64,000 nt of DNA, taken from positions 115,940,001-116,004,000 of the forward strand of contig OX597819.1 of the NCBI GenBank assembly GCA_951406725.2, given 5' to 3'. A program made the translations under genes and the position numbers. Position 1 is the stretch's first letter. Every line of letters starts with the position of its first letter. Positions 1 through 64,000 of this stretch are shown one piece after another. The notes under the pieces are model-generated. The model had not been told where the DNA came from. It made no database searches and worked only from the letters and a program-made list of their open reading frames with translations. Source of the DNA: Octopus vulgaris. Its lineage: Eukaryota.

Positions 1-238
1 AGAACTCCACAAACACGTGTACCCTTAACGTAGTTCTTGGGGAGATTCAGCGTGACACAGTGTGTGACAGGGTTGGCCCTTTGAAATACAGGTACTACTA
101 ATTTTGGCCAGCTGAATGGACTAAAGCAATGTGAAATAAAGTGTCTTGCCCAAGGACACAACGCGTCGCCGGGAATTGAACTCACGACCTTACGATCATG
201 AGGCGAATAATCCCTAACCACTAAGCCACGCGCCTTCA
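1..238 (-). mobile_element. tRNA-derived CORE-type SINE (3' part runs off the window start)
   Basis: Minus strand reads GGCGCGTGGCTTAGTGGTTAGGG (A box) ... GAGTTCAATTCCC (B box), then the CORE-like GTGTCCTTGGGCAAGACACT. Confidence 0.8.
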
Positions 239-400
239 CAAACTGTAGTGACACATACGTATTAAACAACACTGGATGAAAGAGATTTAATCACTGATTC
301 TCTGAGTTAGAACTGATCTCTGGTTAAACATCATATTCATAATAGTCACTAACTTTATTAACGGAATAACAATTTCAGTTGGTAAGTGTAGCTATTAATA

Positions 401-557
401 GCAGCAGCAGCAGCAGCAGCAGCAGCCGCAGTAGCAGTAGTAGCAACACCATAGACAGGATTTGAAATCAAAACCAAAATGTAACGACATGATGTGATAC
501 ACTTTGCATCATATCTATATCTATCCCGAGATACACTACGATTAAAGAGAAACATTA

Positions 558-613
<56 letters not shown>

Positions 614-614
614 T

Positions 615-656
<42 letters not shown>
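401..656. repeat. (GCA)n tract (~401-427) and (TAC)n tract (~559-656)
   Basis: Trinucleotide arrays read directly; they explain the poly-Ala/Ser/Leu ORFs. Confidence 0.95.
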
Positions 657-883
657 AAATAATTTCTCTCATATCTTGTATTATCACAATGGTGTATAAA
701 TACATATATATATACATACATATATATATATGTATGTTTATACTCACACATGTATACACTCACACATGTATACACACACACCACACACTCATGTGTGTGT
801 GTTTGTGTGTTTATGTATACATATGCGAGTGTTTGCTCCTCTTTCTTTTTCCTTTCTATATATTTAAATATAGAATACATGCT

Positions 884-930
<47 letters not shown>

Positions 931-1644
931 TTGTATATATATTTGTGTACACACGCGTTTATATTTATAGATACACGCAGACATACACATATTTATACGC
1001 ATAAACATATATATATATATATATATACAATTAGACATGCATATATATTATAAGCATATAGGTGTACATACACTCACATAGACATGCACCCACAATCATA
1101 CATCGACATACAAGCACTCCCTACCGCAGATAGATATACACATGTATAGTTATATAAAGACAACTAGTGATAACGCTTTGCCAATTAGTGCAAAATTTAT
1201 TTTTATTCTTTTTCTTCTAAGACATCATTTTACGATATAAATGTTAGTTTTACTTATTATCACCTACCTGCAAATATTTAACCGTGTTTATTAAATGGCA
1301 ACACTGACAGAAGTAAGGCATTCAGGAAAGTTTGCATTTCAAAGATATTTCGCGAAACTTATACCATGGTTCTTATGTTTACAGTTCATTTCTAGCAATT
1401 AAATTTCTCTTGATGCACTGAATATGATTTTATGTTCGTGTTTAAATAAATAAAAAAAGAAAAGAAAACACAACAAAACAAAGCAAAATACAAAACACAA
1501 GCATCAATTATAGATGGAGTTCACAAATATATGTGAACTACAAGCGTAAATACTTAGGCATATCGCTATGTTTGTGTATAGATGTATGTGTATATGCATG
1601 TGTTTGTGTATCATTACGTATGCGCTACGTTAAATACGTAACTA

Positions 1645-2006
<362 letters not shown>

Positions 2007-2793
2007 GTATTTCGGTACATATATGTGTGCATGTGTGTGTTTGAATATACATATAGTTAGGCATATGAATGCAAGTGTTGTCTGTATAGATCAATATATT
2101 CAAATGTAATGTGGATGCGCATTTAGGCATACATATATATACATATATACATAAACACATACAGAAAGCTGCCAATTATGTAAACTTGGTCTGCGACGAC
2201 ATTTTGAGCGACAAGAATGAGCTGTATAACGAACATGCTGTACCCACATATATGTGTGTATACATTTACGTATATCATACGCACACAGTCTCAAACACAC
2301 ACAAACACATACACAGACACACATGCATACACATGCATATATATATATCTATAAACGAATGCGTTCACATGCTCGGCAACAACGCTTACGTGCTACTCAA
2401 AAACCGCTATAATTAGGCATTTAAGCTCGATGAGACCTTTTTCAATAGGATGCTGAATAAATGTTCGTACAACTGTGAATCTCTTGGAACTACAGTATTA
2501 AATATATCAAATATATATAATGAGTTATAAACGGATATAGTCAGCTTGAGATGCATGGTATAAAATGAATAAGCGGAATTCTATATCATAGCAATAATCT
2601 ATCGTTTGAGAAGCTCAGAAATTCAGAAATTCACATGAGAGTTTAAGAGATAGACTTCCCTTGCACGGTCATCGGCTTCGCTTAGACGTACATACATACA
2701 CACACATACATATATGCATACACATATATACATATATGTATATACATATAGTATATATGTGTATACGCACACACACTGACACACGTACACATA

Positions 2794-2844
<51 letters not shown>

Positions 2845-3094
2845 AAGTAGCGTTGCACGAAATATTCGCATGCGAAATCCTGTTTTCAAAATTTGAATGT
2901 AATCGGACGTGTTAAGACCTGTCGCTGCAAGAATGGTCCCGTGTGAAAATTCTCCACCATGGCTTGTGTAAATACACATTTCATACTGAGGTACGAGTGA
3001 TGCGCACGATACCTGTATCTGCGTCTTCCTAATTTGTCGCATATTTCTATACATACATAAGTGCATATATATATATATATATGTGTGTGTGTGT

Positions 3095-3287
3095 ATAAGG
3101 AGAGTTTACGAAAAAAAAACAAAAGACGAAGACAGGTGGTGTACAAAACAAACAGATGTATTAGTATAACGCTCAGGAATAGAAAAAGTCTTTTACGTTT
3201 CGAGCCTACGCGCTTCTATAGAAAAGGACACAGAAAAAACAAGGAAAGAAAAAATGTGTGTAGTGGCTAACGATCAATCATGACGAC
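3095..3287 (-). mobile_element. Penelope-like pseudo-LTR fragment (family H1) with a degenerate hammerhead motif at ~3190-3226
   Basis: Minus strand: TTTT CTATAGA AGCGCGTAGGCTC GAAA CGTA AAAG, then a CCTGAGCGT tail resembling those at 30036, 35670 and 46080. Flanked by microsatellites. Confidence 0.5.
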
Positions 3288-3320
<33 letters not shown>

Positions 3321-3322
3321 AG

Positions 3323-3684
3323 AAAGTGGGACTCCGGGCACGACAAACCCTGTAATTCACATATGCAAAACATATGTTCACAGATAACCACCAGACTTCG
3401 TTTTCGTTATCTATTCCTTCTGTTTTGCATATGTGAATTACAGGGTTTGTCGTGCCCGGAGTCCCACTTTGATAGAAATAAGCATTCTTGACTGCTATTT
3501 CTATTTTTTCGGTATGCGGTCAAGCAACCTGTTGCCTGTCCCTTTTTCTTATATACAATATATATACTGAACTTTACAGAAGTTCCTGCCGGTAATCGGC
3601 TATATTTACATACCGAATTCTACCAGTAAATAATTGTGTTTTTTTAAAAACCTTTATAGAAATTATTTACTCTTATTATCTTAT

Positions 3685-3690
<6 letters not shown>
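3323..3690. repeat. Island in (TA)n starting with a perfect 50-bp inverted repeat (3323-3372 / 3421-3470)
   Basis: AAAGTGGGACTCCGGGCACGACAAACCCTGTAATTCACATATGCAAAACA and its exact reverse complement, 48-bp spacer, (TA)n on both sides. Confidence 0.85.
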
Positions 3691-3747
<57 letters not shown>

Positions 3748-3749
<2 letters not shown>

Positions 3750-4148
3750 GAAAAATACAAACTGGGACAAGAACGTAAAACATTTAGAAGACGATACAAA
3801 AAACACGGACGGGACATTCGAAGCCTTTAATCTTCAGTCAAGAACCGGATCATCCTAGCAATTTCGGCTGATTAATCTTGAGATCGCTCCGATCCGGCCA
3901 GCCCCAAGGAAAAACTAAGCTACGAGCATTAGATTTCTTGGAAAAAGGATCGAATGTATACGAAACAGGGACAGAAAAACGGACGATGCCACACGAATAT
4001 AAAATACAAAAACAATAAAGTAAAATCAGGACAAAAACAGCGGCTGTCTTACGACTAATAGACAGTACAACTTAGTTTAGCTGGCGTATTTGGAAAAAAA
4101 ATGCCTTTTTCGGCAGACGAAGACAATGATGTTCTCATGGCACTGGTT
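3748..4148. mobile_element. Interspersed non-coding repeat in TA-rich microsatellite, copy 1 (copy 2 at ~54025-54378)
   Basis: Highly similar to 54025-54378, e.g. the shared block ATCGCTCCGATCCGGCCAGCCCCAAGGAAAAACTAAGCT. No ORF. Confidence 0.8.
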
Positions 4149-4474
4149 ATATATAAACCCTTACGATCTACAGATAAATTATGTAAGGAGAATTACGTAA
4201 TTTGTTGATAGTAAAACAATTGTTTATGATTAATATATATTTTCGTTACTTTTCATTTGTCTTGCTCGCTTACGTTTCTGGTGTGCTAAATTTTTCTGGA
4301 GAACAATTCTTAGTGGTTAAGACTATAGCGGATCTTCTTCTTTCCCCTCTTATATTTATGTATGAAATACTATTTACTGAATCTCAGTTTTTATACGCTA
4401 GACCACTGCTGTTAAAATTGATGTTATCAAATTAATATCCAATTTTCCAATTTTTCTCCCTGATTTTGATTTTA

Positions 4475-4505
<31 letters not shown>

Positions 4506-4507
4506 TA

Positions 4508-4628
4508 TCGTGGCACTCCGTTGGTTATGACAACAAGGGTTCCAGTTGATCCGATCAATGGAACGGCCTGCTCTTGAAATTAACGTGCAAGTGGCTGAGT
4601 ACTCCACAGATACGTGTACTCTTAACGT
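4508..4628 (-). mobile_element. 3' fragment of the same SINE family as 1-238
   Basis: ACTCCACAGATACGTGTACTCTTAACGT matches ACTCCACAAACACGTGTACCCTTAACGT at the window start. Confidence 0.65.
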
Positions 4629-5555
4629 GGAACCCAAATATTGGACTTCTTAACAAGTGCAAGATATTTTAAGTGATTTTCAATTGTCGTGTGTGATACA
4701 TTTAATCTCTCAACAATCTCTCGCACAGCTATATGAGAATGAGATTCAATTATGGCTTTGATTCGGTCATCATGAACTTCCGTAGGTCAACGCGTTGGTC
4801 ATATATCTCCAAATCGGAATTATTTTAACCATTTCTAACATGTGCGTTCTGCTTAGCAATCAACACAATAGATTTCACATATCTCTATATGAGGCTCAGC
4901 AGCTTTCTTGCCTTTACGGAAATAAAAGAGCAAAATATGGCCAAAATGTTCGTTTTTGCACTCCATGTTAAAATTGATACTAAGGTAAAAGAATTGACAC
5001 TGAACTAACAGCTGTAAGCAAACTTTGCTTCTAAATTTGCTTCTAAAGTAAGCTAAAAGTAACGGCTATCAAATGTCGAAAGGAAAAAAATCATAACATT
5101 GACAAAATTTATTCAACAACATCGTAATTCTATCTATTTACGAAAAACGAAATTACTTTCTTGCCAACCAAAGATATGTATTTAATATTTTATTTGTTTG
5201 GTCGAACTAATGGACCCAAGGCAACAAACACAGGAATAAAGACAGACACGCTCGCACACACGCATACTTAGACACTGTACAATCACTTATACACACATAC
5301 ATACAGGCATACATACATACCCCCCACACACAAACATGCACATCTTTATTGTACGTGACAAAATTGATAACTCTTCTGACAGAGTCTTTCGAACAGTTAT
5401 CAATAATGTCATGTGAATAGGCGGCACGAAACCGAGGGTGACATTCTGACCAGTTAAGATACCATAACGAGAAATATTCTGCTCGACGATGAATAGAAAT
5501 ATAACCGCTCAATTGTTCATACTGGGTTTGTTTTTAATTCTGACTTATTGACAGT

Positions 5556-5655
<100 letters not shown>

Positions 5656-5770
5656 ATATATACGTACATACATGTGCGTGCGCGTGTATATCTGTATACA
5701 CAGATATATACATATTTATATATATTCATATATACACATATAAATATATATGTATATGCATATATATCTA

Positions 5771-5816
<46 letters not shown>

Positions 5817-5827
5817 CACACGTACAC

Positions 5828-5894
<67 letters not shown>

Positions 5895-6437
5895 ATATGT
5901 ATGTATATATATTTATATACATATATATATATATGTATATATACGCATGTGCGTATATATTATGCTTGTGTGTATTTGGTTATTTGTTTACATACTTATT
6001 CATTCATTAATCAGCAAAACACTCTATCTTTTGTGTTACAAATTTCGTGATAAATGGTAAGACAAATTGGGAATGTGTTTTTTCTCGAATAAATGGATGT
6101 AAATTTAACGTTAATATTCTTTTACAAAAAAATATATTACTGGATTAGGTATTTGCAGGCTGGAAAACGGAACACATAATATAAATTGCGGCAAATAAAT
6201 TATATAAATACAAAAACCTAAACTAAAAAAATACTATAAAAATACCCGGAGGATATACAATTTGTATTGCAATTTGCAGTTAGTGAACTTCTAGCCAGAT
6301 TTAGAACTTTCATTTCCTGACTTCCCAAACTACGAACTTGTCGAGTGTTTCATAAACGCCTTTCATCTCCCGTGCAATTGATAATATCGCAAAATATAAA
6401 AGCCCTAACCATCGCCAATTATTGATTTCAGGCTTAC

Positions 6438-6487
6438 TAACGGGCGTGGAAGATTCTCCACTCGTCCCCTCTGCAGTATTCATTCAT
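6438..6487 (-). other. Candidate short coding exon (MNTAEGTSGESSTPV or MNEYCRGDEWRIFHAR) followed by a GTAAGC donor
   Basis: ATG-initiated, locally GC-richer 46-50 nt stretch in repeat-free DNA, ending at GTAAGC (6437-6432). No homology recognised. Confidence 0.2.
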
Positions 6488-7930
6488 CTTCGAAAACAAA
6501 AAAAGCGACTAATATTAGTCAATATTTGGTTTCTTTCGGTCCAATCTTTGGTTATTTCAGTTGATTTCTCAGTTTTATATTCATATAAAATTATAATTCT
6601 TAGCTCATTTTATTAAATTGTTACATCGGGTATGGACACTTTTAATTCTTCTGCCGTTCTAGATATGAAACTCTGCGCTTCAATGACCTTAAACATGGAT
6701 GCTCCTTTCTTCGGGGTTTATGATCTGATCTGAAGTTCAAACTAAAAGAAATCACTGCACTCACGATTCGCATTCTTAGTTTCTTTGTCCACTTCACAAA
6801 GCCAATTAACATACTTCCTCGATTAGCAGAAGCTATTAAGAAAGGAAAAAAAAACATGTTTTAAGAGCTCGAAAACGTTAACAAACGAAGCCATTTTCAG
6901 AGAGTGTGCTGTACTGAATGCAAAATAAAAAATATAGTTCCATGGGAGAATAATAAGTCTGTATGTTAGCTTTGTTGCGGTAGCATCTTCAGTTTTATTT
7001 GACCAATGATATTTGAAGAGCACTGATTAAGTTGATTTTAAGAACCATACATTATCTCAAACGAACGATGCAGTATATTATATTACTAAACATACATTAT
7101 TCTACTATAAGAATTTAGTAGAATTTGTTTGTTCTGTATAAAAGCAGTTATATCTATATGTGTGTATGTATGTAAGTATGTTTGTGTATTTATGCATTTA
7201 TCGTTCACCAATGCATATAAGGAAAGTATCTTAACATCAGCGAAGGCACGGTTCGCTTTGAAATGAAATGCGAATAGTGAAACTGGGAAGCAATGATTGC
7301 CCTGTTTCAAAACAGCAAAGAACGACGCAATTATACACATTGCAATGAATAAATAAAAATTGGCCAGCTGTAGGTTTGCATCATGAGACAGTTGTCCATA
7401 GTGCTACAGAATAGAATCGAAGCTGCGACCATGTAATTGCGGAACGAAATTCTTTGGAAAACGCTTTTGCCTACGAGTATTGCGGAAAAAAGGATGTATT
7501 TTTATTGCAAAAGCAATTTATTTCTCTTTTCTCTGTTCACCTTTGCTAATAGCAACCTATTATGTCAAGGTTTAGTTCCTCACTCTATTTTATCCCGCTA
7601 ATGCTGTTGGCAGCTGTGACAAACTTAGATATTACAACGTTCCGGCTTTGAATTATGGTGCCAGCAAAGCAGCTTAATTTTCCAACACATTACTTGCCAG
7701 TAATGAAATTGGTGGCTACTATCACGAACACCCCCATCACGCACGCACGGACACACACATACACACATGAACGCATACGGAGGTACATGAACGCACATTC
7801 ACATATACATCTACTTGATATATCTTTAAAGGCGCTTATACTCACATCGCAATTTTATCCTTTAAAATGGGAGAGATATCATTCATTCTAATTTAGAGCC
7901 ACAGATATAATTCGCAGCACTTACAGCAAC

Positions 7931-7967
7931 ATGTGTATGTATGTATGTAAGTATGTTTGTATGTATG

Positions 7968-8001
<34 letters not shown>

Positions 8002-8111
8002 TGTATGTATGTATGCATGTATGTATGTATGCATGCATGTATGTATGTATGTATGTATTATGTATGTATGTTTGTATGTATGTACGCATGCATGCATACA
8101 TGCATGCATGC

Positions 8112-8143
<32 letters not shown>

Positions 8144-8426
8144 GTGTGCATACATGTATGTATGTATATATATGTATGTATGCATGCATGCATGTATGTA
8201 TGTATGTATGTGTGTGCATGCATGCATGTATGTATGTATATATGTATGTGTGCATGCATGCATGCGTGTATGTATATATGTATATATGTATGCATGTTTG
8301 TATGTATGTGTTTGTATGTATGTATTTATGTATGTATATATATATATATATGTATGTATATATGTATCTGTTTGTCTGTCTATATATCTCCTTCTTTCGC
8401 TCGCTCTCTCTCTCTCTCTCTCTCTC
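7931..8426. repeat. (TATG)n/(CATG)n compound microsatellite plus (CT)n
   Basis: Read directly. Confidence 0.95.
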
Positions 8427-9225
8427 AGTACCTGCACCTACGTTTATATATATAATTACATATTCATCTACACATCAACATAAATATACATAGGTATGCG
8501 TATACATACAGACATATAAATACATATTTATTCTACTACGTATCTATATGTTTATCTATCCACTGCTCCTAAAGTTGCATTACTAAATACACACATTCAC
8601 ACACACATACACAGGCGCAAACACACACACGCACACACATACAAACACTCACTCACTCACGCATACATTAATTCGTTTCCCGTACACCAGTTTTCATTCA
8701 CACAAGCGCATATTAGCAGTAATGCAAAACGTGTAAATGGCAATAGGTCGGCGCCATTCATCAACTTCACGCCAACGTGTTATGGAGTTTGACAAGTGAA
8801 AATCGAGCGAGAGCATCTCTGTTGAAACAAGTGAAATATATGACATTTTTCTGTAGATTCATCACTAATTTAAACGTATCAATAACTGCAGTGAAATGCA
8901 AAAATGCTGTTCTTCTCTCTATAGAACAGATATTAATGATTTCTATATAGGCACAGATTTTAGTGGGAAGAAGCAGGTGTTTAAATTGCTAGTGCGCTTG
9001 ATTAATACATATTTAATTAATCCCAGGGGGTTGAATGGTAGAGTCAACCTGAGCGAGATTTAAACTTAGAATATAGACAGAGGCAAAGAAAAGCAACACG
9101 GGCTATTAGTTCCATGTTCCGATCTTCATAATCTATCGCCATCGTAACAATGTCTATTAGTGTCACCATCGTCTATTCAGACGTACAATAAGGAAATGAG
9201 AAAAGTATTTCATAATAGGTGCGTC

Positions 9226-9536
9226 AATCTATCTGTCTATCTGTCTATCTATCTGCTTTCTATCTGCTCTATCTGTCTGCTGTCTATCTGTCTATCTGTC
9301 TGTCTTTCTCCTTCTTTCTTTCTTTCTTTCTTTCTTTCTTTTTTTCTTTCTTTCTTTCTTTCTCCCCTTCTTTCTTTCTTTTTTTCTTTCTTTCTTTCTT
9401 TCTTTCTTTCTCTCCTTCTTTCTTTCTATCTTTCTTTCTTCCTTCCTTCCTTTCTTTCTTTCCTTCTTTCTCTCTTTCTCTTTTTCTATCTTTATTTCTT
9501 CCTTCCTTTCTTCCTTTCTTTCTTCCTTCCTTTCTT

Positions 9537-9585
<49 letters not shown>

Positions 9586-9607
9586 TTTTTCTTGCTTTCT
9601 CCCCTTC

Positions 9608-9683
<76 letters not shown>
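9226..9683. repeat. (TCTA/TCTG)n - (TTTC)n - (TCTA)n compound microsatellite, ~300 bp of nearly pure pyrimidine
   Basis: Read directly. Confidence 0.95.
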
Positions 9684-10546
9684 CCGAGCTACCTAGCTGT
9701 CTATCGATCTGTAGGTAGACAGATAGATATAAACGAGGTGGAGGAAAATAACTTTTACAGTGTATTAGGGCATAAGCACAATATTAAGAATTACACACTG
9801 TTCTTAATCAACGAACCACGAAGAATAAAACACCTTCATCAAAACCAGATTAAAGTTTTGAACATGTAAATGCGCTTTAGCGACTGTGCTTCAATTTGAC
9901 TTTACCTTTGGAAGACACTAAATCGCGTGGCCGCATAGTTTCGTGGCAGACTGCTCGCCATTGGCAGAACATCGATTTTTTTTTCCCGCAAATACTAAAC
10001 CACGTTGCAAACCACCTTTTCGTCTTCCAAGGGTATAATCAAATGTAATCACACCTGCTAAAGCATACTAGCGGTTTCAAAGGGTTAAGCTTCTCCATAA
10101 ATCTGCCCATCACTCTTTGCTGCTCTTTTCATGTAGATATAGGTTCGAATTAGCCTACTCCAAAAGTGTTCTTAATCAATTTGGGGTCAGGCACATGGAA
10201 GTAAAACCTTCGTCCTGATAATAGTTGATGTGACTAACTACACTGAGGTAAAAGAATTAGACAGCAACAACAACAAAAACAACAACGGAAAAGACTAACA
10301 GGCAAAAGACAACATCCAATGTAAGCTGAAGAAAGACATGGGGTGGAAAGCAGGACTAATATCCTGTAAACCCCGACAGGAAACCAACCTGAATGAAAAC
10401 AAACAACGGCGCCATCGGTCTGTTTTAAAAGCAGAATCATAGTCAGATTTAACTGGATTAAACCAATGCTGATCCGCAAACATCAACTGAAATAAATTAA
10501 TTTAAATACAGGTGAAACAACAAGTATAATAGATGATTGATAAAAG

Positions 10547-10776
10547 GGCGGCGAGCTGGCAGAAACGTTAGCACGCCGGGCGAAATGCGTAACCGTATTT
10601 CGTCTGCCGTTACGTTCTGAGTTCAAATTCCGCCGAGGTCGACTTTGCCTTTCATCCTTTCGGGGTCGATAAATTAAGTACCAGTTACGCACTGGGGTCA
10701 ATATAATCGACTTAATCCCTTTGTCTGTCCCTGTTTGACCTCTCTGTGTTTAGCCCCTTGTGGGCAATAAAGAAAT
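10547..10776 (+). mobile_element. tRNA-derived SINE family A (Meta-type central domain), full length with TSD
   Basis: GGCGGCGAGCTGGCAGAA ... GAGTTCAAATTCC ... GACTTTGCCTTTCATCCTTTCGGGGTCGATAAATTAAGTACCAG ... AATAAAGAAAT. Flanking TATAAT(A/G)GATGATTGA at 10525-10540 and 10778-10793. Confidence 0.9.
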
Positions 10777-11269
10777 ATATAATGGATGATTGACTATGTT
10801 ATCTCCTTCTTCGCAGTCGTTGCCAATACCAGGTGTGTATTGGAACTCGATAGAATTAACAATTATGTTTCTTGAGCAATAGGCGAATATTTCGACTTCA
10901 AATCAGAGGAAAAGGAGTGTAAACATATTACTAAGACAGGACGTGACAATGAATTGGCCATAATGATATGGAACGTGTTTATTCGAACTGACAAAGAATT
11001 TCAACGCAAAACATACGGACATGCCGCAAACATGATCCGACAACATACGTAAAATATTCTTTCGAATGCAGTATAGCGCTGAAAATAGCAGAAATGATGG
11101 AAATTCTACTCTTATAGAACGGAGGAAAAGGCTGTCAGCAGACAACCACTGTACTCGAACCCGAACTTCCCAGATACAGGCTGAATTATCTACCGTTATC
11201 GTAGATAATTTTTAGTCAAATGAATTAGCTCCATTAATTATTTCTTTTTAAACCTGCTATTTATTATAT

Positions 11270-11367
11270 CCGTCTCTTCAGCCGAAGCGCTAAGCTGCAG
11301 GAACCTAAAACGTCAACACGAGAGAACAAAACAAACAAATACAAAGACAAGCGCTAACACATGCACC

Positions 11368-11412
<45 letters not shown>

Positions 11413-11585
11413 ATGTATACGTGTGTGCGCGTGTATGTGTGTGTGTATGTGTTTGTGTGTGCACGTATGACAGGCTTCAGTTGCTGTCTACCAAATCCTC
11501 TCTGAGGCTGTAGTAGAAGACACTCGGAGACTGAACCCGTAACCCTGTGGCTGGAAAGCAAACTTCTTACCATACAGCCACGCAT
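11270..11585 (-). mobile_element. Degenerate SINE family B (CORE-type, internal microsatellite)
   Basis: GCTGTAGTAGAAGACAC and GGAAAGCAAACTTCTTACCATACAGCCAC match family B at 58918-59378. Confidence 0.65.
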
Positions 11586-11599
11586 ATGTATGTGCATGT

Positions 11600-11631
<32 letters not shown>

Positions 11632-13364
11632 ATAAGTTCATATACATGCATATAAGTATAAATACATAATTCATATGTATTTATACACACATACAGAAAT
11701 ACACACAGGCACATATCCCCAGATATATATGGAAGCACAGATTCACGCTCGCGTATCTACACGTATTATTAAGTACTTTTTTTGATATATTTTCTTAGAA
11801 TGAGAAAGTCATATTAATAACCAACCACAGCAATTTATTCGTTAATATAGATAAAAACAAATACGCCAGGAAAATTAATAATCTTCCTGAATGATATCAT
11901 ATTGATATGAATTTCAGATGATAATGAATTTTAATTTATAATTAAGCTTTCATGTTTTTAATGCTGCAGAGATATAAATGAAATCTACTTCAATTTACGA
12001 CGTAGAAAAAATATTTATTTCGGCTAATTTCTATAGAACTTTTAAAACCCACCACCAGCATAACACTCTACGATCTATAATTTTCCGGATAAGTTTATCA
12101 ATATAAGTCTTATAATAATTAGATACAATTATTTAACAGTTCACACATTACAGGTATACACACTCCCTGCAAAATAGAATTACAGACCATTTCAGTATTT
12201 AAACATGTACATATTTTCCTAACGGAGATTTGGGAGATATTTTTCTAACGGAGATTTGGGAGATAAATTCCAGCAAGCCTTATTGATTCTGTTTGAAAAT
12301 TCTAAAAAGCCATAAACCAGGCACGGTTTCGCAGCATAAGGAAGTTATTCGTGGAGCTTGTGGAAGAAATTAAACCCAGTATCTAACACATTCACTTCGG
12401 ATTTGGGAAACAGCTTTAGAAGGATCTGAGAAAAAAATCCAGTTATTAAAACTATACTCTATATTGGACCATGCCACTAAGAGGTATTTTATATTTTGTA
12501 GCATGATCATGCTCTTTCCTGTGGGGACTAGGGTCATTCCAATTTAGAGGTCCCAGAGAAGTCATCATGTATAGAGCTGATCAGGTCCACCAGCGCTCTC
12601 TATCACTCGCAGTTCCGTACCAGCACCTCGGCATTATGCAAGATGATGTCGAGCCTCGGGTGCCTATGCGATTCACTGAAGAGAACGTACTCGTATTGAC
12701 GCTGTGTTCTCCGCATTTGCTAATTTTTGCCAATGTATAATGCCTGATACTCTTCTCACTGTGCGAAAGAAATTCTCGCAAATAATTGCCCGATCTGCAA
12801 TTAATAGCAGCCAAATATACCTCTAAATATCTTTAAAATGAGGTAAAAAAACATAAATCTTAGATGCATCCTCTCCACTAAAAACGTAAATCATAAGTCT
12901 GCTCAACCAGGATTGGTTTGGGTCTTAGCAACAGAAATCTATAATTTATCATTACACTCACGTCATATCATTTACTATAGATAGTATGGGAAAGTTGAAA
13001 GATTAAAGGAAGTAATGAATAAATAATGCCCTTCCCATGAACATCTACCATAGTTAAAAATTTAAGATGAGACGACTTTACAATTCCGCTTTTGAAAAAT
13101 CAATATACTAAACCAAATGCTGATATTAATAATGGATATATAAATAATTTAGTAGATGAAATATATAGAACATTATAGAAACATATTCACCATGATAAAT
13201 AGTACAAAATTACCAATTAGTAAAATCAATGAAATAAGATATAAATTGTATTCTATGAACCTAATGGTCCTGATAAGAGAATAGATTAACACAAAAATTC
13301 AGCAAACAGATCGCAATATCATATTAATGGATAAAATCGCTTCATTTGTATTAATATACTTTTA

Positions 13365-14090
13365 TCTGATCAAGAAGTATCCGGACTGTTGCTATAGTAA
13401 CGAAGCTAAAGCACGCAGAGTGAAGCCGTTCGACACAGACTGATCTTGAACTCTGCTTTTAACATTCTAGCTCATTTCCGTGGTTTACAGCAGTGCTCGG
13501 AAGGAAGATGTGTAGCATGTGAGCGTCGCATTGACCATAACAGACAAAAGTTGAGCGGAGAATCTACATCGAATTTGCCAAAAGCTTGGCGATACCTGCT
13601 CAGAGGCCTACGCAAAGTTTTCAAAAATTTTCATCGCTCTCAACACAATCAAGGACATTTTGTGCAACTGAAACCCGAGTGTCTCTTTCGTCAGCTGAAA
13701 GCAGTTTTGGCACAGACTTGACAGACACGCATCTCATACACAAAACTTCTGTGATAATGGACTGAACTGAACTGTTACGAATCTGCACAGCCTCTGATAA
13801 CTCACGGATGGTAATTCGACGATATCCCCTCAGAGCTGCACGCATATCTGCGATGTTTTTCTTAGTTCTGGAACTCCCAGAACGTTCGTCAATATCAACA
13901 TGTTTTCGGTTATTTTGGAAACGTCTGAACCACTCGTACACTTGTGTGCGGTTCATTCACTCCTCTCCATATACCTTCAGCAACTTTGCGTAGGCCTCTG
14001 AGCAGGTATCACCATGACACCTTTCTGTGTCATGGTCAATATGCACCTTCATTCCAAGCACTGCTGTAAACAGCGGAAGTGAGCTAAACA
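13365..14090. mobile_element. Mariner-derived fold-back relic made of two transposase 5' halves in inverted orientation
   Basis: Minus ORF 13621-13956 (RTQVYEWFRRF...DERSG...RRITIRELSE...VPKLLS) is a mariner N-terminal HTH region. 13591-13619 is the perfect reverse complement of 13982-14010. Confidence 0.8.
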
Positions 14091-14430
14091 CTTGCGATAG
14101 AATGAAAGAATGCCAGAGAGTCTCAACATGGTCGCACGATTTGACAGCAATAGCTGTAGTTAGATCGACTTCAGATCAAAGCCTTCTACATTAAACAAAA
14201 AGGTGTCTATTCCATAATGTTTTCCTACAAACCGCTGAAAAGACGGGTTGGTGATTGTTAGATTGCTTTTTGGTCATCGGCCAGATAAATTAATGCTGAT
14301 CAACAAATTATCAGAAGATAGGCCTAAAATGTCATATGATTTTCTATACTTAGATTCTCGAAATGTAAAAATTCATAGGAAAATGTGTGCGTGTGTGTAT
14401 GTATGTATGTATGTATGTATGTATCTATTT

Positions 14431-14530
<100 letters not shown>

Positions 14531-14837
14531 GACTATATATTTCTTTTCGGAGATTTGGTGTTTGATTTTGTATATTCTTTGAACGGAAGAAATCCGCATG
14601 TTTTTAAGAATAACATCAAAGAATAAACATATTACATATGCTATAATAATTTCTTATTCCTAAATTCGGTGACTTAAAATGTGATGTCTGCAAGACATTT
14701 CACCATCAAATTTTATCCATATTATTAATATGAAACATTTTCAGGAAAGTAGGTTAAGGAATAGGTCCACTTCAACAGCTACCTAGATTTTTCAGGCTGA
14801 AGGTCACTTGAGTGCTCTCTGTTTTGGTTTTGTGCAT

Positions 14838-15157
14838 TCATACATTCGAATCTTGAGATGTCGAATCCGCGATACCTCGACCGCGAGTGCCTGCTCTAAC
14901 CACTAGGCCATGGCGTGTAGGTTCCCCACCTGGAGGGGACGCCGGTCCGTCGCAGGTGAGCTGGAAGATGCAGGAGGAATGAGTGAGAGAAAGTTGTGGC
15001 GAAAGAGTCAGTAGAAGTTCGGCATTACCTTCTGCCGGAGCCGCGTGGAGCTTAGGTGTTTCGCTCATAAACACACTCATCACCCGGTCTGAGATTCGAA
15101 TCCGCGATACCTCGACCGCGAGTCCGCTGCTCTAACCACTAGGCCATGTGTCTCTAC
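14838..15157 (-). mobile_element. tRNA-Arg-like SINE family C with a duplicated tRNA head
   Basis: Minus head ATGGCCTAGTGGTTAGAGCAGCGGACTCGCGGTCGAGGTATCGCGGATTCGAA at ~15095-15148, repeated at ~14861-14911. The body is related to 61595-61843. Confidence 0.8.
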
Positions 15158-16194
15158 ACTGTACAGTACATACTCCTAAAGAAATAAATAAAGTAGTTTT
15201 AGAGCTACCAATGGTGTCCAGTCAATTATGTCTCCTAGTCATCCTTTATATGTGGCGTAAGTGTTCCTTTAACCGATGGCTATTTTGTACCTTTACCAGA
15301 TATGTAGATGGCATCGTCATAAGCAGTGTAATGTATGATACCCTCAACATCATCCCTGACAGTATAAGTTTCTGCATTTAACACCCCAGTGAAACTGGAT
15401 CTCTCTACGCACATGATTTCCAACTCAGAACTACAGATGAGAGTGATATCAGCACCCGTCTTTAGAGATAAAACCACCGACACGCGTTTGTGTGCCTATT
15501 ATAGATTAACATACCACACTTTAGTTGTGCCAAGAGTGTCTACAATGAGGATGAATTTACTCGAATAAATGACATATCTTGCTATATAAATGATGAAATA
15601 ATCAACTCCTAGGAGTCCAACGTGCATTAGAAGTTAATGATTATCCAGCGTTCTTCAGTATCCAACCTGTCTCCACACACAATAAACCGAGCAGTTCTAC
15701 CATCATTAGCTTCTCGAGGATTCCCTCCTCAACCTACAGAACAACTGCTGCAAACCTTGTGAAGGTATCTAAGAGACTGCTTCAGTTTCTCGCAAATTTA
15801 AATATTTATTCCCATTCAATGCGTCCAATTCACAAATTTGAATATTTCTTGCATTCACTGTGGAATATTCCGTTCTCATTTGCGACAGTTTATTCTATTA
15901 ATGTATACGTAATTTATTAATTATTGAATGAACATTTTTAAAATACCCGTAGTACAACAATCTTTGAATGCGGGATAGCTGTGAGACGAACTTAGGATGT
16001 TGAGTAATAACTATTAAAGGATGAGGAGAAAAAAAGTTACCGACAAGTACTCGAAACTTGCACTTTATTCACAGTTTCCAAAAACTCTGTACCACTAAGC
16101 CAATATTTACACAAACACGTTGCACAAGCGACTTCTGCAGTGACACACTCGAACATATACATAGATACACAAACACATGAATGAAATTCAATGA

Positions 16195-16231
<37 letters not shown>

Positions 16232-16539
16232 CGTGCATGTTTACTGTGTACTGACAAAACTTCGTGCTGCATTACTTTTGCGAAGTTTTGTCAGGGCACA
16301 GGTCGCGGTTTCAAAGCGAAGAAAATATTTTGACACAAATGAAATTTTAATGTTGAAGTGAAATTAGTACTACAAAGGAAGGGTGTGATAAAAAAAACGA
16401 GGAGGTTCTTTGGATGTGCTAGAAACTATAGCCAAATCGCCGTTAAATCACTCAATTTTCTCTGAATATATTAACAATTAAAAAAAATTACCGAAAATGC
16501 TCTTTCCATGGTTTTGAAGAGCAAAAAAAAAAAAAATAG

Positions 16540-16967
16540 TTGGCCAAAATAGGTCCGGAGTGGGATGATGAGGGAGGAGGTGTAAAAAAAGTGTTTACAA
16601 ATTTTTTCATGCAAAGATGACCCCCCCACCGTGATTTCAAAGGCTCTGGTTTAAAAGAAAGGAAAATCGTTTCCCCCGCAAATTTCTTTATAATCGCAAT
16701 TCATGCCGTTTGAAAGGGATTTGTATAAATTTTCATTAAAGATATCCATCTTCCTGAAAGTTATGAGGGAAAAAGTTCAGATCCTGTGAATTTTCCAAAA
16801 CCCCTCTCTCCACCGTCTCGGAAGAATTCTTTCTCATAAATCCCTATATACTCTGAAGCCATAACAATAAAAGCAATACTTACTAAGCATGCGAACACTA
16901 TTAATCAAATGTGAAAACATTACCAAGTAGCTATCAGAAAACAGCCCGGAGGGCGATCTTTCTGCTA

Positions 16968-16968
<1 letters not shown>
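16540..16968 (+). mobile_element. Possible non-autonomous Helitron-like 3' end
   Basis: GCCC-GGA-GGGC hairpin (16944-16954) 10 nt before CTAG (16965-16968), followed by T. The 5' boundary is unknown. Confidence 0.3.
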
Positions 16969-17008
<40 letters not shown>

Positions 17009-17164
17009 TTTATTTATGATGGCTGTCTACTCCTTATGCAGCATTTGACCACCTCATGTACCTACACCTTAGAACTATCATGGCATCTGATGTGGGTTTT
17101 TAAACCAACCAATGTTTTGAAAAGATACCCACATTGATTGCACACACACACACACACACACACA

Positions 17165-18465
17165 CAGAGGATGCGATGAGTAAATTGCTGTCGTTTTATA
17201 TTATTTTATTTCGTCTGATTTTTTCGACTACACAGTATAGTAGGGTCAGTTGGGCAACGTTTGTAAAAACAACTGCACCATGACGCAATTCACACTTCCA
17301 GAAATTTGTAAATGACATGCTGTCCTGCTTGGCACTCGCGCCGGAAGCTCTTGTGCTAACATTTCAGAGTATTTGTTTCTCAATCTGAGGACAGTGCAGA
17401 GGGTTCGGAAGAAGTTGGATCAGTCTAATGGTGATTACGAACGTACGGAAACTCACGGCACAGAAAACTCACTCAAATCGTTTTGATATGAAAAGAAATC
17501 TCCTGAATTTGTTGGTGAGATCTGTGCCATAATAGACAACGATCCGATCCCTCCAAGTCAATCAGGTCCATCGCCAGGGACATGGGCGTTTCTGAGTTTC
17601 TTATTTGGCATGTAGTGCCGGAAAACATTCGGTAATCATCATATAAGATACGAAAGCGCCAATTTTTATCCCAAGCCATCAAGGACAAGAGGAAAGACAG
17701 CGCTACGAAGCTTTTGGACAAACTCAATTATCCCCTCCAACGGAACATTCTTTGGTTAATCTCTGACGCGAAAAATTTCTGCCAGGATGAGAGGGTGAAC
17801 ACACAGAACAACCGTTGGCATGCCGTGTCCCCAGAACATGTACCGATTTGGAAAAAATCAAACATCCAGTCAACATCATGGTGTTTGGAATGATTACCAG
17901 TGATGGCGACGTTATGTCCCCATTCATCTTCCCACACGGCCTCAGACTTAACACGGAGGCCTACAGCAAGTGCCTGGAGGGTGTAGTGCAACCCTGGGTC
18001 AAGAGGGCGGCTGCTGGAAGACGCTTTATATGGCAACTGGACTCTGCACCATGCCACACAAGCAGGAGAATCCAGTCATGGTTGTCAGACAATTTCTGCG
18101 ACCACATCACTCCTAACATCTGACCATCTAACTCTCCAGACCTAAATTCCTTGATTATTATGTGTGGGGCGCAGTTAAGCAAGAGACCAACAAAACTCGT
18201 TGAAATACAAAAGATGAATTGAAGGCAAGGATTATGGCAGCATTCACCAGCTTAAACAAGGAAAACATCCAGAAGAGTTGCAGGAGAATTAGAAGTCGTC
18301 TGTAGGCTATGGCTGAAGCTAATGGCGATTTTACTGAATAAATTTACTCTCAAGTATTTCAAGATATTTTTTATGTAATACTAGTAAACATATCTGCTAA
18401 ATTGAGATGCCAGTGTGATTTTCATTTTTCCGTAATTTAGACGACAAATTACTAACCGCACCATA

Positions 18466-18468
<3 letters not shown>
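17165..18468 (+). mobile_element. Tc1/mariner DD37D (maT-like) transposon, decayed
   Basis: VMVFG-like motif...GLRLNTEAY...WQLDSAPCH...*PSNSPDLNSLDYYVWG. Degenerate TIRs GATGCGATGAGTAAATTG and CAAATTACTAACCGCACC. Stops and frameshifts. Confidence 0.85.
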
Positions 18469-18509
<41 letters not shown>

Positions 18510-18512
<3 letters not shown>

Positions 18513-18635
18513 CAAAATAAGCAACAAGCATATCCGAGGGAATCACCTCGGATATACTTGTTGCTTATTTTGATTGTAATCAACCTGGTGCCTTTGACTT
18601 AAGTACTATATTCTCTGAATCTAAATTTTGCTGAA

Positions 18636-18638
<3 letters not shown>
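18510..18638. repeat. Island in (TA)n starting with a 30-bp inverted repeat (18510-18575)
   Basis: AATCAAAATAAGCAACAAGCATATCCGAGG-gaatca-CCTCGGATATACTTGTTGCTTATTTTGATT, one mismatch. Confidence 0.85.
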
Positions 18639-18678
<40 letters not shown>

Positions 18679-18696
18679 CATATACTTTATAAATAT

Positions 18697-18810
<114 letters not shown>

Positions 18811-19798
18811 GTGTGTGTAAATGTGTGTGTATGTGTGTCTGTTTGTATATCGGCCTAATAGTAGTAGCAACATTCTTAAAGCAACCTTTCTCTAATTGAA
18901 AAAAAAAGAATGCAGAATAGGAAAGGAAAAATAATGTCAACCGAAGAGTAGGCGACTCTAAAACTAAAGAATATTCTTTACGTTTGGTGCCACTAACTTA
19001 CATAGACTAATAGGCACTGCCAATGCATGACGACAGCAACCTCTGAATTGTCGTTCGGTTATATTTAACGGTTTGTTAGTCCCACAATTCTTTTGAGATA
19101 TATCCTCGCTCAACTGCACATTCCGGAACACAATAGATTGCAAACGATGTAGGTTGTTTAATCATATTATTGTTATACCATTTAAAACATGAGGCTACTT
19201 GTTATCAAATACTCTTTAAAAATTCTTAAAAGTGTCACGGTTGCTGTTCTCAAAATAGCCTTAGAAGCAAAACAAATATATACACCCAAATGATGATAAA
19301 ATAAAATTCGCATATGTATATACAGATACATGCGCGCACAATTATTTGCGCGTATGTATATATTCATAGACATACACACACATGTATAGGAACAGAATCA
19401 CAGTGAAAATTTTACAGATACACACGCAATCTTACAGACACACACATGCACGTATTAAAATAATACTAGTGTTTTTTTCTATGCATCCATCTATTAAAAT
19501 GAAGTCATCCTAAAAGCCAATAGGAGAGCCAACATTTGTTGCTTTTATCTTCTAGAAATCGCAACCAAATCATCTCTCCCTCTCTCTCTCTCTCTCAGTT
19601 CACAACTTGCGGTCTTAATATACGGTGGACGTACTGGATATTCAAGATGCACTGAGAAAAAAAAAAAAACAGGTATGGGATAGTCAAACCGGGAATGTTT
19701 GGATCATAGATCCATGGATGAAGGATAAGCAAGTACAAAACTATATCAAAACGATCCTGTGTATGATTCTTTGCAGGTTAACTTGTCATACCAGAAAT

Positions 19799-20338
19799 AT
19801 CATCATCTGAAAAAAAATTTTCTAACTAGAAAGGGTATTGCCTGGTCAGCCTGTAATGATATGCATAAGACCTGGTCATCAAATCTAAGTAGAGATTTCA
19901 AACTTAAAATCTTCAAAGCCACGGTCGAACCAATTCTACTATATGGCTCAGAAACCTAGACTTTATCAAAGAAGATTGATGGAACTTACACTCGCCTCCT
20001 TATGAGAGCTCAAAATCTCTCGTGGAAGCATCATCCAACCAAAGTACAAATATATGTGAAACTACCACCTGTGTCATATCTTGTGAAAGGTAGGAGAGTC
20101 CAGTTTGCTGGACATTGTTGTAGAGCTGAAAACGAGGTAATTTTTACTCTTCTCCTCTGGAAGCCATCTACTCGCGATACCAGAGGGCGCACATTCTCCT
20201 ACCCTGATGTAATCCCCAGGGATACAGGCATCCAGGCATCCAGCAACAGGACCTCTGTAATGCTATGATGGACCGTGAAATCTGGCGTAGCAAAGTAAAT
20301 TCCATTGTCTCGACCACGGTCGAACAATGATGATGATG
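19799..20338 (+). mobile_element. 5'-truncated RTE-clade LINE with (TGA)n tail and 11-bp TSD
   Basis: RT C-terminal motifs KLKIFKATVEPILLYGSET, RRVQFAGHCCRA and LLLWKP...RGR. Ends in (TGA)n; ATACCAGAAAT duplicated at 19788-19798 and 20339-20349. Confidence 0.9.
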
Positions 20339-20529
20339 ATACCAGAAATGCGAACCAACTCTATTTCAAATCACATACATAAATAAAATGGAGAAAGTAC
20401 ATTAGATAATGTATTGCTAGACATTTCGAACAAGACACATGGTCACGGCGAAAATGTCTTTGAACACATTGAGTCTGGCTGATAAAGACTGATCAAACAA
20501 CAAAACAATCAATTAATATATTCTCTCTA

Positions 20530-20565
<36 letters not shown>

Positions 20566-21012
20566 AGTCAATTCAGACAAACATTTTAAAACCTCAGAAG
20601 CATTAATAGCATCGATAATCGATAGTGTCTTTAATAGTTTATTCTGATGAATACTAAAGGTGTCCTATGAAGATAACATGATAAACATCGAGGTAGTAAG
20701 ACAAGCAAAAACCTAGAGAAAGTTTCGCAACGGCATAAGGCGACAACAGGTTCCGTTCATTGGATATCATTTGAGAAGAAAAGGCCATGAGTATTCGGTG
20801 ACGACCGGAGATTAAAAGGAAGAAGAAACCAGGCGAGATTAAGAGACAAACACACTTGCAGGTCTTACCTACCGTCTTCAGAGAGCTGGTGCAATAAAGT
20901 GCTAATTTGCGTGGGTCAGGAGGTCGATCTCATGGGGCTCGATGATCAACGGGATCTGTAAGTATAGCACATGAAGATCGATAGAGGGAGAGAGCGAAAG
21001 AGGGTTGGAGAT

Positions 21013-21053
<41 letters not shown>

Positions 21054-21589
21054 AAGGATGAAATAAAGAAAAAACAAGGGAGAAAGAGAAAGAGAGGATC
21101 GAGAATAAAAGAGAGAGAGAGGGTCGAGAAGGAAAGAGAGAGAGAAAGTAAACAAATGTGTTTGAATGGATACCATCAATGATAAATGCATAGGAATGTC
21201 TACTTGACCAATTCCGTTTTGCTCACGTTTACTCTGACAACCGGAAGTGGTTACTGGGCGTATGCCGGAAGCCAAAATACTGACAGTTAAAATATTAATA
21301 TTTGACTTTCAGCGTATTGTCCGAGTACTGTAATCTCGACGTTTTGGAATTTGTAGTCAAGTGTGTTCTTTGAACTGTTTCTTTCTGTTATTTAAAACTA
21401 GATGGGGGTAACGGCCAATATTGTTCTAGATATATCATGTCTCAGCGATTGACAGAAAATGTGGTCCTGGCCGAAATGCTTTTGATCATAAATCTGCACC
21501 ATCATGACTGACATTGCGTTAAATACAAAAAACAACAGGTATACAGACGAACAAACGAGGAGTGAGCTAACGAACAGCCATTTATTTGG

Positions 21590-21850
21590 TAGCTTGACCT
21601 GTTAGAAGAAGCAGTTACATCACATTCAAACTACACCTTAGTGTCTTATAAAAATAAAAAGGAAGATACGATGTAAAATGAGACCGAATTAACACTATGC
21701 CTAAAATACGTGTAGTGGTCATGACTGGAATATCTTTCAATATTTTTCTGCTGCCTTAAGGTCCACCTGGGAATAAACAGCATGACCAAACAGACTACCT
21801 GCATGGTATGTGTCTGTTCGAATAGGTGTAATTTAACGTCAAATAACAAC
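21590..21850 (+). repeat. Old ~250-bp interspersed repeat (representative; related fragments near 12790-12935, 19545-19730, 20340-20510, 21400-21540, 41180-41345, 44295-44400, 52350-52460, 52890-53160)
   Basis: Recurring degenerate blocks resembling GACCTG-TAGAA-TAGCAGCCAAAT, GGTCA(T/C)G-C-GGAAT-CTTT and a (CAA)n-like end. Low identity, aligned by eye. Confidence 0.45.
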
Positions 21851-22048
21851 TGAAATAAGCACATCAATACCAAGAACTACAATAGTTTTCAGTTAAGTAA
21901 ACCCATAACCCATATAATTCCATTGCAGACTAGAGGGTCATCCACTTAGAAGTATTTTATTTTTGCACCCGCTAACGGATAGAAGCTCATCTAATCAGTA
22001 GTCTTTACACATATGAACACATTTTGCCTATGATAACATGCCAGACTA

Positions 22049-22628
22049 AGGCGGTGAGCTGGCAGAAACGTTAGCATGCCGGGCGAAATGCGTAACCGTA
22101 TTTCGTCTGCCGTTACGTTCTGAGTTCAAATTCCGCCGAGGTCGACTTTGCCTTTCATCCTTTCGGGGTCAATAAAGTAAGTACCAGTTACGTACTGGAT
22201 TCGATGTAATCGACTTAATCCCTTTGTCTGTCCTTGCTTGTCCTCTCTATGTTTGGCCCCTTGTGGGTAGTAAAGAAATAGGTATTTCGTGTCTTTAAGT
22301 TCTGAGTTCAAATTCCGCCGAGGTCGACTTTGCCTTTCATCCTTTCGAGGTCGATTAAATTAAGTACCAGTTACGCACTGGGGTCGATATAATCGACTTA
22401 ATCCGTTTCTCTGTCCTTGTTTGTCCTCTCTGTGTTTAGCCCCTTGTGGGTAGTAATGAAATAGGTATTTCGTCTGCCGGTTATGTTCTGAGTTCAAATT
22501 CCGCCGAGGTCGACTTTGCTTTTCAACCTTTCGGGGTCGGTAAATTAAGTACCAGTTGCGTACTGGGGTCGATCTAATCGACTGACACCCTGTCCCAAAT
22601 TTCGGGCCTTGGGCCAACAGTAGAAAAC
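22049..22628 (+). mobile_element. SINE family A tandem trimer inside a single 12-bp TSD
   Basis: Three successive GAGTTCAAATTCCGCCGAGGTCGACTTTGC units. TAACATGCCAGA at 22034-22045 and 22631-22642. Confidence 0.9.
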
Positions 22629-23850
22629 AGTAACATGCCAGAATGTTTGAGGACAACGACGATTCATAGGTACACGATCTGAAAATCGGGGCTAGAAAGC
22701 ATTCGATTAAAAGACATTCACATATTTACTGAAGAAAGTGTTATTGGTGTTGCATAGCTCCTGGTTATCGCTGAATGGATATACTTATTATCAAAGGCTT
22801 TCAAACCGATATTACATTCCGTGACTTATCTTCGTTTCTGTAACTAGACTACACTTTAATCATGTACAGCTTGTGCATGGCATGTGTATTCTTATTGGCT
22901 GCTGCTTCTATTGTATCTGTATCAACGAATTTGACACACGGATCTTTCTATTAAAATGTTTCACTATCCATTTGTTTAATCTTTCATAATGCCATACTGA
23001 AAAATATATTACACCCATATGAGAATTACCAATAAATACATCTACAGTAATCTTTATTGGTTTTTAGCGTGCATAGATGTATATATACACATCAGTGTAC
23101 TAAGCCATCTTTTGAGTTGGATATTTCCTATTTGTTCTGCCAAGCTAAAAGACAATATGAAGCGATGCACCATTCTCTTTTCTTTTTGGGAAAACAAAGC
23201 ATAAAAACGCAGGAGCTGACGCCAATCCTGCTTCCCTTCAGTTCAAAGATTTGAGCAAAGTCGACTCCAATAACGGGGCCAACTTCGTGCTAGCATGAAA
23301 GGCACACTGACAAAACGCCGCTCAAGATAAAAAAAAATCCTAACTTGTCATTGTTCTGTGATACGGAGCAAAGCAGGCTTTGCCGCTTACTCAAGAAAAC
23401 GGATAGCAAATGATCCACAAGCACTCGAGAAAAATGAGTCCTTGTTCTGTTTGCCAAACGTTTGTAAGACACCACCAGGCCGCAAGAAACACATGCGAAT
23501 CCATAGAACCGCTTTGTTTTACTAAACCTTCATTTGTCATTCACGATGAGAGAATCAATGACACACACTAATGCATGAATTTGGCACTTTTCTTTTGTTC
23601 TAATCTGCAAAACTCTCTACATATATTGTAGTGTTTTTGTTGTTCAACAATAAGCTGTATCTTCCATATCATTCATATATTTCAAGTCACCTCAACTTAT
23701 TTTTTATTATTAAATTCCATTTTCCAATAATTTTCTCTGCTGGCTTTAAAAACAAAAGAGAAATTTCTTTTTTTTATTTTAACTCGTTTTTGTTTTACTT
23801 ACTAAACATTTATATATAAACATATTTATAGATATATGTAAATACATACT

Positions 23851-23908
<58 letters not shown>

Positions 23909-24223
23909 TATATACATATACATATAAATAAACACATACATATGCATACACACACACACGTAAGTGTGTGTGTATAAATATATTTGCGTTTTTATAGTTT
24001 TGTTATTTAATACTTAAACGCGTGATTACTTTTACATTTTTGCTTGTTATGACAGCAGAATCTATCAAACCGAACTATACACATACACACATGCGCACAA
24101 AAATACACACACGTACACACACGCACATACACACACAAACACATACACACACTCTCTCTAACGCACACACAAACACACTCACTCACTCACACACAAATAC
24201 AAATACATGTCTCTATGCATGTA

Positions 24224-25911
24224 TCAGGTTGAGTAAAAAGTAAGCAGCCATCTAGTGTTTGTACCGGATCTTTGCAGAATTACTCTCTACTCTTGTATTT
24301 GTTTCGGTCATTTGACTGCGGCCATGCTAGAGCGCTATCTTTAGTCGAACAAATGGACTCCGTGATTCTTTCTTTTTAAGCCTAGTATGTATTTTATCGG
24401 TCTCTTTTGCCGAGCCATTAAATTACGGGGACGTAAACACACCAGCATCAGTTGTCAAGCGAAGGTGGGGAACAAACGCAGACACACACACACGTATATA
24501 TATATATTTTTTTACTTTTACATATATATATATATATATATTTATATGTATATATATATACATATACGCATATACGACAGGCTTCTTTCAGTTTCCGTCT
24601 ACCAAATCCAATCACTAGGCTTTGATCGGCCCGAAGCAATGATATAAGACTCTTGCCCAAGGTACCAGGCAGTGGGACGGAACCCGGAACCATGTGGTTG
24701 GGAAGCAAGCGACTTACCACGCAACCACTTCTCTGATAATACAGACATAGACTTGCCCAAATGCATCTATAAATTAAAGTTGATATTCTTTCGCCGTTGT
24801 TACAATCATCTGAAATGAAACGGTCAAAGCGCGATATTCGAGCAATTTTGCTATTCAACTTTAAACAACGACTTAAAGAAACTGAAACTGCTCGCGATAT
24901 CAACGAAGAATTTGATGAAGAAATGACTAGTGATTGGTCAGCTCAAAAGTGGTTTAAATGATTTTGAAGTGAAATCCTGTGCCTCGAAGATCGTGAGGGT
25001 AGTGAACATCCATCTGTCATCGATGACGGTTAATTAAAGTCCATCATTGAGAAAGACCCACGTAAAACTACTCGAGAACTGGAAAAAGATCTACAAGTTA
25101 GCCAGAAAACTGACTCCAAATATTTGCATGCGATCAGAAAATCAAAAAAACAAAATAAATTTAAATGGGTACGATCTGAATGGAGGTCAGAAATGCGGAG
25201 ATATGAAATTTGCTCGTCGCTTCTCCGTGACCAGATTGATTCATTTTTCGACCGTATTGAAACTTGCGATGAAAAGTGGTTTCTGTACAATAACCAAAAA
25301 ATTCTTCGCATTGGTGTATCAAAATGAAGCACCGGAAGCCTTCCCTAGACCCGAGTTTTTCAAAAAGAAAGTGATGGTGATTGTTTGGTGGTGTACTGCT
25401 GGACTCATCCCCTATAATTTCTTAAACCCGGAAAAACCATTACTGCAGGTACATGTTGCCATAAAATTACCTAAATGAACGAAAGACTGCTACTTTTCCG
25501 TCCCAGACTGGTTCACAGAAGACGCTCAATCATTCTTCATAGCAATGCTCGACCACGCATTTCACGAATGACGCTCCAGAAATTGAGAAAACTTGGCTAC
25601 GGATTTCTTCCTCGACCAGCTTATTTCCCAGACCTTTCTCCTAGCGACTACCGCTTTTCCAACAACTTTGATGGCTTGCTGGGAGAGAAAGATTTCGAAA
25701 ATCAAACCGATGCTGACAGTGCGTTCAAAGAGTTCATCAGCTCCAGTATTTCACATTTTTATGTTAGTGGAATAAACAAGTTTGTAACCCGTTGGCAAAA
25801 ATGTGTTGATTGTAACGGTATTTACTTTGAAGGATATCATTTCCGCATTGTTGAAATATATTGTGATGAATTTCATGTTTGAAAGCGTTGCCTACTTTTT
25901 ACTCAGCCTGA
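24224..25911 (+). mobile_element. Mariner (DD34D-type) transposon, full length but decayed, with a nested SINE B
   Basis: TIRs TCAGGTTGAGTAAAAAGTAAGCA and TGCCTACTTTTTACTCAGCCTGA. Transposase from ~24815 (MKRSKRDIRAILLF), then ETCDEKWFLY, KKVMVIVWW, HSNARP, YFPDLSPSDY, RWQKCVDCNGIYFE. Confidence 0.92.
24290..24732 (-). mobile_element. SINE family B nested in the mariner 5' region
   Basis: Reverse complement of family B head, CORE segment, internal (TA)n and tail. Confidence 0.85.
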
Positions 25912-26182
25912 TGTATCAATATACACATATATATTTTCTATAATTCGCTACTGAAGCCATATTATTCCTCAGGACCTAAAGTGTTCGTGCAGTGAAATTT
26001 ACAGTTATCTTTATTGCAAACACTGCTGAAGAAAGCTGACAACAACTGCGACAGTTTCGATTAAACCAAATAAATCTAATGAAGTGAACCTATTTTGCTA
26101 ACAAGAAATTTTCAACCACGAGTCACTTTTAAGCTTTTGTAAAGTAATCAAGTAAAAACAATACATATACATGTATATGTAT

Positions 26183-26227
<45 letters not shown>

Positions 26228-26963
26228 AACATACACATACATGCATGCATACATACAAACATACATATATACATACATATACACACAGGTAAATATTTAC
26301 ACATAATTAAGTACAAGTATTGGTATTACATTGATTTTACGTAATCTTCCCATTTAATGTTTATAATTGATAAAACACACCTATTAGCTATTTTGGTTAT
26401 AATATCATATAGGAATTCTGAAATTTTATTTCGTACAACATATCAATATTGCTTATAAACGTTCCCCCATCGTGCCCCTAATAAATTTTTCCTGTATTAG
26501 CATCTTAAGTTTCTTAGCGTCTTGCCCCAGTAACTGGTAATTAACATCATGATTTAAAGCCTACCCATAGTCTGCCTCTTTTTTATAGACAGTTACTTCC
26601 ATCAAATTGACTCTTCCTAATGTCTTATTTCCTTTTCTTGGGAAAAGGGATACCTATGATAATGTTTATGACAATACCTAGCCATGAGCTCTCAACTCAC
26701 TCTTACTCTTTATTCAAAATAGGTACAGTCTTCTAGTCTCAGATTTAATAGACGATAAAGAGATAGATAAATTAGAAATGAATCACATCCCTTACAACCC
26801 TAGGAACACACTATGCTCCATGCGATTCTAAGAAATTGTAGTTTATCCTTAGCCACTCTGCTACAATAGCGACAACATGAATTTCTTCCATGTTCTTACT
26901 CTGTTAAAATATTTAAGAAACATTACACTAATGTATCCTACTTGTTAAAAAATTCTCTATTTT

Positions 26964-27050
26964 ATGTAGCTGAAGATAGCACTGCATTTAAATTGATGCA
27001 ATGTTTGCATTGTTCAATTAAATGGAGTCGCTTGAAACGTCGTACTGCAT
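26964..27050 (+). ncRNA. Type I hammerhead ribozyme motif with long stem II
   Basis: ATGTAG CTGAAGA tAGC...GCTt GAAA CGTCG TA CTGCAT. 6-bp stem I (one GU), intact core, ACG/CGT stem III, GUA site at 27044. Confidence 0.7.
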
Positions 27051-27388
27051 TACTACTTGATATCCTGTTGCATATTTTAATTTTATTCACCTTACTTCGA
27101 GCTCTTCGAGAATAACACCGGACTGACTTGGTGCTTCAACTTAGGTACCTAGTCTAAATGAATCTTAATCATTTCTACAAATATACATATATGCATATAA
27201 GTATGTGTGTGCGTACGCACATACATTATACAATGTATGCATATATTATATAATATATCATATATAATATAATATGCTCATTCTCTCTCTCTCTCTATAT
27301 ATATATATACACGTATATATACATATGTATGTATATATATATAAATATATACGTATATACATTAACATACGCTTATATGTATGCATGC

Positions 27389-27432
<44 letters not shown>

Positions 27433-27573
27433 GCATACATATATATGTATACGTATATATATGTATATATACATGTATATATATGATTATATATATATAT
27501 ATACATGTATGTATGTATATATATAGTTACATATTCACATATATATTTGCTTATTCATATCACACACACACAC

Positions 27574-27622
<49 letters not shown>

Positions 27623-27645
27623 AGTATACACACACACATACACAA

Positions 27646-27679
<34 letters not shown>

Positions 27680-29086
27680 ATGTAAGTATGTATATATATA
27701 TGTGAGAAAGATTTCCAAAATATCTCTACGAGTGTCTACATATGTATAGAGAAACTTGACAGAACACATTATTTATTCTTTTTTTTTAAAATTTTTCTTT
27801 CATTAGCTTATATATATATTTTTTTATTTTACTGTTTAAATACTCTGTTACTGTTACATTTCGATTATTATGACAGCTGAATCAATCAAACCGACCTATA
27901 TTTTCAAGTTCTCCAACAAACACATTTTTGAAAAAAAAAATATTCATATTCGTTGCGAAAATAGCTTTAGACAGCCAATGCCATTTGCAACAAAATGGCG
28001 CATAAAACCAGCAATCAATCTCAGTGATGTATTTGCAATTGATGGTAAAACATATTTAGTCGTAAATATATATGAAATCCTATGTGATAAATGGAAGCGA
28101 TGAAACATTTGGAAACCGAATATCGGCATTAGCAAGAAGATATGAATAACTACAGCAGTATTTTACTAATGTGATTCATAAATTCTAATGGGGTTTCTAC
28201 TGAGAAACACTAATCTGGCTATTGATTTATGATTAAATATCTATTCTCTTTGTATTTGTTTTCATTAGTGTTTTCATAAAATAAGAAAATAAATATCAAA
28301 CGCATAATAAAGTTAGTTATACTATGATGTCAGTCTTTCTGGCAATAATTGCTTTCATTTTATGCTTCACTCGGAGATATTGAATGATTCTATAATTTTC
28401 AGTCCCATGGTCTTTGGAGAGTAGTAAAGAGATCATTTACTATATTGGCTACCCCCACTCGTCTCATCATGTCTCTATAACAAACGTGACAAATGATACA
28501 GGTCGTGATAATCGTCGCTGGGTCAACTAACAGTAAGTATAGTTTGCTAAATGTAATGGAAAGCAAATATCAAAATAAAACAACTCGCGAATATAAATAG
28601 TAAAAGAAATATTTTCAATCTATTTGTGTTGAGAGAAGCGCTTCGACTGCAGATTCATTCAGCCGTAGAGAAAGGAAATCGAAGTTGTTGGAATATTCCC
28701 TACAATATTTGTTTTAGTACTGCAGATAATGTAACAGTAATTGAATACATATAAATAAAGAATAAAATTAAATATACAGATATCTTGTTTAGGTTCTGTC
28801 AATGCTTTCTTTGTAAAGACATATTGAGAATAAATTACATATAAAAATAATTTACAGAAATACGCATTACTGAATCTTAATATTATTTTGACACATCAGA
28901 TGGAAAGTGCTCTCTCGGTTAATCTGAAACACAAGCACCAAGCAAGCGGTTGATAAATGGTTCGAATAATGTCGGCAGAACTCATGTCTTTTCTTAACTT
29001 AAATTCTTACGTATTTGTATTTAGATTTATACACACTCGCTCTTACTCCACACACAAACACACACATACACTCACATACACACACG

Positions 29087-29127
<41 letters not shown>

Positions 29128-29914
29128 ATATATATATATAAAATATTTACGTTCGTTTTATGTCGAGTTATATTAAAAAATAACCGCTGTATGATTCAAC
29201 ATTTGATTGAGACACTAAGCAATATATAAATTGCTACATCAAACCTATCTGTACGCCGCCTACTTATCATTCACTTAGATTTAGCTATCAAAGAATATGT
29301 GAAGCTAAACTGAACCGAAATAAAACACATTCTAACGAAAGCAAGCAAACAAATCTTCGAAATCAATCAAATTTAACCAGTAAAAAATTCATATGCGCGC
29401 GTACACACTCACTCACACACAGAGACACAAAGACACACACACATGCAAATATATAGATCACAGATGAGATCCAGATATTCTCTGTATAGAAGACACTTAG
29501 TAGCGCTCAACAGTTTCAAACTTAGACTCCTATGTCTTTACAGGGGATCATTCCACAAGCTAAAGCAAGTCTGTAAGAGGGATCATGTTGAGCTGGTACA
29601 GAAGCAATTAAGCGGATAATCAAATTAGTCACATCAAATAAATGAAAATATTCAATACATCAAATACAAAATATGTATATATGTATAGGAGTGTAAGCAA
29701 AAGGTGGGAATTTCGAGATGAATATATAGATATTTATATTAATAGGTCCAACTTACACATAAACGATAGAGAGAATGGTAGGGTGGAAGAGAGGTGTTTC
29801 TGCAGACTCGGCGATCCATAATAATATTAGTAGATTTAGTGTATCACAATATGTGGCCCTATGGATGCAGTTAACAGGGGACGAGACCAAGTCTCCCTCA
29901 TCGGGCTAGAGATC

Positions 29915-30110
29915 TTAATGCGTGTACCGTTGGTGATTTTTTTCCTCTGTCTTCCCTCCTCTGGATCTTTCCTTCTCCTATGTTTCCAACGAAGAGCTCC
30001 GCTGGAAACGTTAAACCCTCATTCTTTCCTTCTTGCCTGAGCGTCCAATACTATATTTGTTCCACGTCCTAGCGTTGTGTTTTTTTGTGCTTTCTTGTTT
30101 GGATTAACTT

Positions 30111-30115
<5 letters not shown>
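29915..30115 (+). mobile_element. Penelope-like pseudo-LTR fragment (family H1) with a degenerate minimal hammerhead at 29982-30016
   Basis: GTTT CCAACGA A GAGC TCC GCTG GAAA CGT T AAAC, then the CCTGAGCGTCCAATA...CCACGTCCTAGCGTTGT tail running into (TA)n. Confidence 0.6.
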
Positions 30116-30146
<31 letters not shown>

Positions 30147-30152
30147 GAAAGG

Positions 30153-31825
30153 GGAGGGTGCGTAAGGTATTTGAATACGTATCTTTTTGGGGTCCTTTTT
30201 GCGTTTTTTCCCTAACTCTGTATGATCTTTATGTCAGAAAGTAATAATAGCAAATCCTCAGCTTACTCAAGAAATGAAGAGGCATGCTGTTATAGTGGTT
30301 ATAAAGGATGAGTATAGCGATTTAGAAATATCTCGATTTTTAAAAGTTGCCAGATCTTTCGTCTACAAAGTTTGGAAAGAGCTAGAGACTGAAGATGGAA
30401 ACGTATCACCAGTATCAAAGCATAAAAAGCACTCTAAAGACTATGAAATCATCGGAACACCTGAATGTACCTCAAGTTCAGCACACCATTGATTACAAGC
30501 CCAGAAAGCCCATGAGGTCAACTGCAAAAGATCTCCATGTGCCAGAAGGAACAGTCAGAAATGTTGACCAAGAAGACATCAGATATGTCTTATATGATAA
30601 GGAAAGGTCAATTTGTCGGAAAAAGCAAAAGAAAATTACTACATCAGATCTAAAAGGCTCTTAAACAAATTGAAAAGTCCAGCAGAAGAAGATTTGATTT
30701 GGTTTTTTTCAAACGAGAAAAACTTCGACTAAGTTCAAAAAGTTAACAGACGAAATGACAGATTGTTATGCGCAGACACTTCTGGAGTTCCAAGTGCTAT
30801 GCATGCAAAATTTCCTGCTACTGTCATGGTTTTAGGGGTTGTCAGTAATGAAGGGCATGTGATGCCTCCTTACGTCTTTCCATAAGGCCTTAGAGTTAAC
30901 TGTGCTGCCTACATTGAGGTCCTGGAAATAATTGATAAGCTCTGGATAGACATTGTATGCAATGGAAGGTCATACGTGTTTCAGTAAGACTCTGACCTAT
31001 CACATATGGCTCTAGTAACACAGGAATGGATCGCTGAAAAGTTTCACGATCGCATAATCTCTCATGGTCTCAAAAATTTGTCCTACGAAGAAAGGCTGAG
31101 GACGCTCGACCTTTATTCTCTTGAAAAACGCCGCCGCCGTGGTGATCTCATTCTCGCCCACAACATCATAAGCGGGAAGTGTAACCTCTCGAAAGAGCTG
31201 TTCTTCACTCCTGCTCCGGAGCGTCGGCTGCGGGGTCATTCCGAAAAGCTCTACCTGCGACGATTTCATCTCAATCGAAGGAGAGGAGCTTTCTCCGTCC
31301 GGGTTGCGGATCCGTGGAACAAGCTGCCAGATGAGATGGTGAAGATGCCGACGACCGCTTTGTTCAAAGCCTCCCTGGACCTCAAGTGGCCTGAACTCTT
31401 TACATGAACACCACCCTATACTTAATTCCATGTCCCCCTACATGGCCTTGCTATTTGCTTTTGAGCAAAATTAACTAACTAACTAACTAACTAACATTTG
31501 GGTTCCTAATACCCCAGATCTCAATCAATTCGACTATTACACGAGGAGCATTGTTGCGTGAGAGGTCAATGAACACGCCCATCACACCAAAGTGTCTTTG
31601 AAAGCTGCCATAGTCAGAGTAATGTCCAAAATGAACCAGGACCACCTGATTCGAGCATGCAGGCGATTTAGATCTTATATAGAAACAGTTGTTGAAGCTG
31701 AAGATGGCTTTATTGAATAAAATTATAGAAAAGAAGGTTTATTTTTATCCTCATGGCATTTTTTGATAAATAAGGTTATTAAATATTTTTTATGGATATA
31801 TATCTGTCCTCAAATGTCTTACGTT

Positions 31826-31829
<4 letters not shown>
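30153..31829 (+). mobile_element. Tc1/mariner DD37D (maT-like) transposon, decayed, interrupted by a CR1 LINE
   Basis: WFFSNEKNF, KFPATVMVLGVVSNEGHVMPP, YVFQ*DS..SH, resuming after the insert as NIWVPNTPDLNQFDY. Degenerate TIRs GGGTGCGTAAGGTATTTGA and TCAAATGTCTTACGTTCCC. Confidence 0.85.
31063..31494 (+). mobile_element. 5'-truncated CR1-clade LINE 3' end with (AACT)n tail
   Basis: LSYEERLRTLDLYSLEKRRRRGDLI...RLRGHSEKL...FSVRVADPWNKLP is the classic CR1 ORF2 C-terminus. Short 3' UTR and (AACT)n tail; no stops. Confidence 0.92.
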
Positions 31830-31887
<58 letters not shown>

Positions 31888-32806
31888 TATATATATATAT
31901 ATAAATATATATATTATATATAAATATATATATATATATAAAACATATATATACATATATACACACACACACACATACACATATACAAACACACATATAT
32001 TTATACATACATATGTGCGTGTGAGTGAAAGTAGCTTATGAATTGTAATAAGATTATGCATACAAAATTCATTAAATACTCTAACAGGAAATCTGTTAAC
32101 CGACTTCATATTGATTTGTTCATAGTCTATATCAGGGTATTCACTTAGTACATATTGTCTGTGAATATACATTATGGTGAGAAATGGAAAACAATTAACA
32201 AATGATTAATTCTTCTGCGGCTTGACAAGAAATTAAATAAAACACAATAGAACAGTATCTCAACATGTAATTGCAACATGATCGTGTATGAAATATTACC
32301 TCTTCTGTCCTTCACAATAATAAAAAAAATACCCTTGTCCTATATGGTGCAAGCGGTACAACAGGAAATTGATTTATACTAGCTATAATAAGTATGTTAC
32401 TGAAAATATGTATTCGTTGATAAACCTGTTGTCGACAATGAAGTCCGCAAAACTATTATATTTTGGACATTGTGCAACAAGTCAGAAACCTAGACAATCC
32501 TCAAATAAAACAGTAAAAGGAACAGAACTCAGGGGCTTGAAATACGTTTGCAAACTGATGGCATCAAAGACTGGAGTCGAAGGAGAGTCTAACCGAACGT
32601 ATGTAAGCATAGAACTGCAGATTGTTAGCAAGTGAAAAATTTGACACAGGAAAAGCATCAGACTGACGGATTATATGGCTATACGCATCTTTATGTATAA
32701 GGAACACTTTATATTTTAGGCACATTTCATAAAAAATCATTCAGTTCTTCGTATCAGTGGTTTGCAGTTAGGGGCAAATATCGCCTCTAAATATATATGA
32801 AATTGT

Positions 32807-33320
32807 CTGATAATAACAGACATAGACTTGCTTAAATGCACCAATAAATTAAAATTGATATTGTTTCACCGTTGTTACAATCATCTGAAATAGAACTGTC
32901 AAAGCTCGATATTCAAGCAATTTAGCTATTCAACTTCGAAAACCGACTGAAAGCAGCTGAAACCTTTCGTGATATCAAAGACACGTTTGGTGAGGAAATG
33001 ACCAGTGAGTGGTCAGCTCTGAAATGGTTTAAACGATTTCGCAGGGGAGAGCTGAGCCTTGAAGATTGTGGGAGTAGTGGACGCCCATCTGTCATCGATG
33101 ACGGTTAATTAAAGACCGTCATTGAGAAAGACCCACGTAAAACCACTCGAGAGCCGGCAAAAGATCTACAAGTTAGCCAGAAGACTTACTGCAATCATTT
33201 GCATGCGATCAGAAAATCAAACAAAAGAAAAACCAAAAACAAACAAAAAACAAACTGGACAAATGTGTAGGATTTCAATGAAAGTTAGAAAATGCACAGA
33301 TATCAAATTTGAAATATGAT
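32807..33320 (+). mobile_element. Truncated second copy of the 24.2-kb mariner family
   Basis: Colinear with ~24733-25210, e.g. CCATCTGTCATCGATGACGGTTAATTAAAG and GAGAAAGACCCACGTAAAAC. Confidence 0.88.
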
Positions 33321-33375
33321 CTTATCAGGTGGCCAGCATGGGAATAAAAACCTTTCAAAGGTAATAATTCTTTAA

Positions 33376-33517
33376 AATTATAATTTAAGGTATCTAAGAG
33401 ATACTTCCACGCTGAAAATAGCAGTCAAAACTTGACTCTAAAACCACATCTAATGTGGTTTTAGAGTCAAGTTTGGACTATTATTTTCAACGTGTATCTC
33501 TTAGATACCTTAAATTA

Positions 33518-33522
<5 letters not shown>
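33376..33522. repeat. Near-perfect palindrome (~70-bp arms, 3-nt loop) abutting (TA)n
   Basis: AATTATAATTTAAGGTATCTAAGAGATAC...AAACTTGACTCTAAAACCACAT-cta-ATGTGGTTTTAGAGTCAAGTTT...GTATCTCTTAGATACCTTAAATTATAATT. Confidence 0.88.
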
Positions 33523-33570
<48 letters not shown>

Positions 33571-33607
33571 TCAAAAATTGTGAAGCATGACTGTCAACAC
33601 TACTACA

Positions 33608-33652
33608 TGAACCCGAAGATTGCAGAATTCAATGCATGAAAGTACTAGTTCA
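33608..33652 (+). ncRNA. Minimal type I hammerhead motif (CCGAAGA core variant)
   Basis: TGAAC CCGAAGA tTGCA gaattcaa TGCAt GAAA GTAC TA GTTCA. 5-bp stem I, 4-bp stem II, palindromic AGTACT stem III. Confidence 0.65.
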
Positions 33653-33831
33653 ATCAGAATGAATATTTAACATTCTACTATTTCATTTTATTTTATCCAA
33701 TTATAATATATTATCTTATAATATATCATTATAAGATTGTAAATAAAACGTGAAAATCAGACAAGGTTGGAATTCTTTTTATTAATATATTCTTCTATAC
33801 ACAATCACACACACCCATATATATATATATC

Positions 33832-33879
<48 letters not shown>

Positions 33880-34133
33880 TACATACAAACGTACACAATT
33901 TACTATGTTATTTTTATATTATAGAGTGACTAATCACCGTCAGTGAAAACCTAGTACAAACTATTTGCATTCAGTACATTTCGATAGAAGCATCAAACCT
34001 ATATAGTTATATTGTTTTATACATTCATTTCATAGCGAAAATAGCATTAGGCGACAGATCCTATTAGTAGAAAATTGATCTACATAATCAGGCTGGCTGC
34101 TGTAGTGCAATGGATGTTAATACAAATGCATTG

Positions 34134-34183
<50 letters not shown>

Positions 34184-34225
34184 TTTATTTTAAGCACAGA
34201 AAAATCACATTTATGTGTTTACTCC

Positions 34226-34302
<77 letters not shown>

Positions 34303-34751
34303 ATATATATATGATGTCGTATTGAACGTGCTATATTTAATGAATGAGATATTACGCATACGTACATACATCCATATATATGTAAAAATAAATTTCCTAC
34401 TCGCACAGGGACATATAAATATTTACTTATTCGGTTAATGCCTTCTGCCATTACTTTCACTTTCGCTAATACACTATCAATCATACTGGCTGTAATAGTA
34501 ACAAGGATTGTTGTTCAGCGTGGATATATGATGGATTAGAGTATTTGTATGCTGTAGAATAACGGCGGAAGGCGTTTGACGAATAAATATTACTGCACTT
34601 TACACCATGTGCGAGTATATTTTCACTTGACCCAATCAAACAACACACACAAACATACGTACATAAAGATGTACACACTCAGACACACACATATCCATAC
34701 ATGCATAAATATACATAAATACATATAAACACACATATACATATACATGCC

Positions 34752-34826
<75 letters not shown>

Positions 34827-34869
34827 ATGTGTGTGTATCTCTCACAATATATATATATCTATATCTATA

Positions 34870-35312
34870 TAATATAGGGTAAGATTAATAATAATAATAA
34901 TAATTTTACCAAGTGGTCAGTACGCTAAAAAACATTCTGGGTAAGTTATACACAATATTCTATAATTATATACAGAATTATAATGATGGGTCGGCTAATT
35001 GCCTTGCTACGTACTGAATTAGAAATAGACGTGTGCATATTTATTACAACACTTGCAAATTTATATTTGGATATTAGACTGATGAGAACAAAAGGAAATT
35101 ATGTTTTATTTTAAGTTCGAAACGTGTCTGTAATTAACCGCGGTCGAATTGATTCATCATTTTCCCTTTTGCCTCCATCCCAAAAAGTATGTTATCTTCT
35201 TGGAGTTTTTATGGTAGTTGAAAATACATTAGCGTCTATTTCTAAATCAGTACGTGGCGAGGCAATTAGCCGACCCCTCATTATAATTATGTATATAATT
35301 ATAGAATATTTT
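34870..35312. mobile_element. Penelope-like island with a 78-bp inverted repeat (34954-35031 / 35233-35310) enclosing a hammerhead
   Basis: Arm AATATTCTATAATTATATACA...GGGTCGGCTAATTGCCT...AGAAATAGACG and its reverse complement with a few mismatches. Microsatellites on both sides. Confidence 0.75.
35073..35134 (+). ncRNA. Type I hammerhead ribozyme motif
   Basis: ATTAGA CTGATGA GAAC...GTTC GAAA CGTG TC TGTAAT. Canonical core, 4-bp stem II base, GUC site at 35128, one mismatch in stem I. Confidence 0.72.
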
Positions 35313-35399
35313 ACATATACATACATACATACTTATACATACATGCGTGCATGCATCCATACATACGTACATATATACATACATACATACATACATACA

Positions 35400-35477
<78 letters not shown>

Positions 35478-35478
35478 C

Positions 35479-35589
<111 letters not shown>

Positions 35590-35609
35590 AAATCCCCCAT
35601 CCTCCCAGA

Positions 35610-35800
35610 AAACGAAGAACAAACACAGAAGCTACAACGCGAGGACGTCGTACATGTAAATTATTATCAGACGCTCAGAGAAGGAAAGAAAGGTGATTTA
35701 ACGCCTCAAGCAAAGCTCTTCTCAGAAAAAGAGGGAAATCCAATACAAAAGGAAGACGGAGGAATAAAAAATCGCTAACGATTTATATGTAGTTACATTT
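35610..35800 (-). mobile_element. Family H1 pseudo-LTR fragment with a decayed hammerhead (~35696-35728)
   Basis: Minus strand TTT CTGA-GA AGAGC TTT GCTT GAGG CGT T AAAT, then the CTGAGCGTC...ACGTCCTCGCGTTGT tail. Colinear with 29915-30115. Confidence 0.6.
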
Positions 35801-35812
35801 TATTTATATATT

Positions 35813-36114
35813 GATAATAAGGAGAATGTAGGATTTGAACCTTCAAAATTCATGTTTATTTCCAGTTAGTTTATTCGTAATAATAATCCGATACGTCTTT
35901 CGGTCGCACCAACTGCATATTGTTGCATATTTATATGCAGCTGTTTATGCATTATTCGTACGATCGCAATAATGATGCATAAATTGCTGCATATAAATAT
36001 GCAACAATATGCAGTTGGTGCGACCGAAAGACGTGTCGGATTATTATTACGAATAAACTAACTGGAAATAAACGTGAAGTTTGCATGTTCAAATTCTTCT
36101 TTGTCCTTATTATC
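35813..36114. repeat. Long inverted repeat (~140-bp arms, short loop)
   Basis: GTTTATTTCCAGTTAGTTTATTCGTAATAATAATCCGATACGTCTTTCGGTCGCACCAACTGCATATTGTTGCATATTTATATGCAGC is mirrored almost exactly at ~35987-36073. Outer arms are more diverged. Confidence 0.92.
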
Positions 36115-36282
36115 TGTTACCTATATTGTACTTTACAATCTAAGCAGGCAAGAAGTAAACTGTAGTATCATATGGGAGCTAAATGAAGTTTTACAAAAAT
36201 ACGCTCATCAGAAGAAACCAACCTTGGCTTTTTACACAGAGAAATTCGATATCTGCATGGATATTATATCACTCCTATTACT

Positions 36283-36326
<44 letters not shown>

Positions 36327-36392
36327 TTGTGTGTGTGTGTGTGTGTGTGTGTGTTGTGTGTATGTATGTATGTATGTATGTATGTATGTATG

Positions 36393-36441
<49 letters not shown>

Positions 36442-37004
36442 TAATACTAAGCAATAAAGGGTTTAGCAACGAATTGCCTAGTATTACTTACATTTTCCTC
36501 GAATGAGGCTTTTACATGCCGAAGACTACTTGGTGTAATTGATAATTATTCCAAATTAATTAATTTCACCCTTCATTATTACGGATAACTATATATATAT
36601 GTATATATTCGGTAGAAATCAACTTTCGACAGAACAGGATGTCTTCTTAAACTCAGTAAATCCGTCAAAAGGTTTCGAGTTCCAAGACGTTTCTGTCCCT
36701 GTATTTCTTCTGAGAGGAGAAAGAGTTGCATATCACTGAAATCACTTTCAATGTAACCAGTTACAAAAATAGTGGCAAAACAGAGGCTGAGGTGACTAGA
36801 AACCAAGTATAATTCATGATTCCTTCAAGATGGAAATTTCTCATTGCTCCAATTAATGCCCAACTCATAGCTAAGAACCTAAACGGTAGAGTAGATTTGG
36901 AAACAATAGTAGCGACGAGCTAGTTCCACATTCGTTCAATCCTGGCGCTTCTGAATCAAGGTCTTACTATTAAATGCAGTTTGAAGCCATATACATATAC
37001 ATAC

Positions 37005-37070
<66 letters not shown>

Positions 37071-37198
37071 ATAAAACGGTAAGATAACAAAAGAAAGAAA
37101 GATACCTCAATATTATGTAAATAGAGGAAATTTATCTATACAATAAGGCATCTGAAACTCAGAGTTTTTATCTTGACTACCGAGTAATGTAACATATT

Positions 37199-37253
<55 letters not shown>

Positions 37254-37600
37254 TTTATAATAATGATATACATAATTATAACAAATGATTGGCATTACGA
37301 CTCTACATGCGCTAAAAAAAAACGTCAAATAACGCTAACAGCAACTTTTCAGCACGTGGAGAGGCATGCCAACTCCCTGTGATAATCATGCATATAATTA
37401 TTATACTATTTGTAAAATTTACCTATAAGGATTTTATTTTCGCGCTAGCCTCCTGATAAAATTATTAAAGATTTTATCCTTTATTTTATAATTAATACAT
37501 ACATAGATTGATAGATACATAATATATACATATATATAAGGACAAGAAAGAAATAGATGTGTAGACGTTACTTTATTCCAAGCTGGTACATATCCGATAA

Positions 37601-37694
37601 AAACTCTACAAGGTGTTTCCATGCCTAATTAATTCAAAGCAGAATGAAATATAATCCTTTTGAAATCACAAATAATGCTCTTCCTCAGGAATTC
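37601..37694 (-). ncRNA. Type I hammerhead ribozyme motif with long stem II
   Basis: Minus strand GAATTC CTGAGGA ...TTCAAA...TTTGAA... GAAA CACCTTG TA GAGTTT. 6-bp stem I (2 GU), intact core, ACA/TGT stem III, GUA site. The base of stem II is imperfect. Confidence 0.62.
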
Positions 37695-38974
37695 ATTCTT
37701 GGAATGAATGGGTTCTGCCAACAAAAATATAAGGACTTTTACAATAGCCCAGAAAGGAGCAAACAATGAAATTATGATAGAAATAAATTAAGCGACCGCC
37801 AGACCGATCAAAACATAAAGAAACGAAAAATATTTAAATCCACTTCAGCGTTGATTCAAATGACAATTCACGATATATAAATACTTGCTAACGACATTTG
37901 TAATTACTATCTATAGAAAAACAAAAAGGAAGATAGGCAATCAATTTACGCAGAAATTAATGAAAAATAGACTATTAACTACTAAGAATTATAGAGCTAA
38001 CTAATTAAAAGATTAAAAAATTAAAAAGCAATATATTATTATCCACTAAAACGTACTCAGTACAATAATTCAAAGTTAATATGATTTCAAACGGAAAGAA
38101 AAGAAATTCTTATATTTACAGATGTTTTCAATGTTTTCCTTCAAGTAAAACAAAGTAGTTTTCCTTCCAGATAAAGAAATAAATGAAGAAAGAAATGCAT
38201 AAATAAATAAATCAAAACGAGTGAAAAATGAGTGCAGGAAAATGTCTTCCATCTCAAAATATCAGATAGACCTAAATTAAATCTCTAAAAATTTAAAATT
38301 CAATATATAAGATTGAAAATTTAAAATTCAAAGTTTAGAATCTAAGACAAAATAAAAACCTGTTTTAAAAATAATAATAACATAAATTAAAATAAAATTC
38401 CTTATATTACATTACATTACAAATTAAACTAATCTAAGATATATAATATATATACATACATACTTACACACATAGATATATGTCCATATATATTCCATAC
38501 ACGCACATGCATATACATACACCCCCCAGACATATATAAATAACTATATATGAATATAAAACCTATATATAAAATATATATAAAAACTTTTTAAATTCAT
38601 AAAAATATTCTTAAGCTATAAATTATTCAAATCATAAGATTAAGAAATAAATTAAAAACATGTTATATAATGACTAATCATATTAATTTATTTAACTAGA
38701 AGAAATATATCAAAATCTAAAATATAACACTGGAAGGAATTTGACGAAAAAAACTAACATAACAAATGGCAATGTAAAACTCAAAAGACAAATGAGAGAA
38801 GAACAATCTTAAATAGTAAATACAAAGAGTGAAACTGTGATTATCAATCTCCTAGTAACCGGTTAATCAAATTAAACGGAATAAAACATACATAAAAAAA
38901 CCTATACATACACACACACACATACATATATACGTATATATGTATATATATATATATATATGTATAAATATATA

Positions 38975-40222
38975 TAGGACCTGTGAATGAAAAAGGCACT
39001 GGAAACACAAATATTTATTAAGAGCAAAAGACAACCGCCATCACTAAAAAAGTTAATCACCAGCACCAAATTACCCACCAAAAGTACAACCCAACCCCAC
39101 AAAGAGGGCTCAACATACAAATTTAAGTCAAGTCAAACTTTTACCATAAAAATTTATTTCATCTGTGCTTTGAAGAACTTAATCTATGTTCTAAAATGTG
39201 GAGGGCGTGGTGGAGACTACGTAGGTCAAACTAGTTTAACATTGAGGGACAGAATAACCGTGCACAGGCAACAAACCCGAGACACCATGACTAGGAAAAT
39301 TCCCGTAAGCAAACATCTAGACCAATGCTCTCTAAACATAAACTCGAAATACTAAGTCTTCCCTCTCTATCGGAAACACGTCAAACCAACTCCGTTAAAA
39401 TAAGGAAAGCATACTCATAAAAATATAAACCAACACTAAAGAGAAAAAGGAAAAAGACTCAATTTCTCCAGGAACAACAAATAATTTTAAAAACTTTATT
39501 AACAGTCTTTTACACTCCAAATCACTATGCAACCACCAGTTGACGACGTCACCTATATCTAGAAAAATGAAATTCTACGAACACCAGCTTCTGAAGTCAC
39601 ATAATTCTAGAGCAATCAAAACCAAACTTCAGCAAATACAACAAAATGACCCTTTAAGAGAATCAACCAACCGGAACTACTGATGACCGTTTCTCCAAAG
39701 AGAAGCCAACCAGGCAGAACGACAAACTTGACCACCGGAAAAACATGACATCACCAGTACTTTAATGAACCAAAAATCAGATCCGCTCGCGGAAAAATAG
39801 ATTCCAAAACACATCGCTACAAGTGAAAGTTCCTACACACAACGGAAAGAGGACCAGAGAAATTGTAAACCAAATCCCTTTTTTTACTATCTTCATTTCT
39901 CCCTTGTTTTACGACTGAAATTTTGATGATATTCATTTCTTATCGATCACTACTAACACTAATGAGCTTTGTACATTCAAATAAATTGATGCACAGTTTT
40001 GATATTATTGACTGTTATGAACATTTAAACTTGTCAACATCGAAATTTCTGAACATGCTTTCCTAATACATAATTGTAAATTTGTCTGTTATGAACATTT
40101 TAATTTGTCAGCATTGAAACTTTTAAAGATGTATTTCTAATTCCTAACTTTAAATTTTTTGATAAACAAAAAATATTGTTGAAACTAGTTTGGTATATAT
40201 GTAAATAAATCTATTTTAAACA
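38975..40222 (+). mobile_element. Penelope-like retroelement 3' portion: GIY-YIG endonuclease relic (38987-39355), 3' non-coding region and terminal hammerhead-like motif
   Basis: KSKRQPPSLKKLIT linker, then C..KNLIYVLKCGGRGGDYVGQT..TLRDRITVHRQQ...VSKHLDQC, typical of PLE C-terminal GIY-YIG. Hammerhead-like motif at 40159-40190 followed by AATAAA. The 5' end abuts (TA)n. Confidence 0.82.
40155..40194 (+). ncRNA. Hammerhead-like motif with U3-A8 core, stem I decayed
   Basis: TTGATAA ACAA aaaata TTGT t GAAA CTAG TT, with palindromic ACTAGT stem III. Confidence 0.45.
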
Positions 40223-41439
40223 ATTACAAGCTTTTCAAATTTAAGTGCATTTTCAACAACAAATTTGCCTCTATGTGTGTGTGCGTATGTGTGTGTTTGT
40301 CTATATATGCATCCACACATATAAATATAACTTCCATTGGTCCATGGTCTGGACTATCAAACATCTCCATACGATGGGTCATTCTCTCCTTCACTGTGCT
40401 CTTCTCTTCCACGTTTCAAATTGTCTTATCAAATTGGATTTTGCTCCTCGTTTGTGGAGCAGGTTTCCATTCCTGTTAACTTTGAGGCCTAGTTTTTAAC
40501 TCTGGCTATCGATCCCTCTCAGCAACATCTAAAGCTGATCTGAAGTGTGCACTATGGTTAGGATACTGCTTGCAAATTCGAGGCGTTAGTAGCTCACAGT
40601 TTATGTTGATGCTACATATAACATCAACATCTCCGAGGATAATTTCGAGATATGCGATGAAAATATTTGGAGAGTTGGTGAGAGTTGGTGTCATCTTGTT
40701 TGATGCGCTTCTTGATTTGAACTCTTGCAGCTGAATTTAGGGGAGCTATATTTGTCATACATTTAGTTTGAAGCATTGTGCCTCGATTTTTCTTGCATCT
40801 ACGGAGACTTCAGCAGTGAATTCAACTTTACGCTATCAAAGACCTTTACGTAATTTATGAAGGTAGCACAAAGAGAAAGCTTAAAAGCTTTCGCTCATTC
40901 TAAAATACGTGAGATTGAATATGTAGTTTATCGTGATGTAATCTTTATATACACATATACAAAAACACACACACACGTACTCTTTCTCTCTCTCTCTCTC
41001 TCTCACGTACATACAAATACACACGACAAGCACCAACGCACACATATAGATAGATATATGTATGGATATATGGTGTCATCGTGATGACGAAAGCGAGCAA
41101 TACTCAATACTGGTTAGTAGTGTGTACATAATTTATTATTATTAACATTTGGTGGCATATTTCTTCTAAAACTTTGCTTTTATGGTTGGTGGTAAAGTGG
41201 CATTCTTTAGTTATATATGGACTGACAGTAACCAACAATATGGCTGACTGAGTACCAGGCATTGTGCAAATTTGGGATTTGAAATATCGTTCTTTATCCC
41301 AGTCATACCTAGGAGATTTTTGATACTGAAAGGTCGACAACAATGGCGTTCAGTGAGGCGTCTCCGAACGTTGCAGGTTAAGTGCGAATAGCTATGTATA
41401 ATTCCTGCAAGATTTCCGTTAAGATTTAATATTATTTTC

Positions 41440-41615
41440 TTATTTTGGCACAAGCAAATTTTAAGGATGGGGAACTGTGTTCAACAGGTCCTTTTTTTAT
41501 CGACCATACTAGGATAAAAGGCAAAGTCGACATTTAAACTCAGAGCGCAAAGACAGCCGAAATTCCACTAAGCACTTTGCCCGGGTGTCCATGATTCTGC
41601 CAGTTCATTGCTTAA
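41440..41615 (-). mobile_element. Degenerate SINE family A
   Basis: AAAGGCAAAGTCGAC, AAACTCAGA, TTGCCCGG and TTCTGCCAG match the family A reverse complement. Confidence 0.6.
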
Positions 41616-42676
41616 TATTAAACATTAAGCTTTAAATTTTAAAGAAATTGACGCACTACGGCAAAATAATTAATATGTTAAAGCTGCAATCGAAGAAAAA
41701 CACACACACACAAAGAGAAAAATGGTGAACTGTTACATGACATAACAAAACGGAGGAACGAATCAAGCTTGTTTGTGAAAACCAGTTTCTCTCCTGCCAA
41801 AGTCCGAATGCTACTATCAACAATACATAAACAGAAAAACAACATAAAACTGCTTGCTATGACCAAGCAATACATGACCACAACTACATACAAACTTTAT
41901 TCTTGCCTTTTTAATTTTTAGCCACTACTTGCAGACATTGAACATAATCAAACAATAAAAATAACACCTAACAAAAGCAAAAACAAATAACGATTATACG
42001 CTATTGCGTAGTCTGATACCATACAGGTTGATAAGGTAAATGTTTGTAAAAACCAGATCATACCCTGATAAAAGACAGGAGATAAAAGTGTACATGAACA
42101 CACAAACAACACTATTACCTAACATGGTAAATTTCCAAATATTGGCATTGCTTAGTATTGTTGTTACTTTGTAATCTTTATAATTTCTTGCAAATACGTT
42201 TTTGTTGCTGATTTTTATTACCTAGAGGCAATCTCTAAGCTCTTCGTATTCTCTAAGCTATCCGTTACAGATATTCAACGTTGTTTGTAGGAGAATTGTT
42301 ATCACGCCATCGACTGGTTTTAGATTTAATGCTTATTGTTAGTGTGAAATGCCAATTTATCAGTTAAAATAAAATCTGTTGCCATTTAATCTGCGGCTCC
42401 TGGTTAAAGGAAAACGACTGGCAGCTTCAACGCAGCCGTTGCTTCATATACGTTATCAACAATCTACTGACCGAGAGCAAAGAACGGTTTTAAATTTCTG
42501 TCTTACACGAGATGAGGTGATCTGTCATCCCTCTTGCATTCTGGATTCCATACAAATGATGAACATTTTGGACAGGATCTACTAACAATAAATTAATGAT
42601 TTTCAATGGGATTTTGATTCCAGCGTAGATATTATATATGCGTATTAACATTATGATATATATATATATATATATA

Positions 42677-42850
42677 GGCGTAGCAGTGGCTGTGTGGTAA
42701 GTAGCTTGCTTACCAACCACATAGTTCCGGGTTCAGTCCCACTGCATGGCACCTTGGGCAAGTGTCTTTTACTATAGCCTCGGGCCGATCAAAGCCTTGC
42801 CAGTGGATTTGGTAGACGGAAACTGAAAGAAGTGCGTCGTATATATATAT
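42677..42850 (+). mobile_element. SINE family B 5' half, ending in its internal microsatellite
   Basis: GGCGTAGCAGTGGCTGTGTGGTAAG...GGGTTCAGTCCC...CACCTTGGGCAAGTGTC...GGAAACTGAAAGAAG. Confidence 0.88.
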
Positions 42851-43329
42851 GTATAGATATGCGCGCGCGCGTCTAGATAGATAGATACCCAATACCCAAT
42901 CTTCTTCAAATGTCTCTTGTAGTTTGAGGAAGGATACACTTAATAGAATGTTTATAAGTACATCATATCAAAGGGGGGAAATGAATAAAGCACAGTCGTA
43001 GTTTAGCATAGAGACCAAGGAAAACAGGTTTGTCAGGTTTGAGTACAGAATAATACTTATACTTGGGCTTACTACTTATGGAAACGGAATATGAGACAAA
43101 TCGATGTAGCATGCGTCTAAACAACAACAACAACAACAGTCGCTGTAACAGCAGTAACAATACTATGTAAATGAATGAAGAAGACGTGTGAGTGATCCGC
43201 ATTTATTTCCGACATATACGAACTCTAATGGCGGAGGCCACATATGTACATATCCCCAACGCTCTCTCACAAACATACATACAATCAGTTCATTGTCGTC
43301 TATATGTGTGTGCGCTCCCATTAGTAGAG

Positions 43330-43384
<55 letters not shown>

Positions 43385-43729
43385 GTGTGTGTGTGTGTGG
43401 GTCTGTGTGTGTGTATGTGAGTGTACGTATTTGTAGCGTCCGTTTGAAGATCTCTCCGCAACCGCGTCCTCCGCTTCATTTTTTGTTAATCACTCATTCT
43501 CATTTAATTGTATATATTTTAATTGTTTGCTTATTCATACGTTTCGTCTCATTCGATACCCTGACCCCAATGTTTGTTTTGTCTGTCCTCGTATCGTCCC
43601 CTTTTTTTCCCAACCTTATGGTGAATAAAGAAATACTCTCTGCAATGCACAAACACACTTTTACTATCCTCTTTCTACAATTTGACAGCTTGTTTACACC
43701 ATAGGAATTTACCGATAGCACTTTAATAG

Positions 43730-43780
<51 letters not shown>

Positions 43781-43782
<2 letters not shown>

Positions 43783-44179
43783 TCTTTTACTCTCTTTTAC
43801 TTGTTTCAGTCATTTGACTGCGGCCATGCTGGAGCACCGCTTTTAATCGAGCAAATCGACCCCGGGACTTATTCTTTGTAAGCCCAGTACTTATTCTATC
43901 GGTCTCTTTTTGCCGAACCGCTTAGTAACGGGGACATAAACACACCAGCATCGGTTGTCAAGCAATGCTAGGGGGACAAACACAGACATACAAACACACA
44001 CACGCATATATATATATACATACATATATATATGACGGGCTTCTTTCAGTTTCCATCTATCAAATCCACTCACAAGGCTTTGGTCGGCCCGAGGCTATAG
44101 TAGAAGACACTTGCCGAAGGTGTCACGCAGTGGGACTGAACCCGGAACCACGTGGTTGGTAAACAAGCTACTTACCACA
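43781..44179 (-). mobile_element. SINE family B, near full length
   Basis: Reverse complement of 58918-59378, including the internal microsatellite and a tandem GAGTAAAA-type tail. Confidence 0.9.
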
Positions 44180-45635
44180 ACTGAAATTGTCAGTAAATTA
44201 TATAAATAATGAAAAAAGCTAATCTACAACATAAATACTTTGGCTGTGTTGCTACTTGCGGTTGCTATAAGAACAGTGTAATTGAACATAGAGGTCGTTG
44301 TTGTTTAACCCCAGGAGAGTTCTGAATGATCAGACCAATGCCCTAAAGTATTTCAGTATCTCATTTGTCATTTGTATTTTCTTGCCAGGACGATTAGTAT
44401 TTTCATTTATTTAGTTCTAACATATTTTATTCATCTGTCGTTTCGAACCTTAACTTGAACTAAATATTAAGATAATAATAAAACTACGAGTCAAAGACTG
44501 GAGAAGACTCGGAACATGTTTCCAGGGACATGTTTTCTTGAGATATCTGTGAAAGGATATTATTCATTCCAATTGCCGTAGTGGTGAAAGATAAAACAGA
44601 AAATATTTGCTGGCAAAGTGCAATTATTGTAAACATATTTTGTGTATAAATCATTAAAAAACTAACTAGTAAATATAAACAGCGAAGAAATAGTAAATGT
44701 GAAATTAAATATAATTTTCTGATAATTAAGAGAGAACTATGAAAATGTTTGGTTTTGCTCTGGTCGTATTGGCAAAGAATTTTCTTCCATATATATGTCT
44801 CAGTTCACTGTACATTTTATAGTCCTTCCATATGCTTTAAAGTCCTCCTTATATTCTATAGGCTTCTGCATAAGCCTTTCCTACTTTCTATAGTCTCATG
44901 TGATCATTATTTTTGTTCCCACTAACAATTGCACAGAGCAGAAGGCAGTACAAATACATTTTGCATCACTTGTAGTCGTGTCAGTGCAAAACATCTTTGG
45001 TTTTTTGTTTCGTTGCTTTCGTTCCCAAGGATGATAATCCGAATGAAACAAAGACAAAATTGAAATTGATAAGATTTTATTACCAGCAGCTGGTGTTTTT
45101 CATTATTACATAGCATATAATAGTTGCAAATTGAAGAAGAGCAAGGAGATAATTTACAGACTTTCTCACTAACACTATTAGAAGACGTGTAACTATATTA
45201 AGGCGCTGCTAAAATTTCTCAGTCAAATGAGATCGCTGGGTATATCAATATGTCAGCCATTTAGAATTTGTGATATGTGAGGAATATGTGTAAGATATAC
45301 CGCTTCTGTTTAAATATTTTGAAGAAAATGAAACACCCACTAACCAATTTATCAAACCAACTAGAATGCGCGTTGAGGATCCGGTATGCCCCTCACCCTC
45401 AAAACAGAAACATTCATTTTCTAAGTCCAATTTATCATTTGTTATTCTCCAAACAATTTACGCTGATTAAGATCATAACTGGTATGGCTCGAAAGCTTTT
45501 TAAACCCCAACGCCGTAACAAAAGTTCTGTGAAATTAAACGTTCGTAAGTATCTTCTTATTTATTCATATATTTGGATGTTACCAGTCGCGCACACACAC
45601 ACAGACACACACATACATACACATATATATATATT

Positions 45636-45683
<48 letters not shown>

Positions 45684-45687
<4 letters not shown>

Positions 45688-45840
45688 TATAAGTATATAA
45701 TTCAAGAGAAATCTTCAGGAAGCTTCCTGAAGATTTCTCTGAATGAAACAGTACAAAACTCCTTCTATATAATAAATTAATTTTACTCTGTATGTATTGA
45801 GTACCTTACTTACTGTGGTTAACCCCGAATCAACCCGGGA

Positions 45841-45842
<2 letters not shown>
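45684..45842 (+). mobile_element. Penelope-like island with a perfect 36-bp palindrome (45705-45740) overlapping a partial hammerhead
   Basis: AGAGAAATCTTCAGGAAG|CTTCCTGAAGATTTCTCT, containing CTGAAGA tTTC tct GAAt GAAA CAG TA. (TA)n on both sides. Confidence 0.6.
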
Positions 45843-45896
<54 letters not shown>

Positions 45897-45930
45897 AATA
45901 TATAAACAGAAACATATGTATTTATATATA

Positions 45931-46011
<81 letters not shown>

Positions 46012-46016
<5 letters not shown>

Positions 46017-46154
46017 TCCAAACATGAACAAGCAAGAAAAAAACAACTCGAGGACGTGGAATAAGTACAGTGTTATTGAGCGATCTGGAATTGAAAGAAA
46101 GGAGGATTTCACGTTTCGAGCGGAGCTCTTCGTCAGGAATATAGAAAAGTAAGA

Positions 46155-46155
<1 letters not shown>
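46012..46155 (-). mobile_element. Family H1 pseudo-LTR fragment with a minimal hammerhead core (46106-46140)
   Basis: Minus strand CTGACGA A GAGC TCC GCTC GAAA CGT G. The core is intact but the cleavage position is G. Embedded in (TA)n. Confidence 0.68.
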
Positions 46156-46189
<34 letters not shown>

Positions 46190-46192
<3 letters not shown>

Positions 46193-47290
46193 ATCGTCTA
46201 GTATGAAGTATGTAGAAAAGAAAATGTTTACTAATTTTTATAAACACAAAGAATACTTTCATTCATCAAAGTATGCACCCATATAGTCAACATGCTTTTG
46301 CCCGGAACTGTAAAAGCCTGTCAATCTAGAGTCAATAAAATCTTGGAAGGCCTGTTTTACAGCATCGTCGGAATTAAACTTTTTTCCTATCAACAACTTA
46401 TCCAAATTCTGGAAGAAGTGGTGGTCAGCGGGGTCAAGATTATGAGAATATGGTGGATGATAGAGAACTTCCAACTCCAACTCCTGTAGTTTCGCCAATG
46501 CCATTTTTGTGATGTGTGGTCTGGCGTTGTCTTGCAATAAATTCGGAGTGGATCTCTTGACTAACCTAGGCTGTTTTTATGTAAGTTTCAGCATCATTTG
46601 GACCTGATGGCTGCAGTATACTTCGGCCGTGATTGATGAGCCAGGTTTAATGAAATCATAATGGATCACATCTGGGCCAGACCACCAAACACACACAATT
46701 ATATTCTTTTGCTGAATTTTTCTTCTTGGACTGTGTCTTGGTGGCTCGTCTTTGCTCAACCATTGTGATAAATATTTACAGTTGTTGTATTGGATCCATT
46801 TCTCATCACGTTACAATTCCATTAAAAATGCTTCATTTTTGTGACGAGAAAGCAGCATAATGCAGGCTTCCAAATGTTGCTGTTTCTGAATTACATTGAG
46901 TTCATGTGGAACCCACTTATCTAACTTTTTCACTTTACCAATTTGAACTAGGTGCGTCAATATTGTTTGCTTACTAACACCAAACAACAACGATAATTCA
47001 TGGGCACTTTGAGATGAATCTGACTCGACGGTGGCTTTCAGTTCGTCATTATCCGCCTTTGTTTCTGGTCGACCGCGTTGCTCATTTGTGAGGCTACCAG
47101 AACGAAATTTTGCAAACCAATCTGATACTGTCTGCTGTGTAATAACATTAGAATGAAATACTACATTAATATTCGAGCTGTCTGTGATGCTGTATTTCCA
47201 AGAAAGAACTCATATTTCAAAACTGTACGAATTTCCGACTTATCCATCTCTAAACAAAAATAGCAAAAAAAAAAAAACATTTATAAATAA
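46190..47290 (-). mobile_element. Mariner (DD34D-type) transposon relic
   Basis: Starts MDKSEIRTVLKYEF at ~47247, then KWVPHELN, IIVCVWWS...ITAEVYC and QDNARPH...HPPYSHNLDPADHHFF...GAYFDE. Frameshifted. Confidence 0.9.
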
Positions 47291-47440
47291 TTTACGAAGC
47301 GCAAAATAAGTTAGAATAAAGAAATAGATGTATCAGTTTTCTAACAAAAATAAAGGTTGCCAAAATATAATAATGGTAGAAAATGAGCTCCTGTCAAAGT
47401 TTACCATATTCCTTACTACAAACTGGAAAGAAGTGAGCGA

Positions 47441-47511
47441 GATACGTTGGTGTAATGGTAGCACACTTGTTGCGAATAGTTAGCGGTGTGGGTTCGAGAC
47501 CCACGCATACA
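47441..47511 (+). pseudogene. Degenerate tRNA-like sequence (SINE head or tRNA pseudogene)
   Basis: A box TGGTGTAATGG with a pairing D arm, and T arm GTGGG-TTCGAGA-CCCAC. Acceptor and anticodon stems do not pair. Confidence 0.5.
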
Positions 47512-47667
47512 GAAAACCATCCTTTATTTCTGTCGTGCTCCAACAGTAGTCTAATTTCTTTAATCAATTCATTAGCTTTAAGCTTATAAAATATTACTAA
47601 TACTGTTTACAGAATTGCAAAATTGACCGCACGTACCAGATCCTCGTACACACACACACAAACATGT

Positions 47668-47669
<2 letters not shown>

Positions 47670-47760
<91 letters not shown>

Positions 47761-47893
47761 TGTATGTATGTATGTATGTATGTATGTATGTATGTATGTA
47801 TGTATGTATGTATGTATGTATGTATGTATGTAGGTAGGTAGGTAGGTAGGTAGGTAGGTAGGTAGGTAGGTAGGTAGGTAGGTAGGTAGGTAG
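47670..47893. repeat. (TA)n-(TATG)n-(TAGG)n compound microsatellite
   Basis: Read directly. Confidence 0.95.
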
Positions 47894-48127
47894 GGAGAAA
47901 CGATATGAGAGTGATGAAGTAAACAAGGCATACTAAGCAAGGAGTATTTATTAGAAATGAATACAAAAAGACACGATATATATATCAGCGATCAAGAATC
48001 TGGTCGTTATGAGTAAGTTTGTGTATCATTAAGGAGGTTTAATAAGTTTTAAACATGTCCGAATTTGCTACTGTACTTGCCAAAACCAAATGCAACCCCT
48101 ACTGCATGTTACTACTCAGTTTGTTTT

Positions 48128-48945
48128 TATTATTATTATTATTATTATTATTGTTGAGTGAAAGATTTGGGCATGCCATCAAAATAACACTGGAGTAAAA
48201 TACACGAAGCCCAATATGCCCATCATGACTACCCGTCTGATAAGGGTACACCAGGCACATGATTCATCACCATCTGTGCGTGACATGGTCATCTTATATC
48301 AAGAAAAACAGCGCATAAACTTGCAGGTGGGGCCCTGTTAGAATTTTCTTCAGACTGAGTAGCCCATCCCCTTCAAAAGGTCCCTGAATAAGGTTTATTT
48401 AAAGATGTTGAACGAAACATCCATGTTTCCTGATGTGAATTATTCAAACCTCAAGAATTCCTCATATTTCCCCATTACTTCTAGTCGTGATCAGAGATGC
48501 ACATACCCTCAGCCACTGGATAAGGTTAATGAAGTGACAAGCAAATCTGTCACATTCTGCAGAAGATTTATTCTAGCCCATCTTTTATACGAATGCAAAA
48601 CATATATATGATTACATATATATGATGCCTTGGGTATGTGTTGTGATATGTTGTGATGCTCTGATGGTTACTGTATTGAAAGTGTTTTGCGTAGGATGTG
48701 TACAGTGCCCAGTAATGCAATTTTCTGTATGTTATATATATTTGTAAGTCCTGGTGTTTTTGTTAGGTATTTGTATGAATATTTTTTTATCATACCTAAT
48801 GCGCCTACTATGATAGGGATTGTTTCTGTATTTAGATTCCACATTCGAGTTACCTCTATTTCCAGGTCTTTGTATTTTGAAAGTTTCTCCATTTCTTTTA
48901 GAGAGACGTTGTCATCTTCTGGTACTGATACATCAATTAGAAAGC
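48128..48945 (-). mobile_element. 5'-truncated R4/Dong-type (RLE) non-LTR retrotransposon ending in (TAA)n
   Basis: LIDVSVPEDDNV..KEMEKLSKYKDL...TIPIIVGALG...IQKIALLGTVHILRK is a restriction-like endonuclease C-terminus. A ~500-bp 3' UTR ends at a TAA array, the known Dong target. Confidence 0.88.
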
Positions 48946-48947
48946 TG

Positions 48948-49014
48948 CTTCTTCTTCTTCTTCTTCTTCTTCTTCTTCTTCTTCTTCTTCTTCTTCTTCT
49001 TCTTCTTCTTCTTC
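48948..49014. repeat. (CTT)n / (GAA)n microsatellite
   Basis: Read directly; lies at the 5' truncation point of the R4/Dong fragment. Confidence 0.95.
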
Positions 49015-50053
49015 TCTATTAATCTATTTAAATTCCGGAATTGTTACCCCTTTCTTGACGTAAATCAATACCAGTTGACTATTTGTTTTCCATGCAGAAG
49101 GAGTCACTGGGTAATCTTCCTTTAGCCATTCTTTCAACTCTGTTAAACTCTGTTTCTGCTCTCATTGATTATAATGTCTAGAACTCTCATAGATTTCTAC
49201 ATAGCATTAGTAGAATGCGTAGATATTTTTTCCCCCACAGAATTTATGGCCAATGCTCATAATATGGATGAAAGGATACAGCAGATAAATCTTGTTGCTG
49301 AAAAAGAAAACAGTAGTGAAAGTTAATTTAACGTCATAAATACAAACTAGGCTCACGAATTAATCAAACATGAGAAAGTCTGGGCAGTTCACTAGAAAAT
49401 AAGAATGGTAGAAAATGCCAGAAGAAAACAATAAAGATGAAAAACTAATTCCATTCGTATAGGTTTTTATATTCATTCTTCATTCTCAAATCATAGTTTG
49501 CATGTTTCAAGTAGCTAAAGCTACGTTATGTTACGTTTATATGATGAAGAAAGACACTGTGGTGGTATTTGAAGAGACAGCAATAATGAAGAAGCTTTGA
49601 TTGATTACACGTCCGTAGGATTCCTTATCTTATTCAGCCATCTGAATTGCTTGAGATAAAGAAAAATCAGTTTCCATTTAAAGCTAGCGTTTCCAATGAG
49701 AGCAAACAAAAGCTAAGGACAAACACAACTACATGCGACAAAGAAGTTAGTTTTCTGTGAGCTACTTTATGTTGCTATATAAAATGTTAGAAAGGTGAAT
49801 AAAATTTGAGTATATTAGAAGAACTGTGTCGAATTTGATGGTAAGGGAGGACATTACTATTACCAATTGTAATTCCTGGAGGATTTTCATTCTTGTTTGT
49901 TTCATTGATATTTATTTATTTTTTCCTTTTCTGTTTTATATTATTGATTATTCTCTGCCTGTTTTCTTCTTCCTGTTGTTGAAGACCAATATACTTAGCG
50001 ACTTCAGTCAATGAAGATGACCGTCAAGTTAATACTACCAGCTAATGTATACA

Positions 50054-50130
<77 letters not shown>

Positions 50131-50230
50131 AAGATTAGCTCGTATACGAGTGGGTATATATTTGTAAAAAATGAAGTTTGAAAATGCTGCTATATTAGAC
50201 AAATTTTAATTTTTATATATACATTATTTA

Positions 50231-50273
50231 TTTAACATGTTTCGGTTCTTGAAATGACGAACCTTATCAAAAA
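50231..50273 (-). ncRNA. Minimal hammerhead motif with U3-A8 core
   Basis: Minus strand TTT TTGATAA GGTTC gtcatttcaa GAACC GAAA CATG TT AAA. Perfect 5-bp stem II, palindromic ACATGT stem III, weak A-U stem I. Confidence 0.6.
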
Positions 50274-50527
50274 AAATTTAAATATAAAAAAGATAGTTCA
50301 TGCTATCAAATATAAAAAAATCATATATAATATTCAATAGAGTCAGACATAAATTCATATATAGTAAAGCGAGTCAATGCTATATGTTTAAAGAGTATGA
50401 TGTAGTAGTTCATAGTGGTGATATGCATTCAATATAAAAAATTCAACGTGTGTGTTTGTGAATAAGAGCGTAAATACATGTAGATAAACAAACACCACTC
50501 ATATAATAAATAAAATAAATAGATAAC

Positions 50528-50750
50528 TATTTCTTTACTACCCACAAGGGGCTAAACACAGAGAGGACAGACAAAGAGATTAAGTCGATTACATCGACCC
50601 CTGTGCGTAACTGGTACTTATTTAATCGACCCCGGAAGAATGAAAGGCAAAGTCGACCTCGGCGGAATTTGAACTCAGAACGTAGCGGCAGACGAAATAC
50701 CGCAAAGCATTTCGCCTGGTGTGCTAACGATTCTGCCAGCTCGCCGCCTT
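50528..50750 (-). mobile_element. SINE family A with 18-bp TSD
   Basis: Reverse complement of 10547-10776. ATAAAATAAATAGATAAC at 50510-50527 and 50752-50769. Confidence 0.92.
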
Positions 50751-51126
50751 GATAAAATAAATAGATAACCTCTGACATAAATGCGCTTCATATAGACGCA
50801 TAAATGTATAACCAATAAATAAGCATATACGTACTTCACAAATACATAAATAAGTAAACAGACAGACAGACAGACAGACACACACATGCATGTGTATGTA
50901 TGTGTTGTTAAGAAATGTGTTTCGCAAATATGTGCCTTCTTGTTTATTCCCAGTACGCAACGCCAACGGTGTTTTCTATCATAACTTTGGGTTGGCCAAA
51001 CTTTTGTGATCTTTGACTAAAATTCAGGAAACAGAAACTGTTCAAAAGCCTTGCATTACTCTCTTTTTCCTCTTTCTTCTTCCCCTATTCCTCTCTCTCT
51101 CCCTTCTCTCTCTTTCTCTCTCTCTC

Positions 51127-51220
<94 letters not shown>

Positions 51221-51375
51221 AGCGCGCTCGCGTCTGTGTCTATGTATACATATATACGTATACGTGTATATGTATGTATGTACGCATGTTTGTATGTACT
51301 TCTGAATGCATATTTGTATGTGTGTATGTGTATGTTTTTAAGCATGTATTTATTTATGTATATATATATATATAT

Positions 51376-51433
51376 AAATCACAAACAAGAATAAAAGATA
51401 TATATATATATATAAATCACAAACAAGAATAAA

Positions 51434-51467
<34 letters not shown>

Positions 51468-51483
51468 CACAAACAAGAATAAA

Positions 51484-51520
<37 letters not shown>

Positions 51521-51540
51521 AAAACAAAAAATAAAAGGAG
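51376..51540. repeat. Tandem array of AAATCACAAACAAGAATAAAAGA + (TA)n (3 exact units plus 1 diverged)
   Basis: Read directly; spacers are variable-length (TA)n. Confidence 0.9.
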
Positions 51541-52479
51541 TAAGGTTACGGAGGCAAACTGTAGAATAACAAATAATAAACGAGGTTAAACAGCGAAAGC
51601 ACGCGACAGAATTCAGCATCGAAATATGAGACGAAACAAAGCAATAAAATAATGTGTACGTTGAAAATAATTATGCCAATTAAACGAACAGAACAGAATG
51701 CAACGTATCCGGTTATATTCTTTATCAAAGAAATGAAAAAAGAAGAAAAAAGAGCGATACTTAATTGCAGAAATCGGAAGTTTCTTAACTATAAGGAATA
51801 GACATATCGTTTTCATATTCTTGTCTTATAAAATATTTTCATGGACAGTAAAAATAAAAGTAATAAAACAACTTTGCTTGATATTTCATCAACGATTAAT
51901 TACTATTTGTTTTTCTAGACAATCACTGCTTTCTTCCAGATTACTTCCGATGAAACGTATTGTGGCCATAAACACACCCGCCATTGCGTATATCATTCTC
52001 TGTGTTCTTCCTTCTTTCGTTCATAGACAGAGGAATATCTGGCTTCTATTTCTAGCAGAACGAGCAGCTACAAAGAGGCTCTATCTTTGGCTTGTAGGTT
52101 TGTGCGAAAGCATATTAATAGAATCATCAAAGTTCTTGTTTGATATAAACGAGTTAGAGTTGAATGCTTCCTGATCAAACCTCCATCCTGTCGATAGTAG
52201 GTACGAAAGAGTGAGGAATACACAAAAGGAATTTGTGTGCGGAAAATACTTGATTTTGATCGGTAGACATTTGCTTCACTCTAAGAAAAATAAAGTAAAG
52301 AACCAGAGGGAAATGTTTATAAGATTCAGCTTCAGTCACTCAATTCTTATAAATTAATTCCTATAAACTTCTCTGGCCTCTGGTCGGTCCTGATTGATAA
52401 AAGCTTTGACTAAAAGAGTTTCGTCCTCTAGCAACTCGTCTTTTTGGATAACTAAGAGCACATGGTATAATGCGTTATA

Positions 52480-52713
52480 TTATATCTTTTTTGCTCACAA
52501 GGGGCTAAACATAGAGGGGATAAACAAGGACAGACAAACGTATTAAGTCGATTATATCGACCCCAGTGCGTAACTGGTACTTAATTTATCGATCCCGAAA
52601 GAATGAAAAGCAAAGTCGACCTCGGCAGAATTTGAATTGAGAACGTAACGGCAGACGAAATACCGCTAAGCATTTCACCCTGCGTGCTAACGTTTCTGCT
52701 AGCTCGCAGCCAT
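52480..52713 (-). mobile_element. SINE family A with 13-bp TSD
   Basis: Reverse complement of family A. TATAATGCGTTAT at 52466-52478 and 52714-52726. Confidence 0.9.
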
Positions 52714-53641
52714 TATAATGCGTTATTTTGACAGTGTTGAAGCTACATCGTTCGCCAGGCTCATAAACTATGGTTTCTATAATCGTTTGTTTCACTTGTG
52801 TTGCAATGTTCGAGAAAAATAACAAGGTATATATGGTATAATATCAGTGAGCTCAACTTTATATATAACAGCATGAGAACCTTAACGCTGTCGCGTGACC
52901 TGCTAGAATGAGCTGTGAAATTACCTTGAAATCAGATTCTAACTAAGGATAGAATGCGAATTGAACATAAAATGACATTGGATCACGTAGTCCTTGAAAC
53001 ACTGTTTGAAACGCAGTTATGGGCAAATATCTCAAAAGAAGCACAAGTATTACAAAAAAAAAAATAAAATAATTGTAAGGCAGGATATTGAGGGTTGTAT
53101 GACCTCTTATCATTGGTCTATATTTTTAGACCTGCTCTGAAACTTGGCAAAGTTAAAAACAATACAAGAAAGCAACAATAATTATACCAGACTCCTCTGA
53201 ACGTTGTGGCACGACGTTATACCTATATACACTGATAGTGATTGCTGGAGAATTAGCCTTACAGCAGTGATTAGACACGTACAAGTAAATATATTTTACT
53301 TGCTTCAGTCATTAGACTGCAGCCATGCTGCAGCATTGCCTTGAAGAATTTTAGAAGAATAGGTAATTGTTAACGTATTTCTCTATTGGCATGAAAGCAA
53401 TGGTAGACTTAACCTACAAATAAAGATACATACCTACATGCACACAGACACACATACACACACACATATAATCTTTGTTTTATCTTTTTATCTTTTACTT
53501 GTTTACATATAGTTGAAGGGAATGAAGAATGAACAGGCAAACAATCGATATCAGTTTAGAGTATGGAACACATATGTCTAAATATGATTATTGAGCCTTT
53601 ACAATAGAGTTGATGGAATAGAATAGTGTTTTCTAGATAAT

Positions 53642-53758
53642 CTCTTACAGATGTTTCCAGAATAGATGCGGGTATGGTGGATATGATGCATTTCTCAGCA
53701 GATGACAATGAGCTTTCTATATATTAATGTATAAGCGGACTGCTTCATCTTCGGAGAG
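53642..53758 (-). ncRNA. Hammerhead-like motif with long stem II region (CCGAAGA core variant)
   Basis: Minus strand CTCT CCGAAGA ...~90 nt... GAAA CATCTG TA AGAG. 4-bp stem I, ACA/TGT stem III; stem II pairs poorly. Confidence 0.42.
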
Positions 53759-53782
53759 GAAAAATTGATGTAGATCCTTATC

Positions 53783-54615
53783 TCTTGTTTCAGTCATTTG
53801 AATGCACGAATTCTGGGGCACATCCTTGGGGAATTTTAGTCGACCGATTCAACCCCAGTAAATATGTTTTCAAAGCCTGGTGCTTATTCTATCAGGTCAT
53901 TTTGTCGGACGGCATAGTTACAGGGATGTAAACACACCAGCACCAATTGTCAAGCGGTGGTTGGTGAAAAACATAAGCACAAAGACACACAAATACGTAC
54001 ATACATATGTATAAAAATTATATATAAAAATACAAAATGGGACAAGAACGCAAAATACACAAAGAGACGACACAGAAAACGGACGGGTCATTCGAAGCCT
54101 CTAATCTTCAGTCAGGAACCGGATCATCCTAGAAAATTTCGGCTGATTAATCCTGATATCGCTCCGATCCGGCCAGCCCCAAGGAAAAACTAAGCTGCGA
54201 ACATTAGATTGCTTGGAAAAAGGATCGAATGTATACGAAACAAGGACAGAAAAACGGACGATGCCACACGAAAATAAATACAAAAAACAAAAATGAAAAT
54301 AAAAACAAGAATGGTAATAACAGGAGAAAAACAGCGGGTGTCTTACGACTTTAGACAATTTAACTTATCTTAGCTGGCATGCATCTATACATACATACAT
54401 ACATACATACATAATACAAGCATGCATGCATGCATACATACACACAGACATACAGACAGAAAAACATACACAAACACACACTCACATGTATATACGACAA
54501 AGCTTTGGTTGGCCTAAGGCTATAGTATAAGACACTTGCACAAGTTTCCACTCAGTAGGACTGAGCCCAGACCCATACGGTTGGGAAGCAAACTTCTTAC
54601 CCCACAACAATTCCT
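53783..54615 (-). mobile_element. SINE family B split by an insertion into its internal microsatellite (tail 53783-53995, head 54494-54615)
   Basis: The two halves are in the correct order and orientation on either side of the 54025-54378 element. Confidence 0.75.
54025..54378. mobile_element. Copy 2 of the 3748-4148 interspersed repeat
   Basis: Colinear and in the same orientation as 3748-4086. Confidence 0.85.
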
Positions 54616-54623
54616 GGGCTTAA

Positions 54624-54656
<33 letters not shown>

Positions 54657-54876
54657 TGTATGTATGTATGTATGTATGTATGTATGTATGTATGTATGCA
54701 TGTATGTATGTATGTACGTACGTATGTATGTATGTATGTATGTATGTTTGTATGCATATATATTCATGCGCGGTACTGATTGAGAATTTATCCTAAATTA
54801 TATTTAACATAGCAATATTTCAAACACACATACATACAAAAATATGCGTTTAAAGACAGAGTGAGAGCACAAGAAT

Positions 54877-54909
<33 letters not shown>

Positions 54910-55431
54910 TGGTAGACACAGAGAGAGAAAGTAAAAGAAAGTGATGGACGGCGATCTTGAAGCAAGAACTTAAACACACGCTTACACGCACACGAGCAAC
55001 CATACAGATACATACAAAGTCAATCTATCCGCATTAAGCCACTTAACCATGAATCCTAATATCAGCACACTTGAAATACGATACTAAACATCCTCAAATG
55101 AAATTTCTCCTTAAAGTACTTTTAATTAAAGTATCAAATTTGAGCACAAAAAAGCACATACACGCAACATCCATAAAACAAACCGAAAAAATTTTAATGA
55201 ATTTAGTAAACAAATTCAGCGAGAAAAAATAAGACAGATACACATACGCAGGTGCTTCACAAAGAAAGAAACTTTAATGACTTTAGTAGATATAGTCAGT
55301 AACAAATAAAGAAATAAACGCACATCTTACGCTGGTTAATGTACAACCTTAATGAGTTTAACTGATAAATTCTGCCAAGAAATTTCCCCATAAAAGCAGA
55401 AAAATATTAATAATGAAGTAAAGATAAAAAT

Positions 55432-55580
55432 ACTTACACCACCCCGCGTACGAACAAATTCAACGAAAATAAACAGCAACGAGAAAATACATTCTTCCCT
55501 ATAAATGAAATCCAACCAATCAAGAGACACAGATACTCTAAGAGCCAACAACCAGAAACAAAAACGAACCAATCAGCGAA
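55432..55580 (-). promoter_or_regulatory. Candidate promoter (two AACCAATCA boxes) with a short non-coding first exon and GTAAGT donor
   Basis: CCAAT at 55516-55520 and 55569-55573, both in AACCAATCA context. Perfect GTAAGT at 55437-55432 on the minus strand. Repeat-free context. Confidence 0.3.
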
Positions 55581-55829
55581 AGGAAGAAACCACACCCAGG
55601 TCCAGAAATTTAAGTGAATAGCCAAACGAAGTTGCTGAGTCGAAACTTTTTTGTTTCGGAGATCGAAGGCACGAATCTCAAGTAACATGATGCTTTGTTT
55701 TATACATACATGCAAACGCACGCGCGCACACTCAAACACACACATATATATATACATGTAATAACAAAATAATATATAAACATATGCATATATACATACA
55801 TATATGTACATACCTAAATCTATATGTAT

Positions 55830-56190
55830 ATATACATGAATATTAGGGGTACGGGACACCAGAAATACGTTGAACACAATGAGAAACGAAAACATAAAAA
55901 CAAAAACATGGAAACGGCCTTTTTTTCAAACAACGAAAAAAAACAGAATACAAGACATACAACACAAGGAATATTCCCCTTATTCAGTTGTCCCTGTTTC
56001 GGTTACTCCGCGTTACGGATGTAAGGACAAGAGGCGACTTCACGAAACAGTCCTTCCCGCAAAGCAAATAAAATAAAATTTGGGAATTTTTGCGGAGGGT
56101 TAAAAGTGGAAACAAGATTAGGACAATATGGTTTTACTGTTTTGTTTTGTTTTTACTGTCCTGTTCTTGTTACCACTTTTACCCTTCCAC
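55830..56190. mobile_element. Unclassified island next to TA-rich microsatellite, ending in a ~30-bp imperfect inverted repeat (56094-56188)
   Basis: GGAGGGTTAAAAGTGGAAACAAGATTAGGACA versus TGTCCTGTTCTTGTTACCACTTTTACCCTTCC. Confidence 0.5.
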
Positions 56191-56497
56191 TTTGTAAGCT
56201 TAGTACTTATTCTATCGGCTTCTTTTGCCGAGCTGCTAAGTTACGAAGACATAAACACACCAGCATCGGTTGTTAAGCGATGTTGGGGGGACAAACACAG
56301 ACACACAAACGTATACACACATACACATTACTATACATATATACGACGGGCTTTCAGTTTCCGTCTACCAAATCCATTCACCGGGCTTTGGTCGACACGA
56401 GGCTATAGCAGAAGACACTTGCCCAAAGTGCCACGCAGTGCGACTGGATCTGGAACCATGTGGTTGGTAAGCAAGCTACTTACCACACATCCACTCT
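56190..56497 (-). mobile_element. SINE family B (3'-truncated)
   Basis: Reverse complement of the family B head, CORE segment, microsatellite and part of the tail. Confidence 0.88.
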
Positions 56498-57001
56498 TAC
56501 ACCTTTTAAGTGGAATTTTTACAAGCATTTTGATTAGGCATGCATTTTGTGGGAATAATAATGCAAGCCCTTGACGATACTGTAGTAAGATTTTGGAGAA
56601 CTAGCAGATACAAAGCTAAAGAACAAATAAAATATCATTGTCTTAGACTAGATAAAGAAACAATGTTTATTGTAATCGAGATGTTATAGCCATTTCACAC
56701 CAGCGTTAGAAGATTTAAAATATAAGAAAACAAAAAGCTTCCAAAACAAAAGATCAAAATATGATATGCACGAGAGAGATTTTAACAATATCAGGATAAA
56801 ACCGAATATTATCGGAGCCTCAGGAAAACAGAGGAAAAAAGAATCACAAGAAAATTTGGAAAATCTTGACCTCAACATGAAACTAGACGGAATACAATAG
56901 AAATAATAAAATAGCAAATATATATACGTATGTGTTTGTGTGTGTGTGTTTATCAATATATACTCTTCTCGCATGCGCTCGCATTCATATAATATATATT
57001 C

Positions 57002-57045
<44 letters not shown>

Positions 57046-57159
57046 GTATTTATATATACATAAAGGTATATATATAGTTATGTATAAATATATATAATTA
57101 TGTATATATACACATATATATAGATATATATATGTATGTATGTATATGTATATATATAT

Positions 57160-57297
<138 letters not shown>

Positions 57298-57707
57298 CTG
57301 ATATGCATATAAATTAAGACAAATCCCTAAACCACCTGAATAGTTATTAATATAGATATAAGAAATATTAATATACACATACACACATAAATATATGTCT
57401 ACATCCCCCCGCCCACCATATGCGTATATACATATACATGTGTGATATGAATATGCGAGTATAAGAGTATAAACCTCGGTGCACCTATAAGAATCTATGA
57501 TATGCGGTAGATTATTGCGATTCACAATAAATCTTTCAAGATTTAAAATAAGCCGATTAACCCTAGCGGAGAAACATTTATATTCAGAGTGTAGAAATAA
57601 AATATCTCCTATGAATGAAAATTAAATCTTACTGAATCCTGTTTCAGACTTTATAGTCATATATATATATATATATGTATATGTATATATATGACTTTAT
57701 AGTCATA

Positions 57708-57808
<101 letters not shown>

Positions 57809-58329
57809 ATATATATATATGTTCATATCTCCCTGTTTGTGTGCATATTTTCACCTTACTCTCTCTTCCTTCTTCTTTCCTCCTCCCCTTCTTCTTCTCC
57901 TTCCTTATCTTCCTCTTACTTCCCCTCTTCTCCCTTCTTCCCCTAATCTCCCTCTTTCCCCCTCATTCCCCTCTCCCTCTTCTGCCTTTCCCCTCTGTCT
58001 CCCCCGTCTTCCCTCGCTTTGCCCCTCTCCCGTATTTTCCCCTTACACCCACCTACCCTCTCTGCCTTTTCCACCCTTCCTCCACTCCACTCCTACCCGT
58101 TGTCGCATTCCTCTCCTTCCCCCTCTCCTCCGTCCATCTTTACATATACATACTTATATGTGCACGCATGCGCAAGCACACACATGTACGCATAAGAAGT
58201 ACATTAAGACAATCAGAAGAAAGCGAGCAAGAAGGCGAACATGACATAAAACATATATGTGTATATATGTAACTATATATATATATATATGTGTGTGTGT
58301 TTATGTAAATATTCATATATGTATATATC

Positions 58330-58893
58330 CATCGATGGAGTAGTTTCTCCATGGCGCAAGCCTGGGCGGTAGAAACGAAGACACTGGGCTGCCCAGACAC
58401 CAGAATCTCCCTCTCGGCCCCCCAGACATAATCCAAAGGAATGCAGTGCAGTACGTTTGGAGTCTGGTTGGCTGCAGGAGTTGCCGGAAAGGGGTCGAGA
58501 TTCGACACCCTACCGCCTTCGGGGCTCCACTCCGGATTTTCTGTCTGGGTTTACTCCCATAGCCTTTCCCTCTCCCAAGAGCATCCGCAAGGCAGCGGAG
58601 CGAGGGTTTGGAGTCAGAGTTTTCCTTCTCCTAGATTGGCTGCCAACCAAGGCTAACGAGCCCAGTCTGCCCACCTGGTTATACCGCCAAGCACCCGGTC
58701 GCGCCACACAGCAGGCTCAGTGAGAACAGGGGGTACCGCGTGAAGGTGCTGCTGTGGACACAGTAGTGCAGGAGAGGCCATTAGCAAGAACTTTCCACAA
58801 GGCGCAGCCAAGTAGAAGTTCTGCAGCGATCATTACACCTGGAGAGGAGAGGCTATGAGTGACGCAATCACTTTCCTTTGCCCCCCAGTGATG
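58330..58893 (-). mobile_element. GC-rich non-coding element resembling an RTE-clade 5' UTR, between (TA)n tracts
   Basis: Minus strand contains GGTTGGCAGCCAATCTAGGAGAAGGAAAACTCTGA, a block I recall from RTE 5' UTRs. Markedly higher GC than the flanks, no credible ORF, HDV-like fold at the 5' end. Confidence 0.7.
58707..58886 (-). ncRNA. HDV-like (CPEB3-type) self-cleaving ribozyme with a long J1/2 insert
   Basis: P1 GGGGGGC(58886-58880)/ACCCCCU(58734-58728) with a G1.U wobble. P2 CACAGCAG/CUGCUGUG, 8 bp. P3 ACC/GGU closing L3 UUCACGC. J4/2 CUGA with candidate catalytic C at 58720. Confidence 0.72.
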
Positions 58894-58917
58894 TATATAT
58901 ATATATATATATATATA

Positions 58918-59082
58918 GGCGTAGGAGTGGCTGTGTGGTAAGTAGCTTGTTTAGCAACCACATGGTTCCGGGTTCAGTCCCACTGCGTGGCACCTTGGGC
59001 CAGTGTCTTCTACTATAGCCTCGGGCCTACAAAAGCCTTGTGAGTGGATTTGGTAGACGGAAACTGAAAGAAGCGTGTCGTA

Positions 59083-59152
<70 letters not shown>

Positions 59153-59378
59153 TGTGTGCGTTTGTGTGTCTATGTTTGTCCCCCTAGCATTGCTTGACGA
59201 CTGATGCTGGTGTGTTTATGTCCCCGTTACTTAGCGGTTCGGCAAAAGAGACCGATAGAATAAGTACTGGGCTTACAAAAGAATAAGTCCCGGGGTCGAG
59301 TTGCTCGATTAAAAAAAGGCGGTGCTCCAGCATGGCCGCAGTCAAATGACTGAAACAACTAAGAGAGAGAGAGAGAGT
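58918..59378 (+). mobile_element. SINE family B, full length (tRNA head, CORE-like segment, internal (TA)n(TG)n, tail)
   Basis: TGGCTGTGTGG A box, GGGTTCAGTCCC B box, CACCTTGGGC-AGTGTC, and tail CCAGCATGGCCGCAGTCAAATGACTGAAACAA. Confidence 0.92.
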
Positions 59379-60361
59379 ATATATACTCGCAAACATGAAT
59401 ACGTTAATACTGCGCGTATATAGATGCATATAAGTATCTTTATAGGTAACTATAGCTTTCTGTGTGTGTTTGAGTGTGTATGTATGCATATATCAATATA
59501 CATATTTGTATCTGACAGTGTCTACATATATACAGATTCGTAGTTATGTGAATACATTCATTTATACGTATATGTATTCGTGTATGCTCTTAAGAATGTA
59601 TCGTTGCACTCTCTATAGCGAAGCCCTGCAACGTTCGCTAATGTTGTCTCTCAATGTACGCTGTTTAGAGTAATTTCTACATAGCTTATATCAATGACTT
59701 CACAATGATTATCCAACACGTCATAATATAGAAGTTTGAAGAGGAATCTAATTCAGAACAATTAGAAAGTATTAATGTATATAAAAAATACAGGGATTAT
59801 TGCGAACTGATTATAGATATCAACGTTATGGTTGAAAAATATTTGTTTGTTGAAGCTTCTGTCTCCGAAACACAATGAATTTGATGTGTATACGTATTAT
59901 ATAATACAATATGAGAATATTTCATAGTAATTCCAGATAAAATTCCTGAAATTACAAGGAAAACCTCTTTCCGATAGTGGTTTTCATTCACGAACATACA
60001 TATTGTCCCAATCGTACATATGAATGTATTGAAACCACTAGGATGTCTTGGACATTGACTGATGAGGAATCAGTTGCGAATTTTTCGTGTATTATCTGGT
60101 ATCTAATCCTCCGTTTGTTATGCTTTTAATTTTTTGCGTTTGTTGTATTAAACACTTGAAACACATACACACACACACACACTCTCACACACACACAATC
60201 ACACACACACACACACACACAGACAAACACACACACATACAATCTTGTTCATCTCAGCTACGTGTATAGAACCAAAATAATTCAGCACGGAATATATTCC
60301 GATTTAATATTTATCAATTAAAGTTAAGGATAAATTCTATTTAAGACTTTATCAAGTTTGA

Positions 60362-60727
60362 GACCCCCTTCGGTCATGACTGACCATGGGATTGCTCCTA
60401 GAAAGTCACCCTCCCAGGCACAAGTCCTGGCAAGGTTGTTTATGGAAGACTAGCAGTTGCCCATGCATACCGGCCTCCCCTCTCTATGCCACCAATGTTA
60501 TCCAAGGGAAAGCCAACAGCAAATGCAGCTTGGCACCTGTGACGTCTCAACTCATTTCTACAGCTGAGTGAACTGGAGCAACGTGAAATAAAGTGTTTGT
60601 CCCCCAAACATCGCTTGAAAACCGATGCTGGTGTGTTTACGCCCCCATAACTTAGTGGTTCGCTAATGGTGCTGCTTCAGCATGGCCACAGACAAATGAC
60701 TGAAACAAGTAAGAGAGTAAAAGAGAT
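60362..60727. mobile_element. Chimera of a minus-strand CORE-type SINE body (60362-60596) and a plus-strand SINE B tail (60593-60727)
   Basis: CAGCTGAGTGAACTGGAGCAACGTGAAATAAAGTGT matches ~109-144, then the sequence switches at GTGT to the family B GTGTTTGTCCCC...CCGATGCTGGTGTGTTTAC. Confidence 0.65.
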
Positions 60728-60874
60728 CATTCTAGGAACATTTAAAGAATCCATGCAACAGATCTGGCAGTCATTTTCAGACTGTAGTGGAAGTGAGGGC
60801 TTTTACTTTGAATAAGTTGTTATCTCGCAGCCATAATCTACTTGGTATTGTTTCACTTTTTAAAAATACTTTCA

Positions 60875-61110
60875 TTTTGGGGTGTGAGATTGTGTTTCAC
60901 ACGAGAATGCTGAAGATGTCTCTGAACATTAACCAATATACACTGAAGATGAAGAATTGATACTGCGGGAGAGACCTAGGATGACATATGTTGATGCCCT
61001 AAGGACAGACACTGGTCTCTAGAAGACACAGGACATGGCAACGATAACGAGGGTCAAGGACCTCTGGAGAGAACTCATCCATCGATCTCGGGAATTTAAA
61101 CCGCCCTTGA
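60875..61110 (+). mobile_element. Highly degenerate RTE-like LINE 3' end
   Basis: Fragments TRMLKMSLNI and RPRMTYVDALRTDTGL...DLWRELI. Confidence 0.5.
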
Positions 61111-61261
61111 TAGACAGACATAGTGTTTTCTTTTCCTTTTATACAAGCTATCAAATTTAGCTCGAACAACTTGTATCCATTCATCCATCCATCCATCCAT
61201 CAATCAATCCATACACACACAGACACACACACACGCACACCTACATACACATACACACACA

Positions 61262-61420
61262 TACGACGAACCTCCACACTATTTCAGTCAACTGATTTAA
61301 CACATAAAGCATTGATCGGCCTGCAGCTATAGTAGAAGACACTTGCTCAAGGTGCCCCGCAGTGAAACTGAACGCGAAACCGTGTGCTTGACAAACAAAC
61401 TTCTAATTACATTGCCTTGC
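61262..61420 (-). mobile_element. Degenerate SINE family B head
   Basis: GCTATAGTAGAAGACACTTGCTCAAGGTGCC-CGCAGTG. Confidence 0.7.
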
Positions 61421-61594
61421 CGACATGAATACTGATGTCTTTTTATTTTCATGTCAATTTAATACACATTTTCGTACTTTAAATCTAGCTCCTAAAGGGT
61501 TCTTTTTATACAATATAGTTCTCTGTGGAGAATTTTGCACTTCATATAGAACCCTACACAAGATTTAGAATTCTTTAAGTTTCCATTATAATAT

Positions 61595-61843
61595 TCTTAT
61601 GCGCCCTTTTCAAGCCTAGCCAGGCTCATGGGCCCGGTTTCCCAGTTTCTATGGCGTATGTGTCCCCCCCCCCAGCTTGACGCGAAAGAGTACAAAAGGG
61701 GTCGCCACCACCCCCTGCCGGAGCCTCGTCGAGCTTTTATGCATTTTCGGTCAATAAACACACACAACGCCCGGTCTGGGAATCGAAACCGCGATCCTCC
61801 GACCGCGAGTCCGCTGCCCTTTCCACTGGGCCATTGCGCCTCC
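61595..61843 (-). mobile_element. tRNA-Arg-like SINE family C with 12-bp TSD, internally deleted
   Basis: Head GGAGGCGCAATGGCCCAGTGG...GGACTCGCGGTCGGAGGATCGCGGTTTCGATTCCCAGACCGGG. CCATTATAATAT at 61583-61594 and 61844-61855. Confidence 0.88.
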
Positions 61844-62211
61844 CCATTATAATATGGAATACTTAATTCTGGTTCTTAAAGAACGTATACTTTTACCAAA
61901 TTCATTAGTTGGAAGAGATCAGCATATTTCATATATGTTTACCATGACATTTGTGAAGATGACATATGTTATGTTCCTTATCCTGTCAACTTCCCAGCAT
62001 GCAACACAGAAAATAACTGCAATTGTCTACGCGTATACAAGCAACATAACCACATCGTTGTTTGATGAAAGGTTAATTAATTGTCTCGTAATACTCCTGA
62101 GTAACAATGTATGTTCTATAAAAGGATTATAACATATCTATTCTAAATAAATAAATTCTTTACATTTTTCGTTTAACAATTAAATACATATGCGCACACA
62201 CACAGAGGCGC

Positions 62212-62353
<142 letters not shown>

Positions 62354-63537
62354 GCGTGCATATGTGGAACACGTACACATAAAATGTGTGTGTGTTAACA
62401 TGTCTGTATGTGTGTGTGATCATAGCAATGTATTAACAGTTATTTATTAATTTAAAATTCCTTTTCAAATTTGCATTGTAACATCCCGAAAGCAAATAAT
62501 AGAATAAAAATTAAAAAGAAAGAGGAAAAAATACGCAAATACCGAATTAATCTAGGCTGAACACAGTTTCAAAAATGAATTTTTGAAAATAGCATAATCT
62601 ACTTTGGAAGTGAGAATGATTTATGAGAAGAAATAAAGAGCGAGAAAAAAATGAGCGAGAACTGAAGAATGGTGAAAGCAGACAATGTAGAACGCGCGTT
62701 GATTACTTGTGTTAATAAATTTTTTGAAAGAAGAATTGCTAAAAGATTAGGCGTAAAGATAACGCTACTGCGGATTTACAATTCGTTCGAAATCATGATG
62801 AAATTGAAACAATGTGAAATTTATTATACTAAAGATGTTTCAATAAAGTGTACCATTATGCTAAGTCTGTGTACTATAAGCCTTCAAAAAAGAAGGAACA
62901 AAATGCAATGTCAACTAGATAATGGATGCGAAAAAGAAAAAAAACAATGTGATATAGAATCCATTTTAGTTTACGAGTATTTATATAAAACGGTGTAAAT
63001 TATAAATACGCTCAAGAATTGACATTAATTTTCTAGTTTTGGTGCAGTAATGCTTTAGGAATATTAATAACAATAATAAAATTTCAAGTCTTTGACATTT
63101 TATTATATTTAACATAAATTGAGCAAAAGTACGTGAATCATTATCTTTATTTTTTCCCATTCACGAAACACGATGTTTTCGAAAATTTCCTTATTTACTT
63201 AAAAATGCATTTTGATCAATATTTTCATGTGAAAGGTTTATTTGAGAACAGACACAAACCACACATACACACACACACACTTTGATAAATTACTTAAACG
63301 TATATATATATGTATGTATATGCATATATGTTTTCACTTAGTTATGTATGCATATATATATATGTGCTTGTTTGTGTAAGAGTGTATAATTGTATTAGCA
63401 CATCAATCGCACGAACGAAATCGGACGCAAACACTTATATACATAGATATGCACGCCGACATACACACTTGAAGTTATATTAGTGACCCCAGGACGCACA
63501 GCATCGAAACAAACGCGTCAATATCTGAGAGTTTTCA

Positions 63538-63724
63538 AGGCGGTGAGATGGCAGAAACGTTTGCACGCGGTATTTACGTTCCGAGTTCAAATTCCGCCGA
63601 GGTCGACTTTCCTTTCCATCCTTTCAAGGTCGAAAAATTAAGTACCATTTGCATACTGGGGTGGTTCTCATAAACTGGCCGTCTCCCCCAAAATTTCGGG
63701 CCTTGTGCCTAGAGTACAAAAGAA
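63538..63724 (+). mobile_element. SINE family A with alternative 3' tail
   Basis: Family A head and central domain, then CCCCAAAATTTCGGGCCTTGTGCC as in the third unit at ~22590-22625. Confidence 0.85.
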
Positions 63725-63794
63725 TATATGTATGTATGTATGTATATATGTATGTATGTATGTATATATGTATATATATGTATATATATATATG

Positions 63795-63832
<38 letters not shown>

Positions 63833-63950
63833 TATATATGTATATATATATAATATATATATATATACATATATATATATATGCATATATACATACATAT
63901 ATATACATATATACATATATATATACATATATACATACATACATACATAC

Positions 63951-63981
<31 letters not shown>

Positions 63982-64000
63982 TAGAAATGGAACAAAAACG

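What the first reader, a model, noticed from the sequence alone, without database searches (positions are those of the whole stretch)
58707..58893. HDV/CPEB3-like ribozyme capping a non-coding RTE-like element
Seen: the minus strand has the helices of the HDV pseudoknot in the correct order. P1 is GGGGGGC/ACCCCCU with a G1.U wobble and one mismatch, P2 is a perfect 8 bp, P3 closes L3 UUCACGC, and J4/2 contains a C. The core (CCACAGCAGc-ACC-UUCACGC-GGU-ACCCCCU-GU...CUGCUG) resembles the mammalian CPEB3 ribozyme as I recall it, including a reduced P1.1. J1/2 is ~120 nt with its own hairpin (GCAGAACUU...AAGUUCUUGC), and P4 is almost absent. G1 lies 7 nt inside the (TA)n boundary. Established: HDV-like ribozymes process the 5' ends of R2, RTE and L1Tc transcripts. 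Inference: this is a ~560-bp ORF-less unit, either a non-autonomous ribozyme-headed family or a 3'-deleted LINE.
Basis: partly seen in the sequence, partly recalled or inferred. Interest (0 to 1): 0.75.

Follow-up and report, generated by a model that had tools for sequence, protein, structure and literature searches.

The report
Ribozyme-headed LINE with a decoy tail
This is the front 559 letters of a young jumping gene that begins exactly at a predicted self-cutting RNA fold, and about half of the family's copies that keep this front part stop at the same spot, likely because a hairpin there imitates the gene's true tail and starts the copying early.

Summary
The HDV/CPEB3-like fold is real: one descriptor hit, G1 = 58886, none in 200 window shuffles. 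It heads a young, about 3,991-nt RTE-type LINE. 34 of 40 copies that reach the head start at G1-G3. Cleavage is untested. The window unit is the LINE's first 559 nt. It is neither a separate SINE family nor a later deletion. Of 56 copies holding the 5' UTR, 27 end at nt 553-563 with no LINE tail. Several have clean target-site duplications, some are also 5'-truncated, and they mix with full-length copies on the tree. That spot is the only internal one of 19 GAYGG sites that follows a hairpin, as at the true 3' end. The reverse transcriptase therefore likely starts there by mistake. The main rival is a short RNA with a free 3' end. Ribozyme-headed RTEs are known, and this scan found P4-less ones before in other genomes. 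I found no report of the fixed head-only class.

The parts
58880..58886 (-). P1 5' strand; G58886 is G1, the predicted cleavage product end and the element's 5' end
   Evidence: 25 of 40 head-reaching copies start here, 34 of 40 within 3 nt
58757..58879 (-). J1/2, 123 nt, with a long hairpin at 58824-58784
58748..58756 (-). P2 5' strand (8 bp) plus one C that could pair with G58716
   Evidence: P2 pair probability about 0.97 in nt 1-187
58735..58747 (-). P3 (3 bp) and L3 (7 nt, CPEB3-like)
58726..58734 (-). P1 3' strand and the G,U that give a one-pair P1.1
58717..58725 (-). 5-nt linker in place of P4, then J4/2 with the predicted catalytic C58720
   Evidence: C unchanged in 33 of 33 copies (weak because copies are about 99% alike)
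58707..58714 (-). P2 3' strand
58690..58696 (-). strand predicted to pair with the P2/P3 5' strand and unfold the core; 7 copies start just 3' of it (nt 198-204)
   Evidence: prediction without pseudoknots
58612..58669 (-). multi-hairpin motif of the RTE-type 5' UTR, also seen with other stems in unrelated fragments
58328..58354 (-). two-tier hairpin followed by GAYGG that resembles the LINE's true 3' end; 27 copies end here; also holds the start of a 24-codon upstream ORF (ATG at 58352)
58891..58900 (-). 5' copy of the probable target-site duplication (low complexity)
58319..58328 (-). 3' copy of the probable target-site duplication, overlapping the element's last base
58328..58886 (-). whole unit: nt 1-559 of the 3,991-nt LINE, 1 difference from the full-length copy L031; no other piece of this LINE in the window

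Best explanation
The unit is a head-only copy of a young RTE-type LINE: its 5' end is the first base of an HDV/CPEB3-like fold that is predicted to cut the element out of read-through RNA, and its 3' end lies at a hairpin in the 5' UTR where the element's reverse transcriptase likely started copying because the site imitates the true 3' tail. Shown: the fold, the 5' ends at G1, the full-length parent, the fixed 3' end at nt 553-563, target-site duplications, and repeated origin from two source lineages. Inferred: self-cleavage at G1 during transcription, binding of the element's protein to the 5' UTR hairpin, and target-primed reverse transcription starting just behind it. A protein bound at this part of the UTR would also explain why internal deletions and inversions break here.
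For: 5' end: 34 of 40 head-reaching copies start at nt 1-3 with unrelated flanks, and none share upstream sequence. The descriptor hit is unique. Against the CPEB3 consensus, two of three P3 pairs and one P1 pair change on both sides. 3' end: 27 of 56 copies end at 553-563, and 14 of them at 559. All 32 head-only copies end in 528-642, where a uniform-start model with realistic processivity puts 8-9%. Five copies found later by a pattern at the site itself served as a fresh test: 4 of 5 end at 559-560 with 5' starts at 198, 292, 350 and 513, the usual picture of a priming site. Target-site duplications of 9 nt or more occur in 5 of 21 short copies against 4 of 420 mismatched flank pairs. Short reiterations of the last bases in several copies look like initiation slippage. 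Of 19 GAYGG sites in the element only nt 554 and the true end (3987) follow a hairpin. Both sites fold as a 3-bp outer stem over a 5-6-bp inner stem, and copies end right behind the outer stem. A sister family keeps the inner hairpin with changed pairs but lacks GAYGG, and 0 of its 30 copies are head-only at that site. All 6 internal deletions break at 551-655, and 3 of 4 inversions are second-primed at nt 207, 424 or 595. Stringent LINE proteins bind a 3' stem-loop (PMC4176376, abstract).
Against: Cleavage is not shown. Rfam finds nothing. Nested folding predicts three competitors: P1's 5' strand paired inside J1/2, a small hairpin taking G160 and J4/2, and, once nt 191-197 are present, a helix that replaces P2 and P3 (probability 0.97 in nt 1-260). 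J4/2 is C-U-G-A, not the C-R-R-A of PMC6326823. There is no covariation within the family and no lower mutation rate in the core (1.1% against 0.9-1.0%). Only 13 of 34 5'-complete copies pass the strict descriptor. Five of 25 G1 copies carry extra upstream G, as copies of capped RNA would. The mimic was defined after the fact: a hairpin plus GAYGG arises somewhere in 210 of 1000 shuffled elements, in 3 of 1000 with the upstream motif, and in 0 of 1000 at 545-565. The two loops differ, and loop identity matters in L2 elements (PMC4176376, abstract). Two short copies end in A-runs at nt 553 and 555, which fits free RNA ends. Short copies are somewhat clustered on the tree (6 of 500 shuffles as low).
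Confidence: 0.62

Rival explanations
1. The 3' end comes from a real short RNA. The ribozyme-cut 5' end is stable, and early termination, exonuclease trimming that halts at the hairpin, or decay linked to the upstream ORF leaves a 553-563-nt RNA that the LINE protein copies from its free end.
For: L016 has about 30 A after nt 553 and L021 has 5-7 A after nt 555, both at the base of the inner hairpin. The peak lies 18-28 nt behind the upstream ATG at nt 535. Internal deletions could be template jumps to such free ends.
Against: 25 of 27 copies have no A tail. The peak sits right behind the outer stem, in register with the true 3' end. The sister family has the inner hairpin but no peak. Downstream halves starting at nt 560 do not pile up, so a second cut site is not supported.
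Confidence: 0.22
2. The 5' end is set by an internal promoter with a capped start at G1, and the HDV-like fold is slow or dead (or both act, as in L1Tc). This concerns only the 5' end and can be combined with either account of the 3' end.
For: Predicted misfolds, no P4, a one-pair P1.1, and extra G upstream in 5 of 25 G1 copies.
Against: 20 of 25 G1 copies have no extra G. The start is exactly the G1.U wobble position of a complete fold. P4-less HDV-like ribozymes are active (PMC10879173, passages) and structured J1/2 domains can speed cleavage (PMC4908430, first quarter read).
Confidence: 0.2
3. The short copies are a separate non-autonomous family spreading from its own short source copy.
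For: Near-identical length; 16 of 22 short copies fall in one of the two sub-lineages. A short copy holds both a 5' cutter and a priming site, so second-round copying is possible.
Against: One clade is rejected (p-AU 0.00013). Both sub-lineages contain short and full-length copies, and the one well-supported branch joins a short copy with a full-length one. The 3' ends vary over 10 nt and no two copies share 3' flank.
Confidence: 0.06
4. Full-length insertions lost their last 3.4 kb later by DNA deletion, helped by the AT repeats and the palindrome at the break.
For: Many copies sit in (TA)n, where a duplication cannot be read; the break lies in a 10-bp palindrome.
Against: Unique target-site duplications abut the short form (L011, L014, L017, L020, L021). 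No remnants of the LINE tail remain. There are no breaks between nt 656 and the 3' end among these copies.
Confidence: 0.04

Closest known systems
HDV-like ribozymes at the 5' ends of RTE, R2, Ingi/L1Tc and related LINEs (Ruminski et al. 2011, not held; cited through PMC6765202 and PMC5786205)
   Same: Nested double-pseudoknot order, G1.U wobble, G1 at the element's 5' end, long J1/2 as in R2 and drz-Agam-2.
   Different: P4 is absent while J1/2 is 123 nt; P1.1 has one pair; activity is untested; no cephalopod case appeared in my searches.
Mammalian CPEB3 ribozyme (Rfam RF00622, consensus seen)
   Same: 24 of 33 core letters, with P3 and P1 changes on both sides; same G,U after P1.
   Different: CPEB3 is compact with a P4 and is a single-copy intronic motif; this one has a long J1/2, no P4, heads a mobile element, and does not match the Rfam model.
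Minimal P4-less HDV-like ribozymes (drz-Mtgn, theta; PMC10879173)
   Same: No P4; the catalytic C opens J4/2.
   Different: Those are about 50 nt with a short J1/2 and sit in phages and metagenomes.
Bipartite non-autonomous LINEs: R2 SIDEs, NARTc/RIME, Bov-A, RTESINE (PMC3414825, PMC5786205)
   Same: Short, ORF-less, ribozyme-headed derivatives of a LINE; the 6 internally deleted copies here are of this build.
   Different: They keep the LINE's 3' end and spread as lineages; the window copy has no 3' end and its class arises again and again.
Tailless retropseudogenes (PMC5322556)
   Same: 3'-truncated, flanked by target-site duplications, with defined end points, attributed to internal priming.
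   Different: Those are cellular RNAs copied by relaxed L1 at single-stranded A-rich sites; here a LINE's own 5' UTR is copied at a site shaped like its structured tail.

Membership tests
HDV-like ribozyme | Helix order P1-P2-P3-L3-P3'-P1'-J4/2-P2' | tested here: met
   single hit, 0 of 200 and 0 of 3000 shuffles
HDV-like ribozyme | G1-Y pair opening a 6-7-bp P1 | tested here: met
   G1.U plus five G-C pairs, C.A at position 7
HDV-like ribozyme | L3 with U...CG (reverse wobble) | tested here: met
   U143, C147, G148 (feature from PMC6326823 passages)
HDV-like ribozyme | P1.1 of two C-G pairs | tested here: inconclusive
   one C-G pair only, as in the CPEB3 consensus
HDV-like ribozyme | J4/2 with catalytic C (C-R-R-A in PMC6326823) | tested here: inconclusive
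   C-U-G-A: the C, third and fourth positions fit, the second is U; a competing hairpin is predicted
HDV-like ribozyme | Covariation of helices | tested here: inconclusive
   none within the family; three two-sided changes against the CPEB3 consensus
HDV-like ribozyme | Mg2+-dependent self-cleavage 5' of G1 | not testable with these tools
   indirect only: copy starts at G1
Rfam CPEB3_ribozyme RF00622 | Score over the gathering cut-off of 35 bits | tested here: not met
   the window locus is not among the 27 genome matches
RTE-clade LINE (parent element) | One long ORF with APE endonuclease then reverse transcriptase | tested here: met
   (Exo_endo_phos, RVT_1); the two copies read in full have frameshifts
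RTE-clade LINE (parent element) | Short 3' UTR, simple-repeat tail, short target-site duplications | tested here: met
   about 40-nt 3' UTR and variable purine-rich tails; features from PMC2887409 passages
RTE-clade LINE (parent element) | Reverse-transcriptase phylogeny within RTE | not tested
   no named reference set in hand; clade rests on architecture and recalled motifs
Bipartite non-autonomous LINE (SIDE, NARTc, Bov-A) | Keeps the parent's 3' end | tested here: not met
Bipartite non-autonomous LINE (SIDE, NARTc, Bov-A) | Spreads as its own lineage | tested here: not met
Tailless retropseudogene | 3'-truncated at defined positions with target-site duplications | tested here: met
Tailless retropseudogene | Cellular RNA copied by relaxed L1 with target complementarity | tested here: not met
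   template is the LINE's own UTR; overlap with the duplication is 0-3 nt

The most novel reading that the evidence does not exclude
RTE-type LINEs carry a second, tail-like binding site for their own protein in the 5' UTR. In this family it has become a working start site, so the first 559 nt form a complete mobile unit: ribozyme in front, decoy tail behind, no true 3' end needed. The same site would steer template jumps and second priming, and so explain why RTEs in particular give rise to bipartite mini-elements and SINE bodies.
Probability: 0.35. Interest if true: 0.75.

Novelty: new variant of a known kind. Interest (0 to 1): 0.52.

Why it matters
LINE copies are expected to lose their 5' ends and keep the tail. 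Here roughly one start in ten (27 against at least 262 true 3' ends) happens at one internal hairpin, which names a candidate minimal RNA signal for an RTE reverse transcriptase and makes it testable. PMC5786205 states that it is unknown why only a few LINE clades make internally deleted derivatives and why RTE 5' UTR pieces are conserved; a protein-binding site in the UTR would address both. RTE UTRs are in use as gene-insertion templates (PMC13708176, passages), where such a site would produce truncated inserts. The ribozyme adds a P4-less, long-J1/2, CPEB3-like member.

Tried and rejected
Rfam scans of the region, the unit and the 71-nt core gave no ribozyme match. A second ribozyme cutting at nt 560 was rejected: no pile-up of copies starting there. 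Splicing as the source of the internal deletions was rejected: the junctions show 0-6 nt of shared letters and no consistent donor/acceptor pair. Purifying selection in the core was not detectable. A degenerate core pattern found only this family in the genome plus one chance hit. In metagenomes it found 82 stretches, 80 examined: none matched the LINE, 10 had a paired P3, and one sequence seen twice (L266, L273) looks like a compact CPEB3-type fold. Sequencing runs: no RNA holder was listed. Contigs of four runs guessed to be RNA covered 27-30 of 30 bins but cannot show RNA ends; two of them hold the join of the internally deleted copy L320. RNA ends at G1 and at nt 553-563 therefore remain open. 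Whether this family is the brain-expressed RTE-2_OV could not be told: its sequence is not reported (PMC13282606), 4 of 12 supplementary files of PMC9115989 were not searched, and its stated ORF length and 3' UTR differ. L069 was dropped as a garbled duplicate of L008. ARAGORN found no tRNA. I did not search for a host gene.

Full report
Observation. Element position n equals window position 58887 minus n. P1 is nt 1-7 with 153-159, P2 is 131-138 with 173-180, P3 is 140-142 with 150-152, L3 is 143-149, and J4/2 is 167-170 with C167 = C58720. A descriptor of my own gave one hit in the window, at G58886, none in 200 window shuffles or 3000 shuffles of the 5' UTR, and none with a decoy base for the C. 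It was written with the sequence in view. Rfam gave no ribozyme match. Against the CPEB3 consensus printed, 24 of 33 core letters agree in my by-eye alignment. Two P3 pairs and one P1 pair differ on both sides.

The family. The genome is 2.8 Gb and looks octopus-like (recalled from its repeats; earlier scan notes say the same). It holds near-identical copies. Long copies run to 3,991 nt with an endonuclease and reverse transcriptase ORF, a short 3' UTR and variable purine-rich tails. RTE is assigned from this architecture and from recalled motifs, not from a tree. The window unit is nt 1-559, one base different from full-length L031, and no other piece of this LINE lies in the window. The true 3' end motif has 262 exact matches.

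Census. I mapped 56 copies holding part of the first 560 nt; L069 was dropped as a duplicate, and counts are lower bounds. Fifteen are long: 10 complete, 1 runs into a gap, 4 run to the end of the fetched DNA. Twenty-seven end at nt 553-563 with no LINE tail, 14 of them at 559. Five more head-only copies end at 528, 542, 583, 638 and 642. Six are internal deletions with 5' breaks at 551, 558, 582, 615, 645 and 655. Three are inversions with the inverted arm ending at 207, 424 or 595; a fourth inversion lies at 775-1187. A ribozyme-only query returned mostly the same loci, so the peak is not made by the 559-nt query.

The 5' end. Of 40 copies starting within nt 1-19, 25 start at G1, 7 at nt 2 and 2 at nt 3, each with its own flank. 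This is what cleavage of read-through RNA at G1 would give, as reviewed for R2, L1Tc and RTE (PMC6765202, passages; PMC5786205, parts 1-4 of 5). Against it: nested folding pairs the P1 5' strand inside J1/2 and ties J4/2 into a small hairpin. With nt 191-197 present, a helix with nt 137-143 replaces P2 and P3. Seven copies start at nt 198-204, just behind that helix, which fits a structure that stalls reverse transcription. The ribozyme would then have to cut during transcription. These folds omit pseudoknots. Five of the 25 G1 copies have extra upstream G, which leaves a capped start possible. The core shows no lower mutation rate, as expected for dead copies.

The 3' end. Short copies were inserted as such. 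Duplications of 9 nt or more flank 5 of 21 tested, against 4 of 420 mismatched flank pairs. Most others sit in (TA)n, and the window copy has only a low-complexity 10-nt duplication. On a tree of 40 of the first 51 copies (those with over 430 aligned nt; L206 left out for indels), the 22 copies breaking at 550-565, one of them an internal deletion, are rejected as one clade (p-AU 0.00013). They need 9 label changes, although they are somewhat clustered (6 of 500 shuffles as low) and most branches are unresolved. Under uniform internal starts with processivity fitted to the family, 8-9% of ends should fall in nt 528-655; 32 of 32 head-only ends do. Five further copies found by a pattern at the site gave a fresh test: four end at 559-560 with varied 5' starts and one is an internal deletion. 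A fixed 3' end with varied 5' ends is the mark of a priming site.

Why there. Of 19 GAYGG sites in the element, only nt 554 and the true end follow a hairpin. Both sites fold as a 3-bp outer stem over a 5-6-bp inner stem, and both are preceded by a similar short motif; copies end right behind the outer stem. In shuffles such a site arises somewhere in 210 of 1000 elements, with the upstream motif in 3 of 1000, and at 545-565 in 0 of 1000; the pattern was defined after the fact. A sister family keeps the inner hairpin with changed pairs in 27 of 30 copies but lacks GAYGG. None of its 30 copies is head-only there; one internal deletion breaks 14 nt behind it. These 30 were the best-scoring of 998 candidates. 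Stringent LINE proteins bind a 3' stem-loop and read the loop specifically (PMC4176376, abstract); the two loops here differ. Two copies end in A-runs, which keeps the short-RNA rival alive.

Comparison. Ribozyme-headed LINEs and their bipartite derivatives are known (PMC3414825, passages; PMC5786205). RTE copies are described as 5'-truncated (PMC2887409, passages). 3'-truncated copies with defined ends are known for cellular RNAs copied by L1 (PMC5322556, passages). I found no report of a LINE's own 5' UTR acting as a fixed alternative start, nor of this ribozyme in a cephalopod, in searches. A paper on internal initiation in a Penelope-like element (PMC11167929) was seen only as a listing. 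Ruminski 2011 and Webb 2009 were not held, and their supplements or Repbase entries may already list this ribozyme. The scan has noted P4-less ribozyme heads of RTE and Vingi elements in other genomes and nothing matching the head-only class.

Verdict. The fold is real and is a new member of a known kind. The unit is a head-only retrocopy, a new variant of known retrotransposition products. Its mechanism is inferred and can be tested directly.

Noticed in passing
L157-L171, about 1501-1583 in each: The Rfam CPEB3 model hits old degenerate repeats in this genome: L157 at 39.1 bits, over the cut-off of 35, and 14 more fetched at 28-34 bits. They look like two families of compact CPEB3-type folds with a P4. 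Downstream of L160 and L161 are broken frames that I recall as Vingi/Ingi-like endonuclease starts (untested).
   Followed up: partly
L127-L156, about 1501-1600 (sister RTE-type family, 998 candidates): It has a different head: 13 of 30 copies start at or within a few bases of a G that opens a perfect 7-bp helix with a G.U wobble, and 17 keep an AT-rich leader upstream. My HDV descriptor (3 copies tested) and Rfam (one copy) find nothing. It may be an odd ribozyme or a strong reverse-transcription stop.
   Followed up: partly
window 58690-58683 (element nt 197-204): A second cluster of 5' starts (7 copies) lies just behind a predicted helix that would unfold the ribozyme core.
   Followed up: partly
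window 58669-58612; L115, L117, L119, L121-L126: A multi-hairpin motif ahead of a fixed 20-letter word recurs in unrelated fragments with different but still pairing stems; a candidate conserved RNA structure of RTE-type 5' UTRs.
   Followed up: no
window 58352 onward; L031 1533-1607: A 24-codon upstream ORF starts inside the hairpin at nt 535; the sister family has CTG at the matching place.
   Followed up: no
L070, L079, L080, L102: Inverted copies of the twin-priming type; three skip 1.1-2.5 kb and carry an inverted arm from the 5' UTR.
   Followed up: partly
L068, about 40 nt before the element start: The first 20 or so bases of the element are repeated twice ahead of G1, as after repeated re-priming at the RNA's 5' end.
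   Followed up: no
window 58918-59360: A SINE-like repeat with a tRNA-like head on the plus strand (recalled; ARAGORN finds none) points away from the unit, so it cannot drive the ribozyme strand.
   Followed up: no
L266 and L273, about 1480-1580: The same compact CPEB3-like fold with a P4 appears in two metagenome contigs.
   Followed up: no
window 22098-22583: Tandem array of a 183-bp unit, 2.6 copies; similar sequence lies in L202.
   Followed up: no
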